From Octopus sinensis (lineage: Eukaryota): 64,000 nucleotides of DNA. Under the pieces are notes generated by a model that saw nothing but the letters and a program-made list of their open reading frames with translations, had not been told where the DNA came from and did no database searches. The stretch covers positions 139,376,001-139,440,000 of the forward strand of contig NC_042997.1 of assembly GCF_006345805.1 (NCBI RefSeq), written 5' to 3'. Each line of letters opens with the position of its first letter. Position 1 is the stretch's first letter. Below, piece after piece: positions 1 to 64,000 of the stretch. The translations under genes and the position numbers were made by a program.

Positions 1-189
1 TGTCGACGATGAGTATAAATCATACCAAAGAATCCAGTTATCCTCACGGCATTATACCTGGTAGACGTGCTTGAAGCAGAGTGGATTCCGCTCGTTAAAG
101 ACACTCAACGGCTAAATTTTTCGATCGTTGGCTTGTGTAGCTACAGCCATATTTCCGAAGTTTGGTTTTGGGTGAATAAAGGAACGTGA

Positions 190-1500
190 TACCCCTTTCT
201 GGTAGATTTGATGTTCTCTTTCAGTCACCGCTCAATCTTGCAGACGCTGCTTCCATGGTTCGATTTGTACAGCCGTTCAAGGCCGCAGTTTTCCGCTATC
301 TGCTGTATAGGACACTGCAGAAGCTTCCAATGGCGTCGGCTTTTGAGGTTAGCTCTACATTGCAAGGGCTTCAGACACCTGATTTTCCTCATTTCAACAA
401 GTTCGTATTCGAAAGCAAACCTGAGAACGAAACTGATTTTAAGAGAGGCCTATGCTGCTAGTTATTCTAATTGAGCCTTCTCTGGGGTGAATTTTTCTTG
501 TCTATTGCTTCCGTTGGCTAACCTGAACCACTTTATTGATTACTTTGGTATCCTCTTCTTTAGTTCTTGTATTACCAGTGTCTCTTTGTCTTGGTGTTAT
601 CCTTCGCCACTATCCCTGAGCTCAATCCCTACCTGTTGGTTTGTGTGTATCTTTTCTTTGACATGGAGGTTTTCCAGTGCTACATCTACCACCTGCTGGA
701 TATTCCATTTTCTGCCAGTTTTTAGCTAGTCTAGACTGATCTCACAACCCTGTTTTTCGAGACGTCAAGTACACCTAAAGAACCTCGCGACACACAAGAA
801 CGATGTCAATGTCCGGATAGAACACCAGACATTTTCGTGCGTGTGTGTTTAATTGTTAATTGGGTTACTATAGTTTTAAATGATCTCGTCCGATATCATA
901 TATCAACAGAGATCATATCAGGTTTTAAATCATCATCGCCTAGAGTCAGAAGATTTTGTATTTGCTTGTGAGGTTTATTGCCAGCAAGCTATATCTGCAA
1001 TCTGCTTGACTGCATTAACTACATTTTCCTTCAGTAAAGAGAGATATGTTGCTTTCTTTGATTTGAGGCTCATCATGGACGAATTGAGGGTGTCGGCTAA
1101 CTGATTCAGGGTTTTGCGTGTGTCAACCTCGTTTGTATCATTCAGAAAAGTTTTTAGAGGGGAGACTTGGTATCCACACACGTATACACGCGCGCACACA
1201 CATAAACGCATACACACACGCATCACACACACACATACACACATGTATGTGCGTGCGTGTGTGTCTGTGTATGTATATGTTTTTACATGCGTGCCTCTAT
1301 ATGTAAAATGTGAGCGCACGTGTGTGTGTGTGTGTACTGGCGCATATATTTTTGTGTGACGCATATATCTATTTTTATAGAGGTAGAAAACGATACGCCG
1401 AATTGCAGAAATTTAAAGTATTAAGAAATTTAAAGTATTAAGAAACATGGTACTCTCACCCAGTCACGCACGCACTCAACCAAATCTAGTACATATGTAT
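190..1500. repeat. Diverged duplicated block (partner about 5925-7445); a related segment lies at about 3830-4200; family unassigned
   Basis: Collinear matches 244/5984, 737/6463, 913/6961, 1376/7324 and 1453/7400. Confidence 0.75.
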
Positions 1501-1694
1501 CATCTAACCACGGCAGGGAGCGAATGTATTCTTAAGGTTAACTTTTAGTGACTAGTGATTACTTTTAGGCTTTATCGCTAATTCATTTCACAAACAAATT
1601 GAATGCGAATTTTTTTAGCAATGATGGTCCAGACCTAAGCTATATTTGAAGATAAAATAACTGAGATTTGGTTCTTAGAAAAAAAGTTAGACCA

Positions 1695-2150
1695 AAATAT
1701 GTGAGGCCAAAAATGGGTGAGTAAGATCAAAAATTGACTTTCAATCAAAATATCTCAGTTATTTTGAAAAACTTAATTAATTGGGTTTAGAAGAACGTGC
1801 TGATTGAGAAGAATCTTTTGGTAGAAATCACTTTACAAAAAATTAGCTACGAAAAACGTAATGTAGCTTTTAAGTGACGAAAAAAATTACAAGTAACCCC
1901 TACCCCCCAAAAATGACTTTGAATCAAAATATGTGAGGCCAAAAATGGGTGAGTAAGATCAAAAATTGACTTTCAATCAAAATATCTCAGTTATTTTGAA
2001 AAACTTAATTAATTGGGTTTAGAAGAACGTGCTGATTGAGAAGAATCTTTTGGTAGAAATCACTTTACAAAAAATTAGCTACGAAAAACGTAATGTAGCT
2101 TTTAAGTGACGAAAAAAATTACAAGTAACCCCTACCCCCCAAAAATGACT
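1695..2150. repeat. Tandem duplication with a 232 bp period
   Basis: GTGAGGCCAAAAATGGG at 1701 and 1933; AAATGAC at 1911 and 2143. Confidence 0.95.
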
Positions 2151-2212
2151 ATTGTAAAAGTAAATTGTGCAATAATTGTGATCAAATGAAAGAGCTCTGT
2201 AAAAAAAATGAT

Positions 2213-2444
2213 ATTCTTTTATTCTTTTATACTTTTATTCGTTTCAGTCATTTTGACTGCGGCCATGCTGGAGCGCCGCCTTTAGTCGAGCAAATCGATC
2301 TCAGAACTTATTCTTTGTAAGCCTAGTACTTGTTCTGTCGGTTTCTTATGTCGAACCGCTAAGTTACGGGGACGTAAACACACCAGCATCGGTTGTCAAG
2401 CGATGTTGAGGGGGACACACTCATACAAACATATACACACACAC

Positions 2445-2540
<96 letters not shown>

Positions 2541-2703
2541 GACAGGCTTCTTTCAGTTTCCGTCTACCAAATCCAGTCACAAAGCTTTGGTCGGCCGAGG
2601 GCTATAGTAGAAAACACTTGCCCAAGGTGCCACGCAGTGGGACTGAACTTGGAACTATGCGGTTGGTTAGCAAGCTACTGACCACACAGCCACACCTGCG
2701 CCT
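2213..2703 (-). mobile_element. tRNA-headed SINE family 1 (head - internal microsatellite - tail), full length
   Basis: Box A TGGCTGTGTGG and box B GTTCAGTCCC, central (TA)n(TG)n, tail GCTCCAGCATGGCCGCAGTC..(AAAAGAAT)n. Confidence 0.8.
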
Positions 2704-3104
2704 ATATGGTGAAAACCTCTTCAAAAAATATTTGATATAAATATGTGGTGTGGCTTTAAGTTACGAAAACAGAGGTGATCATTTTAACAAATCAAAATAT
2801 TTTTGTCATTTTAAGATATTTAGGATTTTGAGATATTTAACGGTATTTATTGTCTCGGTAGCTTAGTTTGATGGTACAAGGCACTTATCCAGAATTTGTA
2901 TCCAGAAATTTATAGGCACTGGCATATCGCAATTTACGTCAATATCTGATTCCAGTTATATGCGGCTAAACCCGTGAAAACGATGTAACACGAGAATAAA
3001 TACATTTCTAAAATTTCCTTAGGTTAATATCAGTTTTGATAGACGATTTTACATATTTTCATGCGTATTTTATTTGATTTTCCACTTCAGTATAAGTATT
3101 TATG

Positions 3105-3335
3105 TGGAGACTCGTGGCTAGGGTGTCAGCATCATGATCGTAAGATTGGGGTTTCGATTCCTGGACTGGGCGACGCGTTGTGTTCTTGAGCAAAACACTT
3201 CATTTCACGTTGCTCCAGTCTACTCAGCTGGCAAAAATGAGTAACGCTGCGATGGACTGGTGAACACATACGCCATTGAAACCGGGAAACCGGGCCTATG
3301 AGGCCTGGATAAGCTTTAAAAGGACGCATTTATTT
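3105..3335 (+). mobile_element. tRNA-headed SINE family 2 (CORE/Meta-like central block); other copies at about 8230-8530 (-), 20500-20712 (-), 59130-59300 (+) and 59590-59900 (+)
   Basis: GTTTCGATTCC box B followed by TTGTGTTCTTGAGCAAAACACTTCATTTCACGTTGCTCCAGTCTACTCAGCTG. Confidence 0.7.
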
Positions 3336-6300
3336 ATTTAGTATTTTTGCTTTTATTTTTGCTGTTTTTTGTTTTTTATTGTCGTTGTCACTAAATACAA
3401 TTCTTCACGTCGCATCCTCTTATTACACCAGCTACTCCTGTTCCAAACAGTTTGCTTCTGTCATTATTTAGTATTACTTTCCAATAATGCCACAATTGTA
3501 TACATTTTCTCCAAATAATTTCGCACAAAAATATAAACCGACTCAAACAGAAATATTGTTTCACGGGTTAATCAGTGAGAAAAAGTGAATCAAATCCCTT
3601 GATATTTTACAGAATGAAACTAGTAACAAATAGTGGGGTTCGAATTCATATGTTTGGTTTGTTCTCGTAGAAAGCATAAGAGTCAGGTTAGAGATCTTAT
3701 CACAGGCTGATGAGACCTGCTACTGCTACCATGTAAACAAGTACTGCCCGTTCCATGGTCGAGTGGTCGAAAATACTTTTGTTGTAGCGTCATCAACGCG
3801 CTGCAAGGCGTAAAATGCATGACAACGATGAGAAGAAAGCACACCAAAAAATCCAGTTATCCTCAAGGCATTATACCTAGAAGCAGATTGGACTCCCCTC
3901 GTTAAAGGCATTCAACAGCTAAATGTTTGTTGGCCTGCATTGTTACAGTCATCTTACTGAAGTTGGGTTTGGTTGAATAAAGGAATTTGATAACCACTAG
4001 CTTTATATGTGGTTCATACTGTAACGTTGAGTCATCCGGCAAATCTTCGAGTGGAATATTCAAGTGTTGTTTGAATGCGTGTACATTCACTTCACTTATA
4101 TTTTCCTTATACTTTTTATGTTGGTGGGGTAAAGGTTTTTCTGAGATATTGACAAATGTGGGCCTAAGAACCATAAGCTATTGAAATATGTCTTCCTAAT
4201 TCAAAATGGAATGGGATGGGTTGGGAAATCTTGTACAATGCAGTGACGCCTAGTTTGGGGCTTTGCACAGCTCTTGGACCTTAAGTTTAGTGCCAACCCG
4301 TACAATATCTTTTGTGTGTGTGTGTGTGTGTAACTCTCCTGTCTTCTCTTTTAGAACAGCTCATCTACAGATTACAGATGACCGTCTACTTGTAGGAGTA
4401 CTGGATTGCTTCAACTGACACACCCAGTTCAACAAGATGTGACGATGATAATGCTAGTCGTCTGAGAATAAATATCTTCCATATGTTGAAGTGTGCTGCG
4501 TGGTCTTCAGCTAAAGAGCTACATTACACAGTTCAATAAACAGTGGGGAATTGTATGGGATATTGCGTGAAAATCTGAAGAAATTGCACTTTGCACCTCT
4601 CCTCTCTATTTCTGTGCGATTACGATTGCAGACATTGATGGTGACATCAACAAAAGCACACAAGGTGGGCTCTATCAGAGCGTGACAGCTGCTGTTCCTT
4701 TGCACATACTGCTGTTGACTAATTGCTCAATATTTATTTCAGAATATATATTGATTATCACTTCAATATATGTGTTTTAGATTTTGTTGTTTTTGTTTTG
4801 TTTGGGGGAGTTTTGTGGGGGTCGTTGTTGTTGCCACATGAACTGAGACTTAATTATTCATGTTTAAATACCGTAACAGAACAATATTGTTGATTATTAT
4901 CTTTATCAACCCTAAACATAATTGATTTGTAGTCTGAAGAAGACGGCTAATTATTGTTGATATTGTCGTTGTTTAACTACATGGTACTCTTGATTGAACA
5001 GACCTATGATCAAAGGCCTTCTAGTCACGATCAACTCATTATTGATGGTCCTTCTGTTCGCTTTTCTTTTTTTTTTTTTTGATATGCTTCTATTTTTAAT
5101 GAGCCGTGGGCCAATACAGAGGCTTCCTTGTTGGATCAACGAATAATTCCTTAGGAGAGAGATGTAGTCAACTAAATAAATTTCCAAATATTACTAATGT
5201 TACATGGTTTAGGAATAGAAGAGCTGTGTCACCTGTTGACTTCAATGTGAAATTTTCAGTTTCTCTTTTCTCTCACCTTTCTTTCTGCATAAGATAGTAA
5301 GAAACTCTGAGAAGAGCTGAACAACATAGTGTCTTCAGAGAAGAAGCTTTCCCTCATGCAAGTACCTCAGCCCATTTCTCCTTAAGATCTCAGAAGGAAT
5401 GACAGTATCTAAACCATGTCTCCTGCACAGTTTTCAGCTTCCATCTTCCGCTCCACTGACTGGGTTCAAGTCGGCATCCACCAGAATGGTCAGGTTCCAC
5501 AAAACTGAGTCGTTTTTGTCACGGATGTCTTATCAGTGGTAAATAGGTGAAATTATGTCTTCTGAAGTTTACTTTCGTTACTCCTAGACCAGATCTAGTT
5601 GGTACTGTTTTCGATTGCTTCAGTCATTTTGTTTTAGAGCTTTGGTCCTCTGCTTTCTAGAAATTGAAAGCCATTTCATGTGATCATAGACAAATTTCCT
5701 TACAACTCCTGCACCTGCTCTAACCTCTATTTTGAGGACTTTGACTTAGAATCTGGATTCTCTTAAGCTACTAAACTGACTGGCATAAACATCAATTTTG
5801 TAGACGTGGATCCGTCCATCCTGCTTTCCTATAGCACAATTAATTTCAGTCACAATCATTTCTATTGTTGAATAGAAGTAGAGTATTATGTTCTGCCTCA
5901 TCCACTCTGGCTTTTGATTTCTGAGTATTTTTTTCCTTTCTGGAGGATCTGATGTGTTCTAGTCATTCACTCAATCATGCAGACGCTACTTCCATGGTCC
6001 GATTTGCACAGTTGTTCAAGGTTGCAATTTTCCGCCACATGCTGTGTAGGGCACTGCTGGAGCTTCCGGCGGCGTGAACTTTTGGGGTTAGCTCTACATT
6101 GCAAGGGAGTGAGACATCTGATTTCCCTCATTTCAACAAGTTCGTATTCGTAAGCAAACCAGAGAATGAAATTGATTTAAAGTCATTCTAGCTGAGCCTA
6201 ATTTGGAGGGTGGGGGTGAACGTTACTCGTCTATTGCCTTTGTTGACCTAGCTGAACCATCTTCTAGATTACTCTGGTATCCTCCTATTTCTTTGGTTCC

Positions 6301-6547
6301 TATATTGTTTCCATTTTAATTTTCGCCACTGATTCACTAAGCTCAATCCCTACCAATTGGTTTGTGCATATTTTGTTATTTCTCTGATTTGAGGATTTCC
6401 TTTACTACATCTACCGCCTCCTGGGTATTCCAGTTTCTGCTGGTTTTCGGCTTGTTCTAGATTGATCTCACAACCTTGTCTTTCGAGACGTCAAGTATAC
6501 TTACAGGACTTCGATGTTGAACTTTAGCAGTAAATTCAACTTTTTCT

Positions 6548-6590
<43 letters not shown>

Positions 6591-6592
6591 GT

Positions 6593-6688
<96 letters not shown>

Positions 6689-6853
6689 GTGGCTGTGTGG
6701 TAAGAAATTTGCATCCCAATCACATGGCTCCAAAAAAGCCTTTTGAGTGGAGTTGGTAAACGGAAACTGAAAGAAGCCTACCGTGTTTAGATAGATACAT
6801 ACATACATAGGCAGACAGACAGACGGACAGACGGACGGACAGACAGACAGACA

Positions 6854-6887
<34 letters not shown>

Positions 6888-7715
6888 TAATTTCTGCCAC
6901 TACCGGTTTCCGAGATCACATATCAATTCTAGGTTGCTGGTATCATGCATCAACATAGATCATATCAGGTTTTAGATCATCATGACCTACAGTCAGAAGA
7001 GTTTCTATTTGCTGGTGAGGTCACATTGTTTTATCGCCAGGAAGTTACCTCCGCTATCTGCTTGACCGCAATAAGAAGTTTTCTTTTCTGTAAAGAGAGA
7101 TTTGTTGATTTCTTTGGTTCGAGGCTCATCTTAGAGGATCTTGACTAATTCAGATTTTTTTTTTTTTGCGTGTGTCATCCTCATATGTGTCATTCATAGA
7201 AGTTCTTAGAAGGGTTACTTGGAATGCACGCAAGTATATATACATTCATATGTGCGCGTGTGCATGCATTTATGTATATATGGTGTGTATGTAATGACGT
7301 ATGTGTCTGTGTGTGTCTATTTTTATAGAGATAGAAAACGATACGCCGGATTTGCGTCCTTCAGTCCTGCAGAAATTTAAAGTATTAAGAAAAGGGGTGC
7401 TCTCATCAAGTCATGCACACATTCAACCTAAACTAGTACGTATATGTATTTATATATGTGTGTTTGTGAATGTATATCAAAGAGGGAGAGGGAGAGAGAG
7501 AGAGAGAGTGAGAGAGCGAGCGAGTGAATACATATACGATCGAACGCGCGTGAGAGTGTATAAATATATATTATGTATATATGTGTGTATGCATGTATCT
7601 ACCATGTATTCACGCATATATATATACATGTAATGTAGGATAAAAATTTTTTCGGGAAAAAATTTTTATCAATGGCCAGCATATCAAAAAATGCCTTTAA
7701 AGGTTAAATTTATAA

Positions 7716-8157
7716 ATAATTTACAAGATAAGGGCAAAAGAAAAATTCTAATGCCAAATATGCCGAAAAAAAGAAAAAACTTTTCAATAACCATTATAAT
7801 TTATGCGTCTCGAAACAAACCGATAGAAATCTCTAAAAAATTCGTTATTACCGTATTGGTCCAATTTCGCGGTTAATTAATAAATTTTCCCCTCTTCAGC
7901 GGCAAATACGCGAGATATAAGTGAAATACTTACTCATACTTGCGTATTAAGTATTTCACTTATATCTCGCGTATTTGCCGCTGAAGAGGGAAAATTTATT
8001 AATTAACCCCGAAATTGGACCAATACGGTAATAACGAATTTTTTACAGATTTCTATCGGTTTGTTTCGAGACGCATAAATTATAATGGTTATTGAAAAGT
8101 TTTTTTCTTTTTTTCGGCATATTTGGCATTAGAATTTTTATTTTGCCCTTATCTTGT

Positions 8158-8164
<7 letters not shown>
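7716..8164. repeat. Near-perfect palindrome, ~217 bp arms with a 15 nt loop
   Basis: ..GAGATATAAGTGAAATACTTA-ctcatacttgcgtat-TAAGTATTTCACTTATATCTC..; only a few mismatches along the arms. Confidence 0.95.
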
Positions 8165-8225
<61 letters not shown>

Positions 8226-8629
8226 TATATGAGACCCATTCGGTCATGGGATTGCACCGAGAAAGTTACCCTCCCAGGCACAATTCCGGGCAAGGCTGTT
8301 TATAGAAGACCAGCCTCCCTAACCACGCCACCAGTGTTATCCAAGGGAAAGGCAAAGGCCGATACAGCTTGGCACCTGTGACGTCGCAGCTCATTTGTAC
8401 AGCTGAGTGAACTGGAGCAACGTGAAATAAAGTGTCTTGCTCAAGAACACAATACCCAGCCCAGTCCGGGATTCGAACTCACAACATCACGATCGTAAGC
8501 TCGATGCTCTAACCACTGAGCCATGCGCCTCATTATATATATATACACACACACACATACACACACACATACATACATACATACATACATACATACATAC
8601 ATACATACATACATACATACATACATACA

Positions 8630-8664
<35 letters not shown>

Positions 8665-8966
8665 GTATGTTTGTATCTTCGTATGTGTGTGTTTCTTTTG
8701 ACTATTCTTTCAAACGTGTAACTTGTTTATCGAGTTTGAAAAGGAAAAAAAAACATCAAATTTGAAATAACAATCGAAATATTTGTGTTTAAATTGATGT
8801 TTAAATGAATAACTATGGCGTGAAAGAGATAACATGAACAATGTATGTGTACAAAGTTGGTGGAAAGTCGACATTATACGCGTTTTGTATTGTTTGACTT
8901 TTTCCCATGTCAGTTTTGTTAAACTTATGTTTCAAATGCCTCGGTGCATACGTATATATATATACG

Positions 8967-9030
<64 letters not shown>

Positions 9031-9076
9031 TATATACACATATATACATATATATATATACATATATATATATGTA

Positions 9077-9132
<56 letters not shown>

Positions 9133-9917
9133 ATAGAGAGAGAGGAGAGAGAGAGAGAGAGAGACGTGGCTGTGTGGTAAGAAATTTGCATCCAAATCAC
9201 ATGGCTCCAAAAAAGCCTTTTGAGTGGACTTGGTAGACGGAAACTGAAAGAAGCCTACCGTGTTTAGATAGATAGATACATAGACAGACAGACAGACAGT
9301 CAGACAGACAGACAGACAGACAGACGGACGGACAGACAGACAGATAGACAGACAGTCAGACAGACAGGCAGAGAGACAGGTAGGTAGGTAGGTAGGTAGG
9401 TAGGTAGGTAGGCAGGTAGGCAGGTAGGTAGGTAGGTAGGTAGGTAAGTAGGTAGGTATTGACCATATCGCGCTTACGAGGTGGTTGGCGGGCAATTTGA
9501 ATCTGGCCTTGTACATACGTGCATATATGTATGTATGGACGTTCGTATATGTAAGTATAACGTGTGTTCTGTATATATATATTTGTATTTATGTGCCCAT
9601 CTGCTATATTCAACTGATGAAAGCAGAGCTTATTTGAAGCAAAGCTAGATTATTTAAAGCGATATCCAGGATCTTGAATTATCCAGTAATATCTTTTTGC
9701 TAGTTTATTTTGTCTCTCTGTCTTATATCGTGGTGCGATATGAACATTTTAGGTGGTTTTTGGAGTCAGGGATTTGATTGCTATTTCGGCATGGTGGTGT
9801 CTCTTAGATACCCTTATTTATAGTTGTAAAAAATTATTACCTCTGTATGGTATTTATTCCCATGCTGGCCACTTGATAATATTGATATTTAAATATCGAT
9901 ATTGTCCTTATTTATAA

Positions 9918-10032
<115 letters not shown>

Positions 10033-10083
10033 GGCAGAAAATGTATAGGTTGTAAAATTGCAAATGACCCAACCATATTATTT

Positions 10084-10932
10084 TACATGGAAAAATGCGA
10101 GCATGAGAAATAATATTCTTAAGATTATAAACCTGGAAAAGTGCAGGACAAATTTTTACACTTGGAAAAGTTCAGGACAAGTTGCTTTATATGGTAAAGT
10201 ACAGAACAAGAAAATTTTTACTTAAAATATTACAGCTAAGGATAAAATTTCAAATAAAATATTTAGTTTTGGAAAATATTAGCTTTTATTAAAACTAAAA
10301 ATTTTATCACAAGTTATTACTTTTATTTGTTATTACTTGTTACTTCTATTAAAAAATTAAAATAAGTCAAAATATTTTTTGCACTTTAAAAAACTTAATT
10401 ATTAATTAATAATTAGAAATTTGAAAATAGTTTATAAAAAATAATAGTAGAACATAGTTGGTTAGTACAATAAATAGAATAATACAAAAATTAGTTATAT
10501 ATTACAGTAAAATCTACCTATAACAACAAATTCATCGTAAAATTTTCTTGAGTTATTGCCTAAGTTATTGCCAAGTCTTCACATTTTTAGTCTTCAATTT
10601 ACCTCCATATATACCATTCTACTTTGCATAAAACTTTAGCTATATTGGTACTTCTGGCTCTCACTTTTTAAGTATTCTAGTGTGTCACTATTTTAATAAA
10701 ATGATGGTACCTTTTTTAATTATAATGTTACTTTGTAAATTAAAATCAAATAATTTTTAATACTCAAATTTTATCCTTAGCTGCAATATTTCAAGTAAAA
10801 ACTTTCTTGTTCTGTACTTTACCAGATGTAATAACTTGTCCTGAACATTTCCAAGTGTAATAACTTCTCCTATACTTTTCCAGGTTTATAATCTTAAGAA
10901 TATTATTTTTCTTGCTCACATTTTCCCATGTA
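10084..10932. repeat. Long imperfect inverted repeat (~175 bp arms, ~490 bp AT-rich spacer) with internal subrepeats; foldback/MITE-like
   Basis: AATATTCTTAAGATTATAAACCTGGAAAAGT at about 10113 versus ACTTTTCCAGGTTTATAATCTTAAGAATATT at about 10874. Confidence 0.8.
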
Positions 10933-11595
10933 ATCCATGTTTTTTTCTAGGCTATGTTACTATGCTAATTAATAATTTGTCAATTAGCGGTGTCGTTGAT
11001 ACATTTTCCTTAACTCAATGATGCGGGTGACATATATTAAAAGTCCCCTTATAGAACTATATTCATAAAACAGTATAGAACTATATTATCACACTCAAAT
11101 TTGAGAAACAAACACACATAGCTTTTTCTTTTAAAACTACCATAAAATTCCTCGAATTGAGCTCTGTTATTTAAGCTTAATTAAAATATAGTTTGTTTTT
11201 AAAATAAAAAAGTTAATTATATTTAAATCCAATTTTTTGCCTTATATTTTTCTTCATGATATTTTACCTCACAAATTTTTTATACAAATTTTTGTTGCAT
11301 GGGACCAAAACTATGAAATTCTACATGCTTTCTTCTATCACTGAAGCTATGATAAATATATTTTGCTTTTAAAATACAAAAAGTTATTTAGATCTAAACT
11401 CTACAAATTTTGATGTAAACTTTTTTCTACTGGACCAAGTCTTAATTTTTTTCATGCCAAAATATAGCTAGGGACCAGTCCTCTTTGAAAATGTTACGGT
11501 TTTCAATTTGGTTAAGAACTGAATTAGCGACAAGCTCTGAAAGTTACTGCAAATTGTGGCCTTAAGAATATTACTGAACTACTACCGTAGTTGAA

Positions 11596-11637
<42 letters not shown>

Positions 11638-11959
11638 TAATGCTTCAACAAGCAAAAAAGCACTCGGCCAGCTAAAAGAGTAAAGATAATCTTAAACTAA
11701 AACACCACAAAGCTTGTAAATACAGCTACCCAGGGTTTCCTGGTCGAAATACTAATTTAATCCGCCATTTATCAAGCTGCAAACAAGACCGTTGGCCAGT
11801 TGTCTTTTGAGCTGCTGACGCTTAGACAAGAGACGCTTGCAAAAAAGAAGACAAGAAAAAAAACACAAGGGAAATAACCAACGTTACAATAATTCGATAT
11901 CAAGCAGACGTTAACCAGATGTTAATGGTTTACTAAGTGTCCAGTGGTCAGCTTTTAAA

Positions 11960-12775
11960 TTCCGACAATATGTATTTTTTGAACTGCAGACATATAGAAA
12001 AAATTTCGTTCCTCGAATTCATGTATTTGCTAGAGGTTCTCAAGTTTTAAGAGATACAGTTTTTTAAGCATTTTTTAGACCCGTTAATATAGAGTCTGGA
12101 TTTGGAGAGAATTCTCCATTTGGTATCGAACTGATCCCTTCGTCTTTAAGTTTCCAGATTAAACACAAACTTGTTGTTGAATCTCTTTTATCACGACACC
12201 TAAAATTCGAAAGATGGTTGTTATATCTAGATATAAATTTTCCTTCCGCGGCTCCGATATAACGTTTGATATATGTACGACCATAACCGCAACTTGCTGA
12301 AACGTGTACTTCATAACCAACCGAAGATAAATAGCACTCCTGTCCCTGATGACATTTAGATCTGTCTCTACATGTACATCTGGGGAAGACTTGAGCCGTC
12401 CGTTGCTTATTAATATAGCATTAGGAAGACAAGAAAAGGCAACATTTATCGTGTGACTGTTGAAGATTTTATTGTATCTATAGATTTTAGAAAAGTGTGA
12501 TATCTACTGAGCGCAAGAAGTGTCTACCTACATTAAAAGAGAAGAGGGGCTAACCATAAAACTTCCCCAGACCTATTCTTACATCTAGATTATAGAGGAG
12601 GTGGAGGTTACAGAAGATTTTATCAGTAAATCCGGTATCTTGTGTTTAGAATTAAATTTTTTAATACAATTAGCTTTCAGTTTGATAGATGGCTGAATAA
12701 ATTAGTTTTGACCAGGAAACCCTGGGTAGCTGTATTTAACATGATGTGTGGTTTTATTATTTAAAGATTTTAAAT
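11960..12775 (-). mobile_element. Penelope-like element 3' fragment (GIY-YIG region), decayed
   Basis: Broken frames give KRYIGAAEGKFISRYNNH, IWKLKDEG, KWRILSKS and NSRNEIFS. Confidence 0.75.
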
Positions 12776-12789
12776 AGATAGATAGATAT

Positions 12790-12909
<120 letters not shown>

Positions 12910-13119
12910 TCATAGACACACACACACGGCAGAAAAGTTCATATGCTGATTATGAAGTGATGTTACAGCTGTGAAATCTTGCATGCATTCATTTCAACTC
13001 CTACAAATAATTGCATTGTTTCTTTCCAGGTAAACTGATATTTGACCCTTCAAAGAAGACTTCAAAAGTAACCACTAGTGACTTCTCTTGAAAATCGACA
13101 AAATTTGGAATTGTAGGGT

Positions 13120-13430
13120 TATCAAGTACCTACAGAAAAACGGTTTAGCCCCCACGACATTCAAGCTTACATGGTTGCTACATCAAGGAATGACGCTCAA
13201 GGTTTATCAACAGTGTAAAAGTGAGCAACTGTATGTAGGAGAAGAGAGAGTCTTGTAGATGATCCAAGGTCTGGACATCATCCAACTGTGACCACCGAAA
13301 AGGTTTCTGCTCAGTGAGTGCCACGTCTTCTGACACCTGATCAAAAGCACACCAGGCTGATTACATCACAGGAAAACCTCACATTGTTTCATGTAGATCA
13401 AGCTGGTTCTTTGAACATTTCCTAAGCCAA
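13120..13430 (+). mobile_element. mariner-like transposase fragment
   Basis: Translates to GEESLVDDPRSG and KVSAQ*VPRLLTPDQK (family motifs EDDPRSGRP and WVPRLLT). Confidence 0.7.
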
Positions 13431-13768
13431 ATCATAACGAAAGAATTAATTAAATAAAATTCAACACTTAATATGAAATATTGAAATAAAGACAGAAATA
13501 ACTTCACAAACTTTTAAATTTTTACAGACTTATTGGGAAAAACGTACAAAATAGTAAAACACGTAGAAAATAGTAAAAATACTTTGTTTCATTTCTAGGT
13601 TTTTATGTATGCATGTATGTATGTATATATATGTATATAAGTATATACACATGTAAAAATTTATATGATATATATACAGCTACACACAGATACACGCACA
13701 CATACGTTCACACACATATACACACCCACCTACACACACACACACACACACACACAACACACACACAC

Positions 13769-13825
<57 letters not shown>

Positions 13826-13839
13826 ATATATATATATAT

Positions 13840-13915
13840 ATAAGTAGTTGAATGAATTATCCTAGTATGGATAATTCGGTTAACCGATACCCGGGTAGCA
13901 AATTCACGTCAGAAT
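13840..13915. repeat. ~70 bp dispersed repeat between TA tracts (partner about 40995-41065)
   Basis: GGATAATTCG..TAACCGATACC(C/T)GGGTAGCAAATTCAC is present in both. Confidence 0.6.
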
Positions 13916-15970
13916 TCATTTATATATATATATATATATATATTATATGTGTGTAAACATATATGTGTGCGTGTAAATAGCGTAAAGGAATAGGGATTTT
14001 GAGTTCAGGTAAGTACCTTACAAATATTCTGATGTAATATAGGCTCTGGTTAGCCACATCGAATGATCTGGAAAGCGGTCTCTTTTGTCGGGGATGTAGT
14101 CACACCAACACCAGTTATCAAGCGGTGATGGGGGACAAATACAGACACAAAGGCATACATACATACATACATACATACATACATACATACATACATACAT
14201 ACATACATACATACATACATGCAAACATACATACATACATACATACACACACACACATACATACATACATACATACATACATACATACATACATACATAC
14301 ATACATACATACATACATACATACATACATAAACATACATACATACATCCATACATACATCCATACATACATACATACATACATACATACATACATACAT
14401 ACATACATACATACATACATACATACATACATACATACATACATGTGTGTGTGTTTGTGTATACAATTGTCTTCTTTCAGTTTCCGTCTACCAAATCCAT
14501 TCATAAGGCTTTGGTGGGACCAAGACTATAGCAGAAGACACTTGCCTAAAGTGCCACCCAGAGGGACTGAACCCGGAACCATGTGGTTGAGAAGCAAGTT
14601 TCTTACTACAGAGTCATGCTTATTTCTTATCGATAGACTTTTATGTGTCCGTATATATACACATATATATAATCTCATTATTTTACCAATGTGTCATTTC
14701 TTAATATTGAGTAATAGGAAATTCTGAGGGAAATGTTTAGCAAGTAAGATGATTGCACACAGCCCTTCCTTTGAAGAAAAGCCATTCATCGATGGTCGCC
14801 ATGACACACCACAGTGGTGGTAATACTGGTTTCAAATTTTGGTACAAGGTCAGAAATTTGGGGGAAGGGGCTAAGTCGATAACATCGACCCCACTGTTGT
14901 ACTGGTACTTATTTTATCGACCTCGAAACGATGAAAGGCAGAGTTGACCTCGCGTGGAATTTGAACATTGCTATTAATATCGACAGCATAAGAGTCGCCG
15001 TTGTGGTTGAAATGACTCAGACTGATAGTTCTGATGACACTGTTCAGCTCAGTATCGCTTGTATTGAAACAGTTACGTTGTGGTTATAGTAATGATATAA
15101 CTCAGTGTTAGTTGCAATATTGTAAAAGTATTTATCACAAAACAGCTCAGCGGTGGTTTTAATGAAACAAATTAATTTTATTTTTTTAAATGACAGATTT
15201 ATATGCTGAATATTTAATTTTTATATATTATTTAGGATTTTTTTTTAATTTTATTCGAAAAGGAAAATCGTTTATCAAGTCCAATTGATTAGGCAGTGCT
15301 GGATGTAAAGCGAAGTCACTTTTCTTTTTCTTTAATTGTATGGGTATGAGAAGGAAACTAGTTTTCAGAAACTCCAGATACGGAAATGTGGTCAACAGAA
15401 TGAACAGATGAGTTGACATGTTGGGCTATGGGTATACGTTAAGTGTGGTGGGAAATTCTATGAAGCGGTCGCTGAAAACATTTACCTAAACTGCATCCCG
15501 TTTTATTTACGCAGAATTCATTGCAAACGTTGATTATGATAAATGCAGTGGCTGCAGTTGATACGGTAAAGGGGAAGATAGCTCAACGCTTGATTAACTT
15601 ACTACAGAAGTTGTGGTTGTGTTTGTTTAAGGAAAGAAGATAAATGTGACATTTGGAATGGGAAACCTTGCAGGCATCAGGCAGTGTATGGTTGAGAGCA
15701 GTGAACTTCGAATATGAATGTCGCAAGGATTTCTACGCTTTTTTGAAGAAGGGAAGAAATGATATGAGAAAATTGAGGCGGTTAGGGACTCAGAGAGAAG
15801 AAATCGAAGGTTATGCTGAAAGAGCTTTAATGAAAGGGTTGAGTTTTAAATGGTTTTAAAAAAGTTGAATTATTCGAGTATAATTATGTGAATGTATGCA
15901 TACGTATGTATACATGTGTATACATATGTGTGTGTAGATATAGATAGACAGATATACACATGTATATATA

Positions 15971-16024
<54 letters not shown>

Positions 16025-16736
16025 TATATGTACATATATATATATGGATACACACACACACACATATATATATATATAAGTATATATATATATATATATA
16101 AAAACATATATATATGTGAGGAGACTTGTCTATGTCTGTCTGTGCCTGTGTCTCTGCTCTGTCTGTGTCTACGTGTGTGTGTATGTATGTGTATACGCGC
16201 GCGCGCGTGAGAGAGAGAGAGGCATAGAGTGTGGAGATAGGGGAAGGGGGAGAGGGAGAGAGAGAGTTTAAAGGGATATATTATCCGGGCGGATACTGTG
16301 GTAGCTCTCGGTTAAGTTCCAGGTTATGGCTAACCGCATCGATTAGTATTTAACGTCTACGACTACTAGGAGTTGTCACTCACTCTGAGAATTCCTCCGA
16401 TGGGTAAGTCCGTGTTCGCTTCACGAGATGGTAATATTACTTGGAGTGAATATTAGCAATAATTATAACGATAGAGAATATGCTTGCTCGAAGCGAACCA
16501 AGCTGGATGGATGACCCTGAACGAAGCTGATCAGAAAATAATGCTCGGTTACATAAACAACTGCTCATACTCTGTGCAATGGAAACACGTGCAGGTCGTC
16601 GTAACCATAAAAATATGATGTATGACATTATAAAATAAAAGGAAATAAAATTTGAGCATGTAACAGTTTCCATATACTATATCGCTATATTATTGCTAAT
16701 ATATAGATAGATATGTATGAAGTATGCATGTATATG

Positions 16737-16808
<72 letters not shown>

Positions 16809-17192
16809 CACAAATTTTGATTGTATGTGCTACAGGCACATATATTGTTAAAAATAGGATTTAAAACATTTATAGCTGCGTCATAGTAATGGAGGCAGAC
16901 TTGACAATCCCATTAGGGTGAAACTATGCAGTCTAGTGTTCTAGCTTTGCTTCGCTCGTGAGGCAGTTACCTACCCTGTCAGTATATATAAATGTGCTTT
17001 TACGCAGCTATGAGTGGTTTAACTCTTATTTCTAGCAATATATGTGCATCTAGCACATACAGTCACAATTAATGACGGCTAAATTTTGCCTATACGGTTT
17101 ATATTGCGCCCATCTACTCACATTAATTTTATATATTTTATATATATATATATGCATACATATGCGTATTTACAAAAATATATATAGATATA

Positions 17193-17234
<42 letters not shown>

Positions 17235-17252
17235 ATATATATACATACGTGG

Positions 17253-17397
<145 letters not shown>

Positions 17398-17836
17398 GTG
17401 TATATATATATATATATATATTATATATAATACATTTTGGTGGGAGGGAGTGGAATAGTGGATTTTGAAGCACACATAAATATATAGGTATCAGCGTGTG
17501 AATATTGGGTTGGAATAACCTGTTTGACAGTGAAAGTCGGAAATGTGGGATCATCTCCCACAGGAACTTTCGACTTTTTCTCTCCAAAAGGGATTTTCAA
17601 ACCAATATTTACATGCTATTATTTATAGTTTCATGCGGGATTATAGATCCACAATTCACACACACACACACATACACACGCACGCGTATGTATGTATGTA
17701 TGTATGTATGTATGTATGTATGTATGTATGTATATTCGTATCTGCTTCCGAATGTATTAATGGTTGACAGGATATTATCAAGGCATAACTTTAGTTGAAG
17801 AAGCGCTTGAAACGCTGACGTTGACGTAGCTAACAT

Positions 17837-17936
17837 TTAAATGAAAACACGTATAACGGTAAGAATCAACACAAGTAGAAGAGCAGTTTGTTTCAGCGGT
17901 GGAGCGGCGGCTACACGGCAGCGGATTGAATCAAAT
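17837..17936 (-). CDS. Terminal coding exon G: last EGF Cys + GPI-anchor-like signal, stop TAA
   Basis: ttttcattacag|A TTT GAT ... ATT TAA. Encodes (R)FDSIRCRVAAAPPLKQTALLLVLILTVIRVFI*. It supplies the sixth EGF Cys and the phase fits exon F. Confidence 0.85.
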
Positions 17937-17984
17937 CTGTAATGAAAAAAAAAATGGCAGAAATTAAAACAAAGATACATTGTT

Positions 17985-18162
<178 letters not shown>

Positions 18163-18220
18163 TATTATTTATCACATCATCATCATCATCATCATCATTA
18201 TTATTATTATCATTATTATT

Positions 18221-18775
18221 GAGTGAGAGAGCAGTTCATGCCATCAAAGTGACACTGGGGTAAAATATACGAAGCCCAATATACCCATCATGACTACCCG
18301 TCTGATAAGGGGACACCAGGCACATGCATCACAACCATATGTGCGCGACATGGTGATCTCATATCAAGATAAACAGCACATGACCTTGCAGGTGGGGCCC
18401 AGTTAGAATTTTCTTCAGGTTGAGTAGCCCATCCCGCTCAAACGGTCCCTGAATAAGGGTTGTTTAAGGATGTTGAAAAAACCACCCATGTTTCCAGAGG
18501 TGAATTATTCAAACCCCAAAGAATCCCTCTCAACACATGGCTATGATGTCCCCCCACTACTTCTGCTCGTGATCAGAGATGCACATATCGTCAGCCACTA
18601 AGGGACATGCTCAACTGGTTAAGGTCAAACAACTGACAAGCAAATCTGTGGTATTGAGCAGAATATTTGCTGTAGCCCATCTTTTATACCAAGTCAAAAC
18701 AATGTACATGATAACACTTCCAATCAGTTAAGATCAGAAGCCATGAGAGCCACTGCCTGGTACTGCATCAGGGCA
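18221..18775 (-). mobile_element. Dispersed ~550 bp repeat ending CTCTCTCACTC(AAT)n, probably a non-LTR retrotransposon 3' end (possibly R4/Dong-like); copy 1
   Basis: Highly similar copies at 33953-34335, 54114-54540 and 58211-58535; embedded in ATT/ATC microsatellites. Confidence 0.65.
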
Positions 18776-18813
18776 TTATTATTATTATTATTATTATTAT
18801 ATTATTATTATTA

Positions 18814-18900
<87 letters not shown>

Positions 18901-18919
18901 ATTATTATTATTATTATCA

Positions 18920-19400
18920 CAGAAGGTTGCTAAAAATGCCAAATTTGTTATCTTCTGTTCGGTTTTCATGACTATCCTTATATGTGGTCATGAATGTTGG
19001 CTAATGGCCGAAAGAGGACGATTGCGAATACAAGCGGCCGAAATGGGGTTCCTTGAAGGAATCTCTGCAGTAATATTACTCGACAGGGTGTGAAGCTCAA
19101 AGATCGAGGAGTCTCTCCACGTCGAGCCGCTACTTCTTTGTATTGAGAGGTAACATCTCTCGTACTATGGACATGAAATTAGAATGCCACAAGAAAGAAT
19201 CACAAGATAAATTCTTCCATACGAGCTAACCAGCAAGAGAACTAGAGGTAGACCAAAAATGAGATGGTTGGATGATATCTCTAACCTCATTTGGGAATCC
19301 AACAGGAAAGTTTAAAAGCAGTTGCTTTTGATAGAAACTTATGGAAGAGGTGCCTGAGGACTCTACTTCCAAGACCCTCCCAGGAATAATGAGCAGAGAA
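18920..19400 (+). mobile_element. RTE-clade LINE 3' fragment
   Basis: ILICGHECWLMAERGRLRIQAAEMGFL..LLDRV..VEPLLL..YGHEIRMPQER..RTRGRPKMRWLDDI. Confidence 0.85.
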
Positions 19401-20778
19401 GATCGATGGAGGGACAATCACTATTGACATTGTGGTTATTGACTTTTTAGTTTTCTTTCCTTTTTCTTTTCTTTTCTTTTCTTTTTCTTTTTTCTTTTTT
19501 CATTTTTTTTTTTTTGTTATTGCTTACTTCTTTGATTCTCAAACAGTTTCACCGTGGGTTTTTAGAGATACAATCTAAGCCTTTAAAAAGGTAATCTAAA
19601 GCTGGAACTCATTGAAAACGTGTTAAAGCCTACCATTTAAGGGTGCAGGTTTGGCTTCAGAAATACACTAAGGATACATGTAGCTGTTGAAGTCTCAGCT
19701 GCTTATGCATTCATTTAACGAGTAAGTCTGGGTCATATGTGGAGGACGGGGACATTCCATCTTCTACCAAGACAGATGCTAATCATTTTGCTTTTATCGA
19801 ACTCTAACTCATCGATTTTGCTTGTATTAACTCCTGTTGGTTATGCACAAAAGGGCTATATTTAAGTGAAGGGTGAATTAAAACCGTATCCGGTAGTAGG
19901 GCCTTGGTTCGGGAGTTGTAGGATTTTGAAGATTGTGGTTCCAACTCTTATCCACTTATGTTCTTAGATCTACTCTGACCTACATTAGTATCACCTGTCA
20001 GGGTTCCAGATACGCATTAATTAGCATGTACAAGTCAGCTGTGAAGGGAATAAACAGCCCCGTGCCAAACCATGGGTGGCTCTTTGGCAAAGCCTACCAC
20101 CTGGTAACCGCCCGAGCCAGGGTTACATTGAAATCATGGGAGATAGCATGATAGATGTGAACTATTTAGGCGGATGAACTTATTGAGTAAAGGCGAATAT
20201 CACCAGATGTTGAGCGGATGAATAGACTACAAACTTTCAACACTCAGGATCAATCAGTTCAGTTAGCAAATCACGGCTAATATCTGTAGCTGGTGCATTT
20301 GCACATGAAACATTCCCAATTGAACGGCAAATGTGACTTACTGGTCCAGGCAAGTCGCCTAAACAGATGACGATGATGATCTCTTTGTCAACAACGGGTA
20401 TGCGGGGATATAGTTTCAGGTGTAAATCGAAACTTCGTTTCCCTTTCTCCAAGGCACCTACCATATAATAATAAAATATAAATGTTCCTTCTCGTGCCAT
20501 GCTAGGCTTATTAAGGGCCGGTTTCCAGGTTTCAGTGGCGTAGAAATTCCTCACCTAGACGGGACGCCGGTCCGTCGCAGCATTACTCATTTCTGCCAGC
20601 TGAGTAGACTGGAGCAACGTGAAATGAAGTGTTTTTCTCAAGAACACAATGCAGGATCGAAACTTCAACCTTACGATCATGCGTTCAACACCCTAACCAC
20701 TAAGCCACGCGCTACCACAAAAGCACCCACCATACTCTTTTTTATTTATTTTCCAAACTATGTTCTGTTAAATGTTAC

Positions 20779-20933
20779 CTGTTTACTAGGCCTCTTTCTT
20801 TTCTTATGTACTCGAGTTCTAGAAGAGAACCTTCGATCCAGAACTTGCCATCGTTAATTGGATATTCAGTTCCTTGTTTGCAGTTGCAACGGTAAGAGCC
20901 AATGGTGAATGATAAATGTGCAAGCGGAGCACA
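20779..20933 (-). CDS. Coding exon F: EGF-like domain 2 (absent from the ORF track in this frame)
   Basis: ctcttgtag|TGT ... AAC AG|gtaaca. Encodes CAPLAHLSFTIGSYRCNCKQGTEYPINDGKFWIEGSLLELEYIRKERGLVN. Phase 0 to 2. Confidence 0.9.
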
Positions 20934-21379
20934 CTACAAGAGAAAAATAAATTAAACAATCGGGTTAGCATCTTTCTAGACAGCAAAATGTGTTGATAAA
21001 TGTAAAGATTATAATGTAATATAGTATTCATTGTATTATTTAGTATAAGTAGCAAGAAATTTAGGGAAATTAAAATTATAAAATATTGCTTGTAGGCCAT
21101 ATTTCTCAATAATACACATACTAGGAAATGTACAATTCGTAAGTCAACCGTCTTTTACTCATTTCAGTCATGAGACCGTTGCCATGCCGAGCCACTTCCT
21201 TGAAGTGCTTTAGTTGAACAAATAGCACCCAGTGCGTAAATATTATTTTATGTCTGGTAACTATTATATCCGTCACCTTTGTTGAACCGCTAAGTTATAG
21301 GAACTTGAACGAACCAACCCAAGTTTTCAGGCACAAACACAAACACAACACATATACACATATATAGATAAATATATAT

Positions 21380-21421
<42 letters not shown>

Positions 21422-22058
21422 ACACGTATATACCTATACATACATGTATGTGTGTGAGTATGTGTGGTGCGTGCGTGCGAGTGTGCGTGCGCGTGTATGT
21501 GTGTGCATGTATGTGTGTGTATGTCTTTGTGTTTGTGTTTGTCCCAGTTCCACTGCTTGACAACCGTCGTTGGTATGTACCCGTAACTTCGCGCTTCAGC
21601 CAAAGAGACAGATAGAATAAGTACCAGGCTTTAAAAAAAAATAGAAAATAAATACTGCACCTAGAAGCACAAGTCCGAGTCAGGTTGTTAAGGTTGTTTA
21701 TGGAAGTCGCCTATGCATACCAACCTCTCTTCTCCATTACCAAGGGGAAAACAATGGCCAATACAACTTGGCACCAGTGACGCTACAACTTATTTCTACA
21801 GCTGAGCGGCATGAAATAAAGTGTCTTACTCAAGAACACAACGCACAGCCCGTTCTAGTAAACTACCTCATGGTGGTGAGCACGACACTAGCCACTGATC
21901 CATGCGCCTTCACACGTGTGTGTGTGTGTGTGTGTGTGTGTAGTTATAGTATATTCTGTTAAGACCATAGTAAAGTACAGTGTAAAGTTCGTCCACCTTC
22001 AGGTTTCACTCTGTGCTACCCAGGTTTGCGTTTGGGTATCTGTCGTGTGTGAATAGAA

Positions 22059-22595
22059 AATTGAAAAAAAAATTGGAGTCAACAAGGAGTACGATTGGAC
22101 ATTTATTTCCTATCTCCACGATTGTTTCCACGCAACGTAGTTCTCCAAGCGTGCAGGTAGTTCACTATGCAACCGTTTTCCTGCATTATGTGATCTAGTT
22201 GTGTTTCCTCAGGCGATATGTAAATATTGTCTCCGTAAGTTCAAATTCTCGGCTTCAAGAATATCCTCTCAGTCTGTCGTGGCCTGAATTTAGTAGTAGT
22301 CACGGAGTTTATCAATGTGTGTTGCTGCTGAAGGACTGTTGGCAAACTGCTTTGATAAACTCACCATAATAAACTCAGTGACTACTACTAAATTCAGGCC
22401 ACGACAAACAGCGATGATGTTCTTGAAACCGAGAATTTTAACATACGGAGACAATATTTACATATCACCTGAGAAAACACAACTAGATCTCATAATGCAG
22501 GGAAATGGTTGGAGAACTACGTTGCGTGAAAGTAATTATAGTGATAGAAATAAAATGTCCAACCGTACTCCTTCTTGTTGACTCCAATTCTTTTC

Positions 22596-22599
<4 letters not shown>
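22059..22599. repeat. Imperfect palindrome (~235-255 bp arms, ~55 bp spacer) in intron E-F
   Basis: CACGCAACGTAGTTCTCCAA / TTGGAGAACTACGTTGCGTG and GTCGTGGCCTGAATTTAGTAGTAGTCAC / GTGACTACTACTAAATTCAGGCCACGAC. Confidence 0.9.
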
Positions 22600-22682
<83 letters not shown>

Positions 22683-22700
22683 ATATATATATATCAATAT

Positions 22701-22905
22701 GTGACCGCGTGTGTATCGTAAGCGATTTTCTTTCTCCGTCTTCCCTTCCTTGGACCTTTCCTTTTCCTATATTTCTGACGAAGAGCTCTGCTCGAAACGT
22801 TAAATCCTTCTTTCTTTCATTTCCTATGCGTCCAATAACACTATACTTATTCCACGTCCTCGCGTTGTTGTATTTTCTCTTTGTTCATGTTTGGATTAAT
22901 TATGT
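22701..22905 (+). mobile_element. Short (~200-230 bp) non-coding repeat carrying the minimal hammerhead; other copies at 33549-33778 (+), 50982-51180 (-) and, more diverged, 60415-60625 (+)
   Basis: Shared TTCCACGTCCTCGCGTTGTTGT..TGTTTGGATTAA and GTGACC(G/T)CGTG flanks; each copy ends at a TA/CA microsatellite. Confidence 0.65.
22771..22805 (+). ncRNA. Minimal hammerhead-like motif (core intact, one extra A)
   Basis: attt-CTGACGA-A-GAGC tct GCTC-GAAA-CGTT|aaat. Confidence 0.5.
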
Positions 22906-22907
22906 AT

Positions 22908-22995
<88 letters not shown>

Positions 22996-23603
22996 GCTGA
23001 TTGCTTTATACATTACCGACGATCGTTTCTACTGTGTCAGCATACAGAAATAAGGTATAAAATAACAATCAAATTGATACATCCGAAAATATATGCTGAC
23101 ACGTTATCAAGGCAATCTAAAAAGGGATAAATTCAAAGTGAACTAAGAAAATATCTCCAATAGATGAACACGCACACACACCTTTATGTATACATATATA
23201 TGCAACCATACATAGATACACATATACGTATCCGCACACCGAGGTCTCATTCATTCTTTTGTTGTCATACTATTACTATTAATATATATATATATATATA
23301 CACGTGTTGTAATGTCTAAAGTAATTTCGCATGCAGTCAGGGTGATTTTCTTTTTCTTTTTTCTTTTTTGTTCTTCAGCCATCGTTGGGGTGGGGGAGTA
23401 GGTCATATATGTCATCAAATACGGTAACATTTGGCTATTTTCCATCACATGCCGGTAGTTATTTGATTCTTTCAAAAGATTATCTTCTTTTAGGGCATGG
23501 TGAGCTAGTCACCCTACTGCATGCCTATTTGTATAAGCAACGAGTTCTATTGTTTTTATCTATTTTGTACATCTTATATCGAGGAGAAGAGAAAATACTT
23601 TAC

Positions 23604-23718
23604 CGAGGTTGTTTCGGGACATCTTGCTGTGTTTTTGAAGGCATTGGCCACATAAAACGGCTGTGGACACTGGTTGATACGTAATAGCTTCAAAGGAATA
23701 TCGACTGTGACAACACCA
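23604..23718 (-). CDS. Coding exon E: end of Cache module 2 / start of EGF-like domain 2
   Basis: ctattgtag|T GGT ... TCG|gtaaag. Encodes (N)GVVTVDIPLKLLRINQCPQPFYVANAFKNTARCPETTS. Phase 2 to 0. Confidence 0.92.
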
Positions 23719-24089
23719 CTACAATAGAATAAAAAAACGTAACAGAAAATAATATGTCCGAAAACAATTGATAACTCAGTGTCAGTATGGATCACTAACA
23801 ATGTAACTAGAAATAAATATATATTTAAGAAGAAAAATGTCTATTTTAATCAATGACTAATCAATATTATTTTCAGTTTTTTGGGAAAGTATGAGAAACA
23901 ACTCCAGACATCCGTCGGTCATATTCTGACCTCATCGTCGTACTTGAGCAGTTCAGTGGACGAGAGAGTGAAAGAAAAAGAAGAGAACAAAGCATTCAAA
24001 TATACAAATGTAGAGAAAACAGTTTTAAAAAGGTTTAAAAGCATTTTCAATAATTTCGGTCGGATTGTCAAGATTAGAGATTATATTCT

Positions 24090-24480
24090 TTTTTACTCTA
24101 GGCACAAGGCCCGAGATTTTGGGGGAGGGGGCCAGTCGATTAGATCGACCCCAGTAATCAACTGGTACTTAATTTATAGACTCATAAATGATGAAATGCA
24201 AAGTCGACCTCGGCGGATTTCAACTCAGAACGTAAAAACAGACGAAATACCTATTTCCTTACTACCCACAAGGGGCTAAACACAGAGGGGACAAACAAGG
24301 ACAGACAAACGGATTAAGTCGATTACATCGATCCCAGTGCGTAACTGGTACTTAATTTATCGACCCCGAAAGGATGAAAAGCAAAGTCGACCTCGGCGGA
24401 ATTTGAACTCAGAACGTAACGGCAGACGAAATAACGCTAAGCATTTCGCCCGGCGTGCTAACATTCCTGCCAGCGTGCCT
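24090..24480 (-). mobile_element. SINE family 3 (Deu/Nin-domain-like), two abutting copies; others at about 14830-14965 (-), 57680-57960 (+) and 58570-58710 (+)
   Basis: AATTCCGCCGAGGTCGACTTTGC(C/T)TTTCATCCTTTCGGGGTCGATAAATTAAGTACCAG resembles the Deu/Nin conserved domain. Confidence 0.7.
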
Positions 24481-24910
24481 AAGCTGAGTATCAACAATCG
24501 AATACAGTGTTCATGCTTCAATTTTTTATTGTCGTTTTCAATACCGGAACAACATGCGTAAACCAAGCTTGTACCAGTTCCACCGTAGAATACATTAGTT
24601 CAATCTGGATTGACCTTCAGTCTCTTCATTGCAAACATATCAAAACCAACAAAGTACACAAAATATTGCAGTTTCACATAATCCGATGCTGCTCACATAC
24701 CAACTTCATACAATGAAAGAGCAATTCTATACTCAAGAGACAGATTTTGCTGTTAGAAATAGATCCGTGCATAAAATACATGCTTTGGGGTATTAAATTA
24801 CCCTGAAAACTATTATTTCGCCGTTCTAAAATACTATAGCTTATCTAAATTAATCAAACATATGAAATTTCACAATACTGAAATTTAAAATAGCGGTGAG
24901 TGTAACTTAC

Positions 24911-25925
24911 TTGAATATAACTGTTGTTCGTAATTCATCAATTCCAAAAAACGGTACTGCGTATGTAACAACCCATTTATTTACAAAGCCATCACATCGG
25001 AAATAAGGCCGTGTCCAAAAACCGTCCTTTAACATTGGTGCTTTGTATCTCATAGGATAATATTCGAAAGGAATATTGCTCGATCCATTGAAATCAGTTC
25101 GAACATGAGCCCTCATTTTGTAGGTTTTTAGTCCAAAGGTGTTCAGTTTCCAACGTTGCTTAGATTTTACAAACCAACCTTCTTCCATATAAGGCTTTTG
25201 TAGACCAGCACTGTCAATTGCACGATAGAGTCCTCTGTGGCGGAAAGCAAATGGTCCGAACAATTCCTTTACTTTAGTTTCGCTTTCTTTGAATACATAT
25301 TTATCAAAGAAAACACCTGAAGACATTATCCTAAAATCAGCCATCACATTAGCCACAACTTCCCCAAAGATTTGCTGAGGAATAAGTCGAGTACCCCCTT
25401 TATGATAACCGAAATTTTCATTAGGATTTGCATTTTGTAGGTAATTAGACAAGAAATGGGCCAATCGCAAAGCAGTCCTTGCTTGAAATTCAAACTGTGT
25501 TGAAACTCCATAACCAACATCACCTGGAAGCAAAAGGTTTTCAGGGACTACATTTTCACAGTTGTCTGAAGTTATCGAAGAGATTTTCTTAAAAAGCTTT
25601 TGGATTCTGAAAATTGATTTTTTGTCAATTAAACTTCTACGGAAACGAGAATGAAATTTACGTCTTTCTTTCACTTTTTTGCGGCTATCAGCTGCAAATT
25701 TTAGGACTTTTTCAGAGTCTAGAGAAAAGGAACTTGTTTCGGATGTAAACGGATTGAAAGTCATGTGAGTTTCATTATAATTAATGTTATAAGAGTTAAA
25801 GAAATTATGAAAAAAATTAGTCACAGAACGTTTCTTTCTCTCCCAAGTTGTAATACTCAATGTTGCTGCAAGTTCTTCTGCATTAACTTTTTGAAGATCT
25901 CGATTTGATGGTAAAACAGACCTAA
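24911..25925 (-). CDS. Coding exon D: furin-site linker + Cache-like module 2
   Basis: ttttcag|TT AGG ... TTC AA|gtaagt; 1015 nt open. Motifs ITSDNC, FEFQARTALRLAHFLSNYLQ, SSGVFFD and FWTRPYFRCDGFVNKWVVTYAVPFFG. Phase 1 to 2. Confidence 0.93.
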
Positions 25926-27169
25926 CTGAAAATAATATAAATGGAATGAGAAGAAAAATGTGTGGAGACCATTGTTTATAAATCCGTTTTCATACATTAG
26001 CTATTTAGAGAGTACTCAAAGAATATTTCGTTCAGAACAGCTAAAAGTCTTGAGTTTCAGATAGCTACCGAAATTTGTCAAATCTGCGCATAAGGTTACC
26101 ACATTTATTGTGGAGAAACATATTCCTTTGGGTTGCTGGTTATTACTGAAGACCGTATTTTCATGCAATTTATGTAGAACAATTCTACCTGACAAACTGA
26201 CGTCCAACGAAAAACATTCAGTTACTTAGAAACAAAACTTCTATAACCAACAGTACCTATTGACAACCAAGTCTATATAGGTTTTATATTTATGAGTTGG
26301 ATACGAACTATCACCTCTTTCATATGTTATTCGATATTCTATCAACATTTTATCGAGTCGACTAGACGCATTTGAGAAAACATGGTCATTTCATGTTTAT
26401 CGAAGCCTATGACAAATAAAGGACAAACCAAATAGCGTCTAAATTTTCTTCAATACTGCTTATATATGGAGGCATCAACACATTTAAGTCTCAAAGAAAT
26501 CAGCACAGAATAACGATTGAGAATTACTGCTGTAAAATTCTGTCGAAATACGTCATTTTTAATCTATATCATACACTATTTCAAATAAGTCTTTTGGAAT
26601 CACAGTTGCTTGTTATTTTCTTTTCTACTACTTTTCACTTACTGTAATAACAGTGCCTTTATAATAGACAAACTCTGAATGTTTTTTTTCTTGTTTTTTC
26701 TTTTTTGTCTGCCTTCCTAGTTCTATTTTTTGTCAATAATCATTATCTTACTGAATATATTTTTATATATTTGCTTTTGTACCAGTTAAATAAAATATCT
26801 CTTGCTAAATAGTATGTAAAATTAAATGTTATGATTTGTCTTATGAAATTTCAAATACATGCATACCTCAACTTACGTCGGTTCGATTTACATCTTTTTC
26901 GTTTTAATTATGTTTTCCAAGAAATTAATAGAAAATATTAAGCTTCAATCGATGTATCCGATTTTACGTAGGTCTCAGCGAAAATATATAAAAGGATAAA
27001 TTTTTTTTTAAATACCTAAACACGAATACTGAAGTGGAAAATCAAATAAAATACGTGTGTAAGTGTTCGCTCTTTTATTTCGTGTTACTTTCTTTTTGAA
27101 AGTGAGTCGCGTGTCTTGAAAACAGTTACGACGTAAGTTGAGCTATACCGGTTTTAGGAAAATACTTAC

Positions 27170-27335
27170 AGTCAGTTTTGGTGCATGAAAAACCATTTTT
27201 GTATTCTTCGTTTGTTGCTTTCTCAATATCAATTCCTCTCCAAGGTGGTTTCATTGAAACAGGGTACCGGTACCCAGGTCGACATGGACACGAGTAGCCT
27301 CCTCGCTTGAAACCCATTCCAGGAACATGTTTACA
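27170..27335 (-). CDS. Coding exon C: EGF-like domain 1
   Basis: ttatcag|TGT ... GAC T|gtaagt. Encodes CKHVPGMGFKRGGYSCPCRPGYRYP...FSCTKTD, the GPR158-like CxxxPGxGFxRGxYxCxCxxGY motif. Phase 0 to 1. Confidence 0.92.
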
Positions 27336-27479
27336 CTGATAACGAGACAAAAGTAAAAATCCTTTGGACTTAATGATGCATTTTATGTTATTTAATATCA
27401 CAATGTTAACATTTGCATCTCCATAATGATGTGTGTGTATGTGTGTATATCCTCATCTTTGGTGTTTTGAATTATTTAA

Positions 27480-29756
27480 CCTTTTGTCTACCAATGGGTC
27501 CAATGGACCCATTTTAGTTTTTGTTTTTTGTTTTTTTGCTTTTTCCTACTGTTTATATTATTTGATTCTGCTGATTTCTCGTGACTTATATTTTTTCTTG
27601 ACTCTCTTTTATTAGCCAAATGGGAAATTTTCCGTATGTTTATAAAAGCTAGAAAATATCATTTTATTCATTAATTACTGAATGGGTCCTTCTAAACAGA
27701 ATAAAAGCAGTATCAAATAATATTTTTCAAGATATTTATCAGATATAAATGAATAAAATTGTATTCAATTTATTTGCTGAATTTTAGATAAAATAGGAAA
27801 AAAATCATAAAAATATTCCTGTAAATTTGTGTGGTATTGCATCACTTTCAATCTGCTCGGTTTCAGAGTGATCCAATATTTCTATGAGATGTTGCAATTT
27901 TTACAATATATTGCATCATTATTCAAGAGAGTAAGCAATATCTGCCTTTAGTTTGCTATCAAGTTTCATATAGTTCAGTTGTGCTTTTCAATATACCTAG
28001 ACGTGAAAACTTGAATGAAAACCAAATACCGAAAAGGTTATTGGAATTAGATGAAGAATGGGAAGAAGATAGTAGTGATTCCTTCTATTTCTCTGAAGAT
28101 GGTGGTGAAAGTGATTGTGTGCTGGACAGTTTAGGTTCTATGTCATGAAATGAAGGAGATACTCAAAAATTATTATCTGCAAGCCACCCAATTATGAATG
28201 AACAATATGTTTCTAGTTTGGCATTCTAATCGTCTTACTGAAGCAGCAGTAAGAACTTCATCTTGCAATATTGTGGACCATCCCGTTTTGCTAAAAGGTC
28301 TTGCGATAGCATTGAAACATGCTTTACTATCTTTTTGTGCCAGAATCTTCTTGAAGTAATTCGTAAATGGACAAATATTGAAGGTCAGGTTGAACTCCTT
28401 ATTCTTATAGGTGTTTATAAATCTAAACATGAAAATGTCACACAGTTATGGAGTCAAGAGGATGGCCACCCAATATGCAACAAAAAAAATGAGACGGGGA
28501 AGATTTCAACAGATTTTACAAGTATTGTGTTTTGATGATGCTAGTGCAAGAAGAAAAAAGAGAAGTCATGACAAATTGGCGCCCATAAGAGAAGTATTTG
28601 AAATGTAGAAACAGAATTTGCAAACGGATATGTTCAAAGTTCATGCATGACAGTTTATGAACAAATAGTTTCATTCAGATGGCGCTACCCATTCCGGGTA
28701 TATATTCCTTCAAATCCAGGGAATTATGGAATTAACATTTGAGCAATATGCAGCAGTGAAACATCTTATTCTTGGAAAATGCAACTCTACACTGGAAAAG
28801 ACCCAGTAAAAGGGAGAGAGACAAATCAAGGTTCAAGAGTTGTTGAAGACCTAGGAAAAGAACTTGAAAATACTGGTCGCAATATAACTTGTGGTAATTT
28901 TTTTACAAGTCTAAGATTGGCTCGAAAGCTGCTTAGCAAGAAAATTACTTTATTTGGAACAATTAGAAAGAACAGAGTTGAACTTCCAAGTGCTTTCACA
29001 AATGGAAAAGAAAATAAATCAACAGCACAATATTTGGATTTCAAAAGGGTTTTATGATCCTATATTATTGTCCCAAGGAAAATTATATAGTCACACTTAT
29101 GAGTACAATGGACTCCCAGCCTTCAATTGATTCAAAAAGTGCTGAATAGAAACCAGAATTTATTACGTTACAACAAAACAAAAGAAGGAGTAAATACCCT
29201 AGATAAGACGGTAAGGACATACACTTGCAAAAGAATTACTCGAAGATGGTTATATTCTACAACATCATTGATATAAGTGCAGTGAAAGCTTTCATTGTTG
29301 CTAAACAGCTTCACATGCAAAATTTCAAGGATAAAAGAAGACTTAGGAAAGGAACTTGCTGGAGTTAATGTTTGGAATCATTTGAGATTCCTCAGCCAAA
29401 GAAAAAAGGAAGATGTTAGTTGTGTGGCCCCAAAAAAAGACAGGAAAACTCGTACTACATGTAAGAATTGTAATATCCATGTTTGCGAAGAATATTCCAA
29501 TATTGTCCGGATTCACTGCCATGAAGAGCTGTAATTCTGTATTTTTGTAATTTTTAAAATTTATAATATATTCTGTAAGCTGTATTTTCTTTATCAAAAT
29601 TTGTGAGAAACAGTAATTTTCCATTCACCTGATAGCATATATAACGTAGCTAAGAAATAGTGGCAGTTTGAATAAAATTTGATTAAAAGAAAAATATTGG
29701 GTTCATTGAACCCAGTTGGTAATTAGTGACATACTTTTTCTCTGGTAGATCAAGGG
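27480..29756 (+). mobile_element. piggyBac-family DNA transposon, full length (2277 bp), transposase decayed
   Basis: TTAA on both sides (27476-79, 29757-60). Terminal repeats CCTTTTGTCTACCA / CCCTTGATCTACCA plus subterminal GGGT(C/T)CAATG(G/A)ACCC repeats. Transposase fragments YTGKDP..GSRVVEDL..RNITCGNFFTS..GTIRKNR and a Cys-rich C-terminus (TCKNCNIHVC); many stops and frameshifts. Confidence 0.9.
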
Positions 29757-29767
29757 TTAAAGGCTTA

Positions 29768-30376
<609 letters not shown>

Positions 30377-31523
30377 GCAAATGCGTGTGCGCATGTGCGT
30401 GTATTTGTGTGTGACGGTGAAAGTTCACTAAATGTATTAAACAATATATATTTAGACAATTAAGTTCAATCATTCACCATGAATATCACAGGAATGGGTG
30501 AAACCGCTTGCGAGACACTCAATGTGAATAAATAAATGTGGAAATATTTGTGTTTAGTTTTTAATATATCTCTGGACTTCATCTACTTTTTTATACAGTA
30601 TATTTGAAACATTGCAACTTAATCAAAAGTATATGCTAATCGACTGCGTTATGTATGTATGTATGTATGTATGTATGTATGTATGTATGTATGTATGTAT
30701 GTATGTATGTATGTACGTACGTATGTATGTATGTATGCATGTATGTATGTATGTATGCGTGAATGTATATATGTATGTATGAAGGAATGGATGGATGGAT
30801 GGATGGATGGATGGATGGATGGATGGATGGATGGATGGATGGATGGGTGGATGCGTATATATCGTCGTCGTCATCGTCCTTGTCGTTTTAATGTCCTCAT
30901 TTCCGTCAGAATTTACTGAGGCAGATTTTCCACAGTCGAAAGCCCTTCCTCTTGCCAACCTTCACCTGCTTCAAATCAAGTCCCTATTTCCTCGTAGCCA
31001 CAACTTTTTGTCACGGGAGTTTGGAAACGGAAGACACAGCTTGTATGACACATGACACATGTTTGGTAGCTGAGTAGACTGGAGCTACGTGAAGGGAAGT
31101 GATTTGCTTAAGAACAAAACGTGTCGCCCGGTCCAGGCCTCGACATCACAATCTTACAATCACATTATTTACATCATTTACATTTGACGGGTTTTTGTCC
31201 TCATCTTGTTTGTTGTTAACACAACGTTTCGGCTGATTTACCCTCCATTATTATTATTATTATTATTATTCAGATCACTGCCTGGAATCGAACTCGGAAT
31301 CTTGGGGTTAGTAGCCCGCGCTCTTAACCGCTACACCACTGGCATATGGCTGGAGAGTATATCAGTCGAAACGTTCTGTCACAAGAAACAAGATGAGGGC
31401 AAATATCTATCAAATGTAAATAATGTACATAATTCCTCATCTCAAATATACAACTGTACTTACTATCACGAGTTCAACATTCTAATATATACATACTTAC
31501 GTACATACATACATATATATATA

Positions 31524-31667
<144 letters not shown>

Positions 31668-32389
31668 TGCGACTCCGGCACTCGGGATATTCAGTCTTAG
31701 CCCGAGTATAAATTTAGTAAAGTGAACGTGTATTTGCAAGCTGATTCGATTTCTAATAACACTGACTTCAAGTATGTAATTGCAGCCAATAACTCGGGCT
31801 ACCTTTATTGAGCCTAGTTGCAGTTCATCGTCTGGCGGTCGTCTTAGAGGTGCCCTGTGTCAAAAAATATCATTCGTAGCAGACGTTCTCTCGACATCAT
31901 TCACACGCGCATAACTCGGACTTAGTAGTTACAGCTTGAGCTGTTATCTATGATCGTAAAAATTAAAAGTAATTCAAATTCAATGTTTTCTTGAAACAAT
32001 AAATTTATATAGAGATTATGATTTAAATTCCAATCTACGAAAAGTTTCCGTTCGAAAATATTCTTAAAGGAACGAAAAATTACTCAGCAACTTAGGCTAA
32101 TACGAACGAATCTGGTAGGTATAAAAGACTAACTGGTATCTCTCGTCAAGAGTACAGGCGACAGTCAGATCGCTGATGTTTGTTGTGCACTCCGCAGTCG
32201 TTATTTGATTGCCATTATTTGATTGTCATCAGTTGTATGTTGCAGGGTTGTTTTATTTTTATACTTAACTTCGAATTGGAGAAAGACATAGTGATAGATA
32301 AAAATAAAAACCCATTTGAGGCGAGAGATAAAGCGGAGAAACGTGAAATCCGTCGAGTGCCTTATGCGAAATCTGTGATGCCTTTGGTA

Positions 32390-32422
<33 letters not shown>

Positions 32423-32483
32423 ATGTATGCATGTATGTATGTATGTATGTATTGTATGTATGTATGTATATATGTATATATAT

Positions 32484-32518
<35 letters not shown>

Positions 32519-32519
<1 letters not shown>

Positions 32520-32641
32520 ATCAGCCGAAATTGCGAGGGTGATCCGGTTCTTGACTGAAGATTGAAGGCTTCAAATGTCCCGTCCGTGTTTTTTGTATCG
32601 TCTTAATGTTTTTTGTTCTTTTGTGTTCTTGTCCCAGTTTG

Positions 32642-32682
<41 letters not shown>

Positions 32683-32981
32683 TATATTATATATATATAT
32701 ATATAATCAGCCGAAATTGCGAGGATGATCCGGTTCTTGACTGAAGATTGAAGGCTTCAAATGTCCCGTCCGTGTTTTTTGTATCGTCTCCTAAATGTTT
32801 TGTGTTCTTGTCCCAGTTTGTATTTTTATATATATATATATATAATATATATATATATATATAATATAATCAGCCGAAATTGCGAGGATGATCCGGTCTT
32901 GACTGAAGATTGAAGGCTTCAAATGTCCCGTCCGTGTTTTTTGTTTGTATCTCCAAATGTTTGTGTTCTTGTCCCAGTTTG

Positions 32982-32984
<3 letters not shown>
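32519..32984 (+). repeat. Three tandem copies of a ~120 bp pLTR-like end separated by (TA)n
   Basis: AATCAGCCGAAATTGCGAGG..GTCCCAGTTTGTAT at 32519, 32705 and 32868. Confidence 0.9.
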
Positions 32985-33069
<85 letters not shown>

Positions 33070-33616
33070 TATATAATATATATATATATTATATAGTATA
33101 TATATATATATCACGCACACATACACTAAGTTAAGTACAGTTACTCGCCACACACCCAAAACTCTACACATACCACACGAACACACACATACACACACAC
33201 ACATACTACAAACAAAACACACACACGATACATATACATACACGCACACACACATGCCTCTTTGTTTTTGACCTGTGGCTGGACACAAAAAACACCACTC
33301 ATTCTTACATACTGGCGGCCAGCTACTAGCCAGTTGTTCGCCATACACACATACACACACACACGCACACACACACATACACGTGTGATCATTGCACACA
33401 TACACAGACGCGCGCACACGCAGAATTCCGCGCACGCACACATCCACACACATTCCCCCTCTCACTTTCTTTACCATACTGTCTTTGAAAACTCTCCTGT
33501 CTTTAAAAAAACATTCTTCCACCTTTCTATTTCCGGTCTTTCAATATGTGACCTCGTGAGTACCACTGGCGATTTTTTCCTCTGTCTTCCCTTCTCGGGA
33601 TCTTTCCTTCTCCTAT

Positions 33617-33651
33617 GTTTCCGACGAAGAGCTCCGCTCGAAACGTTAAAC
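33617..33651 (+). ncRNA. Minimal hammerhead-like motif, U4C core variant
   Basis: gttt-CCGACGA-A-GAGC tcc GCTC-GAAA-CGTT|aaac. Confidence 0.4.
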
Positions 33652-33952
33652 CCTCCTTCTTCCCTTCTTTCCTAAGCGTCCAATAATACATTATTTGTTC
33701 CACGTCCTCGCGTTGTTGTGGGTTTTTTTTTTGCTTTTTTTTGCTTTTTTGTGTTTTCTTGTTTGGATTAACTTTATATATATTACATAATTATATTAAA
33801 GGGATCGGAGAACCTTTCCAACAGGCTAGAAATAGACGCCAAATGGCACTAGGTTCTTCCGATCTCTTTAATATAATTTATATATTTAGTATATAAAAAA
33901 ATTACCTACGAGGTTTTATTTCACGCTGACCACTTGATAAAATCATTAAATT

Positions 33953-34335
33953 GATCTTATATCAAGATAAACAGCGCATGGGGCCCAGTTAGAATTTTCT
34001 TCTGGTCGAGTAACCCATCCTGCTCAAAAGACTCCTGAATAAGGATTGTTTATGGACGTTGAACAAACCACCCATGTTTCCAAAGGTGAATTATCCAAAC
34101 CTCCAAGAATTCCTTTCAATACACGGCTATGATGCTCCCCCACTACTTCTGCTCATGGTCAGAGATGCACATATTGTCAGCCACTAAGGGACATGGTCAA
34201 GTGGTTAAGGTCAAACAACTGACAAGCAAATCTGTGGTATTCAGCAGAATATTTGCTGTAGCCCATCTTTTATACCAAGACAAAACAATGTACATGATAA
34301 CATTTCAAATCAATTAAGATCAGAAGCCATGAGAA
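33953..34335 (-). mobile_element. Same repeat family, partial copy
   Basis: ATATCAAGATAAACAGC..GATCAGAAGCCATGAGA shared with 18360-18750. Confidence 0.6.
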
Positions 34336-34376
34336 ACATAACATCATTAAATTGATCTTATACTTAATTCTATAAA

Positions 34377-34423
<47 letters not shown>

Positions 34424-35652
34424 ACTGGTAAGAAACTTGCTTCCCAACCACATGATCCCAGGTAGTAACATTTAGATACCGTTTAAGGCTGAGTGAGGAC
34501 ACTGGCACCCTTGTTCGAGGTAAGGGCGCGGTTGTACGTCGGTAGCCCTGGTGTTATGACCTACAGCCATACCGTATTATTTGTTCCTTTCTTGTGTGCA
34601 GAATCGGCACGGCTGATATATAGTGAACTGGATTACTGGCGTAATAGAAGCTATTATTTGTTTAAAAGTGAAGTGAGAGGGGTACAATTTGCATGGGTAT
34701 AAAGGAGGTTAATACGATTTTGCCCAGAAATCACGTTTTCAAAATTTTTATTTCCCCCTCCGTTTTCAAAATTTTTATTTCCCCCTCCCGTCCCCACCAC
34801 AATTTCTGAATTTATAACTTTTTTCGAATTTTTTTATCCACGTAGAAAAATACAGAGATTACGAATCTAGGGAATATATATTTTTTTTTAAGTTTAATTT
34901 TTCTTAAAGAAACACTCAATGTCCCTTCCCTCACCTCGCCCACCCATCACCTAACCGCTTTCAAAAAGCTAAAATCTACCATTCTTCACTTCGTCTGATG
35001 TTTCACGCATGCGTAGAATTGTACTGAAATAGTAGACGTAAAAAATACCAGAGTATCACCAGAAACTCCGACATGCTAGAAACAACAGGTAAACGACATT
35101 ATTTCTGAAGAAACATCCACGCTTTTCAAAAAACTAAAAGTGAAACATTGGGGTTTGTCGTTTTTAGAAAGTAGTGAGGTGATGGGTGGATGTTTGGGAA
35201 GGAGATTTTAGTGGTTCTTTACGAAAAAAGGAAGCAGAAAATTCTTAAAGATTCGTGCTCACTGTTTTCACTCCGTGGATTACCTACAAAAAAAAATCTG
35301 GAAAAAAGTTTAAAAAATGAAGAAACTGAGGTAGGGAGGGAGAAAATTAAAATATTGAGAACGTTTTTTGAGCGAAATCTTAATTTTCTGTATCGAAAAC
35401 ATAGGAATCGGAAGAAATTTAGGGAAAAAAAATAAGATGGAGCGTAAATACCACATCGGACATACAATAAACAACAGGTAAAGGACAGGATTTCTGGGAA
35501 AACTTCCTTTTAAGTTTATATCGAATATCAGGTTTCTAAATACGCACATCACAAGCACAAATTACAGAATAGGGAAGGTCATTTCAATTGGATTTGAGCT
35601 GTAATTTTGCGCGTGCACACAACAAAAAATAATAATTTGTACAGACGTTTTA

Positions 35653-35690
<38 letters not shown>

Positions 35691-36089
35691 CAAAGGAAGT
35701 TAATTTATGGCATTCTTTCGTTTGAAGCAACAAAGTTGTCAACTCGATCATATGGGATCATATGATTGTTCGTTAATTTCCGTAAAAAATTTATCTTTTC
35801 TTTATGCTTTGAAGAAAGCAGAAATTGAGAGGAGAAAGTGAAAGATGTATGTACGTGTATATGAAATGGACGTGTGTGTGTGTATGCGTGTGTGCTTTTA
35901 AGCGAGAAATGCCTATCAGAGTCACCTTTTGTAAACTTATAAACATCTAATTAATAAAGTGGTAAAATTATCAGAAAAACCACTTAAATTCATTTTTTTT
36001 TCCGAATATAATACTGTACTAAGGACTTTGTATCTCTTCACCTTGTTGTCCGGATGTTTTGCGTTCTTGTCCCATTTTGTATTTTATGT

Positions 36090-36147
<58 letters not shown>

Positions 36148-36199
36148 GCGGCGTACGTACACCTTGTTCTCTTATATGTAAGTACACATTTCACTAAAT

Positions 36200-37960
36200 T
36201 TTGTACGACTTTTTCAACTCTTTCTTCTCCCTCTTTCTCACATTTCTTTGTCTTTCTTACTCCCTTTTCATTTCACTATGTCCCTGTCTCTCTTCTCTTT
36301 TTTCTTGTCACTCCTTGATTCTTCCGTCTATCTACTTCGACACATTCTCTCACGTTCTCTCTTCTCACCCTCCTTAATTCCTTTGTTCCTCTTTTTCTCT
36401 CTCTTCTCTTCTCACTGACCGTTGGCCGACTGCTAGTCCTTTTGCGTCTGACCACGGTCACTGCCACATCGATATTCTTCCCTCTGCCGTAAGGCTTCAT
36501 TTCCACACACGCCAGCTGAATTCAATTCGCCCCCAGTCGAAAGACGCCTTGTTATTATTATTATTATTGTTATTTTTATTGTATTTTTGTATTTATATTC
36601 GTGTAACATCGTCTGTTTTTCCCTCCTTGTTTTCGTATACATTCGATGCTTTTTTCTAAGGAATCTAATGCTCTTAGCTTAGTTTTTCCTTGGGGCTGGC
36701 CAGATTGGAGCAATCTCAAGATTAATCAGCCGAAATTGCGATGATGATCCGGTTCATGACTGAAGATAAAAGGCTTCGAATGACCCGTCCTTATTTTTTG
36801 TGTCGTCTATCTGGATGTTTTGTTGTCCCTTTTTGTATCACCTAGTTGTCCGACTGTTTTGCGCTCTTGTCCCATTTTGTATTTTATTTTGTGGTGTGTG
36901 TGTGTGTGTGGTGTGTGTGTGTGTGTGTGTGGTGTGTGTGTGTGTGTGTGGTGTGTGTGTGTGTGTGTGCTCAATTTACAAGGAAAGATCCAGAGGAACA
37001 GTTACAAAGTAGCCAGATTTCACATAAGCGTCCGTCCTAGGAATTCGTAATCACACTTGCTTGGGAGTTAATTCCGGGGAGAAGTGAGACGCATTTTGGA
37101 CAACATAAGAATAATGGAAAATTTTAAAGTAAACAGTCTAAGGGAAGTAGCTATACGTCCCAAAGTAAACTTCCTTACCTATTTCGTCAAGCTATCGAAA
37201 GGAACTTTCGCAAAAGTTTCCGGTACTACTCCATTTTCAACACCCACCGTATCAGAATTGGCTTTTCCAACACCAATAACCTCCTACAGATTATATCCTC
37301 GTATAACAGCTATATTCTTAACTGTAAAAGGGTTTCGCTTAATAACTGTAATAACATCAGTAATAATAACAATGATCTCTCCTTAAATAATAGTATCAAT
37401 CGTAATAGTCCTTGTAATTGTGGTCCGAATAAAACTTGTGCTCTCAACGGAAATTGCATAATTACAAACGTTGTTTACCAATGTAAAATTATTACAGGAT
37501 CTAAAGAATTCTTTAATATTGGACTTTCATCTACGAAATTAAAAAAACCTATTGCGAATTACCTTTCTACTTTTAAATACATTGTCAAACGTAATTCTAC
37601 AGGTCTTAGTACACTAATTTGGTATCTCAAAGACAAATAAAAAATTTTCTTTGCATTGTAAAATTTTATCAAGATCATTTCCCTTTAACAAAGGGAAATC
37701 CTTCTGCCCTCTTTGTATCCTCTTTTTTAAATATACACTCGTCAACACTTATAAGAAACGTGTTTATAGGTGTTTACATTGGAAAAAGACTCTTGCAGCT
37801 ATTTCAAATAATATCTACCCCTTACCTAATAATATCTGTAGCTTAATCTTTATTCTTTCTTCCCACAACTCCTATTCTTACCTTCATCTATCCGGCTATC
37901 ATTCACTCTTTATTAATACCTCCATTTCTCCTTTAATTCTCTTTCTCTCGTTCTCTCTTT
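36200..37960 (+). mobile_element. Penelope-like element: 3'UTR/pLTR-like segment (36200-36885) followed by truncated GIY-YIG coding segment (37050-37830)
   Basis: CNCGPNKTCALNGNCIITNVVYQCKI..FNIGLSS..NSTGLSTLIWYLKDK, then KILSRSFPFNKGKSFCPLC. The non-coding part is shared with 50120-50860 and 32519-32984. Confidence 0.75.
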
Positions 37961-38289
37961 CTTCTCTTCTTCTCTCGCTCTATGACGTCAAATTTTATAA
38001 CGGTATTTTAAAATTACTAGCTTTCCCTATCCAACTTTGTTTTCCATATATGTACATGTATGTATGTAAGTATGGCTGTATGTATATGCATACATATATG
38101 TATATATATGTTTATGTGTGGGTGTCTGTGCGTGCCTCCCTGATGAGATTGATGCACTTTTCCACATTATTCTTCCTCTTGGATATATTTTGATGCATCC
38201 ATCGAAACATATGTCGGTGATATAGTGATATAAATGATTTAAATAGCATCTTGTGCGTTTGTCTCCATTTTCCATTATTCTTTTATATA

Positions 38290-38670
38290 TATATATACGA
38301 GCAAAACGCCCCCCCCCCGTCCAATGGACGGTGCTGAGTTGTCAAACATTTAAACCAATTTTTCTCAAAACAACTTGTCCGACCGTCCCATTTTGTGGCA
38401 TTATTTCAAGCCAGCCTGCTTTTTTGCGCAAAATGCACGTGCATTTTTCTCGCGTACGCGTAGTATCGATCGCAATAGCTGATGTACTTGCGCGTACAAA
38501 TGCACGTTCCCACGGCTTTATCGACCGCATTCTCACTTGAAATCGGTTTTTTGTAACGTTTTCAAGACTTATACACGCCCTGATACCGTCGGTATCTACA
38601 TATCAAATTTGAGCGCAACCGGATGAAGGATGCCCGAGATCCTAAAAGACACACAGACAGAACGGATTTT
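38290..38670 (+). mobile_element. Possible Helentron/HINE-like non-autonomous element
   Basis: GC-rich island ending CAAATTTGAGCGCAACCGGATG..ACACACAGACAGAAC..TTTTATATATA, a style of terminus typical of that group. Confidence 0.3.
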
Positions 38671-38676
38671 ATATAT

Positions 38677-38728
<52 letters not shown>

Positions 38729-39364
38729 TATATATATATTCATGTATGTATATATACATACATACATACGTACGTACGTACGTATGTATGTGTGCATGTA
38801 TGTATGTATGTATACAGAAATAAATGATATTGTTTTTTGTTCACTTTTTTTTCTTGATTGGTTAATTTAAAATTGAGATTTGTTCTGTTTGTAATATGCA
38901 AATGTAATCACGAGATAACATGAACAACTCAATACATGCATAAATTCTTAATAATTCAAGATCCTACAGCAAATTATTTTTAGACGTAATTCTGATGAGT
39001 CTGATTCAGTATCTGTCATTTCAATGATACCTCAAAAATCAATAATGGCATGTATTCTATTACATTGTGTAGCAATATCGGTGAGATCGAATTCAGATGA
39101 AAGAATTGTTGATTGATGTAATAAAAAGGCTTGCTCACGCCTTTGTTCTTGATTGTAATTGCTAAACCTCTACGGATATTTGTGTATTATCAGACATGTG
39201 TGTGATGAAACAATCTCCGGATTACTGTTTTCACTGCTAGCCAGTACCCGTCAATGAGCTTAGAAAGATAAACTCCGGGGTTAATATCCAAATTAATTCA
39301 TTACACACAGACACACTCACAGATATATATGTATGTATGTATGTATATATATTATATATACATG

Positions 39365-39396
<32 letters not shown>

Positions 39397-39490
39397 CATG
39401 TGCGTGTTGTGTGGCGTGTGTGTTGTGGATACACACGAACATTCATGCATGTGTATATATATATATATATAATATATATATATATATAAT

Positions 39491-39524
<34 letters not shown>

Positions 39525-40885
39525 ATATATATATATATATAATATATATATACGTGTATATATATATATTAGTGTATATATATATATATTATATATATAT
39601 ATATATATACACGTGTGTATATTTGAGTGTGTTTATGGATGGATGGAGGGATGGATGGATGGATGGATAGATGGGTGGCTGCCTGCCTGTCTGGCTGACT
39701 GGGTGGATGGATGAATGGATGTATGGATGAATGGATGAGTGGTTAGATGGATGGATGGAGAGGTGGGTGAATGGATGGATGGATGGATGGATGGATGAAT
39801 GGATGGATGGATGGATGGATGGATGGACGGACAGATGGATGGGTGAATGGATAAATGGTTGGATGGGTGGATGGATAGATGGGTAGCTGCCTGGTTGGCT
39901 GCCGGCGGCTGGCTGGCTGGCTGGCTGGCTTGATGGATGGATGGATGGATGAATGAGTGGATAGATGGATGTATGGATAGATGGGTAGATGGGTAGATGG
40001 GTAGGTGGATGGATGGATGGATGGGTTGATGGATGGATGGTGGCCGCATGCATGCATGTACATTACTCAGTTCATTTCATGTATGTGCATATTGATCAAT
40101 CTGGGAGCTATCAAAACCAAGCATTTGCAAAGCGTAACTTTTTTTATATATTAACAAATTTGTATGTGTGTGTGTGTGTGTGTGAGTGTGTATGTGTATG
40201 TATCTGCATGTGGGGATGTGAGGGCGCAGGTGTATGTGTGTGTGCGCTCGCGCGCGCGTGTATCTGCATATGGGGAAGTGGGGATATGAGGACGGACACA
40301 TGTGTGCGCATATGTGTGTGTTTGTCTGTGTGTGCATGTGTATCTGCATGTGTATGTGTGTGTGTGAGCACGCGTGCGTGTGTATCTGCATGTGAGGATG
40401 TGAGGGTAAATGTGTGTGTGTGTGTGTGTGTGAATATCGAAACAAATGAAGGCAAACTAACCATATGCAGATGTTAAGATATAATCAACTGTCATAGCTG
40501 ATTTTGTAGAACTCATCGTTTTTTACGTAAGTGAATATTTTATAAGATGACACCGTTTTACTAAATTTTCTCCAGGCCACTTGTTTTTCTGCTCTAATTC
40601 CTGTGTAAGACGTAATTCTGTCATAAATAGTAACCTCTCGGTTTTCAAATTTAACAATGAGGGAACATAATTTGTTTAAGCGTTGTCGTATTTAGATCGT
40701 TGGTTCATTTCTTGGCCGCAATCCTTAGTCTTATGGCTAGGCTGTTTCATCGCAAAGACATTCTTCTAGATCCAGTACCTCCCTGTAAACCACTGATCCA
40801 GTGCCTTCTATATAACTTCTGTTCTACGAATTTCTTGTGAGTGAAATTGATAAACGTAACCACAAGGAAACCTGTCGCGCGCATA

Positions 40886-40923
<38 letters not shown>

Positions 40924-40927
40924 TATA

Positions 40928-40982
<55 letters not shown>

Positions 40983-41260
40983 TATATATATATTTGAGTA
41001 GTGAATGAATATCTTATTAAGGATAATTCGAAAGATAACCGATACCTGGGTAGCAAATTCACAGCAGAAATAACACGGTTGAAGTTACGTCCCTAGGGCA
41101 TAGACTACGTGCTTTCGTGCGGAAATTTGTATGTTTATTTTTAAAATATAAGTATATGAAAGATGGAGTTGAACGACTTGTTAACAAATTTCCTTTAGTT
41201 TCAAATAAATTTGTTAACAAGTCGTTCAACTCCATTCTTTCATATACTTATATATATATT

Positions 41261-41351
<91 letters not shown>

Positions 41352-41355
<4 letters not shown>

Positions 41356-42520
41356 GTCATCCCAAAAGTTCTGTCCGATTTTACCTTTTTTAAAATTGAA
41401 TGAAATTTAATAGTATTTTAGAATGTCTAATGGAATTAAAAATTATTTTTATGCATTTGTGTACATTTAAATTAAGTAAATATTATTTTACAGAATAATA
41501 AGGCACATAATGCTTTAGGAGTACAAAAACGGAAATTCTGTTGCTGAAGCGACTCGAAACAGACACTCAGTTTATGGGAAAGAATGCCTGAAAAAAGATC
41601 TTGCAGGTGATGGTTTGCAAAATTAAGAAGTGGAGATTTCAACCTTGAAGATGAATATCGAACAGGACGTCCAGTTGAGTTTAATGATAAGCTCCTTGAG
41701 GCATTACTTGAAAAAAATCTGCGTTATCAGTTGAAGAATTGGCAATAAAACTTAATTCAAACCATACAACTGTTCATCGTCATCTTCAACAACTTGGAAA
41801 GCTTCCTAAACTTGGAAAATGGGTGCGTCATGAATTGACCGAAAGCAACCGCAAATCCCAAGTTGACATCTGCTCTTCTCTCCATTCTCACGAACTCATT
41901 TCACCCCTTTTGGATAGACTTGTGACTGGTAATGAAAAATGGATCTTCTATCGAAATGTTAAACGTCGTAAACAGTGGCTTGGTAAAAGGGAAAAAGCTC
42001 AACAACAACCGAGAAGGGAATTTCATGGAAAAAAGGTTCTTCTCTCTATCTAATGCAACAATCAATGCTCAAGTCTACTGACAGCAATTGGAGCGTTTGA
42101 ACCAAGCTTTGAAGAAAAAAAGACCTGCTTTAGTGAATCGAAAAGGAGTGGTGTTTCATCAGGACAATGCACGACCCCACACTGCAAAGATCACATTCCC
42201 AGAATATCGAAGAGCTTGGTTGGTAAAAAAAATTCCTCATCCACCTTATTCTCCCGACCTTGCTCTTTCGTAGTTTACAGAATCATTTGGGGGACATAAC
42301 TTTCGCAAGCCAGGAGGAGGTCGAAACTGACATTTCGGAGTTCTTCGCTTTGGAACCAAAATAGTTTTACATTTATGGGATTAAAAAGCTTGTAAATAGA
42401 TGGAAAGAAGTCATAGATAATCAGGGAAAGTACATTGATGATTAAATTTCAATCAAATATAGCATTTGATCACTTGTTTTCTTTTTTCAAAATTTGGACA
42501 GAACTTATGGGATGACCTGA
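41352..42520 (+). mobile_element. mariner (DD34D-type) transposon, near full length, pseudogenised
   Basis: TIRs TCAGGTCATCCCAAAAGTTCTGTCC / GGACAGAACTTATGGGATGACCTGA flanked by TA. Motifs GDFNLEDEYRTGRP, KWVRHEL, VTGNEKW, HQDNARPH and HPPYSPDLA. Confidence 0.92.
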
Positions 42521-42934
42521 TATATATATATATATATATGTATTCACAATTTAGGTTAGTTGAAATATGTCTGTCACCTGTTTCAACTGCTAAAGGGAAA
42601 TACACTGCAGTTATAGTGGAGAAAAAAATCTCTCTTATGGTAAAAAGTTGTGAAAACACAGTTCGTTCAGTGGCGCCATCTCTCGGGAATCTCAGACATC
42701 GATGTTCTGAGTTTATTGACTCTTGTCGATAAGGTAACTCTGAACGAACTAAATGTAGCTTGTAGCTAATATATAATCCAGTTGACACGTTGACTTATTT
42801 GCGCTAGTAGATCGCCCGATCGAGATAAATAACAAAGTAATGGCGCAAAGCAGTATTTACGTATAATTATCTATATGTGTGTGTGTGTACCCACATATAC
42901 ATACGTACATATATGTGTATGTCTGAGTGTGTGC

Positions 42935-42985
<51 letters not shown>

Positions 42986-43808
42986 TAAATGTATGTATGC
43001 ATATTCCCTTCTAGTTTTAGTTGCTTGAAATCTCCCTGTAAGAAAGGAACTAATTTCTAAGAAAGATACAAAGTTCCATCCTTAAAATATGAATAACAAA
43101 AATAAGTTCAGATTTTTAACTTGAGAGGATTGTTGCTTATTTTTATTGTTTGCGTGCGAATTGTATTTGTAATGTGCGTATTAGCTGGTTGGCTTCTATC
43201 TCTGAATATCCTAGCTTGTAGATACTGTCACTTGCGACATTTATTCACAAAACTCACGTACATACATACGGGCATATACACACTCTCATACGTCTTTGTA
43301 TATTTTGTATGTGTGTTTGTGTATATATAGATGAGTGTGTATATGTATGTATGCATGCATGCATGCATGTATGTATGTATGTATGTATGTATGTATGTAT
43401 TATGTATGTATGTATGTGTATGTATGTATGTATGTATGTAGATCCTACCTGTTCGAATTCATGGAAATAAAGATAAAATTATTTTTTAAAAACTGTTTAT
43501 AACATCTCGAAACTAGGCAGACCACCATGATTAATTGTTGTTGTTTTTGTTTCATGTAGTAACCTTTTCTTTCTTTTATTTTCAATTCTTTCTGTTCTTT
43601 ATTCTATTCTTGTACCCTAAACATTTCCTCATACAATTTTAATACTCCTCACACTTTCACAACTTGGACTACTTTCTCTTTTGTTCCATATCAACACTGA
43701 ATACATATTTATTTAACTACCTCACAGAACAGTTTTGACACTTGAAAAACCTGCCATAGAAGAGAACCAGGGGTACATATATATATGGCATTTAACATTT
43801 CAACTAAA

Positions 43809-43852
<44 letters not shown>

Positions 43853-44280
43853 TGCCGTCTTAAAGCGTGGGCACACTGGATAGTTACCCGAAAGACCCAC
43901 GAGTTTAGGGGTCCCAATTCTGATCTGCATATGCTGTGGCTTGCTCTCAGTAAGTAAATATTAAAGGACCCAGTGCATTGATTTGGCTTGGGCCCTATAG
44001 TGCTGCTAAGAACACCTTACAAACACACACGCGCACATACACACACACTAACACGCACACACTAACTCACACAAGTCCCTTAAATCACAATATTGTCATA
44101 AACAAGGGAAAACACATTTGATAATATAGTCCTGTGTTCTTCTAGAACGACAGAATGGCCACGGCTTGGATGCCTTTGAAAATGTTTGCTCAATCAGGTT
44201 TCATCTGTGATTAAACAACGAGACCAGGTTTTTTTATTATTATTAAATCGATGAAAACAACGACGTTAACATTCACTTAC

Positions 44281-44410
44281 CACAGTTGTTTTAGTCTTGC
44301 AGCGAGCAATCCCAGACAGATAGCTAGGTCCAGGGTTGCCAGTACTGACTGGACAGGCATTGAAGTCTATCTGTTTGAAATACATGTCCATCACTGACAG
44401 AGCTACTATT
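44281..44410 (-). CDS. Coding exon B: end of Cache module 1 / start of EGF-like domain 1
   Basis: ttccatag|A ... GTG|gtaagt. Encodes (R)IVALSVMDMYFKQIDFNACPVSTGNPGPSYLSGIARCKTKTTV, matching the family GVxxxDI...DINQC...C motif. Phase 2 to 0. Confidence 0.9.
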
Positions 44411-45189
44411 CTATGGAATAAATAAAAACAATAAATATTTGTATATTGATAAACATATAAAAAAGAAGAAAGAATGCACAAAGGAAAGAATAGAAAAGAA
44501 TGCAATAAATATTGACAGTAACATGGGGTGGGTGAATGTAAAAATAAATGAAAAAGAAAAACAATAAAATCTGGTATTTTTTAAAATGAAATTCATACTT
44601 ACACACAAAATCCCCCACTCGAACTAGCAAAGGTGAGTCTGAGAGGCAAGATTCAACATTCAATCTCCTTTCACACTTTATCGTCGTAAGAAAAAGGAAA
44701 AATTCATTAGTGCTTAGTAGCAATGGATATAAGCACAAAGGAATAGACAAGCCTGACACGTCCTTGGTCATAAGTCTGGTGGATCAGAAGCAACTTGGTG
44801 TTAAATAATTATTATATATATATAATATATACTATATATATATATATATTATATATATATATTATATATAAGAAAGTTGGTTTGTGAAAGCACGTGGGTG
44901 AATATATAGAAAATAGTAAAAAGTGAAAAAACTACAGAAGGCTTAAATGTTAAAAAATGTATATATTTGCGTCAATATGTCTGATGAATATTAGAAAATT
45001 AAAAAAAAAATTTTTTTTCTCTTATAATGACATAATTTAAAAGAAAGACCGGTTTCGCGTGTAGCTTTTCAAATTTCTTGTGACGTTATGTTTATGTTGA
45101 ATAGAGTTATCGTTGTGTTTATGTTCAGGAGAGTTCTAAATAAGGGAAGGTAGTGAGTGATTTCTTCCGGTGTAAGGGAGATAATCGCT

Positions 45190-45355
45190 TAAAATTTTTT
45201 TCCTTTCCCTTGGTGTGAATTTCTCTGTATCAGTATGTTCGGATGGTTGAGTCTGGGCTTGTACTTTTCAATGAAGAATGTTTCCTTCTTTAGTCTAATT
45301 TGTGTTGATGATCCGAAAGCACATTGGTAAAATGGAAAGATTAAAAATTGTGGTA
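45190..45355 (-). mobile_element. Penelope-like element, C-terminus of the GIY-YIG ORF
   Basis: PQFLIFPFYQCAFGSSTQIRLKKETFFIEKYKPRLN (ExxFIxKxxPxLN end motif). Confidence 0.65.
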
Positions 45356-45491
45356 GTAGTTCTTTTAAATTATGTCATTATAAGAGAAAAAAATTTTTTT
45401 TTTAATTTTCTAATATTCTTCAGACATATTGACGCAAATATATATATTTTTTAACATTTAAGTCTTCTGTAGTTTTTTCACTCTTTACTTT

Positions 45492-45522
<31 letters not shown>

Positions 45523-45540
45523 ATATATATATATATATAT

Positions 45541-46047
45541 AAAACTGTATGTAGTTGTGTGAGTGTCTGTCCCCTTCGATTTAGATTCCTAACTACTCCC
45601 ATATTTTGCGGTGCAATTTACCAAATTCGGGTATCTTATAGTCGTGATTCATATCGAGCCCGTCTGAGTATTAGCGCGCGTCTACGATGAGTCTACGATT
45701 TTTAAAATAATTTAACATCATTTTTTATTCCATTTTAATGCATAATTTTTCGTGTGTCGATGGCGGCGGAGTTGGCGTCCATGGTCACACCTGCACCTGT
45801 TTGCTTCTCCCCCTTCTTCCCTCCCTCGTGAAGCTGTGGGGAAGGGAGTGTAAGGAAATCAACGTCGTTGTAAGCGTTGTCAAGGAGACCAGCGTTCTTT
45901 TAGAACAACGACTTCATGGCTTGAAGACACCAAAACAGAAATGGCTAAGAAAGCCCGAATTGGCATCTATAAGGGAAGTAATCTCTAAAAATGCCTTATA
46001 TAGTTATTTCCCTTACAAACCGAGCAACGCCGGGCGATACTGCTAGT
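45541..46047 (+). mobile_element. Non-autonomous Helitron-like element
   Basis: 3' end CCGAGCAACGCCGG hairpin followed by CTAG (46043-46046); begins in a TA run. Confidence 0.55.
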
Positions 46048-46227
46048 ATATATATATAAAGAATGTTGTTTCTATCATGTCATCATGCGACCCCCTTTTT
46101 TATTGGATCAGAAGTCTTTGGTTTCCATGAACAGAGATTTCAAATGCAATCGATTTCAAAAATATCTTCCTGCGAGAACATAATATCTTAGTTTCTGTCA
46201 ACTGCCACAATGTGTATATATATATAT

Positions 46228-46314
<87 letters not shown>

Positions 46315-46702
46315 ATTTAATATGAATTTATAAATTTAATTATACTGCAATAAATATTTGATGCAGTGCTCGTTTCCAGTAAGTCTTTTGGCGGGGGGAT
46401 TTGAATCATAACTACGAATACAATCGATTAAACCGCACGTTTATTTGACGCTCGCTACGACTTAATAAATTGTATTTAAGACAAACCTCTGCTGAAGATT
46501 TATGGATGTTGTGTAAGTAAAATTGCATATTACATTAATAATGAAACAATTGTTCAGGGTTAATCTACTTTTTCGTTGTGTTTCACTTACCTTACGTTAA
46601 ATGTAGTGGTATTTCTTCTTGAAAACAACTTTTAGTGGCTATACCATTAGCGGAGCTATTTTTAGCACTAGAGTGAACCACAAGTGGTCACTCTCTAATA
46701 TT

Positions 46703-46771
<69 letters not shown>

Positions 46772-47339
46772 ATATATATATGGGTGGCAACTAAGTTCCT
46801 GCCATTTGTTTTTTTAAAATTTGGGAATTTATTACGCTTTTAAATCTTGGAATCTATTTTTTTCGAGAATTCTGTTTTTGAGTCATCTTGGAATCTTTTT
46901 TTTTCTAGTTAATTTTAGTTAATTTTTGTTTATTTTCAGTTCATTAAAATGGAATGTCAAGTTGAGAAAAACGAGTATTTTCGATGTGTTTGTGTGGCAA
47001 GAAGTTTGCTTCACAACTACATGGTACCGGGTTCAGTCCCACTGCGTGGCACTTTAGGTAAATGTCTTCTACTACAGACCGGGGTCGACTAAAGCCTTGT
47101 GAGTAGATTTGGTACACAAAAACTCAAAGAAGGCCGATGTATGTGTGTATGAGTATGCCTATATTTGTACCCCAGCACTGCTTGACAACCGGTGTTGAGT
47201 TTTTTGTCAGCTTAACTTAGTGATTCGGCAAATAGAATATGATCAAATAAGTACAATGTAGTGTCCTAGGATGGCCACAGTTCAATGACTGTTCGAAATA
47301 AAAATACTTATGTGTGCGTGGGGTGCATGTATATGTGTA

Positions 47340-48720
47340 TATATTCATCAGTCTGATGATGGCTTAACTGGCCTAAACTTCGAAGTTACTGTCAATACTA
47401 TTCTTATATATATAGGAGATTTTGTTTTGGAGTTTGAAAATGCACCTGAATCTGAAAACGTGTAGTAGTTTTTAAATTTTATAATAGATTTATTCAAATG
47501 CCAAACCGGTTTCGACAGTTTTTTGCTTATCAGTGGCACAAATATATTTTTAAAAAAGGGTTTAGGAGAGTTTCAAATTACAATGTTAAAATCACGAAAA
47601 CATGTTTAAACGATCAAATGTTCAAATGTTCACAGAAATTTTAATGAATTTCACAGGGATAGATAGTAATATCAATGTAAATGTTTGGTGAAAATCATAA
47701 CTAATGTACATTATTGAAATGTCAGTCATCTTGAGTTTTAATATGAAAAAAGGAGGGGGAGAAAGAAAAAAGATAGAGAGAAAGAAAAATGTTTTTTCAC
47801 AATTTCTATCAAGGCGCGTGTAGTTCTTTTTTCACTTTCAGTCTTAGTGCACGGGTCTCTTCACCTTCTTAACTTGTTGGATCAAGTTTTGATTGGTTAT
47901 AATTTTTAGTTCATGTATAATTTCCCATTCCTTTCGGCTGGTATTGAGTTTAGGGTGTGGTAGATCTTTGTATGGGAAAGTGAATATAATATTACAAAAT
48001 CTATTTAATGCTTTATACCTACCTTTCCTAGGCTTGTAACTACTTTTGTTTCTTACTAGTGATTCATCCGTTTTTCTTATCAAATAATTCCTTTGTTAGG
48101 CGCAATTTTCTGTAGAACTGTGAAATATCATTTTGTATTTCATTGGAGTTAAGGTATTGTGGTGTTGGAGTAAATTTCAGCCCTTTCGAAAGAATATAAT
48201 TTTTCTGTACAGGAAGAGTTTTGGGATAGGCTATTAATCTTTAGTTTCTCATCTTCGATTTGTACCATCGAGTGTCGTAAATTCTACCAGCTGTGTCTAA
48301 AAAAAATTCAAAACTGACCTTGTATTACCATTTATGTATCCGTCGATATTTTCTGTTATTGTGACCGCTTTTGTACTGATTTTGTACATTTGTAGGTCTG
48401 GATTGTGGTTGTTTCTGTCTGTAATTGTTTTTCCATGTTGTTATTTCTTTTTTAGTGTAGGTCTGTAACTGGTCGATTTTGTTGGATAAGATTGAGAGCT
48501 TGGAGGAGATCACTTTTAATTCCTTTAAAATTTCAAGCTTTAACGTGTTGACGTTTTGGTCGGACTTTTGTGGCATTTTCGTTCCTCGGGTGGTGAGTAT
48601 ACGTAGGAAAAAAAGTTGTTTTATTCTACACGGGCAGAAATATAGAAAAAGGAAGTTGAAAATGTACATGGAGTCTTTTAGATGATTTATGTTTAAAGGT
48701 TTAACCGGTTTCATAGATTT
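47340..48720 (-). mobile_element. Penelope-like element, N-terminal part; RT core not seen
   Basis: ILSKGLKFTPTP..EIQNDISQFYRKLRL and SSYKPRKGRYKAL..LNTSRKEWEIIHELK are typical pre-RT PLE motifs. Degenerate hammerhead motifs lie at the distal end. Confidence 0.7.
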
Positions 48721-49539
48721 TTCTGGTTTTCAAAAGTTAAGTGAGATAAAAATCCGTGGGGTTATGCAGCAACCGTCTTGCTTTTGACTGGAGTTCGAAA
48801 ATTCTCTTGTTTTTATGGAAAGAATATGATTGAAATTAGTATCTGCTTAGGATACAGCTTGATGGTCAGAAATTAATCACGTGATTAAGCTGAGAAATTT
48901 TTGTACGTTCCCCATTACGTCCGTGCCTTAATGTCATGTAACAATCCTTTTTGCGTTGAAAGTTTGTATTGTTTGTACGTAGTCATTAAATTTAGTAATA
49001 TCTACTTTATTGTCTGTGGGTTAGTGTTTGTGTGGCTTGTCGCTTTTATTTAAGCTGTAGTTTGTATTTTTGTGCAAATGTATTTTCTTTATACGTTTGA
49101 ATTGTGGTATGTTTTAATAAAGGTAAAGTAGGAAGACGTGGAATTTAGGGAAATTATTTGTCGAATATAAATCAAAGAAAGGAAAGTAGTCCAAAAGTTA
49201 AAGTATCTGCGTGTTTGCATACGTAGGTATTAACAAGTGAAACCATGGTACGTAGGTAATCGTTTTTTATTTCGTATATTTTCGTTTGTCTTGTTTATTT
49301 TTACATTTTGGCGTTTTGCTGAGATTTTTCTTGAGAACACACTCTTTGTGGTAATGGCGATTTGACGGCTATGTTTAGTATATTAGGTGACCACTTTAGT
49401 GGTCATTCCTCTTAATGTATATATAAGAGAATATTGTAGTGCACTTGAAGCATTGTGTATTGTTTATGAATGACACAACAATGCACTATAATACAAACAA
49501 TGGACTGTAATAACTGCCGCAATTAATCATCGTCCATAG

Positions 49540-49655
<116 letters not shown>

Positions 49656-49984
49656 CAGGCGCAGAAATGGCTGTGTGGTAAGTTTGCTTCCCAAACCCCA
49701 CACGGTTCTGAATTCAGTCCCACTGCGTGACACCTTGGGCAAATGTCTTCTACTCTACCCTCGAGCCGATCAAAGCCTTGTGGGTGGATTTGGTAGAGAG
49801 AAACTGAAAGAGGCCCGTCGTATAGATGGTTCCAATATTTCAACGTTTTGGCGCAGTGGATCATCCTTATTACAGATATACGTCCTAAACAGAGCATTTC
49901 TAGGTGTGAGATTCTAGCTTGGCAAACTCATACCAGTTGCTTTCTTTATTTTATTTCTTTTTTTTTTCATAAAAGGCTAAAATA

Positions 49985-50852
49985 TATCGTTGTCCATGTT
50001 TATTGTATCGTCTTCTATGAGTTATACGTTCTTGTCCATGTTGTATTTTTCTACATACCTTAACATATATTCCAGGCGCCCCGTACCCCCTTTATCATTA
50101 ATGTGAACACATATTCTTAATAATTGGTACGACTCTCTGTTTGTCTCTCTCTCTCTCATTTTTACTTTCTCTCTATTCATCTTCTCTTTCCTCTGATCCT
50201 TTGGTCTAGTCTTCCACTACCCTCCTATTTCTTTGTCTCGCTCTGCACTCACAGGTCATTCTTCGACACCCATCCCTTCTCCTCTCTGATTCCTTCTTTC
50301 TCTCTCTTCTCTCTCTTTGTTGCGTTTTGTCCCCCTTTTTCTCTCTCTCTCTTCCTTTGCTTCTCTTTCTTTTCTTTTCCCTCTTCTCTGTCACGTGACT
50401 GTTGGCCGAAATCTGCCTTTCAGCTCCTGACCCTCGTCGTGTTAACATCGTTGTTCTTCGTCCGCCGCTATAAAGGCTTTTTCCAATGCGCCAGAGAAAA
50501 AAAATTGTTTGCTTGTTATCAGTCGTAAGACACTTGTTGTTTTCACCGTTAATGCTTCTGTATTTCATGTTTCTGTATTCCATTATTGTTTTTTGTTTTT
50601 TTTATATCTGTCCCTTTTGCTGTCCTGGTGTTCGTATGCATTCGATCCTTCTTCTTCCAGGAATCTACGCTTCCAGCTTAGTTTTTCTTGGAGGGCTGGC
50701 CGTGATCTAGTAATCTCAAGATTAATCAGCCGAAATTACTACATGATCCGTTTCTTGACTGAAGACTGAGGGGTTCGAATGTCCTGTCCATGTTTATTGT
50801 ATCGTCTTCTATGAGTTTACGTTCTTGTCCATGTTGTATTTTTCTACATACC

Positions 50853-50860
<8 letters not shown>
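49985..50860 (+). mobile_element. Penelope-type 3'UTR/pLTR-like repeat with a ~70 bp direct terminal repeat
   Basis: TGTCCATGTTTATTGTATCGTCTTCTATGAGTT..CATACCTT occurs at about 49990 and 50785. Internal sequence is shared with 36200-36885 (AATCTCAAGATTAATCAGCCGAAATT). Confidence 0.55.
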
Positions 50861-50947
<87 letters not shown>

Positions 50948-51074
50948 TATATATTATATATAATATATATATATATATATATAAAGTTAATCCAAACAAG
51001 AAAGCACAAAAAAACACAACACGCGAGGACGTGGAACAAATATAGTATTATTGGACATTCAGGAAAGAAGGAGG

Positions 51075-51109
51075 GTTTAACGTTTCGAGCGGAGCTCTTC
51101 GTCGGATAC
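51075..51109 (-). ncRNA. Minimal hammerhead-like motif, U4C core variant
   Basis: Minus strand: gtat-CCGACGA-A-GAGC tcc GCTC-GAAA-CGTT|aaac. Confidence 0.4.
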
Positions 51110-51910
51110 ATAGGAGAAGGAAAGATCCAGAGAAGGGAAGACAGAGGGGAAAAAATTGCCAACGGTACACACGCGGTCACAATAATCAAACTTAATACAA
51201 GTCAAAAGTTAAATAATATTGTTAAATAAAACACATTACTTGGCTTGTCGGTGAAAATAATATAACTGAATTTTAAACGTAAAAATGTAGGTCTTAGCGT
51301 TTATAAGAAATTAAACTCGTGAAGACGTTGTGTAAAAAAAATAGAATAAAATTATCAATGAAAATGACGAAAATTATTTATTAATGAAAAAGACGAAAAA
51401 TATTTAAGCTTCATGAATTAAAGAAAAATAGAATAACAAAAGAACGATAAATGACTGCTTACTATAAATTAAGTTCCAAATAATTATTACGTAAAATATA
51501 CATATAATATTAAATTAAAATATATTAATATAACTAATAGGTCTTAATAAAATTATATATCATCATTTATGTATTAAGAAATATCTAAATTTAAAATTGT
51601 TCAAATATATTAACATAACATATAATAATACGGTAAATTACTCTAATACTATTAAATTATATCTACAAGATATAAATAACATAAAAAGAAATAAGGTTTT
51701 ATAAATACAGAAAAATAAGTTAAACGTATTATATAGGTAAATAAATTTATGTTAGCATTTAATTTTAAATGACTATTTACTATAAATTTAAAGTCTAAAT
51801 AATAAGTGAGTAAAATATATATACTATATTTAAATTAATTTATATTACTATAATTAATATATCTTAATAAATTTATATAATCATTTATTTATAAGCTAAA
51901 CTTATTATAT

Positions 51911-52330
51911 AGGCGCAGGAGTGGCTGTGTGGTAAGTAGCTTGCTAACCAACCACATGGTTCCGGGTTCAGTCACACTGCGTGGCATCTTGGGCAAGTGT
52001 CTTCTGCTATGGCCCCGGGCCGACCAATGCCTTGTGAGTGGATTTGGTAGACGGAAACTGAAAGAGGCCTGTCGTATATATGTATATATATATATATATG
52101 TGTGTGTGTGTTTGTGCGTCTGTGTTTGTCCCCCTAGCATTGCTTGACAACCGATGCTGGTGTGTTTATGTCCCCGTTACCTAGCGGTTCGGCAAAAGAG
52201 ACCGATAGAATAAGTACTGGGCTTACAAAGAATAAGTCCCGGGGTCGATTTGCTCGACTAAAGGCGGTGCTCCAGCATGGCCGCAGTCAAATGACTGAAA
52301 CAAGTAAAATAGTAAAGAGTAAAAGAGTAT
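51911..52330 (+). mobile_element. SINE family 1, full length; other copies at about 14095-14610 (-), 46990-47300 (+), 49655-49825 (+), 58715-58825 (+), 6686-6790 (+) and 9164-9262 (+)
   Basis: Same head, microsatellite and tail organisation as 2213-2703. Confidence 0.8.
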
Positions 52331-52362
52331 ATAGGTAATTTGATTTATGCTTACATTTAATT

Positions 52363-52942
52363 TTACATTCCTTCAATGAGATTACCAACACAATTGTTAT
52401 TAAATAATATTTTTTTGAATTCTTTATTATACAATGAACAATAATTACTCCCTATACAATATGATTTAGCCCTACAAATAATCTCCCAAGTTAATTTATA
52501 TTTAATAGATCTAGATTTAAGGTCCCAAATATATTTACTGAGACCTGTTGAATTTATTAGATTTTTATTCCTAATAGAATACATATGTTGAGATACTCTT
52601 GATTTAATTTTATTCGAAGTGGACCCTATATAAATAGTGTTTAAATTATGATAATATAAATTCTTACTATCTATTAAAGTTACCATTCACTTATAGACTA
52701 CATTCATGAAGCTTAAATATTTTTCGTCTTTTTCATTAATAAATATTTTTCGTCATTTTCATTGATAATTTTATTCTATTTTTTTATACACAACGTCTTC
52801 ACGAGTTTAATTTCTTATAAACGCTAAGTCCTACATTTTTACGTTTAAAATTCAGTTATATTATTTTCATCGACAAGCTAAGTAACGTTTTTTATTTAAC
52901 AATATTATTTAACTTTTGAATTGTATTAAGTTTGATTATTAT
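52363..52942 (-). mobile_element. Penelope-like GIY-YIG endonuclease fragment, very AT-rich
   Basis: NVVYK*MVT..IYIGSTSNKIKSRVSQH..NSTGLSKYIWDLK..LTWEIICRAKSY..CSL. Confidence 0.8.
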
Positions 52943-53512
52943 TATTGTTATTATTATTGTTGATAAAATATTGATTTTATATATAATTTCTTGATAATTA
53001 TGAGTTATGATATGTATATCTATTTATTATGCTTTATAATCATTTTTATAATGTGATTTAATGTATTACATATAATTTAATTTGAGAATTAATTTTTGTA
53101 AGACAATACATTATTTAATAGTTAGGTGATCTATTTATTACGTACTGTTACATTTAAGTAAATTAGTTTTATATTAACTGATATTTTGGTCGACTATATT
53201 ATTGAGTAAAATATTAAATCTATAGATACTACATATATATTAATAATATAGTTAGTTTATCTAATAGGTGTGTATATATTTGAACCATTTTCTATTTTTA
53301 ATTCCAATATTTATAGCTTGTTGTAACATGTATATTACTTAACATTAAGGTTTTTAATATACATTACGTAATGAGTATAATATTTTATTTAGATGTTTAT
53401 TAAATAAATTAATTAATAATTTAATTTAATGTATATAGTTTAAATTATTGTATTTAGTTTTCACTTAATGTATATTTTGTATCTTATATATATATATATT
53501 TATATATATATT

Positions 53513-53563
<51 letters not shown>

Positions 53564-53741
53564 TTATATATATATAATATATATATATTTATATATATAT
53601 AAATTTGTTTTAAATATTTTAAGTAATTGTATCTTATTTTTTAAACAAGAATATATTTGTTAAGATATTTCGTATTTTACAAATTATTTACGTATATTTA
53701 TTAATTTCTCTAACCAATTATTTTATTATTATTGTTATCTT

Positions 53742-53848
53742 TAACCTGAAGAGTGGCTATATTAATATTGAAGTGATTTTACTACTACTACTACTATTAT
53801 TTTTACTATTAGCATTTCTTGAATATAGACACGAAACACGTGTCGTTA
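53742..53848 (+). ncRNA. Type I hammerhead ribozyme motif with intact core
   Basis: taac-CTGAAGA-GTGgCTATATT..AATATAGaCAC-GAAA-C-ACGT-GTC|gtta. Core bases are intact, stems I and II pair, and stem III has a palindromic loop. Confidence 0.7.
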
Positions 53849-54113
53849 TTCTACCAAATATATACGTTTTATTTATTATTTTGCACATTACTTAATCATT
53901 GTTATATGTTTTATCTTATATTTAATCTTTCTATAATATGTAATTTTTCTAAATGGTATAATTTAATTTTTCATTATTGAATTGATAAAAGGTGGGGTTT
54001 TTTCTAATTTATATATATATATATATATTTTATGAAATTTGATTTAGTATTTCTAAATTGAATTTTTCCCTGTAAGTTTGAAATAATGTTCCCTCATATT
54101 ATTATTATTATTT

Positions 54114-54540
54114 AGTGAGAGAGCAGTTCATGCCATCAAAGTAACACTGGGGTAAAATATACGAAGCCCAATATACCCATCATGACTACCCGTCTGATAA
54201 GAGTACACCAGGCACATGCATCACAACCATATGTGTGCAACATGGTTATCTCATATCAAGATAAACAGCACATGACCTTGCAGGTGGGCCCCAATTAGAA
54301 TTTTCTTCAGGTTGAGTAGCCCATCCCGCTCAAACGGTCCCTGAATAAGGGTTGTTTAAGGATGTTGAAAGAACCACCCATGTTTCCAGAGGTGAACTAT
54401 TCAAACCCCAAAGAATCCCTCTCAACACATGGCTATGATGCTCCCCCACTACTTCTCCTCGTGATCAGAGATGCACATATCGTCAACCGCTAAGGGACAT
54501 GCTCAACTGGTTACGGTCAAACAACTGACAAGCAAATCTG
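54114..54540 (-). mobile_element. Same (AAT)n-tailed repeat, 5'-truncated copy
   Basis: Near-identical to 18221-18650; (ATT)n on both sides. Confidence 0.65.
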
Positions 54541-54578
54541 TTATTATTATTATTATATTATTATTATTATATTATTAT

Positions 54579-54634
<56 letters not shown>

Positions 54635-56000
54635 GCACACAATGAGATAGCGTCAGGTAAAATGGATTAACTTTAGGAGCTAGATTGATTTGGTGATTTT
54701 AGAGCTAATATCATGGTTTTCGAAACGATACCAACTTAATGTTCACACTACATATTTCCAGTCGGATAGTATAGGATGAGTGATTTGTCAGGACATCTCT
54801 AGAAATCAATAGAGACACCGATTCGAAGGACATGTGAGCTATTATTCAATCTGACTGAACATATTCGAGCAAACCAAAGGTTACCGCAAAAGCGGTAATC
54901 GGGCAAGAAATGAGTCAATAAAGAATGTCACGGAAAAACAAATACGAAGCAGAAATGTTTCCCAAATCAATTAGATCTACATTTTGCTTACTCAAAACTA
55001 CTCGTCATTAACACTCCAATCATTTTCACTACCTCCACTTCTTCCACTCACCCTCACACACTCTTTCCATCCTTATACACGCACACACTTCCATCTCCCT
55101 ACATACTTCATTTCCCGCTTTTGCACATTGGTTCAAGCGCAACCTAACACCCACTTCATCTCCCATTATTACACGCACTCATGCATATATACACAAATGC
55201 ACACATGCACTCATAGTCACCTCTCTTACATTTATTCACTTCAGCACCTGTCTAACATTAGCCCTCTACCCTGTAGACTTTCTTCTCTGACAGAAACCAG
55301 TATTTTTGCTCCTACTTTACCTTGCTGATATAGACCTAACTCGGATTACAATGATAATGGTCTCCTTATCTAGTATAGAACTTCTTTCAACCCGATATAG
55401 CTTCAACTTGCCTTTTACGAATTTTTATAACAATTATATGGACCTGTTGTATATAATTGGGTAAGAATTGAAGAATAATTAAAGGGTTAAGAGTCGGAAA
55501 GGTTATGGTCTCGGACACGAAAGAAGATTTTTTAAAAATTTGGTGTGATGAACTTTACTGTACTCTTATCTAAAACGTTTGTTTAACTACCTTCATGAGA
55601 AATTTGTCTAGGACACTCTTTCGAGTAGTTTTCTTATTTTTTTATCCAACTTTGCCACTGATCCATATCTCTTATGATAAAATTTACAATAAAGTAATAA
55701 TGAAACTTAAATTTCATCGCCATTGACGATTCCAGCAATATCTTCTACTTCAGATGAGACATAAAATATTATAGCGATTACGATATTTCATTTGCCAGGT
55801 ATGACTTTTTCAAAATTATATTTTCACGTAAAATCCTTATAAGACAAGGTTTTAAATAGATTTTGAAATATGTAGCCTGCCTCTCATACTTTGCAATGTA
55901 TCGCACATATAGTTTATCATTCTGAAGCAACCTCACAATTATATTTTCTTCTAAAATTAGTTGAACGTCTTAAAATTAAATATATAAAGATGTTTCTTAC

Positions 56001-56953
56001 CTCGGTCGACGAATATGAGTCCAGTTAACAAACCGATACATGTAATCCATAACTGGCGAAACGGAAGATATAATCCATTGGTTTGATTTACCACAATCCA
56101 TATATGGTTGTGTAAAATAAACCGGAAGTGGAATTTTTCCAGCTGTCTGACCAGGTTGACTTGGTCCAAAGAATGAATCAACACTATATTCCTGAGAAGT
56201 AAACGCTCCTGTATAATTGGAATATTTAAAACCAATATTGTAAGAGAATTTAGTAAGAGAATCCATACTACTCGAAGTATCAGGAAGTTCATAAACATTG
56301 TACCAAGGTGTTGTCTTTGAGGAAGGATCAGTATAATTGTGATTACTTGCACCAAAATCTTTGATCATTACTGTTTGTAAGGTCATCTCTCGAAGATAAT
56401 TATCTGAATCTCTTGAATCATCCCATCGCCAGGCAGACGGACCAAATAAAGGCAATGTTGTATTAAATTTGTACGGGTCCAACCAATTGGGATAAGAACA
56501 GTTATAGTCATAAAATAAACTGCTGCCGTTCAGACTAAATGGATTAGCATTGACATCAGCAACTGCTGACATATACATATACATCCAGCCTGGCAAACTG
56601 GGAAAATCACTCTTAGATTCATTGAATTTTTGTAGCATGTAGCTATGGAAATATGCTCTGTTTAATGCCATATTATGAAGATGCAAGAGTTTCGTGCGAT
56701 TTTTATACATGACCTTGCTCAAAAGTTCATTGTATTTTGGCAGCTGAGATACGACGTCTGCTCTCACAGTTAACTGGTCTCTCGATTTGCCTCTGCAGTT
56801 CTGCGGCGTGATTGCCGTAATTTTATCCTGTATTTCGTCGTAGTTATCATATTTCATCCATTCGAATTCTCCAGAAGTGTATGTTGTATACAAGAATACA
56901 ACAAACAGACAAGCTAGATGAAAGCTCACAGTACTGATTAACGTTTTCGCCAT
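56001..56953 (-). CDS. Coding exon A: signal peptide + Cache-like module 1 (aa 1-318)
   Basis: ATG at 56953 (AAGATGG). Hydrophobic MAKTLISTVSFHLACLFVVFLYTTYTSG. GPR158-type motifs ITPQNC and FTQPYMDCGKSNQWIISSVSPV. Acceptor tattttcag at 56990-56991, donor AG|gtaaga at 56000 (phase 2). Confidence 0.92.
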
Positions 56954-56961
56954 CTTGAATG

Positions 56962-56985
56962 TCACATCAAGTTATCTATTGCCAT
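56962..56985 (-). promoter_or_regulatory. Upstream ORF MAIDNLM* in the 5' UTR portion of exon A
   Basis: ATG GCA ATA GAT AAC TTG ATG TGA; the stop ends 8 nt before the main ATG. Confidence 0.55.
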
Positions 56986-58210
56986 TTGCCTGAAAATATT
57001 AAATAACTTATCAATTCCTCATTAAAACAGAAATGTTCAATGAATATATTTCTATATATGAAAAGTAAAAATTGATATTTGATTAATAGGAAACATACAG
57101 GCAGAAGCAAAAAAAATCTTATGCCAAATGGAACAAACATACGTTAGATTTTGTTTTTGCTTTCTTTTTTACTTCCTTTGCATGTTTTAAGTGACCAAAG
57201 TTCACATTTACATTCAATGTATATAGTACTGCATAAAATTATTCATTTCTATAAAAAAACATCATTGTCATTGATGTAGGTAAATCCGTTTTAAAATGAT
57301 AAGAACAATGAAATATATAAAAATACGCATACACATGTACACACACACACACTACTAAATACAGCCACGCACACACACTGATAAATACAAGCACACACAT
57401 ATACATACTCACGTAACACTAAATACAGGAAATTGAAATAAAATACACGTCATGTGAAAGAAAATGCCAGAGAATTAGGCAAGTTGTGAATAAAATATGG
57501 AGTACAACAGATAGAAATTACTCGAGGAAATTCTGAGGCAGCTTATGAACAAAAAAGAACGCATTTGTGTAATAAACTCTTCTGAGACAGATAAAGTAAG
57601 TACCAGTAAGTTAATGAGAACGCTCATTATGCACAAAAGCATAATCGTTCTTGTCATCGTCATCAATACCGCCATTACTACATTTCGTCTGTTTTTACGC
57701 TCTGAGTTCTAATTCCGCCTTTCATCCTTTCGGGGTCGATAAGATAAGTACCAGCCGAGTACTTGGGTCGGTATAATAGACTATCCCCCTCCACAAAATT
57801 TTAGGTCTTGTGCCTATAGTAGAAAGGATTGTTATTATTATGTTTTTCTTTGAAAAGCGGTGCCTGACAAAATGCCGAGGTCGAGTTTGTCTTTCCTACT
57901 TTCAGGGTTGATAAAATAAGTACCAGTCAAGTACTGGAGTCGATGTGTTCCACTTGCCTCCCAACCACAAAAAGTGCTGGGCCTGAGTCAAGATTCGTAT
58001 CCATTTACACAAGCTGCATCCAAATCTCAACCAGAGACGTCAAAGTGCAACAGGTTTCTGCACTTGTCCCATTTGTATGCACCTAAATATCAAAACAGGT
58101 GTGTGCCATACATCTGAAAAAAACTGGTGTCTATCTTATATATCAAAAAAATCTCATTGTAAAATGTATAAGATTGTATATACATGCAGAGGAATTTTAT
58201 TATACTTATT

Positions 58211-58535
58211 GAGTGAGAGAGCAGTGCATGTCATCTGAAACTGGGGTACAAATATACGAAGCCCAGTATACCCATCATGACTACCCGTCTGATAAGGGTA
58301 CAACAGTACATGCATCCAACGATATGTGTGCGGCATGGTAACCTTGTATCAAGATAAACAGCGCACGACCTTGCGGGTGAGGCCCAGTTAGGATTTTCTT
58401 CAAGTTAAGTAGCTCAAACGGTCCCTGAATAAGAGTCATTTAAGAATAATGAACGAAAGACCCATATTTTCAGTGGTGAATTATTCAAATTCCAAAGAAT
58501 TCCTCTCAGCACACGGCTATCATGCTCCCCCACTA
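58211..58535 (-). mobile_element. Same repeat family, diverged 5'-truncated copy
   Basis: GAGTGAGAGAGCAGT..GCTCCCCCACTA shared. Confidence 0.6.
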
Positions 58536-59431
58536 TTCATCATCATCATCATCATCATTATCATCATTAAGGCAGCGAGCTGGTAGAATCGTTAACACGG
58601 CAGATAAAATGCTTATCTTTACGCTTTGAGATAAAGTTGATCTCGGAAGACTTCTTCGGAGATCAACTTTATGATTCATCCTTTCGGGATCGATTAAATA
58701 AATACCAGTTGCTTAGGCGCAGACACAGCTGTGTGATAAGAACTTTGCTTCTCAACCACATGGTTCCGGGTTCAGTTTTACTGCATGGCACCTTGGGCAA
58801 CTTTCCTTCTACTATAACCTCCCGCACCACCACTTAACCGGAATTATGCAATTTATGTAAAAAAAATTCAAAGTTCAATCACTACTCGTCTTGACTAGAA
58901 TTGAGTCAATTAATCTAAATAAGATTTCCCTACGGTTCGAACCCTTCTCAACACCAACTTGGTAAGATTATCTCTTTGACGACATGTTGACACAGACAAA
59001 ATTAATTCCTAAGGCAGTTAAGATAAGGACAATGACAAATTAAAAAAAGATAAGGACAATGACAAATTAAAAAAGATAAGAGCAATGACAAAAAATAAAT
59101 AATGTGGTACACTACGGCCAACAGTCTTGTGGGGGAGAGGAGGCACATGGCCTAGTGTTCAGGGTGTTGCACTCACGATCGCGAGATTGTGGTTTCAAAT
59201 CCCGGACTGGTGGGACATTGTGTTTTTGAGCAAAATGGTTCATCTCATGTTGCTCGGCGATCACTTCGACACAGCACGTGTGGTATACCGTGCACTTTTT
59301 CAGGCCACTTCGATTTGGTGAGAATGTGCTAATGTACTGCAGATACGTTTGGTCATTATTAACAAGTCAATTTGTACAGGTCGTTCAGCAAAAGTGAACA
59401 CTCATACGTTGTTTCGAGGTGAGATTCCATC

Positions 59432-59462
<31 letters not shown>

Positions 59463-59546
59463 TGTGTCTGCGTGTGCATTTGTGTGTGTATGAACATACA
59501 CGTAGATACATTGACATACATACATACATACATACATATACATACA

Positions 59547-59579
<33 letters not shown>

Positions 59580-60496
59580 TGTGTGTATAGAGGCACAATG
59601 GTCCAGTGGTTAGGGCAGCGGACTTGCAATCGTAGGATCGCGGTTTCGATTCCAAGACCGGGCATTGTGAGTGTTTAATGAGCGCGAATATCTAAAGCTC
59701 CACGTGGCTCCGGCAGAGGCTGCTGGCGAACCCTGCTGTACTCTTTCGCCACAACTTTCATTCTTTCTTCCTGTTTCTGTTGTACCTGTATTTCAAAGGG
59801 CCAACCTTGTCACACTTTGTGTCACGCTGAATCTCCCCGAGAACTACATTAAGGTTACACGTGTTTGTGGGGTGTTCAGCCACTTGCACGTTAATATCAC
59901 GAGCAGGCTGTTCCGTTGATTGGATCAACAGGAACCCTCGTCGTCGTAACCGACGGAATGCCACGATATATATATGGGCTCAACTCTCCTCCCCTCTTCA
60001 TCTAACCTCCTCCCCATCGCACCCCATCGTGCCCAACCCCATCCTTTACACCCACTCCCACATACCCCACCCTACCTCCACCTTCCGCCTACCCACATAC
60101 CACACCTCTACCCCCACCCTCAGCCTTACCCCATCCTTGTTTTCCCCACTCTCGCCTCCCTACCATCACACCACCCACACACCACTACATTACACCACAC
60201 ATCACATCACAACACACCACCACGCACACATCAGCACTGAACACTACTTCCCAGACCCACATTTTTACACCTACACATACACACACGCACACGTCAAAAT
60301 CACCAGCCCTCTTCCACACGCACATACAAACTCTCTTATACACATGCACGCGCACCTTCTTTTTGGGATCACCACTACTTTATTATCTCCTCTTCTCCCT
60401 AGCTCTCTTGTGTGAACCTTCTGTCTGGCATTCGCCATGATAGATCGCTAGCCACTACACATTCTTCATTTTCTCTCCTTGTTTCTTTCTGTGTTC

Positions 60497-60532
60497 CTTT
60501 CTGAAGAAGGGCGTATGCTCGAAACGTTGAAG
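60497..60532 (+). ncRNA. Minimal hammerhead-like motif (core intact, one extra A)
   Basis: cttt-CTGAAGA-A-GGGC gtat GCTC-GAAA-CGTT|gaag. Confidence 0.5.
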
Positions 60533-60925
60533 ACTTTTCACTTCCCGAGCGTTATACTAATACATCTGTTTGCTGTCTACGCCACCTGTCTTCGTCTTTT
60601 GTTTCTTGCTTTTTTTGTGAATTCTCCCTATACACACACACACACACACATATATATATATGGACATGAATACATGAACACACACACACATATATATATA
60701 CATATACACTATGTATTTAATGTGGAATATGTGGTGTTCGTTCACCGAAACATACGTAACATTGGTTTCACTTTTCTTTTCCGCAATTTGCGATTGTTAT
60801 AATCTCTTAAGATTATAACATGCCCTTATAATATACTGCCTTGGAATTGACTGATTGTTTCATTAATAATTGATCAAAGTATAACTAATCAGTCATCAGA
60901 TAATCAAAAATAATGTTTTCGCTTC

Positions 60926-61137
60926 CACGAGGGTAAGTTCCTAGCTTTGGGTAAGAGAAAATACAAGAGGATCAGTTAATTATGATTTTATTCAACATAT
61001 TCCCCTCTCAGATTCACACACTTATTTCAGCGGTCCTTCAGTTTTTCTAAGCCTTGTAAAAAGCTCGGAAGATGGCGCCTTCAACCAGGCCTTTCGCGAT
61101 GCCTATAAAGCCAGGAACTTTTCAGCACCACCTCGTA
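60926..61137. mobile_element. mariner-type MITE (copy 1)
   Basis: Right end AAAGCCAGGAACTTTTCAGCACCACCTCG|TA is an imperfect inverted match to left CACGAGGGTAAGTTCCTAGCTTT. Confidence 0.55.
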
Positions 61138-61701
61138 TCTATCTATCTATATGTCTGTCTGAACAAATCGACCACTGTACTTATTTTATAAAGCCTGGCA
61201 CCTATTTCTTTTGCCTAACTGCTGAATTACAGAAGCACGAACAAACCAGTATTTGGTTATAAAGTGAGCTTCATAACCATACAGCCATGCCTGCACCTTT
61301 TATAAAAAAAAACACGTTCCCGCCCAGTGTAATATTGGGAAAGAATGTAGGGTAAGAATAACAAACAATTAAGTATACAAAAAGACCTACACACACTGAT
61401 GCATATGTCACACTTTTGTATATCTTTATAAATACACATGTATTCGTGCCTCTTACAACACACAGTGGCAAATATACAATCATAAACGCATTTATACTTA
61501 AACACATACACACAATAAATCTCACAATAATTGGTACATACACACACACACACACACACACTAGCTTTTCACTTCCTATAGAAAAAATTATAATAACAAT
61601 GTTATTGATCAATATATCACACATCGTTGACTACGTAGCTTAAAACCCAAAACAACCGTCTCAACACTTGATATACAGCTTCGCCTACACACACAGACAC
61701 G

Positions 61702-61745
<44 letters not shown>

Positions 61746-62066
61746 CGGACAGACAGACAGACAGATACATACACACACACAACACACACATATATATATA
61801 TGGACATGAATACATGAACACACACACACATATATATATATACATATACACTATGTATTTAATGTGGAATATGTGGTGTTCGTTCACCGAAACATACGTA
61901 ACATTGGTTTCACTTTTCTTTTCCGCAATTTGCGATTGTTATAATCTCTTAAGATTATAACATGCCCTTATAATATACTGCCTTGGAATGACTGATTGTT
62001 TCATTAATAATTGATCAAAGTATAACTAATCAGTCATCAGATAATCAAAAATAATGTTTTCGCTTC

Positions 62067-62277
62067 CACGAGGTAAGTTCCTAGCTTTGGGTAAGAGAAA
62101 ATACAAGAGGATCAGTTAATTATGATTTTATTCAACATATTCCCCTCTCAGATTCACACACTTATTTCAGCGGTCCTTCAGTTTTTCTAAGCCTTGTAAA
62201 AAGCTCGGAAGATGGCGCCTTCAACCAGGCCTTTCGCGATGCCTATAAAGCCAGGAACTTTTCAGCACCACCTCGTA
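62067..62277. mobile_element. mariner-type MITE (copy 2, inside the tandem duplication)
   Basis: Near-identical to 60926-61137. Confidence 0.55.
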
Positions 62278-62844
62278 TCTATCTATCTATATGTCTGTCT
62301 GAACAAATCGACCACTGTACTTATTTTATAAAGCCTGGCACCTATTTCTTTTGCCTAACTGCTGAATTACAGAAGCACGAACAAACCAGTATTTGGTTAT
62401 AAAGTGAGCTTCATAACCATACAGCCATGCCTGCACCTTTTATAAAAAAAAACACGTTCCCGCCCAGTGTAATATTGGGAAAGAATGTAGGGTAAGAATA
62501 ACAAACAATTAAGTATACAAAAAGACCTACACACACTGATGCATATGTCACACTTTTGTATATCTTTATAAATACACATGTATTCGTGCCTCTTACAACA
62601 CACAGTGGCAAATATACAATCATAAACGCATTTATACTTAAACACATACACACAATAAATCTCACAATAATTGGTACATACACACACACCACACACACAC
62701 ACACTAGCTTTTCACTTCCTATAGAAAAAATTATAATAACAATGTTATTGATCAATATATCACACATCGTTGACTACGTAGCTTAAAACCCAAAACAACC
62801 GTCTCAACACTTGATATACAGCTTCGCCTACACACACAGACACG

Positions 62845-62888
<44 letters not shown>

Positions 62889-62907
62889 CGGACAGACAGA
62901 CAGACAG

Positions 62908-62938
<31 letters not shown>

Positions 62939-63439
62939 ATAATAATGTCATAAAAAATACATAGACGTAGATAAATATTTCCCAGTTATACAGAATAAAT
63001 ATTTTGAACTAAACGATTTAACAACAGGGCTCAATAACGGTGAAAAAGAGAGAAATTTAGGGCGATAATTACAGGGTGTTCGGCCTTAACTTGGCGATTC
63101 TTTTATATCTTTCTTCGGGAACAGCTTAGTATTGGTGAACAATCGATAGTGTTGGAGAGCATAAAGATTAAAGTTGTAGTTTAGGATAAGTTATCTGGCA
63201 TGGAGGACTGGAAGTTACCTGAATATTGGAAAATATTTCCCTGTTCTATGATAATTCGCTCCAGGTATCGAAATACCGACATCATGACTGATGTTCCACG
63301 TTCTGTGAACACAGTAAACGCTGTAAGGCATGATACGTACAGCTTCAACGGACTGTGTGATATCATGGCCGCAGGAAGAGACACAGCAGACCATCCGCCT
63401 GTGTCCGCACGCCTGAATTCATCACTGCATCTTTGAACA

Positions 63440-63790
63440 GTACTTTAAGCTCAATTCTGAAGGCTATATGAAGCTGTGGAGCCTGTGAGGAGAGTATTGT
63501 TGCTCGAAGGCCATACGTGTAACAGTAGGATTCGGCTCTTTGCCATGCCTCCTGAAAAAGTCAGAAGTGGTTGTCGGAGAATTTCTATGACTTCATCAGC
63601 CCCAATTTCTGGCCTCCGAATTCCCCTGAGTATAATTTCATGGATCATTGTGTGAGGGCACGATTGAGAAAGACACAAACCGCTCTGCTTGCAGCACCAA
63701 GACTGAGCTGGTGGACTAAAGGTGTTTGAAGGAATGCATACGCCAGATTCCGGAGCCGTCTTGAGGATGTGGTGGAAATTGAAGTGGATC
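63440..63790 (+). mobile_element. Tc1/mariner (maT/DD37D-like) transposase fragment
   Basis: PYV*Q*DSALCHAS*KSQKWLSENFYDFISPNFWPPNSPEYNFMD. A possible TIR start TA|CAGGGTG lies at 63070. Confidence 0.75.
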
Positions 63791-64000
63791 TTTGAGCAAA
63801 CTGTTATCTCCAGCTATAATTTAGTTGATATTTTTTGACTTTATAAAAGTACTTTTATTTTTAGATGGAGTATTGCGGTTCCTTTTCCTTCTAATAACCC
63901 GAACTTTCTGGAGAGGGCGCGATACGTAAATACAGCTGATGCGGTGAGATGCTTGAAAATAAAATCAAGCCACAAAATTAAAATATGTTCACAATATAAT

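What the first reader, a model, noticed from the sequence alone, without database searches (positions are those of the whole stretch)
17837..17936. Terminal exon encodes a GPI-anchor signal where TM1 should start
Seen: after the last EGF Cys (C851) come RVAAAPPLKQT and a 15-residue hydrophobic tail (ALLLVLILTVIRVFI), then a stop with no cytosolic tail. Known: a small-residue triplet, a ~8-10 aa spacer and a hydrophobic end is the GPI transamidase signal. Inference: omega site near A854.
Basis: partly seen in the sequence, partly recalled or inferred. Interest (0 to 1): 0.72.

Follow-up and report, generated by a model that had tools for sequence, protein, structure and literature searches.

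The report
GPI-anchor signal ends GPR158-like protein
The last exon of this mollusc gene does encode a textbook GPI-anchor signal, so a protein made of two copies of the ligand-binding outer part of the glycine receptor GPR158 is probably tethered to the cell surface by a lipid instead of a seven-helix membrane domain, and the same ending is conserved in relatives from at least seven invertebrate phyla.

Summary
On the minus strand, 17936-17837 is a canonical last coding exon (cag|A...TAA). It reads (R)FDSIRC851-RVAAAPPLKQT-ALLLVLILTVIRVFI-stop.

The exon closes a 7-exon, 877-aa gene (56953-17837). The protein has a signal peptide and two tandem GPR158/179-type ectodomain units (Cache fold plus a 6-Cys EGF-like linker). 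It has no 7TM domain: no 7TM exon lies anywhere in the window, including the 17.8 kb downstream.

The model aligns end to end with 800-980-aa uncharacterised proteins of molluscs, flatworms, crustaceans and a nematomorph. Partial or more divergent relatives occur in a priapulid and a rotifer.

Across 35 distinct relatives, the sequence after the conserved ...FDxLxCR is 25-32 aa in 31 cases. It is small at CR+2 (33/35) and at CR+4 (35/35), and 30 of 36 tails pass a simple GPI rule. That pattern is a GPI omega/omega+2 signature, and it places omega at A854.

The intron position and phase before this exon are identical in two gastropods. The 7TM relatives instead continue with a 4-Cys loop and then TM1.

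GPI anchoring itself remains a prediction, at about 0.75. I found no transcript for this gene's 3' end, and no dedicated GPI predictor was available. No searchable paper describes the family.

The parts
17837..17936 (-). Terminal coding exon (exon 7). It holds the third base of R845, then F846-I877, then the stop TAA at 17839-17837. It encodes the last EGF-like Cys and the whole predicted GPI signal.
   Evidence: The motif RFDxxxCR matches the Gigantopelta and Candidula homologues. Intron position and phase are conserved.
17918..17920 (-). Codon of C851, the sixth and last Cys of the EGF-like linker of unit 2.
   Evidence: last Cys = 851. Six Cys lie between NQC and RC, matching the three disulfides of the EGF-like part of GPR158 (PMC8611064).
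17903..17911 (-). Codons A854-A855-A856, the predicted omega, omega+1 and omega+2 residues.
   Evidence: Family-wide, CR+2 is small in 33/35 tails and CR+4 in 35/35.
17885..17902 (-). Spacer P857-T862 (PPLKQT).
17840..17884 (-). Hydrophobic C-terminal segment A863-I877 (ALLLVLILTVIRVFI). The best 12-residue Kyte-Doolittle mean is 3.07, and the segment contains one Arg at 874.
20779..20933 (-). Exon 6: the EGF-like part of unit 2 (CAPLAH...GLVN, plus the first two bases of R845).
   Evidence: tblastn to P0004 and P0012, E 1e-14 and 2e-11. Splice sites.
23604..23718 (-). Exon 5: the end of Cache unit 2 and the start of the Cys-rich linker (GVVTVDIPLKLLRINQCPQPFYVANAFKNTARCPETTS).
24911..25925 (-). 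Exon 4: the inter-unit linker plus the Cache domain of unit 2.
   Evidence: It is 90% identical to P0001 over the 219-residue query (84% over the whole exon). It is 73% identical to the spliced Argonauta hians model P0036.
27170..27335 (-). Exon 3: the EGF-like part of unit 1 (CKHVPGMGF...FSCTKTD). It splices in frame, in phase 1, to exon 4.
   Evidence: Pfam EGF_CA matches residues 355-384 weakly. The Argonauta model confirms the junction.
44281..44410 (-). Exon 2: the end of Cache unit 1 and the start of its Cys-rich linker (IVALSVMDMYFKQIDFNACPVSTGNPGPSYLSGIARCKTKTTV).
   Evidence: Found by the phase-constrained scan. It is 74-84% identical to the corresponding exons in L001 and L003, and it is present in Argonauta P0036.
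56001..56953 (-). Exon 1: the start codon, the signal peptide (M1 to about G27, 56953-56873) and the Cache domain of unit 1.
   Evidence: It is 53% identical to an unannotated exon upstream of the Gigantopelta gene.

Best explanation
The exon is the true 3' coding end of a gene for a secreted-pathway protein. That protein is built from two tandem GPR158/179-type ectodomain units, each a Cache fold followed by a 6-Cys EGF-like linker. The exon supplies a GPI attachment signal. Inferred mechanism: the N-terminal signal peptide takes the chain into the ER. The C-terminal hydrophobic segment A863-I877 holds it transiently in the membrane. The GPI transamidase then cleaves after A854 and transfers the protein to a preformed GPI. 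The mature protein, about residues 28-854, would sit on the outer leaflet and display two Cache pockets, with no 7TM domain and no cytoplasmic part. Shown here: the gene structure, the domain identity, the absence of 7TM coding sequence in the window, and conservation of the tail architecture and of the intron position. Inferred: the cleavage site, lipid anchoring, and function. The likeliest function is a membrane-tethered ligand-binding co-receptor or adhesion partner that must signal through another protein.
For: The 877-aa gene model has canonical splice sites. Pfam GPR158_179_EC matches twice, E 4e-41. PDB sequence hits are to GPR158 and GPR179. A Cache fold is confirmed on a homologue model, with GPR179, GPR158 and bacterial dCache sensors as top hits. 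The model aligns end to end at 34-48% identity with annotated 820-982-aa proteins of Gigantopelta, Pecten, Argopecten, Octopus bimaculoides, Biomphalaria, Macrostomum, Schistosoma and Gordionus. Homologues end 25-32 residues after the conserved CR, and 30 of 36 distinct tails pass a simple GPI rule. CR+2 is small in 33/35 and CR+4 in 35/35, against a background of 0.32. Apart from these small positions the tails share little sequence, which is what attachment signals look like. Full-length homologues occur on about 2.8-3.5 kb Logan contigs, a size that fits spliced mRNAs. A phase-2 intron sits directly before RFD in Gigantopelta and Candidula, as it does here. No 7TM similarity was found in the window, best E 1.7.
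Against: No dedicated GPI predictor could be run. I found no transcript or spliced protein for exons 6-7 of this gene or of a close orthologue. The Argonauta orthologue model stops at exon 6. No AATAAA or ATTAAA lies within 2 kb of the stop. The tail is strongly hydrophobic (KD 3.07), and very hydrophobic tails can stay as membrane anchors. Some relatives end in basic residues (RRH, CRR), as a short cytosolic stub would. For the alpha2delta Cache proteins, the role of a similar predicted GPI motif has been questioned experimentally (PMC3112168, title and abstract only). The family counts are not phylogenetically independent.
Confidence: 0.75

Rival explanations
1. The hydrophobic end is not removed. 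It acts as a short single-pass (type I) membrane anchor with essentially no cytoplasmic tail.
For: The tail is very hydrophobic, with a 12-residue KD mean of 3.07. R874, and the terminal basic residues in some relatives (RRH, CRR, QR), could act as a stop-transfer flank. An alpha2delta paper reports lipid-raft targeting independent of the predicted GPI motif (PMC3112168, title and abstract only).
Against: Only 11 uninterrupted hydrophobic residues are present, 15 if the Arg is counted, and that is short for a bilayer span. A plain anchor would have no need for the nearly invariant small residues at CR+2 and CR+4. Tail length is held at 25-32 residues across phyla.
Confidence: 0.13
2. The exon is not the constitutive end. 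The gene is a GPR158-like receptor whose 7TM exons lie further downstream or outside the window, and this exon is an alternative truncating end.
For: No transcript evidence exists for this gene's 3' end. No nearby poly(A) signal was found. Introns in this gene reach 17 kb, so distant exons are conceivable.
Against: tblastn with eight 7TM domains of relatives finds nothing in the window, best E 1.7, including the 17.8 kb downstream. No good donor site lies inside the exon. Homologues in seven or more phyla stop at the same place. The 4-Cys loop that precedes TM1 in the receptors is absent. True GPR158-like receptors exist as separate genes in molluscs, for example in Mytilus.
Confidence: 0.03
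3. The gene is a decaying or unexpressed paralogue, or the protein is simply secreted or degraded because the signal is inefficient.
For: The Octopus entry I retrieved (LOC106873574) is only 45% identical, so it looks like a paralogue. No spliced transcript-derived protein of this gene was found.
Against: All seven exons are open and all splice sites are intact. The gene is 73% identical to the Argonauta orthologue with no frameshift, and exon 4 is 84-90% identical in another octopod-like sample. All six Cys of each linker are kept.
Confidence: 0.09

Closest known systems
GPR158 (mGlyR) and GPR179, class C orphan GPCRs
   Same: The ectodomain module is the same: a Cache fold followed by a 6-Cys EGF-like linker. 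Evidence is Pfam PF22572 at E 4e-41, PDB hits 7ewl, 7she and 8d1b, and fold hits 8irj, 8d1b and 7ewl.
   Different: There are two tandem ectodomain units instead of one. The 4-Cys 'D loop' that contacts ECL2 is missing (PMC8611064). There is no 7TM domain and no cytoplasmic RGS-binding tail. The chain ends in a GPI-type signal.
Uncharacterised protostome proteins labelled 'GPR158/179 extracellular domain-containing protein'. Examples are Octopus bimaculoides LOC106873574, Pecten maximus LOC117337530, Biomphalaria glabrata LOC106058717 and Gigantopelta aegis LOC121389272.
   Same: They are colinear over the whole length at 44-48% identity. They share the two-unit architecture, the RFDxLxCR motif and the C-terminal tail.
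   Different: The window's gene is a distinct paralogue or orthologue. Its closest annotated relative is a partial Argonauta hians model named after LOC106882646, at 73% identity. None of these proteins has a described function or a reported anchor.
Voltage-gated calcium channel alpha2delta subunits and CACHD1
   Same: They are metazoan extracellular Cache-domain proteins. They carry a short hydrophobic C-terminus, once read as a TM helix and later proposed to be a GPI signal. They act as auxiliary or ligand-binding partners of membrane proteins (PMC9901441 and PMC3112168, titles and abstracts only; the history of the TM versus GPI reading is from my own knowledge).
   Different: Pfam finds no VWA domain here. 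The Cache subtype differs and an EGF-like linker is present. There is no significant sequence relationship, so this is an analogy only.
GPI-anchored ligand-binding co-receptors such as GFRalpha and CNTFRalpha (from general knowledge)
   Same: The logic is the same: a ligand-binding ectodomain held by a GPI anchor that must signal through a separate transmembrane partner.
   Different: The folds are unrelated, and no partner is known here.

Membership tests
GPR158/179 class C GPCRs | Cache-type ligand-binding ectodomain | tested here: met
   PF22572 matches at E 4e-41 in two stretches. phmmer hits GPR158 and GPR179 chains. Foldseek on a homologue model hits GPR179, GPR158 and bacterial dCache sensors.
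GPR158/179 class C GPCRs | EGF-like Cys-rich linker with three disulfides | tested here: met
   Each unit has six Cys in the conserved pattern. Pfam EGF_CA and EGF_3 match weakly. The disulfide pairing itself was not tested.
GPR158/179 class C GPCRs | 4-Cys spiral 'D loop' between the EGF-like part and TM1 | tested here: not met
   Receptor relatives continue PCxxGCxxCxDxxPC after the conserved Cys. The window protein continues RVAAAPP... (PMC8611064).
GPR158/179 class C GPCRs | Seven-transmembrane domain | tested here: not met
   The coding sequence stops 26 residues after C851. tblastn with eight 7TM domains gives a best E of 1.7 in the window.
GPI-anchored proteins (C-terminal attachment signal) | N-terminal ER signal peptide | tested here: met
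   The N-terminus MAKTLISTVSFHLACLFVVFLYTTYTSG|EFEW has a hydrophobic core and small residues at -3 and -1 (by inspection). Homologues also start with hydrophobic leaders. No SignalP run was possible.
GPI-anchored proteins (C-terminal attachment signal) | Small residues at omega and omega+2, and no Pro at omega+1 | tested here: met
   A854, A855 and A856 fit. The same positions are small in 33/35 and 35/35 relatives.
GPI-anchored proteins (C-terminal attachment signal) | Polar spacer of about 5-10 residues, then a hydrophobic C-terminus of about 10-20 residues with no cytosolic tail | tested here: met
   The spacer PPLKQT has 6 residues. The tail ALLLVLILTVIRVFI has 15 residues, including one Arg, and the stop follows directly.
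GPI-anchored proteins (C-terminal attachment signal) | Positive score from a trained predictor (NetGPI, PredGPI or big-PI) | not testable with these tools
   No such predictor was available. Only a rule-based tally was made.
GPI-anchored proteins (C-terminal attachment signal) | Release by PI-PLC and dependence on GPI biosynthesis | not testable with these tools
   This is an experiment.
Two-unit 'GPR158/179 extracellular domain-containing' proteins of protostomes | Colinear two-unit architecture that ends 25-32 residues after the RFDxLxCR motif | tested here: met
   blastp covers residues 5-877 against proteins of 820-982 aa. The window's tail is 25 residues.
Two-unit 'GPR158/179 extracellular domain-containing' proteins of protostomes | Tail on its own last exon, behind a phase-2 intron inside the Arg codon before FD | tested here: met
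   The junction ...AG|gt ... cag|A TTT GA is identical in the window, in Gigantopelta (L001) and in Candidula (L002).
alpha2delta / CACHD1 | VWA domain plus two dCache_1 domains | tested here: not met
   Pfam finds no VWA or VGCC_alpha2 match. The only fold hit to alpha2delta is marginal, E 0.13 over 47 columns.

The most novel reading that the evidence does not exclude
The gene belongs to an ancient, protostome-wide and so far undescribed class of lipid-anchored double-Cache receptors. In this reading, 7TM-less versions of the metabotropic glycine receptor ectodomain bind small ligands (amino acids) or matrix partners at the cell surface. They would act as co-receptors, decoys or trans-synaptic partners for the 7TM GPR158-type receptors or for other signalling proteins, much as GFRalpha or alpha2delta do in their own systems.
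Probability: 0.3. Interest if true: 0.7.

Novelty: new variant of a known kind. Interest (0 to 1): 0.55.

Why it matters
GPR158 was recently identified as a metabotropic glycine receptor, and its Cache ectodomain is the only one of that kind fused to an animal GPCR. A conserved family that keeps this ectodomain in duplicate, drops the 7TM and the loop that couples to it, and replaces them with a GPI-type signal would show that the module can work without its own transducer. It would also give invertebrate neurobiology, including cephalopods and schistosomes, a new class of candidate surface sensors or co-receptors. On the practical side, public gene models of this family are often truncated. 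The Gigantopelta LOC121389271 model lacks unit 1, and the Argonauta model lacks exons 1 and 7. The anchor is therefore easy to miss.

Tried and rejected
(1) I considered a candidate unit-1 middle exon at 55178-55035 (..VGVRLRLNQC..). I rejected it because it has no acceptor and lies in GT-rich repeat. The real exon is 44410-44281.

I used a profile of two homologues instead.

(3) I searched for spliced proteins spanning exons 5-7 of this gene or of close orthologues. Only three distant or fragmentary hits came back, none with the tail.

(4) The related cephalopod-like contig L003 holds exons 2-5, but the fetched 21 kb does not reach exons 6-7. Conservation of the tail in a close relative therefore could not be tested.

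(5) A poly(A) signal scan found none within 2 kb of the stop. This is uninformative.

(6) I wanted to compare the glycine-pocket residues of GPR158, but the Laboute 2023 paper is not held, so I dropped the comparison. From the alignment alone, GPR158 E271 aligns with R726 here. I could not verify that E271 is a ligand-binding residue.

(7) I considered reading the locus as two adjacent genes, one per unit. I rejected this because exon 3 splices in frame to exon 4, the Argonauta model joins them, and full-length homologues are colinear.

Full report
OBSERVATION. The window is AT-rich, microsatellite-laden animal DNA. The closest protein matches are octopod and other mollusc sequences. On the minus strand, 17936-17837 follows a strong acceptor (cattttttttttcattacag|A). 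It reads (R)FDSIRCRVAAAPPLKQTALLLVLILTVIRVFI and then TAA.

GENE MODEL. I rebuilt the gene independently. Stop-to-stop reading frames, tblastn with homologues and a phase-constrained exon scan give seven minus-strand exons:
- exon 1: 56953-56001
- exon 2: 44410-44281
- exon 3: 27335-27170
- exon 4: 25925-24911
- exon 5: 23718-23604
- exon 6: 20933-20779
- exon 7: 17936-17837

All have canonical AG/GT sites. A partial Argonauta hians model is 73% identical and joins exons 2-3-4-5-6 exactly as I did. Exons 1-3 also sit, unannotated, upstream of the truncated Gigantopelta model.

WHAT THE PROTEIN IS. Pfam finds GPR158_179_EC twice (E 4e-41) and weak EGF matches. The only solved relatives by sequence are GPR158 and GPR179. 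An AlphaFold model of a homologous unit has a confident Cache core (pLDDT about 90 over residues 1-245). Its best fold matches are bacterial dCache sensors, GPR179 and GPR158.

The protein is therefore a signal peptide followed by two tandem units, each a Cache domain plus a 6-Cys EGF-like linker. Jeong et al. (PMC8611064) describe the GPR158 linker as an EGF-like part with three disulfides, followed by a spiral 'D loop' with two disulfides that contacts ECL2 of the 7TM. Each unit here has six Cys, so it has the EGF-like part only.

NO 7TM. Eight 7TM domains of receptor-type relatives give nothing in the window (best E 1.7), although 17.8 kb lies downstream of the stop. The exon contains no good internal donor.

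THE FAMILY. A profile search found 634 relatives. The best are 800-980-aa proteins whose second unit ends at the C-terminus. The window model aligns with them from about residue 5 to 877 at 34-48% identity. They come from these groups:
- molluscs: Octopus, Gigantopelta, Biomphalaria, Pecten, Argopecten, Solemya, Aplysia
- flatworms: Schistosoma, Macrostomum
- crustaceans: Palaemon, Halocaridina, Eurytemora
- a nematomorph, a priapulid and a rotifer

A tardigrade relative appears among the profile hits, but its C-terminal tail was not examined. All carry names such as 'uncharacterized' or 'GPR158/179 extracellular domain-containing protein'. True 7TM GPR158-like receptors exist separately in the same phyla, for example in Mytilus.

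THE TAIL ACROSS THE FAMILY. I aligned everything to the conserved ...[RK][FY][DE]xLxCR motif.
- In 31 of 35 distinct tails, 25-32 residues follow before the stop. The window has 25.
- 30 of 36 distinct tails pass a simple rule: a small omega and omega+2 near the start, plus a hydrophobic 12-mer that ends within 8 residues of the C-terminus.
- Position CR+2 is G, A or S in 33/35 tails. CR+4 is small in 35/35 (Ala in 26). The background frequency of small residues is 0.32.
- The rest of the tail shares little sequence. That combination is the signature of a GPI attachment signal.

Receptor-type relatives instead continue PCxxGCxxCxDxxPC, and TM1 begins about 25 residues after the Cys. The lipid-anchor form has therefore lost both the coupling loop and the 7TM. 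Its hydrophobic run begins about 14 residues earlier than TM1 would.

EXON CONSERVATION. In Gigantopelta (L001) and Candidula (L002) the tail is also a separate last exon. It lies behind a phase-2 intron inside the Arg codon (...AG|gt ... cag|A TTT GA.), exactly as in the window. Several full-length homologues sit on 2.8-3.5 kb Logan contigs, a size that fits spliced mRNAs ending with this tail.

MECHANISM. What is shown: the structure of the gene, the domain identity, the absence of 7TM coding sequence, and the conserved signal-like C-terminus. What is inferred:
- ER entry through the N-terminal leader
- transamidase cleavage after A854 and GPI transfer
- display of two Cache pockets on the outer leaflet
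- signalling, if any, through a partner protein

CAVEATS.
- No trained GPI predictor was available.
- I found no transcript evidence for this gene's 3' end.
- No poly(A) signal lies within 2 kb of the stop.
- The tail is very hydrophobic and carries R874.
- Some relatives end in basic residues.
- For alpha2delta, another Cache protein, the role of a similar predicted GPI motif has been questioned experimentally (PMC3112168, title and abstract only).

I put GPI anchoring at about 0.75, a short uncleaved anchor at about 0.13, an unexpressed or inefficient product at about 0.09, and a hidden 7TM continuation at about 0.03.

COMPARISON AND NOVELTY. The protein is a member of the GPR158/179 ectodomain superfamily. 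It is not a GPR158-type GPCR, because two defining features, the D loop and the 7TM, were tested and not met. It belongs to a conserved two-unit family that exists in databases only as uncharacterised entries. Full-text searches found no paper linking GPR158-like proteins with a GPI anchor; every co-occurrence concerned glypicans. The nearest functional analogies are alpha2delta and CACHD1 (Cache proteins with a predicted GPI-type end) and GPI-anchored co-receptors such as GFRalpha. I rate it a new variant of a known kind and moderately interesting: the computational case is solid and the biology is untested.

Noticed in passing
window 17985-18225 and 17670-17735: Long (ATC)n/(ATT)n microsatellites lie in the last intron, only about 50 bp upstream of the terminal exon's acceptor. 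(CA)n/(TGTA)n arrays lie about 100 nt downstream of the stop. A mechanical ORF (17837-18175, minus strand) reads through the repeats as poly-D/N/I/M into the real exon. ORF-based callers would therefore produce an artefactual protein here.
   Followed up: partly
window 41739-42053 (+), inside intron 2: A remnant of a mariner-type transposase (Pfam Transposase_1, E 2.6e-6).
   Followed up: partly
window 52363-52686 (-), inside intron 1: A 107-aa ORF with a weak GIY-YIG match (E 8.6e-4, below Pfam's cut-off). It may be a Penelope-like element remnant.
   Followed up: partly
window about 60678-61820 and 61820-62960: A tandem duplication of about 1.14 kb at 99-100% identity. It lies 4-6 kb upstream of the gene's start codon. 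It may be a recent duplication or an assembly artefact.
   Followed up: partly
window 2393-2740, 14490-14700, 46920-47090, 51880-52180: A recurring short element gives similar translated strings (..RGTLGKCLLL....FSFRLPNP..) next to microsatellites. It looks like a dispersed SINE-like repeat.
   Followed up: no
L001 4329-8435 (Gigantopelta aegis CM027803.1); P0036 (Argonauta hians): Public gene models of this family are truncated. Exons 1-3 (unit 1) lie unannotated upstream of LOC121389271. The Argonauta model lacks exon 1 and the tail exon.
   Followed up: partly
window 15163-15831 (-): The first AATAAA or ATTAAA motifs after the stop occur only 2.0-2.7 kb downstream. This suggests a long 3' UTR or a non-canonical poly(A) signal.
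   Followed up: no
P0069 (1010 aa, Logan) and P0204 (Schistosoma mattheei, 1075 aa): A few relatives carry about 147 further residues after the conserved CR instead of a 25-32-residue tail. These could be alternative ends or model errors. I did not examine them.
   Followed up: no
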